Shown: in pieces, positions 1 through 64,000 of the stretch
How positions within the stretch are numbered: position 1 is the first letter of the stretch
Layout: each line of letters starts with the position of its first letter
Source: Octopus vulgaris
Lineage: Eukaryota
Assembly: GCA_951406725.2 (NCBI GenBank)
Contig: OX597829.1
Coordinates: forward strand, 53,382,001-53,446,000
DNA length: 64,000 bases
Direction of reading: 5' to 3'
Translations under genes and position numbers: made by a program
The notes under the pieces: model-generated
Database searches by the model: none
What the model was told of the DNA's origin: nothing
Seen by the model: the letters and a program-made list of their open reading frames with translations, nothing else

Positions 1-418
1 GATGATCATGTCAGTGAATTAAATAGCTTACCACCATATCACGTTGAATACACCGGTTATCATCTGATGATAGAGGCTTTGGGGATAACCAGAGTTTTCT
101 ATCTATTTCTTCTGTTTGCACTTGAGGTCGGGTGTTGATCTGTCAGATTCAAATGAATTGTGCTTAGTCCAGAAATAACTTTAAGGATTTGAGTATTTTT
201 TATTTATTTATTTTTTGTTGGGTGGGGACATCCTGCAATTTTCTCCATTTAATTTGTTCAACAAACTGATTACTGATTGGTACATGGGGCAATAGAGAGT
301 TGTCACCTTTGTTCTGTGTTGAAATTTTAGCATCTGTGTGTATGTTGCTTGTAATAGGAGTAATCAAGGGAAAACATTTAAAAATTTTTTTTGATGTTTG
401 TGTTTCCATTGCTCTTAA

Positions 419-623
419 CCCTTTAGTGTTCAGATTATTCTATCAAACATAATGCTTATTAATTCACATTGATTTGAATTAATCATGCATTATCTCATAT
501 CTTCAAAGATCTTGATGGTGTAATTACATTGTAGGGTAGGTGTGAGAGCCTGGATCTGGTCAGTTTGAACATATAACAGATTAACTATTTTGGCCGGATA
601 TGGCCAGTTTAAATACTAAAGGG
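419..623. mobile_element. piggyBac-type MITE
   Basis: TIRs CCCTTTAGTGTT / AATACTAAAGGG flanked by TTAA at 415-418 and 624-627. A diverged second copy lies at ~56420-56637. Confidence 0.8.
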
Positions 624-860
624 TTAAATTATTACCATATATACCAGTGAACCCTCCTCTCTTGCACACCTTTTTCTTTTAGCTCATTTGTACACTAACT
701 TATTACATCCATTTAATAATAACAATTTTATGAAATGCATTGCTCAGCTGTACTACAACTCGTTTGGAAATGTTAAAAGACGAAACTGCTAACTTTGGTG
801 AAATAAAGGAAGAGCTAGCAATAAAAGCTAGAATATCCAAAGAGTTAAGGTGCTATATTA

Positions 861-1283
861 TATCTTTTTGGAGTCTGGATGATCCTAGGATTGAAAATCT
901 GCCCTTCATTTGGTTCTTGAACATCCAGTATTGAGATCTGATTTAAAAAGCACTTGGGTTGCTATTTCTAGCAGTTAAAGCTTGGCCGATTCACACCACC
1001 TTACTTGGTATTTGTCAGATAACGTCAGAGATCAAGAGAGGAGCAAAATGACATTCGCTTCGTTGAGATAAGAACTTTGGGACAGATTGGCCAACATTAG
1101 GAATTCAACTTGGGATTGGAACAATAAAAAGGAATGATTGCATTACAGAATTCATTCTCATCCGTCCTTAACTTCTGATTGAATACCATTGGGACATATA
1201 GTCATGCTATTTAGCTCTCTTTAGTTTTGGGCTGCAATCCCAATTAGCCCTTTGCAGGGGCTATTTTAAAAGTCCGCACAGAG
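861..1283 (-). repeat. Dispersed repeat, inverted copy of the element at 28101-28656
   Basis: The reverse complement aligns colinearly with 28122-28572 (e.g. cagcccaaaact, gctaaatagcatgacta, gttcaagaaccaaatgaagg). Confidence 0.8.
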
Positions 1284-2500
1284 TGTGGATTTTTTGCTGA
1301 TATATATATATATATATATATTTCACTTTTGTATTTGGTTTCCAAGATTCTTGATTTGAATCCATGTGTTGAAACATGCCAATCATAAATGCACATTGGT
1401 TCTGTTTCAGTTCTTTATTTGTCAATTAGTTAACTATTTGACCAATTAACTAATGAATAGTTTGGTCAGTCAATCAACTAGGTTTGTCAAAGTCTTTCCA
1501 TTGCTGTGCACAACCTCATCAATCACTTACCCTCTTTAACTCCCAAGTCTGCTTCAAGTCTGTCTGTCTGCTCCTAGCTACTCGTAGCCATCCATCCCTT
1601 CTGTGTATAAGTTAAGATATATAGGTGTGCATGTATACATGTATGTGTGTATGTATGTGTGTAAAAATGCATTCCCCACTCTACCAGGGGGCACCTTGAC
1701 ATGACTTTTGGCGTTTATTGCCAATGGTGAGAATTTTTCTCAGCAGCAAACAGCAGTGAATTACAGGCCAAATATATTCCAAACATATTTGAACGGACCT
1801 AAATGTTTGTTCACTTACAACCCTGCTTTGTCGTGCCTACTACAACAACATTTTGTTCTAGCCCGGGCCCCGAGTCACACAATCCAGTTATGTTTTGATA
1901 TTGATTTATTATAAGGAAGTAAAAGCTTCCAATCACTTCAGGGTTGTCTCTTTTGTGGTATACAGTGCTGATCATAACCAAGAAGCTAGAAATGTACTCT
2001 CCACCCTACTGGAGGGCACCCTAAAATGACTGTTAGCATTTTTCAACCCTATAGACTGAACCGAGAACTTTCCTCAATGATAAATGACTGTGAATGTGGC
2101 CATTACACAGGTCAAACATGTCCCAAATACACCTTAACTGATTTAAGTATTTGCTTACTCACAACACTGCTTTCATGTGCCTACTACAATGTACTTGTGT
2201 ATGTGTATTACACACACACACACAGACTTGTTACTTGTTTAGATATGCTTGGAGCACATTCAAACCTGTAAGAAGACCATTCACTCTATTTTGTTATGAG
2301 AAAATTTTCTCACTCTAGACAAATAGGAGTAAACACACCAAGTCTGTTCAAAGCACCCTCTAACCAAAGTGAAGGCTGCATGCATTTTGGAGTGGTTATC
2401 TCCTCTTCAGCATCAGATACCAAAAAGAGGAATAATACAAACTGACTAGTCATTGTACTGTGTGTGTGTATTTTTATTTATATATATATGTGTGTGTGTG

Positions 2501-2542
<42 letters not shown>

Positions 2543-2990
2543 GTGACGCATATTTGCCATTTGAATATGGATAACCCCTAAGGGTGGATGCTACTGTAGT
2601 TTGTAGCCCCAGGAAGATATCTCCTCCAGCTGGCTATAGACACACTATCTGTGTCCTCTCAGTATTTGTGAAGGGAAGTCATCCTCCCCGTCTTCAACTC
2701 ATGATACACACGGACTCGAGTTTCAAGGTGTTTACCCATCATCAGCGTGTGACAATCATGGTTGTCGACGAGAAGTCAGCTCCCTTCACAAATACATATA
2801 CTTTTTCCAGTGTCGATTGACACTGATATTAAAAAAGTGAAATCAAACAATGATAAATCTCAGAGCGAGTTATAAACAGTAGCGGTAACACATCGTGACG
2901 CATATTTGCCATTTGAATATGGCTAACCCCTAAGGGTGGATGCTACTGTAGTTTGTAGCCCCAGGAAGATATCTCCTCCATCTGGCTATA
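2543..2990 (-). mobile_element. Retrozyme/Penelope pLTR-like unit: 352-bp period with 96-bp terminal direct repeat and internal hammerhead
   Basis: 2543-2638 is repeated at 2895-2990 with 2 mismatches. (TA)n lies on both sides and a hammerhead core lies inside. Confidence 0.75.
2707..2751 (-). ncRNA. Minimal type I hammerhead ribozyme
   Basis: Minus strand reads CACACG-CUGAUGA-UGGGU(AAAC)ACCUU-GAAA-CUCGA-GUC^-CGUGUG: 6-bp stem I, intact core, palindromic stem III, GUC cleavage triplet. Confidence 0.85.
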
Positions 2991-4319
2991 TATATATATA
3001 TATATATATATCAATTATAGTTTTCTTTTTTGGTGACACATTGCAGACTGATGTGTATATGTGTGTATGTACACACACACATAATCTGTGCAGCTAGATT
3101 ACAAATTCTACAGTTGAGTAAGAGCTCCCTGTAGATTATCATCATTCAGTTTGCTTCCAGTTTAGTGGTTTACTGGTATTACCAGTTATGATAAACAGAG
3201 CAAAAGAGAAATTAGGATAAACACAAGTTGCTATCATTAGTATACATAAGGAACTGATCTATTACATAAAATAGACCTGTGTGTATTTGCTTTTCATGCA
3301 AAAACAGCATTGCGAATTGCTTCCATACATGAGATGCATGAATAATTTGACCTTGGATGATACATGATAGGGTCTTCATTTTATATTCTTATTGAAATAA
3401 ATAATATTGCTTTATATAAGATTAACTTCTTTAAAATGGTTTTTTCAACATCAACTTCCGGTACTGACATGGCAACTACAGCTTGCTAGATGCACACATG
3501 CATGTCTGATGTAGCAGCTGTGACTATCTGTCTGTCTGTCTAAATATCTAGCTATGTGTGTGTGTGTGTTTGCTTTTCATACGAAAACAGCTGCATGAAC
3601 CAGTACCATATTTGGGAGGTGTGTTCCATATCTAGTTTCTCATTGTACTTCCTCTCTTTCTATCTCTTACTCTATCATTCTCTCAACCATTCTGTCTACT
3701 GTTGTAATGATGTCTGATTCCCAAAAAATTATTACAGCTACTTCCATTGTTTACAATCTTCTGTACCAGTGTATTTGTATATCAGTAAATATCCATTGGT
3801 AAATATTTCTTAAAGCACTTGTTCATATAGGTTTTTCCAAGTGCATTCAACATATCTGATCTCCAAACTCGGTGCAAGCCACTTTTTTTGGAAAAGAAAG
3901 GGAGGGAGGGGTCAAAAAATTGTTTCACAGTGAAATATCAGTGGATCCTTTATCGCAAATAGCTGTTATATGGTAGCGGGACGTGCTAGAAATAGCAGCC
4001 AAATCTTTCCTTTTCTGGTGGCAAAGGAGCCATTTTGAAAGTATGCAAAAAAAACCTGGAAAAGAAAAACAAAACTCCATTGGTAGGAAACTCGGAGGTC
4101 ACCACCAGCCCTCCCCCTTGTTCTTTTCTGGAAAAAAATGGCTTACAGTTTGGAGGTCAGATATGTTGAATGCACTTAAAAAATCCTCTACAAAATATTT
4201 ACCTAGAAGGAACGTGTCAAATTGCACTACACACAAAGAGTACTGTGTTAAGGCTATGAGTTTATAACCCCAGTGAAACTGAGTCCCTTTGCTTGTGATA
4301 TATAATTTCTCATATATCC

Positions 4320-4580
4320 TTGTTCAACATCTGTCTTCCATGCAGCCATGGGTTGGATGGTTTGACAGGAGCCAGCCAGGTAGAAGACTACTCCAGGCTC
4401 CTTCATCTGCTTTGGCAAGGTTTTTATAGCTGGATGCCCTTTCTAACACCTCCCATTCTGCAGAGTGGACTGAGTGCTTTTTACTTGGCACCAGCACAGG
4501 TGAGGTCAATTTTGACATGGTTTTTACAGCTGGATGTCCTTCCAAATGCCAACCACTTTACAGTTTCGACTGGATGTTTT
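4320..4580 (-). mobile_element. RTE 3'-end-derived repeat, decayed
   Basis: Contains catgggttggatggtttgac...agctggatgccc motifs shared with the RTE 3' end at 18970-19470. Confidence 0.7.
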
Positions 4581-6041
4581 TTTTTTAATGTAAATGACAG
4601 TTTGAATTTAAAAAAAAAAGACATTTTTAATTAAATAAACTGCATGCTAATTTTTATCTGCTTTTGTTTCTGTATACCACATGGTGGACAACACTTCCCA
4701 AATAGGAATTGCTAACAATGAAGGGATGTCTGTTAGATAACATTTTCAGTATGTTTGATAGTTCCTTAATTTGGACATCTGCAAAATAGTCTGGATGTAA
4801 TAAACTGACTTGACCAAAAATTTTCATGGGTAAAGGATCCTCAAATTAAAATTAACATGAGTGGTGCAATAAATGCCACTTTTTGAACTTCGACTTATGT
4901 ATTTCAACAGGGCAAGTATATGTCTTTTAGGGGGTCAGCAAATTATGCCCTACATCAGTGATTTTACTTGCTTTTATGAAAATGTCTGTAGCAGATTTCT
5001 TGATAATGTTTGTAAGAGTCATTCACCTATCTTTCTGAAATGATGGGAAGCGAAGGAACTGAAGTAGGCAAATATCCGTGTGAATCTGAATTTTTTTTAT
5101 GTGTTAGGAAGACTAAAAGAAATAGGTAAATTGGTAGATTGGTAGATTGAGAGAAAATGAGATAGAATGATAGTTAGGCCTTTCTATAGATTGGTGCCAC
5201 TCCCAACTTTATTTCCTGATAGCTTTCAGAAAAGTGGGGTTTTAACTTTCAGATGTGTTATCAAGGCTATAGCTTTACAATTATATTGATGAAATTAAGT
5301 GTTTGTGTGTGTGTGTGGGGGGGATCTTTTGGAAATTGTCCTTCCCTATCCACAGTTTGTTATCATTAATTTCCATAACTTTAGCACTTTTTAAACTCTG
5401 TTCTTCAGATTTATATGTTTGAAACAGCATTATGTAATCTACACATTTCTGCAAAGTGTCGTTTTTTGAAAGGGAGTTATGAAGAAACAAAGATTTTATA
5501 CAATTCCTGATATTAATTTAATTGTAAAAATGTAATAGGATTTTTTAAAACATTGAATGGGTATGAGGCTCCAGGAAAGTAAAATAGGAATCAAAGGGGT
5601 TCCATAGGGGATAAAAGGGGTTGAGAACCTCTGATCTACACCTTTAAAAATGTAATATTTCATATTAAAAACAAACATGCATTTTTCTTAAGCTTTTTTT
5701 TAAATAAGAAATTTCATCTGTCTGTTTACCAATGTATTGGAATTATGATAAATGACCACCACCACAACTCTGTTTTCGCATAACTTTCTAGTTATGAAGA
5801 AAAAAAAAGAAGTGTTTGTAATCTATTGTTATGACATTTTTTATTTAAAATAAGGTAAACAATAGAAAGAAAAAAAATATTTAAGTTTTCTGCTGAGAAA
5901 TTTTTTGAATGGCTATTTGCATTTTGTTTACTTTGTGTAATAAGTTATCTCTTTTAAAATAAATTTCCTGTTAAAGATGGTATTGAGAAATGCAAACAAT
6001 TTGGCAAGAGAAAATAAAACAGACAACTCTGATGTCATATT

Positions 6042-6046
<5 letters not shown>

Positions 6047-6096
<50 letters not shown>
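6047..6096. repeat. (TA)n microsatellite
   Basis: Uninterrupted dinucleotide run. Confidence 0.9.
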
Positions 6097-6100
<4 letters not shown>

Positions 6101-6298
6101 ATTTGTGAACTGAACTAGAAAATTGTTGGACTTAACAATCATTCAAAAAGTATTTGATTAGTCTCTTAATTTTTAACATCTGTTTCATCTGACCTGATGT
6201 AAGTAATCTTAAATGTATTACTATTCTATGTTGATGGAAATGTTAGCAAATAATCTATGAAGTGTTTTTTATTGTTTTCCTGAATTGCTTATTTTCAG

Positions 6299-6400
6299 GT
6301 TGTGTTTGGTAATTGTGGTGTGATTCAAGGAATTTCATCTGGGAAAGGTTATGTTGAAATGTCTACTATTGATGAAGAAACAATCAAAGATGTTAGAGAG
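6299..6400 (+). CDS. GLYR1: GLYR1/NP60-like dehydrogenase, internal exon A (VVFGNCGVIQGISSGKGYVEMSTIDEETIKDVRE)
   Basis: ttttcag acceptor and gtattg donor, 102 nt, phase 0-0. The translation matches the 'GK.YV.MST.D' segment of GLYR1/3-hydroxyisobutyrate dehydrogenase-family NAD(P)-binding domains. Confidence 0.9.
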
Positions 6401-6576
6401 GTATTGTTACAGTCTAACTTTTTATAATGTTGTGTAGATGTTGTTAGATATATGAAAGGACTTCTACGTTTCTTTTTCATGCTTGTGTTGTTTTTTTTTA
6501 ATCAAGATATTTGGGAATAGCTAGGACAGTTATTTTTATAGTCATTCTCTTCCTACTTGTAATAATTCAACTGTGT

Positions 6577-6794
6577 AGGTGGCGATCTGGTAGAAACGTT
6601 AGAACGCTAGACGAAATGCTTAGCGATATTTCGTCTGTCTTTACTTCCTGAGTTCAAATTCTGCTGAGGTCAACTTTGCCTTTCATCCTATCGGGGACGA
6701 TAAATTAAGTACCAGTTGTGTAATGGGGTCGATGTAATCGACTGACCCCCCCCCTCTCCTGAAAATTTAAGGCCTTGTGCCAAGAGTAGAAAAG
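6577..6794 (+). mobile_element. tRNA-type SINE, family 1, with TSD
   Basis: B-box-like gagttcaaatt and core gcctttcatcc...gataaattaagtaccag. 16-bp TSD aataatt(c/g)aactgtgt at 6561-6576 and 6795-6810. Confidence 0.85.
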
Positions 6795-7249
6795 AATAAT
6801 TGAACTGTGTTTCAGTTAAAGTCATTTGGATGAACTGAATGAAACAAGAAGAGAAATATTTCATCTTTTACCTGTTTCAGTCGTTAGACCATAGCTTTGC
6901 TGGGATTCCTCTTTGACATCTTTAGTTGAACAAATGAACCTCAATGTTTATTCTTTTTAAAGTTTGGTATTTATGTTTTTGGACTCTTTTGCTAAACTGT
7001 GAAGTTATAAGGGATGCAAAATATTAAAAAAAAAAAAAAAAAAAAGGGCATTGGTCAGCCCAGGGCTGCAGCAGAAGATACTTTTCCATGGTGCGACACT
7101 ATGGTTGCAAAATGAACTTTTTGACCATGCAAGAAAAGTACATAAATTGAAATTAGCTTTGTTTGATTTAAAAGAAAATTATGAATTCAGAGTAGATTTC
7201 CACATTAGCAATGGATTCATATCTCAGTAAAATAATCCATTCATTTGAA

Positions 7250-7500
7250 TCATCATCATCATTGTTTGACATCCGTTGGCATGAGTTGGACAGTTTGGCA
7301 AGAGCTGGCAAACTGGAGAGATGCACTGGGCTCCCAATTGTCTGCTCTGGCATGATTTCTACAGTGGGATGTCCTTCCTAATGCCAGCCACTTCACATTG
7401 TGTACTAGGTGCTTTCCATGTGATGTCAGCAGGGATGCTTTGTATGTGACACCAGTACCTGTGGGGTTGCCAGGTAGCTTGCAAGACACAGACATCTCAG
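7250..7500 (-). mobile_element. RTE 3'-end-derived repeat with (CAT)n tail, decayed
   Basis: (CAT)n followed by the family motif ggatgtccttcctaatgcc. Confidence 0.7.
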
Positions 7501-7767
7501 CTGAGAATATGGATTTAATATTGAGTTGTATGATTTATATGAAGTACCAAAGTGATGGAGTTTTCACTGAAACTTAATTGCATTAAGAAACTCAGTTTGT
7601 GTTAGAGGGATGCAGAACACTAGAATATTATTCACTTTTGCAATCTTATTTTGTACAAGAATTTCATATTTCCTCTGAATAAACAATGTATATTTTCCTA
7701 ATTAAACCCAATCTTTAGAAAACGTCTTTTTAATATCTGTTCTTAATTTTCTGTATTTGCTTCACAG

Positions 7768-7930
7768 GCTGTTGTTTTAAGAGGAGGGAGATTTCTCGAA
7801 GCTCCTGTGTGTGGTAGCAGAGTACCAGCATTGGAAGGGCAACTTGTTATTCTTGCTTCTGGCGATAGGAAGCTTTATGAAGATTGTCATTCTAGTTTTG
7901 AAGCAATGGGGAAAAGATCGTTTTTTCTAG
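7768..7930 (+). CDS. GLYR1: GLYR1-like exon B ([54 protein letters not shown])
   Basis: ttcacag acceptor and gtatta donor, 163 nt, phase 0-1. Contains [10 protein letters not shown] and AMGK.SFFLG motifs typical of GLYR1. Confidence 0.93.
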
Positions 7931-9666
7931 GTATTACTTTTAATTTCACTTTTAACAATATTCTGTACAGCTGTTCCAATCAAAAGCACTCTAGTTAACA
8001 TGTTTTAAAGTAAATAACGAACTCTCTATTCTGAGGAAGTAAAACTAATTCCTTCCTCATTTATTTACGTTCTAGAACATTTGTTATTAAAAATCCATGC
8101 ATGTATTGCTGACTTTTGTAATATATGTTTTGGGGGGTTTATTTTTTATCAAAACTATCCTGTATAACCTGGGCATGTTGTTTCTTGTAAATTTTGTAAT
8201 GAAAATGGTAAGGGAAATTGTGTGTGTCTGTGTGGTTGTATTTATAGTAATTTCGTCAACTAGAGAAGAGCTTGTTACGATATTGTTTGATTTGGAACCA
8301 AATCAGCAACTGTAAACCTTTCACTTTACAAGCTCAGATTTGAAGAAACTACAGAAAAGCTTTCTATTTGAAAATGAAAAATGAAGCAGTCGGCAAAAAA
8401 TAAATAGCTATAATGGTTAACATGGGTTATTAGATTGCCTATACAAATGTAGTGTTTGGAAATTAAGTTCTTGGTTTTCCTAATATTTATTGAATATTGA
8501 TCCTGATTTAGTAATAGGTTTTACTATTTTTCTTGAAAAACTTGTAATTTTTTAAAGATTAATTATATTGAAATTAATATATATTTCTGTAACACATTTA
8601 CAGTTGCATTAGAATAAAGCAGAAAACAGTATTGTTTTATTTATCAAAGACACTTTTTTACCTGGTCCTTTCTCAGTTTCTACTGATTCAAATTGAAAAC
8701 CAAGAAATACCAAAAAAATATGTTCAGGAAAATTTCTTAAAATTGAAATAAACCACAGTAATGTGAGGTTCCAAAAAAAAAAAAAAAAAGACATCACATT
8801 TGGGAAATATCAGTGGCTCTCATGGTATATTAAGAATATAGTGTGGGAAGTCACCAGTGGTGCAAGTTATGATCTCACAATGACCAGGAGGGGGGGGGAG
8901 AAAACTTTAATCTTTTCCTATATCATGTATTTACATTCTGTAATGATTATTATTAACATTGATGCACAGGTTGCTGAATTTTCCACCTGCTCCCGAGTTT
9001 CTTTCCATCAAAACTTGTTTTTAAAAATTGTTAACCAGTTTTTGAATGACATTTTATTCAATAATTTAATCAATGGATTAAAGGCAAATCATTGGAAATG
9101 ATAACCAGTGCTCCAGTTTTTCATCAGATGATTTGAACAAAATATTATCTGAAGAATGGTTGGATACTGACACTTTTGGAAGAACTGTTGATCCAAAATT
9201 CATGGTGGCAGTCTTAAACTGGTTGCTGAATTAAATTTCACCTCCAAAGTACACTGTTTGGCTTCTGAATTTTATTCACAAGTCTTTGGTTGACACAGAA
9301 CTTTGGTACAAGACATGTTTAATGTGCCTTTCATTGTAATTGATTCTAACTCTATGGCAGTTGCAAAGTAAGCAGCTTAACTATGCTTCCATGTCAGTAT
9401 TCAAAACATTTTTGGCTATGGACAGACAGATGTACCAAATGCATTTGTGTGAATATAAGAATTGTTTCCAAGATTTAGCAATTTGCTAAGGTGATCTAAA
9501 TAATCACAGTGTATAGAGATAATCTTGGTAATTTCAGTTTGAAGTGTGAGTGGTAATTGCAAAAGTTGAAGTCATTGCTGCTGAAATAATAAAGGATAAT
9601 TATGTATGTATGTTGTTCATCTACCAATGCACATCCTCTCGACCTTTTTACCTAATCATTTTGCAG

Positions 9667-9846
9667 GTGAGACTGGTATGGCAACTCGCATGAAACTTGT
9701 CGTTAATATGATGTTGGGTTCAATGATGGCAAGTTTAGCTGAAACAATGGCTCTAGCTCAGAAAGCTGGTCTGGAGCAGGAAGACGTGGCAACAATATTA
9801 TCCTTAGGTCCATTAGCTTCAACTACAGTTTGTTACAAAAGTCAAG
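9667..9846 (+). CDS. GLYR1: GLYR1-like exon C (GETGMATRMKLVVNMMLGSMMASLAETMALAQKAGLEQEDVATILSLGPLASTTVCYKSQ)
   Basis: tttgcag acceptor and gtaatt donor, 180 nt, phase 1-1. Carries the catalytic helix K-L-x-x-N. Confidence 0.93.
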
Positions 9847-10245
9847 GTAATTACCTTTGTATTTTATAAGTTCTACTGATGTTTTATGACCACACTTGTA
9901 AATCCTATGACTCTTCATCTCCAGTAATTTTTATTTTGCCACCATTGACAAATATGCATCAAACAAAATCAAACTCCATGGCAAAGGTTTCCAAATTCGA
10001 GCTTTTCAATTTTATGGATTGATCGGAATAATATTAGATAGTTGTTAATGAATAATTGAGGAAAGAATTTTAATACTTTCAATTTGTATTCTCAGAAGTA
10101 TAGCCTGCTTGAAAGCTAAATTTTATTTTATTTTATTTATTTATTTATTTATTTATTTTTTTTGTAAATTGTATTTGGAATATATGAATATATTTTTTTT
10201 TAAAATCTAATGTAAGTTTCTGTTGAATTCTGATTTCTATTTCAG

Positions 10246-10370
10246 CCATAATGAATAACAAACATGATCCACATTTTCCTTTACAACACCAGCAGAAAGA
10301 TCTACGATTGGCATTAGATTTGGGTGACAGAGTCGAACAGCCTCTTTATGTTGCTGCTGCAGCAAATGAG
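10246..10370 (+). CDS. GLYR1: GLYR1-like exon D (AIMNNKHDPHFPLQHQQKDLRLALDLGDRVEQPLYVAAAANE)
   Basis: tttcag acceptor and gtaact donor, 125 nt, phase 1-0. Contains the F.L....KDLRLAL motif and AAAANE. Confidence 0.93.
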
Positions 10371-13300
10371 GTAACTTTTCTTTTTTTAAATTACTAAATG
10401 AAATTCTATTGCTTAGCACACTTCATTCAAATTATAAACTACTCATTATTCAAATTGATGTGGCATTCAGTTAGAGGCATCCCTTATTCAGTCTTGAAAA
10501 TGTTTCTGTAAAGCAAAAACTTATTTTCCCATTGATTTCCTTGTTATAAAAGATATGGGCATAATTTAGTGTTTTAAGAAATTCACTTTGGAATGGCATG
10601 GCCAGGGTGTTTGGTTTGAGTGTGTGAATACTGTCAGCTAGAGAGCCTTCTACTGTGGGTGTGGGTTGACCACTATCTTTTAAGTTGAATTGATAGATGG
10701 GAACTGAAAGAAGCCTGTTTGTGTGTGTGTTGATTTTGTATAGCCCCAAGACTTGATGTGTGTATGCAGTGATTGTAAGCAAAAAGCCTCACTGTTCATA
10801 GTATCATTTGTTGAAATGACTGGGGATTATTATCTTGCTTGAAAACGTAAGGGTTGGTGTCAGGGACGGGGCAGCCAAATGCAGAGAACGTGCCTCAGTG
10901 GATTTAATCTGGCCCAAGCAAGGATTGAAAAGTGAATGTTAAATTGACTGAATAACTGTTGGCATGTTTCAATGGAACTCCTTTTTTCCAAAAAAAAGTA
11001 GAGATACAATCATTATTATGCATGAAAGTACCAAATTTTGAACTCTGGGGATGATATCCAAGTAAGGGTTTCAGTTTCATATCTCCAGCAGGATTCTCTC
11101 CTACAAATGAAAAGCCCGAGTTATTCATTTTGTAGCCATTACAATGTTTAAGGCTTCTATAATGTGGCAAAACATCTAGTTTAACATTCAATATAATTTG
11201 TTTTTTTGCAACTCCTTTTTGCTCTACTTCCTTCATTTACACTTTGTGAACTGTTTCTAGTTATACTGAATATTGGTAGAGTACTATATCTTGGAGGAAT
11301 GAAGTGGAAGGAAGAACTGTTTGGTTTCATTAAAATTAGCAAGTCTGAGGTCAGTTGAACTGGTGTGCACTTGTTGAGGAAGGAACGATGCTAGTAAGTG
11401 TGTTGAGATCAATAAAGAAACAAGGCCAGTTCTGGGTGCACTATGTATTGTGCTCTCCACCTCCTGTTCATCAGGACTGCCTCTCTCTCATTACCCCCAC
11501 TCCTGCAGACTACTCTACCATATGATACCTCTTGTCACCAACCCCAATCATTGACAGCTATCGTCTTTACTGCTTCTTGTCCGTCTTCCACTCTCTTCTA
11601 CATCCCCCTATTCTCCTCATGAGCTCCTTGCTCACCCACCTTTCAGCCCCACCCATTCTGGCAGTCTACCTCCTCATTCTTCTTCTCATATAATCTTGCA
11701 AACTGATTCTTTGACTCATTTGTGCCTAAAGGAGCCACCTAAGTACCTTATTGCTTTAATCTGTCACTTGCTGTTCATTTTCTCTTTCTCTCTCCTCTTC
11801 TACAAGGTGTGAGTAGCTATGCAGATCCTCTACAATATTCTATACTGCCCTCTGCCCCTTTATAGTGCAATTCCCATGATCTCAGCATGAAATTGTCCCC
11901 CCTCCCCTACGTCCCATCTCAGTTTGTAGTTTTGTAAGCTGCCTGGAAATCTAAGTGGTACAGATGGCATGCTGTCAAGTGGTTGGTGTTAGGAAGAACT
12001 TACAGCTGTAAAAACCATTCCAAAGCCAACATTGGGAGTATGGTGGAGTCATTGGACACATCAGATCCTGTTAAACTGGCCAACCTATCCCAGTATGAAA
12101 CCCGGATGTTAAAGGAGGAGGAGGAGTTGAATTAGTGCAAGTACTAATGTGCAAAGTAATTTCTTTTTAAAAAAAGTTTTACATTTTATCTGAGTTACAA
12201 GCTGTATTCTGAAATTAGGAGCCTTAGTGATCTTTTACAAATTGGTGAATTCCATAATGAGATTTTGTAACATAAGAAATGCCAATATTATCTCACAATT
12301 AGATTTTAATTTTATCACAGGTTTATATTTATAGACATTGTTCTGCAACAATGCATGGAATAGATTTTGATATTGCATAGCATTTGTTAAAAATAAAATC
12401 ACAGTGTCTTTAGGGTTTAGTTGATCACATTGACTTTAAGGACTTATAATCTATAATATAAATTGGACATGGGTGATCATTGTTTTCTTTCTTGTCTTGA
12501 GGTTCACAGCCAAACGGCTGGGTGGATTCGCGTGAAAAATGGCACACATGTGGAGACGGGTACATAGATTGGAATGTGGTTTGTATTTTTTCCTAGCCCT
12601 CATAGTTACCAAGAAAATCAATTAAAACTTTTTCGAATGGAATTCCCCTGTTTGTTCCGCCATTAAAACAACCAGTTGCTCACACAGCCAGCATATACCA
12701 TTTTGCTAGCAACAAGGGGAGTACAGGATGACAGTCAACCAAAACTTTCGCCATGTTTTCTCTCTTCTTTCACCTCTTTCTGGGATTAATAATCTTAATC
12801 TTTAGTTACAGTTTCTTATTCAAACTACATAATAGGCAGAATTGTCGGATTAAGACAGTTGGGTGTTTTGAGGGAGATTTGGTTGCTATTTCTACCAGAT
12901 CTAGCTACCATGTAGATGTCTGAACTTAATTTTCATTCACATATTTGCATTTCAAAAATTTAACATAATCTTTTCCATAAATCAGCTATTGTAAAAATTT
13001 TATACAATGAGCATGCACGCATGCGCACATACACACACACACACACACGTCCATTTCATATATCTTTCAATTTCTGCTCTCTGCAAATAAAATTTTTATG
13101 GATACAACTGCTTACAAAAATAGGGATTAATGCATAATTTCTTTCTATGTTCATAATTAAATAAATGTTTTAATGATTAGACAGAGGTCTCACAAACAGA
13201 CTATGTACAAATTCGTTCTTCACAACTCTTGATGCTGTTTTCTAACGAGGGGTGGGAGTCAGGAAATTTTCATACAGCTGGAGGCTCCAATCGAAACAGG

Positions 13301-13401
13301 GGACCCGAAATTATAGGGTTGAGAAACATTGTTATAGATTATGCCTAACCGAAAACGATCACAGACACATCATCCAAGCAGTCCTGGTGGAAAATTTACA
13401 A

Positions 13402-13546
13402 CAGGGGTCTCCAAAGTTGTTGACATCGACCCCTTGGGGTCAATAAATGCATGCCTGCTTTATTATTATTTATTTTCTTGTACATGCCTGGGGGTCGATG
13501 ATGGATCATGAAGGGGTCGATGGTCTAAAAAGTTTGGGAACCCCTG
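13402..13546. mobile_element. hAT-type MITE
   Basis: TIRs CAGGGGTCTCCAAA / TTTGGGAACCCCTG with 8-bp TSD atttacaa / atttacac. Confidence 0.75.
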
Positions 13547-13713
13547 ATTTACACAATTTGATATGCCTAAATTGAGAAACAAGTGTGTGTGTGTGCATGC
13601 ATGCATGCATGTATAAATGTACAATGTAGATATGTTCGATCCTATTTTTACCATTATTCTATGATAATATATTTGTTTTGCAAGATTCTTGATGTGAAAT
13701 TGTGTGTTGAAAC

Positions 13714-14251
13714 AGATGTTGTTGTATTTAGGAATGGTCATTTTGCCAGTTTAGCCAATAACAACATGTACACTATATATTTGGTGTTATTTTGCTTCAG
13801 CGTTGTTTATTTTTTACATTAATCTTAATCTTATTTCGGCCAGAGTTCTTTCGTCACACTCCTGTGACCGCATCAGTGGTCCTTTGCTTTCTTCTTTCTT
13901 ACAAACGTGTATAAAGAGGAGATACAAATATTACAGGCACTTCCCCACACACACTAACTAAACATAGACACACATAGAGGTATACGCATGCGCAAATAAA
14001 GACACATACAATAGGAATACAAAATATAAAATGGCTGACCGTTAGTAAGGAAAGACACACAAATAAGAAAGAAGAAAGCAAAGGACCACTGATGAGGTCA
14101 CAGGAGTGTGACGAAAGAACTCTGGCTGAAATAAGATTAAGATTAATGTAAAATATAAATAACGCTGAAGCAAATTAACACCAAATATATAGTGCGTTTG
14201 TTTTTATTAGCTAAACTGGCAAAATGACCATTCCTAAATACAACAACATCT
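13714..14251. repeat. 188-bp inverted repeat (Penelope pLTR-like) with 162-bp spacer
   Basis: 13714-13901 is the reverse complement of 14064-14251 with scattered mismatches. Each arm contains a hammerhead-like core. Confidence 0.85.
14086..14125 (+). ncRNA. Minimal hammerhead-like motif in the last GLYR1 intron, sense strand
   Basis: CCA-CUGAUGA-G-GUCACA(GGAG)UGUGAC-GAAA-G-AA-CUC^-UGG. Perfect 6-bp stem II, short stems I and III, one extra G after A9. Confidence 0.6.
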
Positions 14252-15287
14252 ATGATGATAATTTTCTTTGTAAACCACAAGGTAATCTAGCTTCTGACAT
14301 TCCAGTCCATATCCATATTCACAACTGCAATTGGCCTGATGCCATAAATCGACAAAACTAACATAATCAATGTGGAGACCCTTTTCTGTTAATTTGTAAT
14401 CTTTTTTCAGGTGTTCATAATTACTTTCCTTAGTATTACCTGATATTACTGTTTCACTAACACATATTGTTATATGATCAGTTTTATCAGCATTATATAT
14501 ATTTGATTCAAGGGTAGAATCCTCATTTATTTCTAAGTAATTGTAGCAGAAACCCTTCGATCTGCTTTTGACTTTTTGTATAAAAAAGCTTCAACTTATA
14601 TTTTTCCAAGCCTTCCCTTACTACCTGAAGTTCAAGGTTTTAGTTTGTAAAAAAAAAATTTCCTTTTTTTTTTTTTGGTCTTCAAAGCTGTCCAAAGGCA
14701 ATTATTTTACTTATTTCTTTATTGCACATGAATGGGTGTTTAGAATTTATTGAAGTTCCTCTGACTATACTGGCTCTGATTTTCTTCTTTCTTTTACTTG
14801 ATCTAATAATAGCTGCTGTGTCATATTATTTGGACGTTTCTATTGCACTTTACGAAGTCGATTTAATATTTTAAATTTCATTTGTAGAGAAAGTGACTTG
14901 TTTGTGTTTGGTCAGTTGAAACTAGTATTCAATCTTGAAAGTATTTTAACAGAATATAAAAAACAAAACTATTGTAGGTGCTACATTAGGTTCTACCACA
15001 GTATCATAGAAATGAAAGGAAAGTAAAATAGATTGAAAACCAGAATGGAACTAACAAAACAAAGTGGCATTTTCAAATAGCATACACACAAACAAAAAAC
15101 AACTGAAACTAAAACTGTGCTAAAGTAGAACTGAAAGACAACTGTGTGTGTGTGTGTGTGTGTGCATTGTGTGTTGTATTGTAAAAGTTTTACGATTAAA
15201 TTTGAAACAGTTATTTTGAAATCTCTTTAAAAATGTATGTACATGTAATGTTGGTGTAATAAATTTTGTCTTTCTTTTCTTTTTCAG

Positions 15288-15362
15288 CTCTATAAAAAGG
15301 CTCGGCGTTTGGGTTATGGTGAAAGTGACATTTCTGCTGTATATCGTGCCACTAGTGCCTAA
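15288..15362 (+). CDS. GLYR1: GLYR1-like terminal coding exon (LYKKARRLGYGESDISAVYRATSA*)
   Basis: Long polypyrimidine tract plus cag acceptor, phase 0. YK.A..L....D.SAVYRA matches the GLYR1 C-terminus. TAA at 15360-15362. Confidence 0.92.
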   Translation, partial: LYKKARRLGYGESDISAVYRATSA

Positions 15363-16959
15363 TTCCAATGTTACTTTTTGATAGTGACTTCTGCCATTAA
15401 ATCTTAGAATGTGTGTTTTCATGTTACAATTTCTAAAAAAAAAAAATATGTGCTCATAAAAATGACTCCCGACACAATGTAATGGTAAAAATTTTCATTA
15501 TGACAGCATTCTTACTAGGATATAAACAAAACATCATTTTTACTGTATGAAATAACATTATTATTGCATTATTGATTTCTCTGTCTTAACACTTTCCTCC
15601 ATTTTGTAATATCATACTATTTTCTAAAAGTCATTTAATTTCTTTCTCATTTATTGTCTTCCTGTCTAAATGAATTTTTTCTTCTTGTGAGTTATGGAAA
15701 GTATCATAGAACTGCAGTGTATCTGTAGTTATGGTGCTGTTACTACTATTACTACTACTACTACAACTACTACTATTATTCACCTGGTCAAGAGATCTTG
15801 TGTTCTGCTACAATCACATTTGCTGTGAATAGGAAGAACTTTTTTGTCTTCTGGAACATTTCATATTCACATCAGTTTTAAAAAATGAAAATATTAAGAA
15901 AAGAAAAAAAAAGACACAACAAAATATATCATCATTTCATTGAAAGCAGAAGGAAAAAAAAAAAAATGATTTCTAATCATGTTGTGTATATAATAGCATA
16001 AATTAGAGATTCTGTATGTAATATTCCACTGTTTTCAAATCAGTTTCTACTTTTATTTCTCTTACATGGGAATCTTGTAAAAATAGATAAGATTAAATGT
16101 ATGTGTGTGTTATTTTTGATATTCAAATGTTACTTCAGCTTTCTTAAAATGTGTCCTCAGCTAAATGTCTGCAGCAAATGATCAGAAAGTATGTGTAAAC
16201 TGAAAATTTATTTATAAAATATTTTTCATCCATATTAGTCTTACTGCAATTGTTTTAGTATGAATTTCTATTGAATTTGTTCTAAAAATTCCTTATGGCT
16301 ATGATTTTTATTCAAATTCCTCAGTTCACTACATGAATTTATTATATCACTTGTATGTTTTTGTTTTTTTTTTATACATACATTTTCTTCCCCTGCAGAT
16401 TTAAATATATTTGTTTCTGTGTACTTTGGGATATTCACCTATCATTTTTCTCACTCCATATTAATAGATATATAAATTTCAGTTAAAGACAAAAGTTGAT
16501 CCTTGACTGAATTAGTAAGTGAATATGCAAAAAAAAAAAATATGTTGGTTGATAGGGAAAATACTGATTCAAACGTGCAACATGAGCTTCATAAAGTTTG
16601 TTCAGTCGTTTTTATGGTTCTATTGACAAGTCGTATTGTTTTATCATTGTAGACAAGTAGACAACATTAAAGCTAACTCATTAATTCATACTTTTTATTC
16701 GTGTGTTTGAGATTTGATCATGATGTATCACATACACGTCAACATAGGAAGTTATCTTCTTTTTGTTAGTTCAAATTTTATTTTATTTTATTTTTTTAAG
16801 ACAGGATATTTTTTCGTAGTTGTCCCTCCATTTTACACAATGTCCTTTTCAAAAGTTGTGATTCAAAAATTTCAAATAATTGGTTATTGATCACTATTAC
16901 TTTTTGAATCCAACAGCTAATATCATTGTTCACTTTATACAATATTGAACTTCTACGTA

Positions 16960-16965
16960 AATAAA
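16960..16965 (+). promoter_or_regulatory. Candidate polyadenylation signal of the GLYR1-like gene
   Basis: AATAAA about 1.6 kb after the stop, followed by a T-rich tract (~17003-17025) and then by transposon-derived sequence. Confidence 0.4.
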
Positions 16966-17149
16966 ATGCTGCTGAAAAACAGTGGAATTCTCTTCTGCTA
17001 CATTTGTTTTTTTTTTCTTTTTGACTTTCATTAATGTTATCTCTAATGTACCTGATACTTGCATGATATATTGATATAGATAAGTTTGTTTGTGTTAACC
17101 TACCTTTCTCTATTTTATAACTTGCTATACTTTTCTAATTGCCATTCGA

Positions 17150-17616
17150 TGATGGGCACAAGCACCATACGAGTGCGATTGTTGCCAGCCTCACCTTACT
17201 GGCACTTGTGCCCCGTGCTAGTAGGGTGCTAAGAGTACCATCTGAGCGTGATCGTTGCCAGAGCGGCTAACTGGCTTCCGTGCCGGTGGCATGTAGGAGG
17301 CACCATTTGAGCGGGATCATTACCAGCATGCCTTACTGGCACCTGTGCCGTTAGCATGTATAAAAAAATTTTTTAAATAAAAATTCGAGCAAGGTCGTTG
17401 CTAGTACCGCCTGACTGGCCCCCGTGCCGGTGGCATGTAAAAGCACCCACTACACTCTTGGAGTGGTTGGCGTTAGGAAGGGCATCTAGCTGTGGAAACT
17501 CTGCCAGATCAGGACTGGAGCTTGGTGCAGCCATCTGGTTCACCAGACCTCAGTCAAACCGTCTAACCCATGCTAGCATAGAAAACGGGCGTTAAACGAC
17601 GATGATGAGGATGATT
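17150..17616 (+). mobile_element. RTE 3' UTR fragment with (GAT)n-like tail
   Basis: Reverse complement of the 18362/18970 family, including the internal tandem gtgccggtggcatgtaaaagcacc units. Confidence 0.8.
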
Positions 17617-18253
17617 GTATAACATATGAAAACTAAGCCTGTACTTGATCACATTATCATATCTGGAGCAGAGTTTTTCTTTGGGATGGACACTAAGGGG
17701 ACTGACATGGGAAGCAGACACATTGCCATTAAGATAGTTTTAAATTTCTTCAATACCATAGTAAAGAAAAAAGAGTTGTATGGATGCAGATTCTATTATG
17801 TTTTGTTACTCGTATATTTTTGGGTTAGGCAAGGGCTGGTATATGCCAGTTTGAGAACTACTGATATCATGTTTATAGCCATCAGGAGTTTTGAACAAAG
17901 CATTGCTTAACTTTTTCTGAAAAATTTGGTTTCCACTATAGCTCCCCCTTATGTTCTTGTGATTGATATATATTTGTCTGTGAGGATCAAGAGTGCTAAA
18001 ACTTCATTTAAATTGTTTATTATACAGGCAGGCATCAGCCCACATTACAATTACTTCAGGCCATAGGATTTCATGTTTAGGGGAATTATAAAATATGACC
18101 TGTCATTACACTTTTAGGGTAACTTAGATAAATTGTAAGAATTTTCAAAACAAAATATACTTTTTTTTAAAAGGTGGCAGCTTGGCATTTTAGCTGAGAT
18201 CAGAGTAGTTACAAATTTGAAAAGCTACAATCACAATACACAAAAACACATGG

Positions 18254-18292
<39 letters not shown>

Positions 18293-18361
18293 CCTATTAA
18301 ACACTTATGATGGTGATGTGAAATTTCTGTCTCTCTGTAATATATATATATGTATGTGTCG

Positions 18362-18884
18362 TCATCATCATCATCATCATCATCATCACCGTTTAACGTC
18401 CGTTCTCCATGCTAGCATGGGTTGGACGGTTCGACTGGGGATCTGGGAAGCCAGAAGGCTGCACCAAGCTCCGGTCTTATCTGGCAATGTTTCTACAGCT
18501 GGATGCCCTTCCTAACGCCAACCACTCCGTGAGTGTAGTGGGTGCTTTTTACGTGCCACCTGCACAGGTGCCAGGCGAGGCTGGCAACGGCCACGGTCGG
18601 ATTGGTGTATTTTATGTGCCACCGGCACGGAAGCCAGTCGAGGCGGTACTGGCATCGGCCACGAGTCGGATAGTGCTTTTTACATACCACCAGACCAGGG
18701 ATCCTGGCTGGTTCAATTCGATTTCAATTTCGCTTGCCCCAACATGTCTTCGTAAGCAAAGGGGGTTGGCATGGGTGCCTGTCGTCGGATGAGGTTCTAT
18801 ATCGACTTCGCTTGCCTCAACAGGTCTTTGTGTCCAAGGGAGGAAAGGCATTCATAAGTGGGCTGGGCTCACTTGTCCTGCCTG
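18362..18884 (-). mobile_element. 5'-truncated RTE LINE, 3' UTR only
   Basis: (CAT)n tail; nearly identical to 18970-19495. Confidence 0.85.
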
Positions 18885-18969
18885 AATAATGATATTAGGG
18901 AATATTATTCCAAACATACAAGGGAAAATTCAACTTAGTAATACTAAATCAAATTTCACAATATATATA

Positions 18970-20872
18970 TATCATCATCATCATCGTTTAACGTCCGTTC
19001 TCCATGCTAGCATGGGTTGGACGGTTCGACCGGGGATCTGGGAAGCCAGAAGGCTGCACCAGGCTCCAGTCTTATCTGGAAATGTTTCTACAGCTGGATG
19101 CCCTTCCTAACGCCAACCACTCCGTGGGTGCTTTTTACGTGTCACCTGCACAGGTGCCAGGCGAGGCTGGCAACAGCCACGGTCGGATTGGTGCATTTTA
19201 CATGCCACCGGCACGGAAGCCAGTCGAGGCGGCGCTGGCATCGGCCACGATTTGGATAGTGCTTTTTACGTACCACCAGTCCAGGGGTCCTGGCATCTTC
19301 CGGGTGCCAGTCATAGGATTGGTTCAATTTCGATTTCGATTTCACTTGCCCCAACGGGTCTTCGCAAGCAAAGGTTGGCATGGGTGCCTGTCGTCGGATG
19401 AGGTTCTATATCGACTTCGCTTGCCTCAACAAGTTTTTGTGTGTCCAAGGGAGGAAAGGCATGCATAAGTGGGCTGGACTCACTTGTCCTGCCTGGTCTT
19501 CTCATGCACAGCATATTTCCAAAGGTCCCGGTCGCTGGTCATTTCCTCAGTGAGGCCTAAAGTTCGAAGGTCGTGCTTCACCACCTCGTCCCAGGTTTTC
19601 CTGGGTCTACCTCTTCCACGGGTTCCCTCAACTGCAAGGGATTGGCACTTTTTCACACACCTATCTTCATCCATCTCGCCACATGACCATACCAGCGCAA
19701 TCGTCTCTCTTGCACACCACAACTGATGCTTCTTAGGTACAACATTTCTCTCAAGGTACTAACGCTCTGTCGAGTATGCACACTGACATTACACATCCAT
19801 CGGAGCATACTGGCTTCATTCCTCGCGAGCTTACGCATGTCCTCAGCAGTCACAGCCCATGTTTCACTGCCATGTAGCATGGCTGTTCGAACACATGCAT
19901 CATACAGTCTGCCCTTTACTCTGAGCGAGAGGCCTTTAGTCACCAGCAGAGGTAAGAGCTCCCTAAACTTTGCCCAGGCTATTCTTATTCTAGCAGTTAC
20001 ACTCTCAGCGCACCCACCCCCACTACTGACTTGGTCACCTAGATAACGGAAGCTATCAACTACTTCTAATTTTTCCCCCTGGAAAGTGACGGAAGTTGTT
20101 TTCTGCAGATTTTCAGAGTTTATTGCTCCTGAGCATCTGCCACATACAAAAACTATCTTCCCAGTTAGCCTTCCTTTGACATTGCTGCACCTCTTATGTG
20201 TCCATAGCTTACACTGGGTACATCTTATAGAGTTTCTACCTACACCTTTTCTACAGATCGAGCAGGGCCATCTTCCTGAAGACATTTGTGGATTGTCTAC
20301 CTTCCTACTTATTAGTACTTTGGTTTTAGCTAGGTTGTCTCTAAGGCCCCTCGATTCTAAACCCTCCTTCCACACCTGGAACCTCTCCAGTTCTGATAGT
20401 GACTCAGCATTTAGAGCAAGGTCGTCAGCATAGAGGAGCTCCCAGGGGCAACCTGTCTTGAATTCCTCCATAATTGCCTGGAGGACTATGATAAATAGGA
20501 GGAGGCTGAGTACTGAACCCTGGTGGACCCCAACCTCTACTTTGAATTCTGTGTACATGTTGCCAACCCTAAGCTTACTTACGGCATCCCTGTACATGGC
20601 TTGCACAGCCCTCACCAGCCATTCATCTATCCCTAGTTTCCTCATTGACTACCAGATAAGGGATCGGGGGACCCTGTCAAAGGCTTTCTCCATGTCAACG
20701 AAAGCCAGGTACAGGGGCTTATCTTTGGCTAGGTATTTCTCCTGCAGCTGTCTCACCAGAAATATGGCATCAGTGGTGCTTTTCCCTGGCATGAAACTAA
20801 ACTGCATCTCGTCCAAGTTGACTCTCTCCCTAATCAGTTAGGCTATGACCCTCTCTGTAACCTTCATTACCT
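18970..20872 (-). mobile_element. 5'-truncated RTE-clade LINE, reverse transcriptase pseudogene
   Basis: VDMEKAFDRV, HQGSVLS, LYADD, FRYLG and MLHGSETW motifs. In-frame TAG just upstream of the 330-aa ORF, frameshift near 19670, (CAT)n tail. Confidence 0.93.
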
Positions 20873-22678
20873 AGAAGACCCAACCTTTTATCAATTCAAC
20901 AATGATATAATTAAATTATACCATATAGAAAAAAATTAAATAATAAATAAAAAGATATACCAATAATTAAGTAAAGTACAAAATAAATAAAAAGTATATA
21001 ATTGGTAAAAGGACTACACATGTTAATTTATATACATATATTATATGCCATCATCATTTATATACACACATATATATGCCATCATCATTTGTCTGCTTTC
21101 CATGGTAGCATGGGTGGCACGGTACCACAAGAGCCAGCCAGGATTTTTGCAGCTGGATGCCTTTCCTTACACTTTACAATGTGGATTGGGTGCTTTTAAG
21201 TACCACTTGTAAGACAAAAAAAAATTATTTTGAGAGTGGATGGAGCATTGGAAGAGGTGATGTTGTGTCGGATGATGAAAGGTTAGAGTGAAACAGACAG
21301 ACAGAAACAGGTGTCTTGCTGTAGACAGGTGTCTTTCAGTTTCCATCTATCATGTCTACTCACAAGGCTTTGGTTGATCTGAGGCTATAGCAGAAGACAC
21401 TTGAACATGGCACCATGCACTGGAACTGAACCGAAGACCTTGAGAAGCAAAACGTTTTACAGTCATGCCTGTGCTTAAGTATATTTGTATGTATGTATAT
21501 ATGTCCATGTGTGTGCACGTATCATCATTTAACATTCCTTTTATCATGCTTAGAATGGGTCAGCATGAACCAGAGAGTTGCACCAAGCTCCAGTGTCTGC
21601 TTTTGCATGGTTTCTACTGCTGAATGTCCTTCCTAACACCAACCACTTCATGGCACCAGCACCAGTTGGTTAACCGAGTATCTGCAGAATAAGACACCCA
21701 TCCCCCTCAACTGAGTCGGGTAATTGAAGGATAAGAAACCTAGATAGGATAGGAGCAAGTGTTTGCTGAATAAGTGAACACTTGGTTTGCCCCCCCCTAT
21801 CTGAAGAGAAATATGTATGTATATTGAAAAGAGTGAAAGAAAGAAAATAGGATGAAGTGCAGATTAGATAATTGCTAAGGGACTTTGTGTTACATGAAAA
21901 GAATGGTAGCCTTACCCCAAAAATAAAAAAAAAATTTATCCACCAATGTGGTGTTAGGCACTCATTCTCATTGTTTGATATTAACATATAATCATCATCA
22001 TCAACATTAAATGTTTGTTTTCCGTGAGTTATGAAAAGTATCATAGAACTACAGTATATCTGTAGTTATGGTGCTGGGTTGGATGGTTTGACAAGAGCTG
22101 GCAAGTCTGTTTTTTCTTGGTTTCTACAACTGGATGTTCTTCCTAATGTCAACCACTTTACAGAGAGTGATGGGTGCTTTTTACATAGCACATTGCCAGT
22201 GCTTTTCAAGTGGCACCAACACCCACACTAATACTTTTTATGGGCACCTTGGTTTTAGGATTGGTGTACAAGTTCTTCGGTAAATTCTCCTTCTAGCTAT
22301 AACTTTCATTATATATTCAGATTGTAGTTGGTCTCATGTTAAAGCTTCATGCCGTCTGACCTTCCCTCCAAGCTCATTTTTCATCCTTACAATAAAAAAG
22401 GATATAAACAAACCAACACTGATTGCTATGCTAAGTGATGTGGGATGGGCTTCTTTCAGTTTCCATCTAGCCTACTGACAAGGCTGGTTGGTCTAAGGCT
22501 ATAGTGGGAAACACTTGCCCATATACATACTTGCTCAGTGCAAGGGAGTTTTGCTGAACCAGATATTAAAAATATTCCACATGATGCCATATCTTTTTCT
22601 TTGTTTTCTTTCTTCTCAGATAATAGTGTACTTAGAACGACTTTAGTCAAAGTGCCTTTCTCTTTCTCTAAGGCATAT

Positions 22679-23456
22679 CCTGTTTCCTAACCACATGGTT
22701 CCAAGTTCAGTCTCACTGTCTGGCACCTTGGGTAAGTGTCTTCTACTATAGCCTCTTCTACCAAAGTTTTGTGAGTAGATTTGGTAGGCGAAAACTGAAA
22801 GAAGCCCGTCGTATATGTGTGTGTGATTATCTGTGTTTAAATCCCCATAACTTAGTAGTTCAGCAAAAGAGACTGATAGAGTTACCAGGCATATAGTACT
22901 GGGGTCGATACATTCAACTAAAATTTCAAGGCAGTGCTCCAGCATGGCTGCAGTCAAATGACTGAAACAAATAATATATATATATACTTTGTTCTCATCT
23001 TATACATACACTGCAACGTCAGCTTCAAAGCAGTGATGCCAGTGCTCCCTGCTTTTTACGTGCCACCGGCAATGGAAGCCAGTCAGGGAGCACTGGCATC
23101 ACTGCTTTGAAGCTGACGTTGCAGTGTATGTATAAGATGAGAACAAAGTATATATATATATTATTTGTTTAAGTCATTTGACTGCAGCCATGCTGGAGCA
23201 CTGCCTTGAAATTTTAGTTGAATGTATCGACCCCAGTACTATATGCCTGGTAACTCTATCAGTCTCTTTTGCTGAACTACTAAGTTATGGGGATTTAAAC
23301 ACAGATAATCACACACACATATACGACGGGCTTCTTTCAGTTTTCGCCTACCAAATCTACTCACAAAACTTTGGTAGAAGAGGCTATAGTAGAAGACACT
23401 TACCCAAGGTGCCAGACAGTGAGACTGAACTTGGAACCATGTGGTTAGGAAACAGG
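22679..23456. repeat. 373-bp near-perfect inverted repeat with 32-bp spacer
   Basis: 22679-23051 pairs with 23084-23456. One mismatch seen by eye. The ORF track gives the same peptide on both strands. Confidence 0.95.
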
Positions 23457-23729
23457 CTTCTTAACACGCAGCAACGACTGCGCCTATATATGTATATATT
23501 TATTAGAAGCTTAACATTCTTATGCCATAATTATTTAGTTTCATGTTTCTAAATGTCCAAATGAAAATATAAAACTGATTTAAAAAAAAAGAAAAAACAA
23601 AATGTTGCTGTCCTGCTTTGCGCATGCTGCTGAAGATAAGGAAATAGCAGGTGAGAGCAAGAGAACTTGCCTTTTAGCAGTCAGAATAAGTCAGACTTAG
23701 AGGGGTTTCCTCGACAGTTTCTAATTATA

Positions 23730-24110
23730 GGGAACCTATGGAAGAAGTAGACCCAGGAAGACCTGGGATGAGGTGGCGAAGCACGACCTTCGAACATTGG
23801 GCCTTACTGAGACAATGACTAGTGACCGAGTCCTTTGGAGATATGCTTTGCTTGAGAAGACCTGACAAGCTAAGTGAGACCATAGCCCGTGGCCTATGCC
23901 AGTGGGTGTAACCATCCCACTTATGAATACCCCTCATTCATTGGACAATAAAATTTGCTTGCAAAGACCTATTGAGGCAAGTGAAATCAAATCAAAATCG
24001 CTGACGTGGCCGATGACAGTTACACCTGATTGGCACTCATGCCAGTGGAACGTTTAAGGCATATCCGAGCGTGATCGTTGCAAGGGCCAGGGATTGGCTC
24101 CCGTGCACTA
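23730..24110 (+). mobile_element. RTE LINE 3' fragment
   Basis: gaagaagtagacccaggaagacctgggatgaggtgg (G/SRPRKTWDEV) and downstream 3' UTR similar to the 19400-19640 minus-strand copy. Confidence 0.75.
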
Positions 24111-25073
24111 ACACTGGCCACTTCCTAGCACCCTCACCACATACCATCTTTCGCACACCCACACACCATCATCCATACACCCACTCATTACAGACGCATG
24201 CACACATCCACACATCAAAATCACTAGACCCTACCCACACACACTCACACTTACACATTATGACATACACACGCGTACCTTCGTTTTGGGACTGCCAATA
24301 CTTTTTTATCTCCCCTTCTACCTCTCCTGTCAAACCTTTCTTTTTTTCCCCCAAAACAGTCGCCATGCTCGATCGTTAAATCTACAAGTTTTTTTCTTTT
24401 TAATTCTCTCCCTGTTTATTTTCTCTTATTCCTTTCCGTTGAAAAGCAAAGGCTCGAAACGTAAAATACTTTCTCACTTTCCCAAGCGTCAAACTAATAC
24501 ACCTGTTTGTAGTTTATAGACCTATCTTCATCTTTTGTTTTTCTGTAAATTTCAACTGTATGTATATATGTTTGTGTGTATGTACGTATGTGTTTTTATA
24601 CAGTGCGCGCGTGCGTGTGAGTGTAAAAGTGGATGATATGTATGGAGAAACGATACATGTGCATTCTCAATTGAGCATGTGTGTGTGTGTACGTGAACTA
24701 ACCTGCATTCAGTGACACTGACGATATTTAACGGGATGACAATTCAATAAAACGATTAACCATACAGACGCCATGCCGTGCTCCCCGTAACTCGACAGCG
24801 TTGGCCACACCCTACTCTATTCAGTGACACTGGCAGAACTTAAATTTCCTTTCCAACTATTTTATTTATTTATTTTTCACGCGGCTGTTCTCCACAAATA
24901 CCAAATATATAATTAATTTAGCCTAATTTAACTCCAAATCCAGTAAATTTACAAATGAATCTCTGAAGATTTGATAATGCAGTTTGAATATATCATGTAC
25001 ATTATATAATAAACAATCATGCGCGTAAGATGTTCTAACTAAATATTTCATAATCAATATCTCCTGCTTTAAA

Positions 25074-25392
25074 AGCGGTGAGCTGGCAGAACCGTTAGCA
25101 CGCCGGGCGAAATGCGTAGCCGTATTTCGTCTGCCGTTACGTTCTGTGTTCAAATTCCGCCAAGGTCAACTTTGCCTTTCATCCTTTCAGCGTTGATAAA
25201 TTAAGTACCAGTAACGCACTGGGGTCGATATAATCGACTTAATCTGTTTGTCTGTCCTTGTTTGCCCCCTCTGTGTTTAGCCCCTTGTGGGTAGTAAAGA
25301 AATAGGTATTTCGTCTGCCGTTACGTTCTAGGTTCAAATTCCGTCGAGGTCGACTTTGCCTTTCATCCTTTCAGTGTCGATAAATTAAGTAC
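25074..25392 (+). mobile_element. tRNA-type SINE, family 1, CpG-intact, with partial internal re-duplication
   Basis: Full unit to ~25305, then the gtatttcgtctgccgttacg...gataaattaagtac segment is repeated. Confidence 0.85.
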
Positions 25393-25659
25393 AAGGTTGC
25401 TTATGAAACCCACCAAATCATAACGAAAACAAAGAAACACACCACCACTATAATTGAGGTCTGCTCTTCACAGATGAGACTGATATCATCTTAAAATGGC
25501 TGAGTATTGCAGAATCCTTTACAATCACTAACTCAAACATGACAGCAACATCTTAGACAATTCCAACAACAATAACAGGGAACTTGGGGGGTACTCTAAT
25601 TCACCAGGAGCGCCTGCTCAAAATAGGAAATTCTGAGGAGTGGATAACACCCCATCACA

Positions 25660-27830
25660 TGTCTTAAAATATGGAGGGCCAAAGCTTATAAAGGCCTTTA
25701 GAATTACCCGTTTGAAGATATAGGAGATGAAGCAGTAGCCAAAGGAGTGTACCCAATTACAAATGATACCCATTCCCAAGAAAGGCAACTTAAGATTCTT
25801 CCAGAATTATACAACAATCAGCCTAATTAGCTTCGCCGGAAAGTATTGCTATGAGTTGCTAAAGAGACTTAAGAGAAAGGCAGAAAAAATTTTTTAGAGA
25901 AGATAAAGCAAGATTTAGGCCCAAAACGAGAACTGTGGAGCAGTGCATCACCATGCACTTTGGTAGGAAAAACCCAGCCTTCACATACTCCCTCAACAGT
26001 ACCAATCTCAAGAAGTCTTCTGCTGAACGGGATCTGAGTATTATTGTAAACAGTGATATGCGTTGGACAAACTACATTGTCAAGAGGGCTGGGTGAGGGC
26101 TATCCAAGTATCACTCAGTAAGACTTTGGTCAGCTGCTCTCCAGCTATTTAGTTAAATCTATATATGACAATGGTACGTCCACAGTTGGAATTTGCATCA
26201 CCAGTCAGGGCCCCTGCTATATTGCTCATCATATAAATCTCCTGGAAACCATTCTGAAACGTGCAACAAAACGAATACCCGCCGTCAGACATCTACCATA
26301 CTCCGAACGCCTTGCTTCCCTGGGCATGGATACATTGAAGCTCATACGTCTGGCAACTGACTTCGTAAATACCCACAAGATTATCGACCATCTTTCCAAC
26401 AACAACGATGGGCACCTTTTTGAATTTCTTATGATGAACACTCGTAGACATGCTTATAAAATCAAATAACAACACAGCACTCATGACTTTAGGAAACATT
26501 TTTTTCATGCTCAGAATTGCTGAAGCATGGAATTAACCACTCGCATCAGTTGTTAGCTGTCAAGACACTACATGCTTCAAAACTTCCATGCTTTCTGAAA
26601 TCCGCCAACAGTAGTACACCTGATGGGCTTTTTAAAATTTAATTTAATTAATTCTTTTTAGTTGTAGTGCACCCGAACACTGTATACAACAATTTCTTTC
26701 ATATATATTTAACATTAGACTGCTCACCGAAAAACAATTTGGACACTAATCTGACTTGTATTACAATTTTATTGACTTCAAAAAGGCCTTTGACCGTGTT
26801 TGGCACGATGGGTTGTGACAAGTGAAGAATTAGTACTTCGACAACCTTATCGAAGTAATCCAAGCACTGTATGAAAACCCAAGCAGTGCAGTTCTGAACA
26901 ACGATTTTGGAGAATTCTTCAGTACAACAGTGGTTGTTCGACAAGAATCTCCTCTTCCCAGTGCTTCCTGAAGAACACCATGCAGGAGACACTTGAAAAC
27001 CTCCATCCCTCTGTTTCCATACGAGGACGGTCCATTTCCAACCTACGTTTTTCTGATGATATTGACCTGTTAGGAAGAAGTGAGGTAGAACTACAGGAGC
27101 TCACCACCAGACTGGAAAAAGTATCAGAAACATACAGTATGGAGACCAGCCCACAAAAGAGGAAGATCTTAGTTGATCTTAGGTGATAACAATCAAAGCA
27201 CAGCAACCAACATCATGCTAAACGGAGAGAGATTTAATGAAGTGGACACCTTCAAGTATTTAGGATCCACTTTGACTAAGGACGGCAGATCTCAAAAGGA
27301 GATAACAAAAAGATTCAGTTTACCCTCTGCTGCCATGACGAAGCTGAACACCAGATGGGAAAGCAATTCCATTATTTTTCCAATGAGATTTAGAGTCTGC
27401 GTGTTCTTGGCGTTTCTTCTGTGTGGGTGACAGCTGGACTTTTGCAGTTGACATGGAGTGAAGAATCCAAGCATTTGAACGCAAATGCTTCATAGGACTA
27501 TTACACATCTCATACATAGAGCACAAATCGAATAGACTTGTCAGGCAACAAATCGACAAATACAATGGCTGACAGGAACCACTCCTTGCGCAGGTAAAAA
27601 GGAGAAAGCTTGCCTGGTATGTATCCCATCACAACACCCTGCCCAAGACCATTCTTGAGGGCACAGTTGAGAGAGAGTGAAAGAGAGGCAGACAGGAAAA
27701 AAGCCTGGTTTGACAACATCAAGGGCCGGACAAGTCACAACACATGTCAGAGAACAGAGACCAGTGGTGAAGGCTGACTACGAAAGCGTCTAGAGTGGTA
27801 TCCCAGCGACTGGCAGCATCATTTACGAGA
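25660..27830 (+). mobile_element. Decayed RTE-like LINE interrupted by a nested LINE
   Basis: Fragments read IPIPKKGN.., IDFKKAFDRVWH, NLRFSDDIDL, FKYLGS, IQAFE.KC and ILEGTVE across frameshifts and stops. Confidence 0.8.
25942..26700 (+). mobile_element. CR1/L2-like LINE 3' fragment nested in the RTE-like copy
   Basis: C.TMHFGRKNP, ERDL.IIV, VRPQLEFASP, LPYSERLASLG and AEAWN motifs. Confidence 0.75.
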
Positions 27831-28100
27831 TCTTGATGATGATACAAAAGCTTGGTAAACACAAATTTACATTATTAGTTTGCTACATACGTTTTACCAC
27901 TGTGGTGTTTTCGAATCCCTGCATTGGATGTTTAAGTTCATTTAGAGGGTTAACCACAACCAATCACCATGCGAATACTGTATTTCACTATGCTACAGAG
28001 ATCAAATGTATAGTAGTAACCTAAGTCCTATACCAGATGATGACAATCTCTGTAGAGCTCTAAACTCAATAGTAACAGTCGTTCATTTAACTTTATCTGT

Positions 28101-28656
28101 ATACTAGCATAAAAGCTGAAACCTGTGCGGACTTTTAAGCCAGCTCCTGCAGAGGGCTAATTGGGCCCGCAGCCCAAAACTGAAGAATGCTAAATAGCAT
28201 GACTACAATGCATCTATAATGACTATATGCTCCAGTAGTGTTTGGTCAGAGGTTAAGGGTGGATGAGAATTAATTCTGCAATGCAAATCATTCTATTGTT
28301 CCAATCCTAAGTTGAATTTCAGTTGTGGGCCAATTTGTTTTATTTTGTGTTCTTATGTTGATGTAAAATTAACGAAGCGAATGTCATTTATATTCCTCTT
28401 GATCTCTGACCTCATCTGACAAACGCCAACCAAGATGGCGTGAATCAGCCAAGCTTACCTGTTAGAAATAGCAACCCAAATGCCTTTTAAATCAGATCCC
28501 AATGCTGGATGTTCAAGAACCAAATGAAGGCCAAATTTTCAATACCAGGATCATCCTGATTCCAAAAAGGTAAAATATATTTATGTAGAGCAAATGTAGG
28601 CTGAGATTCAGGCATCCCAGATGGATGGACAAAATTTTGCTTTTATCATTATAGAA
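28101..28656 (+). mobile_element. Non-autonomous element with Helentron/DINE-1-like ends
   Basis: Begins ATACTAGC-ATAAAAGC and ends GCTTTTAT-CATTATAGAAT (short sub-terminal inverted repeats). A second copy lies at 861-1283. The class is inferred from end structure only. Confidence 0.5.
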
Positions 28657-28732
28657 TATCTGTACATATATTTGTAAATGCAACAATATTTATATATACC
28701 AGTATGTTTCTGTATCTTTGTACATATGTGTT

Positions 28733-28788
<56 letters not shown>

Positions 28789-28959
28789 CCGGAGTAAACA
28801 CATAAATGTGAAACAAGGTTGAAAAAAGAGTACTCAAATACCAGAGGTAGAGTAATATGCTTTATTTAAAAGCAGCAGAAATTCAACAAAAATAAAGTAT
28901 ATATACACATATGTATATACATAGATATTTATGTTTATGCGTGTGTATTTGTATTATGC

Positions 28960-29844
28960 GTTAGTTAGTTAGTTAATTTGGCTCAAAAGCAAATAGCAAG
29001 GCCATGTAGGGGGACATGGAGTTAGGTACAGGGTGGTGTTCATGCAAAGAGTTCAGGCCACTTGAGGTCAAGGGAGGCTTTGAACAAAGCGGTCGTCGGC
29101 ATCTTCACCATCTCGTCTGGCAGCTTGTTCCACGGATCTGCAACCCGGACGGAGAAAGCTCCTCTCCTTCGATTGAGATGAAATCGTCGCAGGTTGAGCT
29201 TTCATAAGCGGAAAGTCCATGCTGCCAACAAAGCACGCGGAATTCTGTTCTTGATTCGACGGTCATTCGGAATGCTCAGGGCAGCCATATTCCTACCACT
29301 CTATGTCACGCTGGTGAGACCCATATTGGAGTATGGGATTCAAGCCTCTTCCCCTTATCTCCTCAAAGACATACAGCATCTCGAAAGAGTCCAGAAGCTG
29401 GCTACCCGCATGGTTCATGGTCTCAAAAATTTGTCCTACGAAGAAAGGCTGAGGACGCTCGACCTTTATGCTCTTGAAAAACGCCGCCGCCGTGGTGATC
29501 TCATCCTCGCCCACAACATCATAAGCGGAAAGTGTAACCTCTTGAAAGAGCTGTTCTTCACTCCTGCTCCAGAGCGTCGGCTGCGGGGTCATTCCGAAAA
29601 GCTCAACCTGCGACGATTTCATCTCAATCGAAGGAGAGGAGCTTTCTCCGTCCGGGTTGCGGATCCGTGGAACAAGCTTCCAGACGAGATGGTGAAGATG
29701 CCGACGACCGCTTTGTTCAAAGCCTCCCTTGACCTCAAGTGGCCTGAACTCTTTACATGAACACCACCCTGTACTTAACTCCATGTCCCCCTACATGGCC
29801 TTGCTATTTGCTTTTGAGCCAAATTAACTAACTAACTAACTAAC
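28960..29844. mobile_element. Two young CR1/L2-like LINE 3' ends joined head-to-head, (TAAC)n tails facing outward
   Basis: + strand ORF 29194-29760 (VRPILEYG, LERVQKLATRMV, RLRGH, DPWNKLP). 28960-29202 is the reverse complement of 29598-29840. Confidence 0.92.
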
Positions 29845-29884
29845 ATTTAACAATTAAGAAAAAAAAACCCCGAAAGGCTAAAAT

Positions 29885-29906
29885 TTAGGGTTAGGGTTAG
29901 GGTTAG
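29885..29906 (+). repeat. Short interstitial (TTAGGG)3 + TTAG
   Basis: Read directly from sequence. Confidence 0.8.
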
Positions 29907-30839
29907 TGACAGGATGTTGTCTCAGTTTTAGACGCAGCAAATGATTTTAGCTCAAAAGAGAGCATAGGATTGGTTAAAATTTGAAAAATTAAACTACGTT
30001 AAACTTACAAATTACAATTTTCTCAAGAAAGCCAAGAGAAAATAACGTTTTATTTTGACACATTCTACCAGTATACGAAGTTTAAAAGTGTTTAGTTAAC
30101 TAGAAATTGTGTTGAAAACTGCCGTTCAAAAGGAAAAGATCCAATACATTTAATTTGTGACAACTCTGCTTTTATTTTGTATCAGAGTCTACATTGTGCA
30201 AAGTGTCCTGTTTTTAACAATAGGGTGCAATATGAGGGACATTTGACTGTTATTGCTTGTGTATTTCAAATGACTGCCCAATTCCTTTGAAACGATAAGG
30301 CACACACATTCATTCACACAATTGTGTGTGTTAAACTTCTTTTTCGTGTACTGTTTCTCTCTCCCTGACCCTCTCTTTTCTGGCCAATGTTTACTCACTC
30401 TCCTTACGATTTCATTTAAGTCTCCACTCATTACTCCTTTCCATGCAGTGTTTTGCTTATTCATACTTTTTCTCTTCCTTTTCCCCAAGATTGTATGTTA
30501 AATTTCTCTTCTGAGACAATGTCTTCTATCGTCTCCATGAAGTCCGAGGTTTGCTTCGAAACTCAGGGGTTCACATCTCGAATAAATCGTTTTCTCTTCA
30601 CTTTTGGAAGTTTCTCTCTCCCCGGACTTTCGTTTAGTTTGTAACCTATACGCATGCTCAACTCTATCTCCGAATTTTATCAAACGGATCAGACTGATAC
30701 TCGTTTTGATAATAGATCTCCAACTTCCCCACTCGTCGCAAATCTTCCTTTCATCCATCCATCCATCCATCCATTCATCCAACATTAGTTTTATTATTAA
30801 TACTTTTGTAGACAGTTCAAACTATTCTGTGTGAGCGAT

Positions 30840-33330
30840 AGTAACAGCAGAGATAGACAGATGAAGTAACAGAAGTTGTCAGGGTGTGCGATAGGATAAT
30901 TAAGTTGAGACTAATTATAAGCAACACAACAGCAACATTTATTTCGGCATATGCCCCACAGGCAGGACAGAAGGTCTGCTTCTATGAGATTCTTCTGCAG
31001 ATTGTCTCAACGACGGCCGGCAGCGGCTTCATCACCATAGCTGGTAACTTCAGCAGGCATATTGATCAACACCTCGATGGCTTCCGTGATATACAAGGGG
31101 ACTAAGGTTACGGCTCGAGAAATGGGATAGGGTATAAGGTCTTTGGAGTTTTGTGCTGCAACTGATCAAATAATTTGTTATAGACACTTTAAGAAACTCG
31201 CCAATTTGACGAATGCACAAATCAGATAGATTACATACTCAGCTGGAAACAAGATTGAAGGGCTATTGTGAATACCAAAACCTTTCCTGGCGAAGAATGC
31301 ATTATTCAACATAGATTAATGGTTAGTGATTTCAGAGTCAGAGTTAGTCAGATATAGAAAAGTAAGTGGGTATGAAGAAGGAAGGCATGGACACTAAAAG
31401 AACCTTTAATCGGAGATTCAGAGAAATTCTGACACATACGACTGTATGGAGGAGAGTTTAGATGCCTGTAACGTAGACAACAGGTAATGTCTACGAAATA
31501 ACATGCTGAGAGCTACGGATATGATATGCAGTTGGAGTAAACTCTCAGCAATGCCAAAAGCACGAGTAACAAGGTGGTGGAATGATATGGGTCATAGGGC
31601 AGTTAAGGCTAAGAGAAAGGCTTGGAAAGTGGTAGTAGGGAGCCTTGCCTAATGACTAGAAGGGCATCTTGGTTAAAGGGGAAGCAGACAAGAAGATATT
31701 CTTATGTCCAGCAACTTGGAGATCAGAGGCATGAAGTGTCCAAGATTGCGAGTTTATGAGTGAGAGAGAATTGACATGGTAGTGAAAAGTGTTTTTAGAA
31801 TGATGAAAACAAACTCGCCATCGATATGGAATAAATGAAACTGGCCTGGAAGTGCTATTCTGATAAGGATTACCCCACGCTAACACAACAAAGGGGCCAG
31901 TGACTCAAGTTGACAGCAGTGTGGTTGGTACATAATCAATGATATGGAAAAGGGGAAAGTCACATTTCCATCAGGGGTAGTTAATGAGATGTTAAAAATA
32001 TTTGGATAGTTAATCAAGTCATTCAGGAGGATGTCATATCACTAGACTAGGTTATGAAGGTTACGGAGAAAGTTATAGATTTTTGATAGAGTAGACGTGG
32101 ATGAGATGCAGTTTAGCTTTGTTCCCTGAAGAGGCACAACAGATACAATCTTCCTAATGTGGCAACTGCAAAAGAAATACTCAACGAACAATACACCGCT
32201 ATTCTTGGCTTTCGTTGATTTGGAGAAAGCATTTGACAGAGCACCACGTTCAGTAAATAGGTGATTACTGAGCAAACTAGATGTAGATGCAAATTTGCGA
32301 AGGCGGTAAAAGCTATGTACAAGGATGTAGTAAGTAAAGTGAGATTCGGTAATGATTTCAGTAATGAATTAAGTATGAAGCTCAGCTCTCTCCTATTCAT
32401 TGAGGAGATTAAGAATAGCTGTTTAACTCCTATACGCTGGTTACCTAGTTCTCACAGCTGAATTTATAGGGAAAATAGAGAGGAAATTTTAGGCATGGAA
32501 ACTAAACCTAGAATTGAGACGCCTTAAGGTAAGTCTTTGCTAAGTTTACCTTAAGACCGCTCCTACTTACTTGAGTCGGACCCTGATGGCCTTGTTCGAC
32601 ATACAAAAGACTAGTTATAAACTCCACACGCTGTAACTGATGTAAACTATGGATATACAAGAGATGTAGCGGAACCATGGGCAAACTATTTGAGAACATA
32701 AGCTTCTTATACGATAGATGCAGTGGAGGAGTAAGTAGGAGCAGACCGGCACCGAAAATAGTTTCTCTCAAATGCTTGGATAGCTCACTAGCGTTTGTTA
32801 TTTGGGAGAAGTGATTAGCAAAGGATGTAGTTGCTGTGGAAGCATAGTAGCCAGAGTCAGAACAGGTTGGAAAAAGTTTAGAAAGTTACTACCGCTGCCG
32901 ACAACATAGATCTTTTCCCTCATAGTAAAAGGACGGATTGAATATTGCTTGTGTTAGAAGAACAATGCTGCATGGTAGTGAAAGAAAAGGACTTGAGCAG
33001 ATTGGAAAGAAATAAAGCGAGCAGTGCAACATAAGTCTGCCTGAAAAACATAGTACAAAGGTTCTGAGAGAAAAATTGGACATAGAAGTAATCAGATGTA
33101 GTGTGTATGAAAGAAGATTCTGCTGGTATTTACATGTGATGTGTTTGTATTAGGACAGTTGTATAAAAAAGTGGTGGTCATTAAAGTGGATGGAAGTAGC
33201 GAAAGAGGGTAACTGAGGAAGACACAAGCCAAGGTGGCGAAGACTGATCTCAGGACCTTGAAGCTCACAGAGAGAATGGCAAAGGACTAAGATGGCCGGT
33301 GATATGCGGTTCTCGAGAAGACCTGGCCAC
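30840..33330 (+). mobile_element. Old, heavily decayed RTE LINE (endonuclease and RT remnants)
   Basis: FISAYAPQAG, QIDYIL, QHRLMV.DF, LAFVDLEKAFDR and MLHGSE motifs with many stops. Colinear with the 18970-20872 family. Confidence 0.85.
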
Positions 33331-34203
33331 GTTAGCAAAATTGTGTTCCAGTATAGCTGTGCACGCGCATGCGGTGTTGAGCACTCATTGTTCGACATTT
33401 ACATATCAATGCTTTTCTGACGTCCCCAAACACCAGACAAGCATTTAACATGCACAGGGAATGGAAACATTGTGAATTCCTGAGATTGTTCATGTTTTTA
33501 TCCAAAATCGAGACTAATACCATGTGGACGGCTTGAAAAATCAAGATATTTTTCTTAACATGAAAGCAACACAAATAAAGAAATGTTATCCCCCAATCCG
33601 CTGTTGAGTACTCATTCTCACAGTTCGGCATTTATGTGTGTGTTTATACGCATGGATACATAATATATGGATGTGCGCATGCGCACAAATGGGCCTTCTG
33701 AAGACACGTCACCTACCTAACAGCAGTTATTCACAGATACCAGTTTCCTTACAAATTAGAACCACTTCGCTCGTTATCCATCTTTTCATTAATTAATCTG
33801 ACCCCTACCCATACTTTCATTTACCCCCCCCCCCCCCGCCCACCCTTACTATGCTGCTAAATTCTCTCTTCCTCCGTCACATATTGCACCTACCTCTTAC
33901 TCTTCCACTCTCGCAACCTTACCCACCAGTATGTCAGCTATCTTTCGCCCTCGTTTACGGAATTATTTCTATTCTGTTATTTCCACACTACCATCTAACT
34001 CCTACCCCTCTCACACTCATTCCTATCCACCTTGTACCTTGAAAGTCCACTCTGTTATTTCATCAAGCAACGATGGAAATGTTTGCATTCTTTTGTGGTG
34101 TATAAAATCATGTGACATATATATATAAACCTAACAAAACCCACACAACCTAGGATAAGTTTATTTTTGACTGTCAAATTTAAACGGAAAAAAAAAAAGC
34201 TGC

Positions 34204-34590
34204 AGCAGACGTAGATGTATGGTAAAAAGCTTGCTTCCTAACCACATGTTTCCGGGTTCAGTCCCATAGCATAGCACCTTGGGCAGGTGTCTTCCACTAT
34301 AACCGCACGCTGATCAAAGACTTGTGAGTGGATTTGATAAACGGAAACTGAAAGAAGTCCGTCGTATGTGTGTGTGTGTTTGTCCTCCCCTTCGGCGCTT
34401 GACAACCGATGCTGGTATGTTTATGTCCTCGTAACTTAGCAGTTCAGCAAAAGAGACCGATAGAATAAGTACTAGGCTTACAAAGAATAAGTCCTGGGGT
34501 CAATTTCTTTGACTAAAAAACCCTTTAAAGTCAGTGCTCCAGCACGGCCGCAGTCAAATGACTGAAACAAGTAAAAGAATAAAAGAAAAA
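34204..34590 (+). mobile_element. tRNA-type SINE, family 2
   Basis: Head ggttcagtccc...gcaccttgggcaggtgtctt, body ggaaactgaaagaagtccgtcg, tail gcagtcaaatgactgaaacaagtaaaaga. Same family as the arms of the 22679-23456 palindrome and 58316-58460. Confidence 0.8.
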
Positions 34591-34883
34591 CCTGCTGTGC
34601 GATCAGTAGGGAGAGACTGAAAGGATGACTGGCACAGTCGGGGCCTTCTCCGAGAAGAGTCCTGACCGAAAGCAAGCCAAGACAAAACAACATTCTATGT
34701 ACATTGCTGCCCATCTGCCACATCAAAAATGGAAATATATGTCCGCAGTCCTTCATGATGTGTATAAAATCACGAGCAGCAAATGTAATGAATGTCACAC
34801 CGGAAGTACTATCAGACAAGTTCACATACGAGTTAAAAAATGCTGTACTAAGGTTTCTTACGTCAAAAACGCTTACTGAAATG

Positions 34884-35110
34884 ATTTCTTTACTACCCAC
34901 AAGGGGCTAAAACATAGAGGGGACAAACAAGGACCGACAAAGGGTTTAAGTCCACTACATCGACTCCAGTGCATAACTGGTACTTATTTAATCGACCCCG
35001 AAAAGATGAAAGGCAAAGTTGACCTCGGCGGAATTTGAACTCACAACGTAGCGGCAGATGAAATACTGCTAAGCATTTCGCCCAGCTTACTACCGTTTCT
35101 GCCAGCTCGC
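34884..35110 (-). mobile_element. tRNA-type SINE, family 1, with TSD
   Basis: Reverse complement of 25074-25305. Direct repeat cgcttactgaaatg at 34870-34883 and 35108-35121. Confidence 0.85.
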
Positions 35111-35771
35111 TTACTGAAATGCCACTCAAGACATCCAGGTTTCCATTGAAGCCACAGAAACACAGAAAACTTGAAAGCAAAGAAGCTCTTTTCATTAACA
35201 GGTACAGCTCACATATTATTAGCAACAGACGCAAACTACAGATTGGCTACTGTAGCAAAACAACACTTTATACACAACCTTGAATTATTGAAATACCAGG
35301 TAAAAGTACTAAACATCGATTTGTATTTTTAATTTTTAGGATTTGCATTGTTTTGGTAAAATAAAACACATGCACACATATACCTCAATGAAAATAATTT
35401 GTAATACTGACTTTGAAATTCAAACTCCACACCTGCTGTAAGCCATGGCAGTGCTAATCCCTGCACCAAAGCAGCAGTCAGAATCCTTAAATCGCCTGAA
35501 TTAGCAATAGAAGTATCCACAATGAATTGTCAATGGAGATCTCAGCCCTGACTATTCAAGGTTTCCGGTGATCTGATGAGCTAGCTCTCCTCATTTTAAT
35601 TAATTTGCGAATAATGTATAACGTTGAGCATACATACTACTGCAAACATGTATCCATAATTTCTTCCATACTGAAATGAGTATTTCATGAAGAAGGTTGC
35701 AAAACAACTGTAACCCAATGGAAGTCACGTGGTTAAATAAATAAATATTCACCTTTTGTACCTCCTGACTT

Positions 35772-36110
35772 TCATCATCATCATCATCATCGTTTAGAGT
35801 CGGTTTTCCATGCTAGCATGGGTTGGACGGTTCTACTAGGGTCTGTGAAGCCAGAAGGCTTCATCAGGCCCAGTCAGATCTGGCAGTGTTTCTACGGCTG
35901 GATGCCCTTCCTAACGCCAACCACTCCGCGAGTGTAGTGGGTGCTTTTTACGTGCTACCCGCACAGGTGCCAGACAGAGCTGGCAAACGGCCACGAACGG
36001 ATGGTGCTCTTTATGTGCCACCGGCACGAGGGCCAGGCGAGGCTGGCAACGGACACGAACGGATGGTGCTTTTTACGTGCCATCGGCACGAGGTCAGTCG
36101 GGGCGGTGCT
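35772..36110 (-). mobile_element. RTE 3'-end-derived repeat with (CAT)n tail
   Basis: High similarity to 18362-18680, including the internal ~60-bp tandem units. Confidence 0.85.
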
Positions 36111-39100
36111 ACGCCTCATGAAATAATTTCATTAACTGGATCTTCTGTGCAAGGTATAGCATTATATATTTAATAATATAGATGAAGACAGAGATAGATA
36201 GGTAAAGAGAGCTCATTGAAGCTGACATTCGATAAAAGGAACAACTGATAACATTTAGATACAAAATTGAACAGAAAAACTAAAAAAAATGAATAAAATA
36301 CTGCTTTGTTGCAGAGATGTGTGTGCATGTATGAACAATAAATTCATATGCAATTTACTATGCACATGCTTGACGAGAGGTTAACAAAATAGTGCAAATT
36401 TGTTTGTGCACATGCATTATCCATCCAGTTTCAGTAAATTTCTGCACATATGGCTACAGGTATCAGTGCCAAAGATTTCTTCTTCAAACAATCTAATGCT
36501 ACACAAACACATTATGAAAGTAAAAGGGTATCTGTCAGTTTTGATATTCAGCTTTTCAATCAACTTGTAGAGGATCTTGCAAGCATGAAGTCGATTCGAT
36601 TCACCAAAGCCAAATTTAAATTAACACTGTAACAGAACTTTTCCCATGGTGGAACAATGGTTTTTCTCTGACAGCAGTTTTACATTTTCCAGATGCCTTT
36701 AGCTAGGCCGAAATAATGTCTTCACCACATGACTCTTTCTAACCCCTTCTGCTTCACCAAAAGCTAGAATAGAGATAAGACCACCAACTAAATCTATTGT
36801 TCTCAATGATATATCTATCCTTCTAGATAGTTTTAAAAGCAAGAACACCCCAAGCAAAAGTCAGTTGGTGACGACTCAACCAGTTAGTCACTTCAGTGAC
36901 GACGAAGTCTGGCTGACCAGCTAGAACCTTGGTCAGAGGGAGAAATAAAGTTTACACTGTCAGCAACTGTGAGACAACGTTCTCACACCCTACAATTCTC
37001 ACTAGCTCTAATTCTGTTCTCTTACATCATTCTATCTCTCTCTGTAATTACTACTAAACAATGAAGAGGACACAACCACATCTTTCTTTTGCATGCTCTC
37101 GGATGTTATAACCTACCCGTCGAGGTATGGTATTTTTTAACGTAATGGTAAATAAATACTTTCTTAAAACTTCATGCATTGTTCATCTTTCACATCCTAC
37201 AACATGCAATTATAACAACAAATTTTTATCGTTACAACTGCTGACTCCGACACTTCATATTGTGTACCTAATCAATCTCGACCGCAACAACTAGTGACCC
37301 TCGACTCCTATTAAGAACTTTACTGTCATTTTGATTTAGTATAAGTGATCTTATTATTCTAGACGTGTATCCTTAACATAATCCTCAAACACAAACAATT
37401 TGTCACATACACATTTCAGAATTTTTATTATTGTAGTTCCATACTATTATTTCAAAATTGCACAATATATTGTAGGTGTAATAATTGTATCAACATCTCA
37501 TCTTCGTCCATGATCACAATATGTTGATAGAATTATACCTTTCAGGTTTTTTTAAGATGTCATTTATTGTTAAAAACATGTTAAGTAGTTTCTTGAGAAA
37601 CTATTGTATCTCCCAAATAAGTAAACTACTTGGTAGGAAGAAACCGAGTATCATTATTTGATAATGCACTGCAAAGTGATGATAATCTGGTGTTCTGAGT
37701 TCAATCCTTCTGACAGGAATAGTTGTCTGTGAGACTGCTATCTTTCCAAGGAGAAATTTCCATCTCATTTTCTTATAGAAAGCCAATGAACAATAGACTT
37801 CCTCGAATAGAAAACATAAGACAGATTGAGTATGTTCAGATGATAGGATTACGGGAAATAATCTCAAATGTAAATTCTAAAGCTGACATTTAGTGTTAAG
37901 TCCTTGTAAAATGTTGATGCTAAACTGCATCAACTTGATGGTTACGAAAAAAGATCAGAGAGGCTATTGCAGAAAGAAGGAAATAAAATTTGATTATGTT
38001 AAGAATATTTCTTTCTAGAATTTTATTAGATGATCAACATAGTATGTGAAAAGTAGTCTGACGAAGGCTTTGTGGGACTCAAGAATTGTAGAAAAGTTAC
38101 CTGTGAAATTGCTAGTGTACAAGTATACAAATAGTCAGTTATGACATTTATATAAAATCAATAATCTCCTAATATAATGATGAGCGTAGTGTTTTATATA
38201 TTTGTCCAGAATCACGCTGGATGTGGAGGAGGAGAGAAAATAGTAATTCAGTGAAGGAGAAGTAGTGAGAGAAACAAAGGCATGATAGATGAATAAGGAA
38301 GGGGAGATAAAAAAAAAAAAATCAGCGTTTCAACTTTATGTGACTATATGTGTGTTTGTGTACAAGGGAAGTATGTGTGATTATCATTCACCTTATTTAT
38401 ATATAAAATACTACAATTAGCCGTCATTATTGACGGCACGTGGTCAGCTAGTTGATACAATAATTCATTAACTATAGTTTTCTGTAATGTCTTCAGAATT
38501 TTTTTTATTCCTATTCAAGTGATTTTTCACTTAGTTCCAGGTTGCAACCAGTTATAATGTATATATATCTATAGATGTAAAGGAAATATGTTTGGATCAT
38601 CAATTCTTCTGGCTTGTTAGCTCAACTGAATACATAGTAACCAACCACTGTTGTTTAATTACTGAACTCAGAATAATATGGTAAATCTAGAGTATATTTC
38701 CCTTGCTTTAATAGTTATATTCATGCGATAACAGAGCTGTAACCTGGAGTCAAGCGAAAATGGCTTGAACAGAAATAAAGTTTCTTCTATATATTTAAAT
38801 TACAGAGAAGTCATCACAAAATGTGACATGAAACAATTTAATCTATTCAACATACTATTCAACTCTCTAATTATTGGTTTAAGGAAGAAAACAAGTCTCT
38901 AAGTACATTCATTATCTTTCTCTATTCTTAAAATTAAATCTGTAGCTGACTTTGCAATTATAGGGAAAGAAAGCTCTGTGTGTGTGCATGCGCAAACTAA
39001 TATCAACTAAGTTTAAATAGACTACAGAAGAAGTCCATAAACTGAAATACATACTTGTAGTTACAATTATACAATTCATTATAATTATGGAATAACCACT

Positions 39101-39263
39101 CCAATTAAATATGAAGACATTTTTACTATGATGTAACTATGTACAAAATGAATTTCATGAACTTTATTACTCAGGACTCATTAATTTCTGTTTTTGTTAA
39201 AATAAATTAAAAGGAATAGAGTAAGGAAGACAATAATTGTTTTGCTATAGTGATCATTTAACC

Positions 39264-39600
39264 CAGTAGTTCCCAACCATTAAAAAAAAATTTATCTATT
39301 ACCATTTTATTTCAGTGGACCCCACTAGCCATTTGATATTTAAAAACTAGTTTTATAGATACTTCTTTCAAAATACCATTTTTATTTATCACACATTCAC
39401 CTGTGTAGGATTGCAACGGCACTCTCTGAGAGAACATGCCAGAAACATGTAAAAAGAAACCTGGCTCTTTCTTATAATAAATACATTTAAACCAAAATCT
39501 TCAATGGTTCCTTTAAATACTATTGTAGTTCTCCAATTTACTATTCTGATTGCATGACTCCCCCCAAAATCTTATATGGACCCCCAGCTGAGAACCACTG
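39264..39600. mobile_element. hAT-type MITE, older
   Basis: Ends CAGTAGTTCCCAAC / GCTGAGAACCACTG with imperfect 8-bp TSD atttaacc / atttaata. Confidence 0.55.
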
Positions 39601-39860
39601 ATTTAATACAAAACAAATTCATCATTTCTCATAAATTGCAATATTTTGTCTTTTAACTTGCTATAGGCTTTGTTCCATAAATTCTCAAGGAATTCCTCCA
39701 TCCAAAATTGCTAAGAAATCGAAGTTTTGTCGAAATGTAATTAAGAGAAATGTTTTCTATAATGTTACGAAGTAAGTTTCACACAATGAAGGTAAAAAAC
39801 ACACAGCGTGTATTATTAATCAAGTTTACTTGTGAAACATTCTACCATTATATATATATA

Positions 39861-40025
39861 TATTATATTAAATTAGAGATAAAACCACTAAATTTATAAG
39901 TTTAAATTATTTAAAACATTTTTTATTTTTAACTTTTATATTTTAAAATTAATTTTATGTATTGGCTTATGTTTTTCACTGTTTGATTTGCCTAATAGTG
40001 GTTTTATCTCTAATTTAATATAATA
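39861..40025. repeat. 30-bp perfect inverted repeat in a (TA)n-embedded AT-rich element
   Basis: 39861-39890 is the reverse complement of 39996-40025. The adjacent 40040-40120 resembles the reverse complement of 18885-18960. Confidence 0.7.
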
Positions 40026-40109
40026 TAATATAATATATTTATACTATAAAATTGGATTTAATCCTAAATCTAATTTTTCCCTGTAAGTTTGGATTTATTC
40101 CCTAATATT

Positions 40110-40177
<68 letters not shown>

Positions 40178-42292
40178 TAAATAGATAGATAGAGAGAGAA
40201 AGAGAGAGAGAAGGGTTAAATTTAGATTCTACAAAGTTCAGACTTAATTATATTTTACAAGAAATAACAACTAATGTATGTTAAATGTTAGATAACAAAA
40301 CTTGATAAATTATAGATTTAGGTATGAAAGTTCCTGAAATATAATATACTTTCTGAGATCTTTATGCAATAAATGAATCCACACATAGGAAAAGAAAAAT
40401 CAGATGCTAATTGAACTTCAGCAGGTAAAAACATTGACGATTAGATAATGTTTTCCTGTTGGTTTCTCAATATTTTCATGAAATTATTTAAAAATGTCAA
40501 ATTTACATAAATACACAAGAAAAAATAAAAAAAAAAGATTCCTTTAAAATTTTTTTTTTATTATAACAAATGATAGACAAAGGGTCATCTCTTCATTTTT
40601 TTCTTTTTCTTTTCTTTTTTTTTTTGGAAAATCTAATATCTTCCTATTAGAAATATTTTAATGGTTTATTTAGCTTAAAAAATAGTGTACATAACTGTAT
40701 TTTTGAAACTGTCTAATTCTCAAAATAGAAAAATAAAAGCAAAAAACAGAAAACTGAGTGAGATTGTTATAATAAGTACAATGGTAGCATTATTATTATT
40801 ATAAGATATGTATATGTATCTATATATGTACACATGATTATGTGTGTATGTATGTGTGTGGATACATATATATACACATAGGTAATATGTATATGTGTGT
40901 GTGTTGTGTGTATATATATATAAATGTTAATGTTTGTTTACTGATGAAAAGACTCAATATTGGATGCCAAGTCAAGTTTACTATAAAAATGGGAGTTGAG
41001 TGCGACTTTAAGTTTTGACTTTCTCAAAGCTTGTATGAACTGTCCATTTGACCATACCTTGAAATAAGTGAGATTTGCGGTCACAGACAACCCTTTTTAT
41101 ACATTTATGATATGCACACAAACCGCCACACACACACGTACGTACATACATGTGTATGCATACAGTATGTGCACATTTTAGACACATAAAATTGAGTGAC
41201 GGGTGTTATCACTGAAGTAAGTATATAAATGTGTATATGAATATATATGTACATGTAATGTATGTTTATATATATATATATATATATACATGTGTGTGTG
41301 TGTGTGTGTGTGTATGTATTTATTTCTTAGAGACAGGTCTCTCTCTCTCACACAACACACACACACAAGCACTTATGTAAAGCTACATATAATTGTATAT
41401 AAATACACACATACATATATACTTTATGTATTTATAAAATTGTTTCGGGAGCATCAACCATGTAAGTTCAAACAATAAGAAAATTATAACTGGGCAAAAT
41501 GTTAATTACCAAATATTTAATTAATTAAAAAAAATTCTTGATTGTATCCCTAATTTATTTTGTAAATATGCAAACAAAATCCTTAACGCTAGTATTTAAC
41601 ATAAGGTCTACTTAAAATTTTTTTTAAAGAGTTAAATAATGTTTTTAAAAAGTTACTAATAAAGTTGCTCTTAGATTATTAAAAAAAAAAAAATGTTCAG
41701 CTATAAAATTTAAAAACAAGTTTTTAAAAGTGAAAATATTTTATTACATTTTTTTGTTTTGTTAGCAATATTTAGCAGACATCGATGCTATCTTGTCAAT
41801 ACCGATTAGGGTCCAATCAGCAAGCTGAATTATTATTTAGCTTTGTTAGTAGTTAAAATACTTGAGCTGACACAATTTTACATTAGCATCACTTATAAAA
41901 TGAAACAGCTATCATTAGTGGCCCACTACTATCCATAGCAAATAAAACATTACTAATTACATTTGCAAAAGTTCATTAAAAAAAAAAAAATGAAAGCAAA
42001 AAAAGCAAATGCTTTATTATATTACAATAAAATCCAAACTGCTCCTGTTTGAAAAATGTCCTTCATATGCTTGGAACTCGACAGAATATGATATAATGAA
42101 AATGATGCTGAAGAAGATAATGAGTTAATGAAAGTAATTATGAATTATGACTGTTGTAGTGGTGATGACAATGATGATAACTGATTATGATGATTATGAC
42201 AAGCTGAAGCTGATGATGTAATTAAACTAAAATATTTTAAATATACCTAAAGCATTTTTAAAAATTCAATATCTAAATTTAATTTAAAAAAC

Positions 42293-42293
<1 letters not shown>

Positions 42294-42337
<44 letters not shown>
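42294..42337. repeat. (AAT)n microsatellite
   Basis: Trinucleotide run. Confidence 0.9.
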
Positions 42338-44639
42338 CATAGTCAGAGGACTAAAGGTCAGATTTGCTATCTAACCTTTATGAAAGGGAGCTTTTCCATA
42401 AGATATGCAGAAAATAAAGCATTATTTTATACACTGGCAATAGCTGTAAAACTAAACAGCCATAGGAATAATATTTTTGTTCGAGTGGTTTTTAAATCTT
42501 AAAAGAATCTAAATTTAATCAAATTTAAAGAATTACCTTTTCTGACCAGAAAATTCTTTAATTTTATCACTGACATAATTAATTTTTGGATTTGGAGTAA
42601 GCTGAGGAAATTGTATTAATCAAATAACACCTTCACTGTTGCAATTCCAAAGGTAAAAAGCATTATTTAAAAATTTATTTGTACAATTTTAAATCAAACA
42701 TCATGTCACAATGCAAAATGCAAAATAATTAGGGATTTAATCAATATAATATTAAAAAATATTTTTATCTTAAGACAAACAGCAAGAAATAAAACAAACC
42801 ATATATATTGAGAAGATAATTATCATATCATTGTTTAATAAAGTCTGTAGCTTCAGTTTCTTCGTAACGGTAAATTATGAGACCAATTTTAGCTTATAAA
42901 AAGAAACTGAGGATGTACCAGTTTTCTTTGGTACTTTGTGGCATAAGAAATTAACAAATGCCAAAACTGTCTTTAATAATGGTGAATGTTGTATAATCAC
43001 TTTAGACAATAACTTGAAACCTTACAAAGTTATTAAAGTATCATGTTCAAATGAAAAAAAACAAACAAAAAAAAAAAAAACTTATACTTTATGTAAAATG
43101 AAATTTGATAAATGATAATTCAATAATACAATGTCTTTGACATCATTGCAGTATGCATATTGGAAGAATACAGGAATAATACATACTTGTATGTAACAAG
43201 ACTAACATTAAACAATGATTTTTATCTATTTAGAATTTCCAAAGAAAAAAATAATGTGAAAGAAAATTCATTGTTACAGAATGGTTTCTCTCATGTTTTA
43301 GGCATTTCTTGATAGCTGATATAATATGTACATTGTTGGCCCAGTAATCTAACAGACTTCAGTTTATAAGTCAGTGATGATGTAAAATTTAACACCTTAA
43401 GTCTTTCATTAAAAGTAATAAGAAATTATTTATAACTGAATTCAAATGCATGAAAGTATGAAATTAATGAAAGATATTTGAGGCATTTATTGTAATTGAT
43501 GAAAGGCAATAATAATCTGCAATAAACTGGTTCTAATATTATGTTACTCAAAAGAATTTTAAATAAATCTTTATCTAAAGTAAAACTTGAGGATATTTTA
43601 GAATTTTTATGTTAATTTTGTTTTCAATTAGATGAATCTAGTATAAATTAAACTAAATAGAAGAGAAATTATATTAGATTTCAATTGATCAAAAGCTGTC
43701 AAGTTTTGTGAAGGGATTATTATAAAACTAGCATTGAATGTGCCAAAAAAGTCATCAAACCGTTTGTCTATTTTATTAAGAAGGACATGGATATCTATAT
43801 GAGTGGAATCACAGGTGATTTTTAAGAAATGAAGTACAATTACTTCTAGGAAACAATTTTCATAGCTAATAGTTCAGTAGAATATTTAATAGGTTATTTA
43901 AAATTTTTTTTCTCTTCCAACTGAAGCAATACTGCAAGAATATATGAAAACTTGAGCTATCATTACTATAATAAGAATGATATATGAAAAATGTAGCAAT
44001 TTTTTTGAAAAGGTTTTATATTATTTAACCAGCACACTCATTAAGAGTTTTGAGGTTAAATTTACTCATTATCTAAAAGTTATATGATGGAAGATAACAT
44101 AAATTTGTTCAAGTTGTTATTTTAAATAATCAAGTTAAAAAAATGAAGTGATAATTTTAAAAATTATAATTCATTTCTACATTAAATGAAAATACTATTC
44201 AGTTATGATTTGATAAAATTTATATACACATGCATATTAGATGTGCATATATATTTATATACACGTCTATTATAAAATGTGCACATAAATTTATACACAG
44301 ATGTCTGTATTATTAACATTTGAAATGAATTTATTTCTAATTACTTTTTTAATAAATTTATAAAAATAATCTTTAAAAATTATTCTGAATAATGTTTAAA
44401 TATTGTTAAAAATAATGTTAATGTTTAATATCTACTTTTGATATCCCAATGAATAAGAAGACATAGTTTCATGACACTAAAATGGTGTACAATCTTTCAT
44501 AGCTGTTTATCTGCAGTGCTAGAACTAGAAAGATTAAACCTATTGCTAGTTAAGTTGAAGTTAAGCTAAAGTTTATGCAGAGTTTGTCCAACAATTTTTG
44601 GAATTATCTAGAATTTTTAGAACATACATTTAAATTCTA

Positions 44640-44858
44640 TTAAATATTTGTATCTTTAGTATCAGAATTGGGTACAATTTCAAGATTGGCTTCTGCTGAT
44701 TTTTCAATTAAATGATTTTGAACAGTAGCTGATTCTTCTGCAGCAATTTCTGGCTCACAGTCATAATCACACCGAGTGATTAGCGTCACTTTCGTAAGAT
44801 CCTCGTTGGGCCGCAGTTGGTATGACTTGAGCATTGGACGTAGCAAGTATTCAATTCT
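44640..44858 (-). CDS. SLC6 terminal coding exon, cytoplasmic C-tail (RIEYLLRP...DTKDTNI*)
   Basis: ttttgcag acceptor, phase 0. R...L..P after GS..T is the usual SLC6 junction. 72 codons plus TAA. Confidence 0.88.
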   Translation of the reverse strand, partial: RIEYLLRPMLKSYQLRPNEDLTKVTLITRCDYDCEPEIAAEESATVQNHLIEKSAEANLEIVPNSDTKDTNI

Positions 44859-45231
44859 CTGCAAAAGTTAAAAGAATTATAAGATGCGTGTTTTTTAATA
44901 AGCATTATTTGTAATTATATTTTCTTAAACTATTTGTCAGTTACTGAGCTTTATTTTATTTTTAAGATTTCATAAAAAAAAACCTTATAACAAGAAAACT
45001 TATGTAATAAATTAGATATGGTTTTCTTTATTAAATTATTAGACATTGCATTCAAATAGATGAATCAAAAACTAATATTGTGCAATATGATGGTGACATA
45101 AGTATATGTATGTAACATATACATACACACGTGATGGTGAATAAATAATACCTATATAAATATATACACACATACATACAAATATATACATACATACATA
45201 ATATATACATATACATATACACAATGATTTG

Positions 45232-45795
45232 CATCATCATCATTTAATGTCCATTGTCCATGCTGGCATAGGTTGGATGGTTTGACAAGAGCTGAGGGGC
45301 TGCACCAGGCACCAGTCTGATTTGGCATGGATTTCTATGGCTGGATGCCCTTCAGAATGCCAACCACTTGAAGAGTGTAACGAATGCCAGTTGCATGACA
45401 GCAGTATCTGCCACAACTATGGTTTCATTTGGCTTGATGGATCTTCTTCTCAAGGACGACATAATGCCAAAGGTCTCAGTCATTTGTCATTGCCAACATG
45501 AGGCCCATTACTCGAAAGGTGCTTTTTATGTGCCACCGGCACAGTTGCTAGTTACACGACACCAGCATTGGCCACATTACCTCCATGAGGCCAAATGCTC
45601 TAAAGATGCTTTTTATGTGCCACTGGTACAGGTGCCAGTTACTGACGCCAATAACTGCCACAACTATGATTTTACTTTGCTTGATGGGTTTTCGCAAGCA
45701 TGGCATATCGCCAATGTCTCAGCTGATAGTAATTAACTCTATGAGGCCCAGCATTTAAAGACCATGCTTCACCATCTCATTCCATGTCTTCCATT
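45232..45795 (-). mobile_element. RTE 3' fragment, decayed, in the last SLC6 intron
   Basis: (CAT)n tail, ggctggatgccc motif and gctttttatgtgccacc units. Confidence 0.75.
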
Positions 45796-46344
45796 GGTAT
45801 TCTTAATGTAATCTGTTAGATTTGAGCACATATATTCTAATTGCTGTTGCTTATGTCACAGGAGAACATTTCTTTTACAAAGCGTATTCACATTTAAATC
45901 TGATAGAACACATTAAGAATAAATATGCAAATTGGAAAAAAATAAAGGTGAATTTTGATTTTGTCGTGCAAATTCTGTCCCTACATGAAAATTTGTGCCT
46001 ATTATTAATTAACATACAATGTAATAAAATATAACTAATTTTGTAAAATGAATCTGGTGCACATTATTTAAAATCAGTTTCTACTTCTAGCGGTATTCAT
46101 TGCAGTGTATATAGGAGGAGACACTTGTACAGTACTACACATTGAGCACATCATATTTCCTGCTATAGTCTTTGGCCAACCAAAGTCTTGTGAATGGATT
46201 TGGTAGAGACTGAAGGAAGGCCTTTGTTGCATAAAAACAACGTCACTGCAAAAACAGTATTTTACCTGGAAATAAAAGAGGGTGGGTCAAAGTAGCTACA
46301 ACTATTTTCACTATCCCTTTCAAACACACACATATAAAAACGAC

Positions 46345-46630
46345 ATGTGATCAATACCTTTGGTGATTTGCTGTGCTTGAGAAGACGTGTCAAGCTAAGT
46401 GTTATTGTAGTTGTAGCCACTGCTGGTGGTTTGTAAATTACACCATTGCCAGCAACATGTAAAAAGCACCCACTACACTCTTGATTGACATTAGAAAAGG
46501 CATCCAAACATAAAAACCAAGCCAAATCAGACTGGAGCTTGGCACAGCACTCTGGCTTAGCAGTCCTAGTCAAACTGTCAAATCCGTGGAAATGAATGCT
46601 AAATGATGATGGTGATGACGATGATGACAT
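46345..46630 (+). mobile_element. RTE 3' fragment, decayed, opposite orientation
   Basis: gtaaaaagcacccactacactc...gatgatggtgatgacgatgatga. Confidence 0.7.
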
Positions 46631-46668
46631 ACCTACTAAAAGGAAATGCTAAGTTGCTAATAACTTAC

Positions 46669-46848
46669 TGTTTTGAGTGATCCCTTTGTTTTGTAGATGT
46701 TAATACACATTACTAGAGGAATAAATACAATTGAAGAGCATGCCATTGTCCAGCCGATAGATACCGCCCAGTGAGGGTAGTGATATTCGATCACTTTCCT
46801 CTTGTACGTTAGTTCAGAATAGCTGATAGTACTCAGGACGAAGACAAT
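46669..46848 (-). CDS. SLC6 exon, EL6-TM12 (IVFVLSTISYSELTYKRKVIEYHYPHWAVSIGWTMACSSIVFIPLVMCINIYKTKGSLKT)
   Basis: ttttag acceptor and gtaagt donor, 180 nt, phase 0-0. Contains the Y.YP.WA..IGW....SS...IP motif. Confidence 0.93.
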
Positions 46849-49201
46849 CTAAAACAAACAAAAATAGTATTTAATAATAATTCAAAATGCTAGAAATATC
46901 TTTTGCTCTGAATTCCAGGAATTTGTGAAAGTTTTGGTATTACAAATAAAAACAATTAGTTAAAATAAAACAAGTAAAATTAAGAGAGGCATAATTAAGA
47001 GAAAGCCTGTTAAAATACACCAACTGATGTACAAAGTCTGATCAGAGCTGCCTCAGTAACATTGCAGTCCAATGGCAAATCAATGCACAGGGCCCCCGAA
47101 AGTATTTATTGACAGCAAGCCACAACAACACAAATGAAATTAAGGTTTCACTTTATAAAAGTACATCAGAATCAGGCCCCTGGGCAACAGTTCAATGTGC
47201 CCACGCCTTGAGACAGTAGTGGGTTTGATACTTCATTGATAAAACAACAGTTCACTGGATCTATCTCTGCTCAAGTGTTATTTTTAAACACACAGTTAAC
47301 AGAATTAATCATAACTTGTCCAAGGAAACTTAAATGAAGGCATTGGGCACTGTTCCTATTCCTCAGAATAACTAATAAAAAAGGAATACAAAAGAAAAAA
47401 ACCCACTAGATATATAAATGTCTATTAATCATTAGATACATAGTGAAGTTGTACAAGTATGGAAGTGAATCTGTGTTTTAGCAGATCAGTACAAATTAAA
47501 TTAAGTTTTCACTTTATAAAAGTGCGTTAATTCAATAATTTAAAATGTACCCTATAGAGTTACTGCATAATGGTTGAATAATTTTGTAAACATTGCATCA
47601 CTGTTTTCTTGATTTCATTTTTCTTCAACATGAAATAGCAGAGAAATGGGGGGGAAAAAGCAAAATTGACAATACCTGACAACTGGTTCCAAGCATGTGC
47701 TACAGACATTAGCCAAATATCAATACTAGTCTACTTGCTAACCACTCACTTGGACATATAATCTAAGTAGGAATGTCACAGATGTTCTCATGTCTCGTGT
47801 TCTATAGCTGCTAACACTACAAATTGTATCAGTTATGGCATAAATATATAGTGTTTAGATGCTGACATTTTCCTTGGCTTTCTTTTGTGAGTTGCAAAGA
47901 TAACACATCACAGTGGAACTATTAATTTAATAGCCAGTTAATACACCTTACTACATGGTGCTTAATACCTGAATTTACTTATCTAATTTCTTTAGATATT
48001 TACTTCTTCAATAAAGAGACTGAAAAATAAAAAGTAAGGTTTGAATATAATCTATTTACTTTGTCAGAGAAAAGGAGTAAACAAATAATTTTCTTTCTGG
48101 GACAATATGTCACTAGTGCCCTAAATTCTCTTATAATCTCAATGAAATATAATCAGAGCAAATCATTCTTCACTTTATGCATTACATTTTTGTCTTTGTG
48201 CTGAAATTTATTAGTTATATAAACAGGGATTGAAATTTGGACTTACAATAATACTTTCCACTCCCAAAATCAAAGACCTTTAAATGGCTGTTAATAATGT
48301 AAAAACATCCATTCAGGTTTGATGATTTGCCCAGACCAATGTAGCCGTTCCACACTAGATGTCCCAACTAAGCAATAAAGCATGAATGTCTGGTTTGGGT
48401 TTTAGACACATTGGTTTTTTCCTAGCTGAAATATAACTTCTGTACATGCCATGGTACAAATGGTAGTAGTAACTCGCTAAATATATAGATATTAAACACA
48501 TATGTAAACAAGTATGTATTTAATTACAGGTAAGAACATTATATGAAGTATATGAAAACCTGAAAAGGCCGTGAGGAAAAACAAGAAAAATGTTTAATCT
48601 ATTTTTTGTGACAAAAGTGGAGGAGGAAATAAATGCCATCTTTACTTTTAGTTATTATTAGCTTCTATTTACAGGTCCTTGTTTTTGAGGACAGGTACAA
48701 TGTAAATCAGAATTTCAATCCATATGCATGATTTATAAATTTCAACACAATGCAAAAAGAAACACATAGTTTAAAGAATAAACACACAAACACACGTTTG
48801 GTTAAAGACACCATAAAGACTGTTAAAATCGTTATATAGTGTTAATGAAATGTAACTGACCTCCAAATTTAAAAATTAGCATTAGTGTTTCTTTTGAAAA
48901 ATGATAATTATTTCGATAGCCTCGAAAGACAGCTCGTTTAAGTTGCATCATTATAAAAACTTAAAATGACAAATTCAGTGTCAGGATAAACCTTTTAAAA
49001 ATGAAATCAGTATGAACATTGCGGGCAATTATATATATATAGATATATATTAAGTTTATAAAATTGTCATTTATTTTTAGCCTTACATTCTTAGAAGACC
49101 ATTCAAGGAAATGTTAAACATGTGAATAATCTTAAATGAAAACATTATATTTAGTACATATGAAAATATTAAACTGGAAATACAGCAAAATAAATACTTA
49201 C

Positions 49202-49302
49202 CAGTGTAAATGCTGGTGTCAGGTACATCCAACAATACTTCATCCATTTACTCAACTTGAATCCATACATCATTTCAAGATTGTCATAGAACCGGTCTAC
49301 CC
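49202..49302 (-). CDS. SLC6 exon, IL5-TM11 (GVDRFYDNLEMMYGFKLSKWMKYCWMYLTPAFTL)
   Basis: tttcag acceptor and gtaagt donor, 101 nt, phase 1-0. Contains the G..RF..NL..M.G and CW...TP motifs. Confidence 0.93.
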
Positions 49303-51304
49303 CTGAAAGATTTAAATATAAATGCTATTTATCATAGTAATGATGCCATTTCAAAAGATTTTGGGACAATTGTCAACAATTTTTGAAATGAGCTCTCAAA
49401 TGGACCATGTAAAGCTAGTGTGTTTAAAATTGGGTGAGAAGTAAGTATAACAATAAGTATACAAGTGGAATTCGTTTGTGTTCACTCTCATTGAAGTTAT
49501 TATAAATAAGGAAAAAAATAATGGTGAATTTTGATTTGTCATGCAAATTTTGTCTCTAGATGAAAATTTATGCTTGTTATTTATTAACATACAATATAAT
49601 AAAATAAAAATAATTTTGTAAAAATTATCTAAAACTAGTTTTTACTACTAAGATTTACAAAGGATAATTTCCACAGATTGGAACTTAGGACATTTCATAC
49701 CATTCTTCTATATAAAATCATTGGCGATGAGCTCTACACACCAACACTCTTTCTTCAGCTTGTTTTAGTTGTGATGGTTAAAGCAACAAAGCATTCTCTA
49801 TATGTTTGTGCAAGTGTGTATAGAATATAAATGTATCAAGATATATATTGATACACAAAATAATATATAAGGATAATATATATTATTTTCTTTTACAAGC
49901 GTAGCAGTTGACTAGACAACTTTTGCTTTCATGGTGTGATGAGACAGAAATTCAAAGTCTGAAACAGGTGCCTTTCCAATAAGATGGAACCAACGATTTT
50001 ATGGTACTGCCTATAGCTTACCTTAGTGAATTATAGTACTTTGCAACAATGAATTATATATATATATATGTGCATGTAAATGGTCTGAATTAATGTGATT
50101 AAAATGTGTTAATTGTAAATAGACACATCACAAAAGTGAAGACAATCTTTCAACTGCCTAACTCATAGCTGTGTGCCTGGTATATACATTATACACACAA
50201 ATGTATTTATACATGTATAGATAAAACCTGAAGAGGAATGGGCTCTACCAAAGTGAGCTGTGCATCTACAAATAAATGGGTTATGGGAATCACCATGAGA
50301 AAGAGAGAGAAAGACAGTGAGTGTGCACATGTGTGTGTGTATGTGTGCATGTATGCATATGTCTGAAAAGGCATATACACATTCACTCATAAGCACTAAT
50401 CCATATATATATATATATAATGTATATATATATTGTATATACAATGTGTATATATTGCAAATACAATGTGTATATATATATATATATATACACATACATA
50501 TATCCTTATATATATATATATATGTATATAAATGTACATATATATCTATACATATATATACACACACACACACATACACACACACAATATATTTATTTAT
50601 TTAAATGTAAGCTTTTATGTTCCAATTATTAGCTCATTTCAACCACACAAAATTTCAAACACTTACTAAACATTTTTTCTCAATTTAACAGCAAAAGGGT
50701 CTATTCAAGCAAAACAGTCTGAAGATCCAGTCCCAGGAGGGCTTTACCCAAAACTTCATATACCACCATTCACTTAGCATGCAGCTAATAAGCATTTACT
50801 ATAAGATGATATACATTTCACCAACAGTTTAAAACTTTCATAAACAATTGTCTGATAGTTAAATTAGAAATACATACTTTAGAAATGTCAAGTAGGCAGA
50901 TACGCACACAGACCCACACGAACATACATGCAAAACCATACACACAAAAAAGTAGGAAAAAAAAAAAAGAAAAAAACCTTATTAAATGTTTGAAAGAATA
51001 AAAAATATTGAATAATTTAAGGATAATAAGAATGTAAATAATGTATAACTTTATATGAATGTGGAATCAACAGTGTGAACCGACAGACATTAAAGTCTAT
51101 TAACATAATTTTCCTTGCTCACAATATGCAGAATATGTATGTGCATGTGTGTATGAAATTGTCTACTTTATATATAACTACTTATAAAAACATGAACACA
51201 TATATACACATACACTTACATCCTGCAGTTATATGCATGGAAATATAAATGTATGCATATACATGTACTTGCATATACATATACATACATATATACAAAC
51301 ATAC

Positions 51305-51335
<31 letters not shown>

Positions 51336-51793
51336 TACATACACACACGCACACACACACATTTTATATATTATATAATGTGTATATACACATATATATA
51401 TATAATATATATATATATATAAATAATATGTATGTATATATATACATATATGTGTATCAATAAGTTATGGAGTATTTCCTTTCTTTTTATTTATACACAT
51501 ATACATTGACACAAGCATACACACACACACATCCATAAATAATTAAAGGTGAGAATATATTTTCTGAAAAATTTGCTGGAAGCAATTATAAGATAACCGT
51601 TACTACTTTTCTTTCGTATATTAAATATTGTAACTGATTAGTTATGAAATTGGTTAAAACTTATGTATAGGTGGATGAGTGGATGTAGGCAGTTGTAGCT
51701 AATGGTATAGGAATAATACAAATAGTAAATAAATAAAGACCATCTGAAACTGGACTTCAGGCTGTTTGTTTTCTCTCAAATATGTAGACATAC

Positions 51794-51893
51794 CGTAGAT
51801 ATAAGCAACCACGACGCATTCGAAGAAAGCCACAAGAAGAACTATCCGGCTGGCCGGGTAGTAGTCGAACAACTGAAAGACATACATACCGCC
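51794..51893 (-). CDS. SLC6 Na+/Cl- dependent transporter, TM10 exon ([33 protein letters not shown])
   Basis: ttcgtag acceptor and gtatgt donor, 100 nt, phase 0-1. [12 protein letters not shown] and E....YIYG are SLC6 hallmarks. Confidence 0.93.
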
Positions 51894-52081
51894 CTACGAA
51901 AGGACGGTGATACATTTAGAAGATTTTGCATATATGATTTCAGCCTGCTCCATACCAACCAGTATGGGGGCAGAAATGAATTAGTTAGTTTACCTGGCTG
52001 TGCAGTGGAGAGCACTTGAAAACAAGAAAATATTGCAGAGCTGGTGAATTGCTGACATCTCTTTGCTTAGAGTGAAAAAGT

Positions 52082-52260
52082 TTATATATATATACACATA
52101 TATATATAATAATAAAATATATATATATTATATAAATATATATATACTATATATATTATATAAATATACATATACTATATATATTATATAAATATATATA
52201 CTATATATATATATATATATATTATATAAATATACTATATTATATAAATATACTATATAT

Positions 52261-52299
<39 letters not shown>

Positions 52300-52521
52300 T
52301 ATATAAATTATATAAATATATATATATATACTATATAAATTATATAAATATATATATATATATGTTTTACATATAATATATATCATATGTGTATATGTAT
52401 ATATTTTTTTATATATAATACATATGTATTATATATCATATATGTATATATATATATTACATGTATTAATATATATGTATGTATATACATTGTGTGCTTG
52501 TGTGCATGTGTGTTTATGTGT

Positions 52522-52579
<58 letters not shown>

Positions 52580-52600
52580 ATATATTATATAAATTATGCA
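52082..52600. repeat. AT-rich low-complexity minisatellite and (TA)n tract
   Basis: Variable-length units of TATACTATATATATTATATAAA followed by (TA)n. Confidence 0.85.
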
Positions 52601-55600
52601 CTTTATTATGAGAAAAAAAAAAGAAAACAGGCATAAATGAATCAGTTTTATGTAAAAATAAATTAAAAGAGGTGGCAAGTGAAAGGAGAAATGATCTCTA
52701 GATTTGTGAAGTGAAAATAATTTATATGAATAATTTAATGAGAAACCTAATGCATGAATGGAAAAATAAAGCAGTTTTCAGCACATACATACAGCCACAC
52801 ACACAATCAGTCATTTACACTTTTTCTTTTTTGTTTTTTTTAAAATTTGTTTGTAGGAAAGAAATGTTGAGCACGAATTCTGCTGAGCATCATCCAAATA
52901 GTTATGGCAAGTACAATAATGTATTACATATATGGTGAAAAATGTTGTTTTATTTGTAATCTGATCTTTCAACATTTTATCTGTATTGGACTGGGAACTA
53001 TGTATTAATAGATTCTAAGGTAGGCAAAGCAGTAACGACCAGGTGCAATCCCAATGTCATGCTGTACATTACCAAAAGTCGTGTAATGAGATTTTCTAAT
53101 TGGCATTTAGTAAATGATGCTTATTTCTTCATTTATTTAATGTAGTCATTTACCATGGTTTTGAATTTTTTGATGTTCACTCCAATCTTAATGGATGTAG
53201 AATTCTAAATGTTTACGTAACAACATATTGTCCTAAAAGTTTATTGAAGTACTTATATGTTCCTTTTATAAAAATTATGTTAAATTAACAGAACTGTAAT
53301 TAGAAAAAAAATTGTTAGTTGAAAATAAATTATGTATGTGTATAACACACTGCTTCCCTGTATGTGTGTGTGCATGTGAGCGTGTGCATGTGTAGGTATG
53401 TGCATGTGATGTAAACACACACATGCCTAAAATACCATAATTGCAAATTTTTAGATCTTACAAAATTATAAATTTTAATGGATTCAGTAATCAGAACCAA
53501 AAATTAGGTTTTGCTAGAACTAGCAATGATAATTAAAATCTCTCTAACAATAAAACATGCTTATTGTCTCTTTTTGTAATAAAGTAGTAATCATAAAATA
53601 TGTAATGTTAGTAATAAGACTAGATTACATTAAATTCTATAATAAAAAGATTAAGTACACCTAGTTAGAATGTAATGCAAAAAATAATATATAATTCAAA
53701 TCTTAATGTTGTTAATGTTATTTGAAGCCAGATAGTTTAAAATAAAATATTTATCCACATAAATTATGAAAAGGCCTATTAAATTTCTATTTAAGAAAAC
53801 CTGGATGAAACATTTTAACATGTAAGCCCAACACGTATAATGTAATATATAACCTAAACACATTACTTTTTATTCCTTTAAATGCCCTATTGCATAACAA
53901 TTGCAGTCACCATTCTACCAAACACTATTCCTATCTTAAAAAGAAAAGAAAAGAAAAGAAAAAAAAAAACCCAAAAAGCTCCATTTACCCAATAATCAAA
54001 AGCAACACCAATAAACATTATACTCGTCAACCCATTAAATACTGTAGCTATCCATTTTACCACACTAACATTATACAAGAACCAATGAAAGAGCTTTTAT
54101 ACAACCACAAATTTTGGTCATTTTAGCTGTCAAATTTCCTTACCATTTTTTAAAATATAGACCATATGATTTAAACGCTAAAAGTCAGGACAGCATATAC
54201 ATAAAGATGGCATAACCACATTTAGAACATCAACTGAATAATTCTTCAATCAGCTACCTCCATGTCATAGGTATTTTCAAACAGAACTGACTTGGGCTAC
54301 TCAACAACAGCAAACAGTAGTTCACACATAAACACTTTCTATACACATGGTTGGTTTAACAACAACTAACAATTCCATCCAAATGAAAAGATACACCTCT
54401 TTCAGTTTACCTCAGTCATCATCACCGACATCAATTCGTTAACTTAATGTTATGTTAGCAGCTTTTATTCAGTTTGACTATGATCTCAATCAGAAAACAT
54501 CAAGTTTTGAAAGTATAGTATGGGTATAGAAAAACAACTAAATTACAACAACTATAAATATCAAAATTGATTGTAAATGTAAAAACATGCTTCAACTGTT
54601 CGTTTTGGTTGTAGCTTTTTTTCCTATTCATATGTTAATAGATTATTTGAGATTAAGAAAAGATTAAGAAAAAAACCTATTAAAAATAAATGAAGAAGAT
54701 GCCAAAAAATACCATAGAATGTTGTAAGATCTTAATGCAAGTAGGAAGAAACCTGTTCATTTCAATATAGAAGGTATTTTAAATTAAAATATTTTAAACA
54801 TATTCAATAAAACAATTAAATTCCTCTAAGACAGCTAAACATTTAAATCCCTCATTTTATCTTTGACTTATATTTTTACTGCTACAAGTTGAAATTTGTG
54901 TATGAACATTTTAAGTAAAATGTTCATTCTAACAGAATCTCTTTTATTTGTTAGTAGTTATTTTCCAACAATCATCATTGGAATCTTAGATTAGTCTACA
55001 ATTCAAGGATTACAAAATTTTATATTAATTCTTCAAACTTAGTAGACAGATTGCAAACTATACTTTTTTTTTTATTGACATCGAAATTTGTACAATGGCA
55101 ATGTTACACATCTTGAAATCTTTTATTCAAGTATAATAAATGAATGTAATGATTTCTGTGAAGATCTTGTACCTTGACAGTTAATAACCCCCAGCCCCCA
55201 CCAAAAAACAATCTCAATGCCAAATCTGCTATCAACTGAAATTGAGTGGATTGTTTTAATACTATTGTGTTGTAAAAGCACATTCATGCACATATACAAC
55301 ACATGATCACCCATATATAGAGGATACGAGTTACCCCATTATAATATATTTCCCATAAAATTTGTTTCAATAATGGATAAGGAATGTTTATTTAATGCAG
55401 GTAATGTACAATCTGAAGTGTTGATTAGTGGTGGAGAAAAACATTTGCAAGTTGGGATTTGAAAGGAATATAATTTTGGTTAAGAATTGTACAGTGATAT
55501 TAGACAGTGTAGAGAGAAAAACTCTGAGCAGTAACAGAATTTTAATCTCAGCTTTGAGTTAAGATAAAAGCAGAAGAGTTGTTGGTGTAGAAGTTAAAGA

Positions 55601-56419
55601 ACAGAGAGAATAGAGTGCCAGAGGCTGTGAAATTCTGTTGAGTGTAAGTCTGAGTATGAATGGATTTTCCGGTAATTGCATAAAGAAGAGAGTGTGAAGC
55701 TGATACGACTGAATTATGAAGTTAGTAGAAAGAGTTGGTGGAGTCAATGATAAATAGTGATAGGATAAGTTTTGGTTTGTACCATTTCCAATAATTCTAT
55801 CCTGAGCTATCTTTCTATTTTATTCTTTGAAGCACTGACAACTTGCTTCTCATTGCCATAGTCATAGCTTGTCTTGAATTCTATTTTTTACATTTTCCAA
55901 AAACTCGGATAGGAACATTGCAGATCAATCATAAAAGACTTTAATTATCTCAAATACACCTCACTGATTGTGTTCTATATCCAACTAATGTTAAAAAATA
56001 ACAGACATTACAAGTCAAATAACCACACTGAATTTCTTCATTATTAACAAACTGCAAAAAGTATGTCTTCCTCACCAACCGGTGAAGAAGGGTAATTACC
56101 CAGCCACACACACACACACACACATATCCATCCTGGTTTTAAATATTAATTATAAATTAAAATATCAAAACCAACACCTAACTTATGAAGAACAGAAATA
56201 AGTACTGGTCTTAGTTTGGAAAAATAAATCTTGAGTTTACAAAACAGGATTTGATAAACTCATTTCTCTTTCTAATAAGCCAGCTCCTTATCTTATCTTA
56301 TCCAATTTTTATCTGTTCAGTTTCATTTCCTTAATTCTTACCTTTATACAACTATGTACAGCACATCATATAATACAGCTATTACAGTTAAGAAAGTGGC
56401 AATAATTCAACTACTCGAA

Positions 56420-56637
56420 CACTTTAGCATTTAGATTATTCTGCCAAATGTAATGCTTTTTTTATTCCAGTTGTTTTCAATAAATCATGCATTACCTCAT
56501 ATTTTAAAGATTTCGATGGTGTGATTATTTATATTTAGAATGATGTAGAGTAGGTGTGAAAGGTTGGATCTGGCTAGTTTTAGCATAAAACAGACAGAAT
56601 ATCTGAGTCAGGTATGGCTGGATTAAGTGCTAAAGAG
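56420..56637. mobile_element. piggyBac-type MITE, diverged copy of 419-623
   Basis: Shares agattattct, aatcatgcatta, gtaggtgtga, tggatctgg and a gctaaagag-TTAA end. Confidence 0.7.
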
Positions 56638-56889
56638 TTAAACTGGAATGAAGCAAGAGCTGGCGCAAGAAGTGCTGTTGGAAGAAACTAGTAACACAGC
56701 TGTTCAGCACTTGGTCATTTATTCTAAACTTATATCTTTTGATTGAACATATAAACCTGTTCGAAATCTAAATAAATAACGTGTATCAGTAAGACACGAT
56801 GAGTAAAATGGTGACAGCAGATGACAATTATGACAAGAGTGGAAGGATTTACATGAAATAAAGATTTTGTTATTGAGCTCATATCTATG

Positions 56890-57157
56890 ATCATCATCAT
56901 CATCATCATTTAATGTCTGCTTTCCATGCTGGCATGGGTTGGACGGTTTGACTGAGAACTGGCAAGCGGGGAGGCTGCCTAAGGCTCCAATCTGATCTGG
57001 CAAGGTTTCTACAGTAAGATGCCCTTCCTAATGCCAACCACTCCGAGAGTGTAGTGGGTACTTTTACATGCCAGTCAAGTGGCTCTTGCATCGGTTACGA
57101 TTGAATGGTGCTTTTTATGTGCCACCGACATGGGTGCCAGTCAGGTGGCACTGGCAT
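56890..57157 (-). mobile_element. RTE 3'-end-derived repeat
   Basis: (CAT)n tail and family motifs. Confidence 0.8.
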
Positions 57158-60100
57158 ATTGACAAGACAAATTTAATTTATGTCACAAAACTGCTTAACA
57201 CATAAATTACTGTTTTGAATATTATATACATATAATATACATAAACACATGCTTTTTGCTAACTTGCAATTGTGTTGTATAAGTAGAATAAGTTCTAATT
57301 ACACAATCAAAGCAGTTCCATAATGTAAACATTACCAATACAACATATTTGATGTGTGTTGATTAAATGCCAGAAGCTGTGGTTTTACATCCAGGAAAAA
57401 TTCCTTTAAACAAGTACAGTGTTAACAAAAACACTGATTCAACTAGCTCTGAAGTATATTGTAGTCGTGTCCAAACAAGTAGGCCAAAGAATAAAGAAAT
57501 AGCTGGCATCAATTCTACAGCACTAAAACCCACATGACCTAAACTGACCAGCAGAGGCCCTAATATCAAGAACCTATCTTGATATTTGTATGAAATCCCT
57601 TACTCTTCTGATATCTGATGAGATGGCTCCTTCCTTCTAAGTCGTATGGAGCTGAGATTTATTGTTATTAAAAACAAATATACACACATTTCTATTTTTA
57701 GAATGGTGGATCTTGAAGCACACAAAAAGCTATAAATAATAGGTTGAAAAACCCTTTTGGGCAGAAAAAGTGAAGGGTACTTGTGAGACTCAAACCCACA
57801 TCTCCTGTAAACATGATATCAAATAAATGTATGTGTGTGTGTGTGTATATAAAGTAACAAACTGAGGTAGATATCCTTCAAGAGGTGTGTTAAACATCTA
57901 ATTCACTGGTACATCAGATGAAACCATATAAATATTGGTATAATTGAATAATAAAGATAAATTAAATAGAGAGATACTATTGACAATAATTTATTTATAT
58001 TATAATATTTACACATTATACTATGAACATTATATAATAAACTGTTATTTTTAAAAAACCCATAAAAGGCCAACAAATTATTTCAACTGTATATATTTTC
58101 TGATATATATACACAATAACAGTTTCCTTATATATATGTCACTACAGGGTCATGGTCTAAAGATAGTCGAAATTCCATATTCTGCGTATCATTAAATCAT
58201 GACTGTTATTAACATTGTTCTAGACTATACATATATTGAGTTCTACAACAGGTTTTTAGTCTTGCTCTGCATAAGCAATATATATATATGGACATATATA
58301 ATATAAAATATATAAGGTATATTTGTGTGGTTAAGAAGCTTGTTTCCCAACCATGTGGTCTTGGATTCAGTCCTCGTGTGCAGCACCTTGGGCAAGTGTC
58401 TTCTAGGAAAGACCTGGACCAAACTATGCTTTGTGAGTGAATACAGCAAGCAGAAACTGGAATAAGCCTATTGTAAATATGTGTGCGTGTACCCTTGTCC
58501 TGACACCATGTAATGTTTGTAGAACAAACAGCACTGCAACGCTAACAATGTTGTTTGTTTTCACTTCAATGTCAAGAGAGGACATTCTGTTGTAAAAGAT
58601 CTGCTTCAACAAACTCCACATGATCCATGAATGAGCTTGGGTATCATATACAGCAGTGATTAAATCCAGTCAGGAGTGTTTCATCTAAGTTTTCTACCAA
58701 TAAAATTTTCTCTCAGAATACAAAAGCTAAGGTTGGAAAAGACCTAAGGACAGTGGATGGCACCCACAAGAACATAAAAATAATAATAAGCATCAATGTA
58801 ATACTAATTATTGTAATAATAGGCAGAAGAATAATAAGGAAATAACAGCCCACTTAGGAAGCAACCAAAATTACCTTCTAACTAAAGAAGCAAGTTGTCT
58901 AAGTATCTCTAGCATTTCTCTTGAAAACCCTGGCAAATATCTGAAAAATTCAGAAATTAGACCTTAGTTAGGAATGAGTAAGCAGACCAAACATCAGGTC
59001 AGATGGGGGGGGGGGGGGCATACACCATTGCAGCATTCACTATTTGTTGGTATATTCATGGGTCTTCACGGGTGGCCTGTTGAGGAGAGTCACCATCTCC
59101 ACAAAATACTTCCTCATCTACTGTGACTATGTGATGTGTGGTTAATCAACACAAGTCAGATCCTCAGTGAAGGCAAACAATGTAAGCAGGGCCTAACTTG
59201 GAATCCTGCGCAACATGGACAAACAGCCCAAGTCGGTGCCCCTGAAGCATCCTACTTTGAGTAGAGTCATTGGCTGGATTTCATATCCAACCAATGGTAA
59301 CCATTGGATTACCATTGATAGACCAAACACAATAACTTTAACCATGGGAATAATTGTTGCACGTCATATATCTCTAAGAGAACTAATAAATGTAAAATCA
59401 AACCAATATAAATAACAAAACTAGTAGAACTAGATTATGTAAAAGATGTATCACATGGTTTAATACTCCTTACAGAATTCAGGTTCTTACAAATACCCCA
59501 GGAATTTTCTTTAGGGCATTAGATAAGCATTCCCTCTTTTCTAGCAAGTATAGTAAGATATTCAATAAAAATACTGTGAAATTTATGTATTTCACTACAC
59601 CTAATCTAGGGTATAATATAGCAGCAATCAACAGTAAGAAATTAAATACTATTAGGAATAACAAATGTGCTTTTAATTATTCAGATAGTAAATACCAATC
59701 TGGTTCAAGTACAAATAATACATCATCTCTGTCTAATATAAAAATAATGATGACATTAAGGTGATTTCACCTCCCAGGAATAACATTTACACTAATAAAA
59801 TAAGATCTCTTATGACAACAAACTTAATAGTAATAACTCTCAGAAATGTATAGTTAAAGTTAATAGGAGCAACAGTTCCAAATTCAAAATCAAATTACAA
59901 AACCATATTCACTCTTTTAAATACAAAAGAAAAGAACAAAGCACTTCACTGGCTAAATTCATATGGAATGTCAAGGAGAAAAATAACGACTACTAAGTTT
60001 CATAGTCAATAAGATGTAGTACTTTTCTATACAGAGAAAGTGGTAGTAGTTATAATTTGTAGAGATATTGGAAATTCTCAAATGTAGGTCTAATTTAATT

Positions 60101-60994
60101 ATTAATCCTAAGTTATTCATATGTTGCTGCCACTTATTTAATAAAACCTTCTTAAAATTTTCACATAAAAAAATTGCATATAGCTAACTTATATTGATTC
60201 AACTATATTCATGGCTGTGTTCTTACCCTATTAATTCTCTGACACCTGACTTAATTATTTCTTGTGTAACTTACCAATCACTCCTTTCTTAACTAAAATG
60301 TATCTAATTTATTTGTAGTGGACCTAATATTATCTTGACCTGATTACCAAGGTGGGCATTAATTTCTTCCGTGCTTCCATTCTAACAAACCCACACCTGC
60401 CTACTCTTCTTTATTTTATTTCAAATCTCATCTCTAAACAAATCTTTATTCTACAATTTCTCTCTTTACTGATATTTCTGAGATTGTAGTAATAAACTGC
60501 CATCCCTTTGAAATTCTGGGGTATCTAGTAAATCCCTTTCTCTCCATCGCTGACAGACCCTTGACATGTCAGGACAGTGGTACAAGCAGGTTTAAACTAC
60601 ATCAAATGGAAATATACTGAGATATCTATTCAAACATTCATGGAGTGAATGTTTGACATTTAATTTTTAATCTGATATCCTGCAATATAACATCCCTCAA
60701 TATATCTCCTGGAAGTAATTTCATTAATTAATTAATTAACTGTATGGATTTACACAATATTTATAAGTACAAAGCAAAATGTGTCAATTGATGAAATGGT
60801 TTCACAAACTATTGAAATAATTATAACCTTTAACCCTTTTGTTACTGTATTTATTTTGAGATGCTCTGTGTTTCTTTCAATTACTTCAGAGCATATATAC
60901 TGTATGTACAAACATATATATCCTTATTGCTCATTCCCTTTCTACCTATCTATACATTTATTACACACACACACAACTATGCTGTTGGATGTGC

Positions 60995-61214
60995 AGTACA
61001 CTCTGTAAAGTGGTTGGCATTAGGAAGGGCATCCAACTGTAAAACCTTGCTAAAATTGGCTTCACTGGTGATGATGCATTCTAAAAAAAAATTAAATTCA
61101 CTCTGTAAAGTGGTTGGTGATAGGAAGGGTCTCCAGCCATAAAAACCATGCCAGCTCCAGTCAAGCCGTCCAATCCATGCCACCATGGAAAACGGACATA
61201 TGATGATGATGATA
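60995..61214 (+). mobile_element. RTE 3'-end-derived repeat with internal duplication
   Basis: cactctgtaaagtggttgg occurs twice; (GAT)n tail. Confidence 0.7.
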
Positions 61215-62382
61215 ATTGTATATAAACAGATATTCTAAACAGTATAGTATTATCTTACTTTATCATCTTATTGAATTTGAAATTGTTACTATTTTGTTCA
61301 CTATATAAATTTAAGCATTGAAGTTTGCATAGTTTTTAATTCTTGTTTCAACACCGTGTGCTAACACTAGTTTTGTCACTATATGCATATACAGATAAAA
61401 ACATACATACACGCACACACACATGTATAACTGTCTGACCCATGCACACATAGAAAACGGACATTAAATGATATACATATATAGTAAATAATACACACAC
61501 AGAAGTACAGGCCCTTATGTGATACTGAACTTCATTGTGCAACTCCCTTCTTGCCCACACCTCACATCATCTTATTTCTTATTTATATATGATTGTATTA
61601 GATTGTTGCTCTCTACTCCCCTTTTTATGTATTACCACCTATTATTTCCTCCTCCTTGACTCGCTCCTATTTTCCTTGACTTTCCCCAACAAAGTGAGAC
61701 TCACCACTGTCCAAGTTTTCACCTGTGTTCACCATTCACTGCATTTCCTTCTGCCTTTGTCCTATCTGTCACTCACTCATCTTTCACACTCTTGCAAACT
61801 TATCCACCAAGCCATCTTTGATTTTTATATCCCTAACACCTCATCTCTACCATCCTTTCTCACTTTCCTGCTGAGACAACCATGTATCTCCTCTTCAGCA
61901 AAACACCTGTCTCTGTTCCTCTCAACACTGGCATTACGACACTTCCCTCAATACTGCAAATACTGCACTCTGTCAAGGGGTTTTGTCCTGCAAGTTACTC
62001 ACTGACCTCACTAGTGTTGGTCATAAAACAAAATGCAACCAGGAAAGTGATTGGCATTAGGAATGGCATCCTATTGTAGAAGAAACCGTACCAGAGCAGC
62101 AACAGAGCTTGGCACAATCCTCTGGCTTGCTAACACTTGTCAAACTTCCACCCATGCCAGCAGAGAAAACAGATGCTAAATGAGGATTATATACACATAC
62201 ACACACACATATATACATAGGCAAATGTATGTATATGCATGTATGTATACACACAGATGAATATCAGAAAAAGTATAAAACAAAGAATATCATTGATTTT
62301 TCAAAATTTTTGTTTCTTCTGTTGGTGTTTCAATAGCAAAGATACACATTCACCACATAAATTATTGATAATAATAATAATA

Positions 62383-62413
<31 letters not shown>

Positions 62414-62536
62414 TGATCATAACTACACCAAAAAATGCATAATGAAGCTAATTGCAATGGAATGACAGTTTTTTTTTTGTCAGAAATTTTTTCAAAATAT
62501 GGAATCTCTATCATAGTCAACAGTATCTATATTGTA

Positions 62537-62735
62537 AGGTAGCAAGCTGGCAGAATTGTTAATGTGTTGGGCAAAATGCTTAGTGACATTTCATTCTGAG
62601 TTCAAATTCTGCTGGGGTCTACTTAGCCTTTCAACTTTTCAGGGTTGATAAAATAAGTGCCAGTTGTGTAATAGGGTCAACGTAATCACCTATTCCCTTC
62701 CCCTGAAATTGATGGCCAGGTGTCAAAATTTAAAA
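62537..62735 (+). mobile_element. tRNA-type SINE, family 1, CpG-decayed
   Basis: Colinear with 25074-25230 but with CpG to TpG/CpA changes. Confidence 0.75.
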
Positions 62736-63334
62736 TAAATAAATAAATCACACACAAATATAAATGCAAAAATCAGACACAAATTTCACATAAACGGATG
62801 ACGTCTGCTTATCTGCTGAACTATATATACACATACACATCTCTCTTTCTCTGAATTGCAGCATGGATGACATTAAATTAAGGCATTCAGAAACACACAA
62901 AAACTTGTTCACTGACAAAAAAAATCTTGTCAGTGAACAGCGAACAGGTTTCAAGTGATGAAAATTTTGACACCACATTGCAATGGCTACGTCTTCCATG
63001 CTGCAGATGCTTTGGTTTCAACACATGATTTCAGATCAAAACACTTGCTATGCAAATATATCTCCAAAATATCTATCTACAAAAACACACATATATGAGC
63101 AGGCATGAATGTGTGGTTAACAAGTTCACTTTTGGAATCCTGAAGTTACAGGTTCACTATCACTTGAGCAAAACACTTCATCTGAAGTTGATCTTTGATT
63201 ATTTAAACATCCGACACCTTGGACACTCTGCACCTGTACAGGTAATATCTATTTAATGAAGGGAGTGAGCTAATGTACAGTAAAAAACATCTGATCATTA
63301 GAAAAAAATTTTCTGTGCAGCTTTTTCATCAAGA

Positions 63335-63770
63335 AACTGCAGAATTCCTTCAAATATCCAAATGGCTCCCTGGAAGTAGTCATAAGCTTTTTTTTCCATC
63401 TCGGTAACATTATTAGCAATTGCAGTAGGTATTCTCAAAGTGTGGTAGCTAGAGGGTTGGATAAAGTTCAAGGATCTCTTAACTCTACTGGCAAGAAAGG
63501 ATTGCTCTATCAAAGTGAAGTGCACACTATACAATGCTTGTGTGTTAAGTGCATTGCTGCATGAAAGACAAATGAAGAATAGAAAGAAATGAGATGAACG
63601 TGATTTGCTGGATATGCCATGTGTAGAAGTGTTTGACAAAAGTTGCAGAAAATATGTTCTTTATGGAGAGCGGTGGATTTAGCTGTACCCCCAGGAAAAC
63701 CAAAATGGATAAAATATGTCAGAAATAGTTCTATGAATATGTGTACTTCTTGAGTTCTAAGCTGATATCT
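63335..63770 (+). mobile_element. Decayed RTE RT fragment
   Basis: Remnants of LEVV.SF, GWIKFKDLL.LL and LYNACV.SALLH, matching the RTE ORF C-terminal half. Confidence 0.6.
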
Positions 63771-64000
63771 TGCTGGCATTAACTTTGCTTTTTAGTTTGA
63801 GTTTTGTCATGTATCCTGAATATTATTTCACACAAGCATCATTCACATACAACTCAGACTCCTCTTGCCTGAAAAAAGACTTTTCAACCACAACCAAATG
63901 CTCTTACAAACTTCAGTATCTACAGCTATTATATACATAAAAATTCTACTGATATATAGGTAAAAACAAAAACATTTGATGAAAATCGTTTACATCAAAT

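Follow-up and report, generated by a model that had tools for sequence, protein, structure and literature searches.

What kind of element is the 352-bp, terminally redundant unit that carries a hammerhead ribozyme motif in this stretch of the Octopus vulgaris genome, and from which form of RNA, and by which enzyme, was it copied? The question goes back to a sequence-only reading of the whole 64,000-nt stretch of DNA (hereafter the window), which proposed a retrozyme produced from a circular RNA and allowed for a pLTR remnant of a Penelope-like element (PLE) instead. We regard the window copy as a truncated 352-nt non-autonomous retrozyme, likely mobilised in trans by a PLE and probably often from circular monomer RNA.

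Repeat unit and hammerhead motif

The unit is defined by a 96-bp direct repeat (2543-2638 and 2895-2990) with a period of 352 bp, the two copies of which differ at two positions (2571/2923 and 2629/2981). It is flanked by (TA)n tracts (2475-2542 and 2987-3011), the longest stop-to-stop frame within it spans 81 aa, and the monomer has a GC content of 42.6%. The sequence-only reading had these properties right, namely a 96-bp repeat at 352 bp amounting to about 1.3 monomers with two mismatches, (TA)n boundaries and no convincing ORF; as for the extent of the insertion, its repeat positions stand, whereas the left limit moves to 2540, an end in AT microhomology. The copy measures 451 nt, or 1.28 monomers, in a single 5′-truncated arm that ends at the site termed S1 and holds one hammerhead, and its 5′ end is joined to the target via a TATA microhomology. 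It carries four private differences in 451 nt, in line with the earlier suggestion of a fairly recent insertion. The features are listed below, with c denoting nucleotides after the predicted hammerhead cut site.

2540..2990, minus strand: whole insertion, starting at monomer position c75 and ending at S1 (c173)
2543..2638, no strand assigned: direct repeat copy 1, at the RNA-sense strand's 3′ end
2895..2990, no strand assigned: direct repeat copy 2, an upstream pass over the same monomer segment with 2 mismatches
2540..2542, minus strand: S1 fixed 3′ end, ...GTCACTAT joined to (AT)n; putative reverse-transcription start
2846..2892, minus strand: internal copy of the S1-S2 'tail', with S1 at 2892 and S2 at 2849/2846
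2662..2795, minus strand: long imperfect rod extending stem I, with compensatory changes between subfamilies
2707..2751, minus strand: type I hammerhead (Rfam RF00163) with stem I, CUGAUGA, U10.1·U11.1, 4-bp stem II, GAAA, palindromic stem III ACUCGAGU and GUC
2712..2713, minus strand: predicted position of self-cleavage, which by hammerhead numbering follows C17 at 2713
2475..2542, no strand assigned: (TA)n target tract, 3′ side
2987..3011, no strand assigned: (TA)n tract, 5′ side, with TATA common to junction and element (microhomology)

On the minus strand, stem I of the hammerhead pairs 2751-2746 with 2712-2707 and is extended by 2760-2755 with 2705-2700, the core is formed by CUGAUGA (2745-2739) and GAAA (2724-2721), and stem II is GGGU/ACCU with an AAAC loop. 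The motif has every core element of a type I hammerhead (CUGANGA, GAAA, UH, three stems and an open stem I), as the earlier reading had recognised from CUGAUGA, GAAA, GUC and the palindromic stem III. The U-U that it noted at the base of stem II is U2738·U2725, a non-pairing combination, inherited in the subfamily, at the 10.1-11.1 position, which is usually G-C. A relaxed type I descriptor matched once in the window, compared with 0.025 matches per shuffled window (200 shuffles). The Infernal scan that had been suggested gave a divided result: the Rfam model Hammerhead_1 aligns to 2707-2751 with 20.4 bits and an E-value of 0.0055 for a search space of 101 nt only, but this lies below the RF00163 gathering score of 34, and a search over 3 kb did not report the match. 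The minimum-energy fold of the window sequence lacks the active core (-5.2 versus -11.8 kcal/mol). The monomer as a whole folds far better than its shuffles (z = -7.7) into a long rod that has the hammerhead at its tip, and the circular folds of four natural units of the family gave z-scores of -7.3, -6.5, -7.0 and -3.5.

Stem III consists of 2 bp and a palindromic loop, a form described in the available passages of PMC4209133 as requiring a dimer. In a hand count over the first 100 of 928 pattern matches, its inner pair was U-A in 61, U·G in 25, C-G in 13 and C·A in 1, which by sequence is a compensatory path via a wobble pair; such a pair would make steric sense in the dimer only. Stem I, stem III and the rod all contain double changes. 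Although the covariation alignments comprise related sequences, partly chosen by the core pattern, and shuffle counts are not probabilities, the stems appear to covary across the family as expected of a type I hammerhead. Judging from this covariation and from the canonical youngest subfamily, the ribozyme motif appears to be under selection across the family.

The core is retained in 41 of 50 unselected hammerheads if U4C, present in 25 of the 50, is allowed. At 10.1-11.1 the same set has U·U (23), C·A (12), A-U (8), C·U (6) and one gapped case, and G10.1-C11.1 in 0/50. Given U4C and the absent G10.1-C11.1, many hammerheads of the family may cleave poorly. U·U at this position is reported to occur in natural hammerheads and to be the mismatch tolerated best there (PMC3088659). 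Speaking against function, a preprint (bioRxiv 10.64898/2026.07.22.740005) reports no cleavage for 8 of 9 retrozyme dimers from Xenopus. The youngest subfamily, with 422 exact matches, has a fully canonical core with G10.1-C11.1 and scores 32.2 bits on RF00163.

Several other repeats lie in the window. Just left of the element is a degenerate 83-bp direct repeat (75%; 1763-1845 and 2107-2189) with a spacing of 344 bp, and further right a MITE-like 44-bp inverted repeat, 89% complementary, has its arms 277 nt apart (3826-3869 and 4147-4190). A common SINE-like repeat in 62-65-bp tandem units occupies 17237-17360, 18542-18691 and 35940-36094, and LINE-like RT fragments, identified by eye, and a weak match to the 960-aa PLE described below are found at 19656-20648 (minus strand), 29182-29757 (plus) and 59450-59647 (plus). 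Rfam microRNA matches in the window arise from (TA)n and were rejected.

A dispersed family and its insertion ends

The proposed check of copy number in the source genome was answered by a dispersed family with thousands of copies. Two first-look searches of the assembly (2.8 Gb in 227 contigs) returned at least 2,767 candidates, the 40 scored ones being 96-100% identical, and at least 3,199 candidates; exact matches to a 32-mer numbered 1,038 and hammerhead-pattern matches 928, with 0 in the controls. Identity to the window copy differs among subfamilies, from about 72% to 99%. The family is built of 352-nt tandem units, each with a type I hammerhead, in arms of head-to-tail monomers that reach 4.8 and 6.0 units, whereas the window copy holds one hammerhead only. 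Its copies have neither ORF nor LTR, their GC content is below 50%, PBS and PPT are judged absent from the missing LTR-type ends, and they are dispersed with target duplications longer than 4 bp. Because no collinear ORF is joined to the copies (168 loci), the family is taken to be non-autonomous, which supports placing the window unit, a retroelement with a hammerhead and no protein of its own, among the non-LTR retrozymes.

Some relatives stand apart. A nine-unit array (L245:1900-5050) resembles a local expansion, possibly a retrozyme becoming a satellite; five rare variants are fixed in it, others are shared in patches, and its flank is not TA. Two near-identical inverted insertions on C1 (L327 and L328), separated by 1 Mb and oppositely oriented, represent either a segmental duplication or an assembly artefact. 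We also observed a sister family with a 365-nt period (2,867 candidates), 61% identical over 264 nt and with the same layout, whose copies (L296:770-1700; L290-L314) have a CCGAUGA core, U·U and ends that lie ~168 and ~225 nt beyond the cut site. Eight metagenome pattern matches were dismissed as chance or unrelated, scoring at most 15.6 bits on our own model compared with 86 for the window.

For the mapping of insertion ends we used all 72 loci behind the first 100 matches of a 32-mer that lies 3′ of the ribozyme, so that copies were sampled independently of the ribozyme and of both ends; segments shorter than 30 nt (ends) or 20 nt (pairs) and duplicate loci were dropped before counting. The 3′ ends fall at two sites 43-46 nt apart: S1, with 58 of 119 segments (≥30 nt) ending at c160-176 (mode c173), and S2, with 51 of 119 ending at c210-224 (c216/219). 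Together these sites account for 109/119 segments, the other 10/119 ending elsewhere, and (AT)4 or longer adjoins 70 of the 109 S1/S2 ends. The 5′ ends, by comparison, are scattered. The circularly permuted start points that had been predicted were thus not found, the 3′ ends being fixed at two Penelope-type sites. The earlier alternative, that copies with fixed ends would be pLTR remnants, was drawn too narrowly: the ends are fixed, yet there is no ORF.

Head-to-head inversions were present at 43 of the 72 loci and comprise 34 S1+S2 pairs, 0 S1+S1, 0 S2+S2 and nine pairs with one unclassed arm, the chance of 34/34 pairs being one-of-each amounting to 0.5^34 = 6e-11. The rule held 66 to 3 in a larger set of mapped loci and in 11/11 classifiable pairs at loci added later. 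Clear target duplications of 11-16 bp were delimited at 11 of 145 loci; they mostly cannot be delimited because most other loci lie in (TA)n. The two fixed 3′ ends, 5′ truncation, head-to-head inversion and AT-rich target are all pLTR-like, and the fixed ends with their inverted S1/S2 pairs are the Penelope 'tail' signature. The strict one-of-each rule would most simply reflect two RT subunits, each priming at its own nick and using its own start site. Whether the template was a circle or a linear multimer, mobilisation of the PLE type is therefore very probable.

RNA template and mobilising enzyme

Of the 109 unselected arms, 51 cross an intact GUC|C and 22 are longer than one monomer. Seven 5′ stops fall at c1-11 (hazard 0.010 compared with a mean of 0.0049), with four other 11-nt intervals equal or higher, so that the mapped segments give no clear signal of a 5′-end pile-up at the cut site; an indel excess at the junction was likewise not seen. 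Judging from the read-through, the lack of a distinct cut-site pile-up and the lack of a junction indel excess, cleaved linear monomers are therefore not the main template, and circles or uncleaved multimers are left.

We then turned to variants shared between the units of an insertion. In the youngest subfamily, counting the 31 loci with three or more units at the site, 51 variants are fixed, occurring in every unit of their insertion, 4 are mixed and 74 are singletons. Positions no more than 3-4 nt from an indel or 4-6 nt from the end of a segment were excluded; the nine-unit array L245 was omitted from the haplotype and in-register counts, and L327 and L328 were both counted, contributing 4 of the 51 fixed variants. 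Several haplotypes, some of them nested, coexist in this subfamily, usually in every unit and on both arms, and one insertion (L318) has two variants that are unique among the sampled insertions and present in 5/5 of its units. Rare alleles are common to units within an insertion in 8 tandem cases (~0.7 expected) and 26 inverted ones (~2.8 expected). Such fixation is expected if a single monomer, probably circular, was copied over and over. Three variants occur in register on both arms (c332 in L247, non-CpG; c165 in L013 and c166 in L237, both CpG); a monomer circle does not predict this, and some events may point to a multimeric template. Contigs of runs presumed to be RNA contain family sequence, without strand, ends or level, and count for neither side. 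On balance, circles probably contribute as templates, and linear multimers as the sole template seem rather doubtful. The earlier claim that the terminal redundancy records rolling reverse transcription of a circle does not stand in that form: the circle is supported by shared variants elsewhere, not by this copy, the redundancy of which does not by itself imply a circle because an uncleaved multimer leaves the same 1.28-mer and arrays of 3-6 units exist.

In the scheme that we favour, arrays with at least two hammerheads would be transcribed, paired hammerheads would cleave via the palindromic stem III and release monomers, and a host ligase would close these into circles. A dimeric PLE RT/GIY-YIG protein might then nick the two strands of a (TA)n target at an offset of ~12 bp, with one RT starting at S1 and the other at S2, each copying upstream across the junction to yield up to six identical units, after which the cDNAs would join head-to-head or to the target via microhomology. 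Uncleaved multimer RNAs are likely to serve as templates as well. Because its single S1 arm holds just one hammerhead, the window copy cannot release a monomer alone.

The strongest competitor is a PLE-mobilised element copied only from uncleaved linear multimers of a few homogeneous arrays, with the hammerhead weak or a passenger and the arrays regenerated by DNA-level tandem duplication or template jumps. Long arrays that could act as sources (6 units per arm, the 9-mer L245), the in-register variants on both arms and the frequent U4C and non-G-C 10.1-11.1 all fit this account, as does the finding that hammerhead cleavage is dispensable for insertion of an Anolis PLE in vitro (PMC11167929). 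It would, however, require many separately homogenised source arrays, given the many coexisting and nested haplotypes that are each fixed over all units, including variants of single insertions. Internal initiation would moreover be expected to shorten a linear array in each generation, no recurrent unit polarity was seen among loci, compensatory changes preserve the palindromic stem III, and the youngest spreading subfamily is canonical. We consider this competitor unlikely compared with copying that often proceeds from circles.

We next consider which PLE could have supplied the enzyme. Three abundant young PLE families of the genome end in (TA)n. The first has a 960-aa ORF and ends ~203 and ~384 nt after its own hammerhead; in one copy (L125:3774-6653, minus strand) the ORF has an asparagine-rich insert between RT and endonuclease, the hammerhead has a very long stem II, and the two 3′ ends lie ~180 nt apart, far beyond the usual 30-40-nt tail. 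The second, which is very young, has an intact 775-aa frame in 4.27-kb tandems and ends at 143 and 189 nt; we observed copies at L162:1137-3461 and 5407-7731 and in L161, among 15,628 candidates. In the third (L264-L278; 16,772 candidates) a minimal hammerhead lies ~100 nt before the (TA)n end, and its first core base is U or A, not C, in the copies inspected. The Atlas groups the 960-aa and 775-aa PLEs with HTH_animal/GIY-YIG/RVT clusters; a Pfam search of the 960-aa ORF returned no family, with weak GIY-YIG matches for two fragments only. Our best guess for the donor is the 775-aa family, because of its 46-nt tail and its hammerhead with U·U at 10.1-11.1, palindromic stem III and U4C variant. 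No DNA similarity was detectable between the monomer and the pLTRs of the three abundant families, or between the monomer and two further PLE copies.

Another possibility is that the copies are plain pLTR remnants, left by an autonomous PLE that was truncated at the 5′ side and has an overlooked ORF. A pLTR likewise has fixed 3′ ends, a tail, inversions and a hammerhead, and same-strand PLE ORF pieces occur near 12 of the 168 loci. These pieces, however, come from different families, lie at varying distances and, where loci were inspected, are separate insertions set off by (TA)n or other DNA; among the 168 loci, no collinear RT and GIY-YIG ORF is joined to a family copy. Units abut head-to-tail at the 352-nt period, up to six times, with nothing between them, and 22/109 unselected arms exceed one monomer. 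The remnant reading is thus largely refuted and highly improbable. Three candidate links to an autonomous element were also discarded: a pair of hammerheads separated by 2.7 kb (L091) reflects local duplication next to an assembly gap and not a pLTR-ORF-pLTR structure, widely spaced copies (L315/L316 and L317) do not match the three PLE proteins, and a loose end in three runs presumed to be RNA has no match in the Octopus vulgaris assembly.

A DNA-amplified satellite or minisatellite, or mobilisation by a LINE or rolling-circle DNA transposon, is equally improbable: the array L245 does resemble a local tandem expansion, but the family has dispersed insertions, two fixed ends, 11-16-bp duplications, 5′ truncation and S1/S2 inverted pairs, and no poly(A) or LINE-like tail.

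The preferred reading, a retrozyme mobilised by a PLE and probably often copied from circles, can be carried further. Tentatively, the family could be a long-lived, viroid-like lineage of 352-nt circular RNA, with the 365-nt family as its sister and no homologous pLTR, that undergoes twin-primed rolling-circle copying by a hijacked dimeric Penelope enzyme, the two RTs starting at S1 and S2 and each making several rounds of the circle, and whose ribozymes are tuned from attenuated (U·U, C·A, U4C) to canonical. If true, this would prove at the genomic level that circRNAs retrotranspose in animals, and it would account for the tail and the inverted structure of PLEs.

Relation to known retrozymes and Penelope-like elements

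Our literature search, the scope of which did not extend to repeat databases or to the supplement of PMC7229834 with its further invertebrate retrozymes, found no octopus or cephalopod retrozyme in the texts available, and neither animal group is mentioned in the main text of PMC7229834 or in PMC5680766, as far as accessible. The closest known systems are the animal non-LTR retrozymes (Cervera & de la Pena 2020, PMC7229834), to which we liken the family by features described in the available passages and not by sequence alignment. Shared features are a canonical type I hammerhead, a short palindromic stem III, a self-paired monomer of ~350 nt, dimers to multimers, thousands of copies, no ORF, a GC content of 43% and duplications longer than 4 bp, and the nearest examples described there are ~350-390-bp Mytilus and 353-nt axolotl repeats. 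Unlike those retrozymes, most octopus subfamilies lack G10.1-C11.1. RNA circles have been demonstrated for the former, whereas the octopus family is known from genomic sequence; conversely, fixed RT starts, S1/S2 pairing and haplotype fixation are mapped in the octopus family and do not appear in those passages. Judged by what sequence can test, the family has every feature of an animal non-LTR retrozyme, and it lacks the ORF expected of a pLTR.

The movement of animal retrozymes is so far a proposal, in which PLEs are called 'strong candidates' and circles would serve as the templates (PMC7229834; bioRxiv 10.64898/2026.07.22.740005). The second of these sources (Li, Clavereau & Pollet), centred on vertebrates and covering 31 vertebrates, 3 insects and 1 anthozoan, describes the same co-occurrence with PLEs and proposes mobilisation by them. 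Its evidence, as presented in the accessible part, is co-distribution and pLTR homology, whereas the octopus link consists of insertion signatures with no homologous pLTR found.

Among PLEs, the best comparison is with the pLTR or 'tail' of endonuclease-bearing elements such as Poseidon of Anolis (PMC11167929, PMC8557442, PMC3846280). Both have two internal RT starts after the hammerhead, a tail on one end, head-to-head inversions and AT-rich or (TA)n targets. Unlike Poseidon-type elements, the octopus family has no ORF, and it has head-to-tail monomers, a 43-46-nt tail and a canonical instead of a minimal hammerhead. The formation of the PLE tail and of the inverted structures is still to be explained (PMC8557442), and the octopus family supplies countable footprints that bear on this process as well as on retrozyme movement. 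It is also a small and defined substrate, with a 352-nt monomer, mapped start sites, a young canonical subfamily and natural ribozyme variants, and the intact candidate PLE proteins of the same genome make it possible to test circle against linear template, and one start per subunit, in vitro. The MRC1-type elements of Chlamys (PMC8557442) are likewise non-autonomous partners of PLEs with multicopy head-to-tail insertions; they generally resemble the 3′ end of the autonomous element and belong to a clade mostly without canonical hammerheads.
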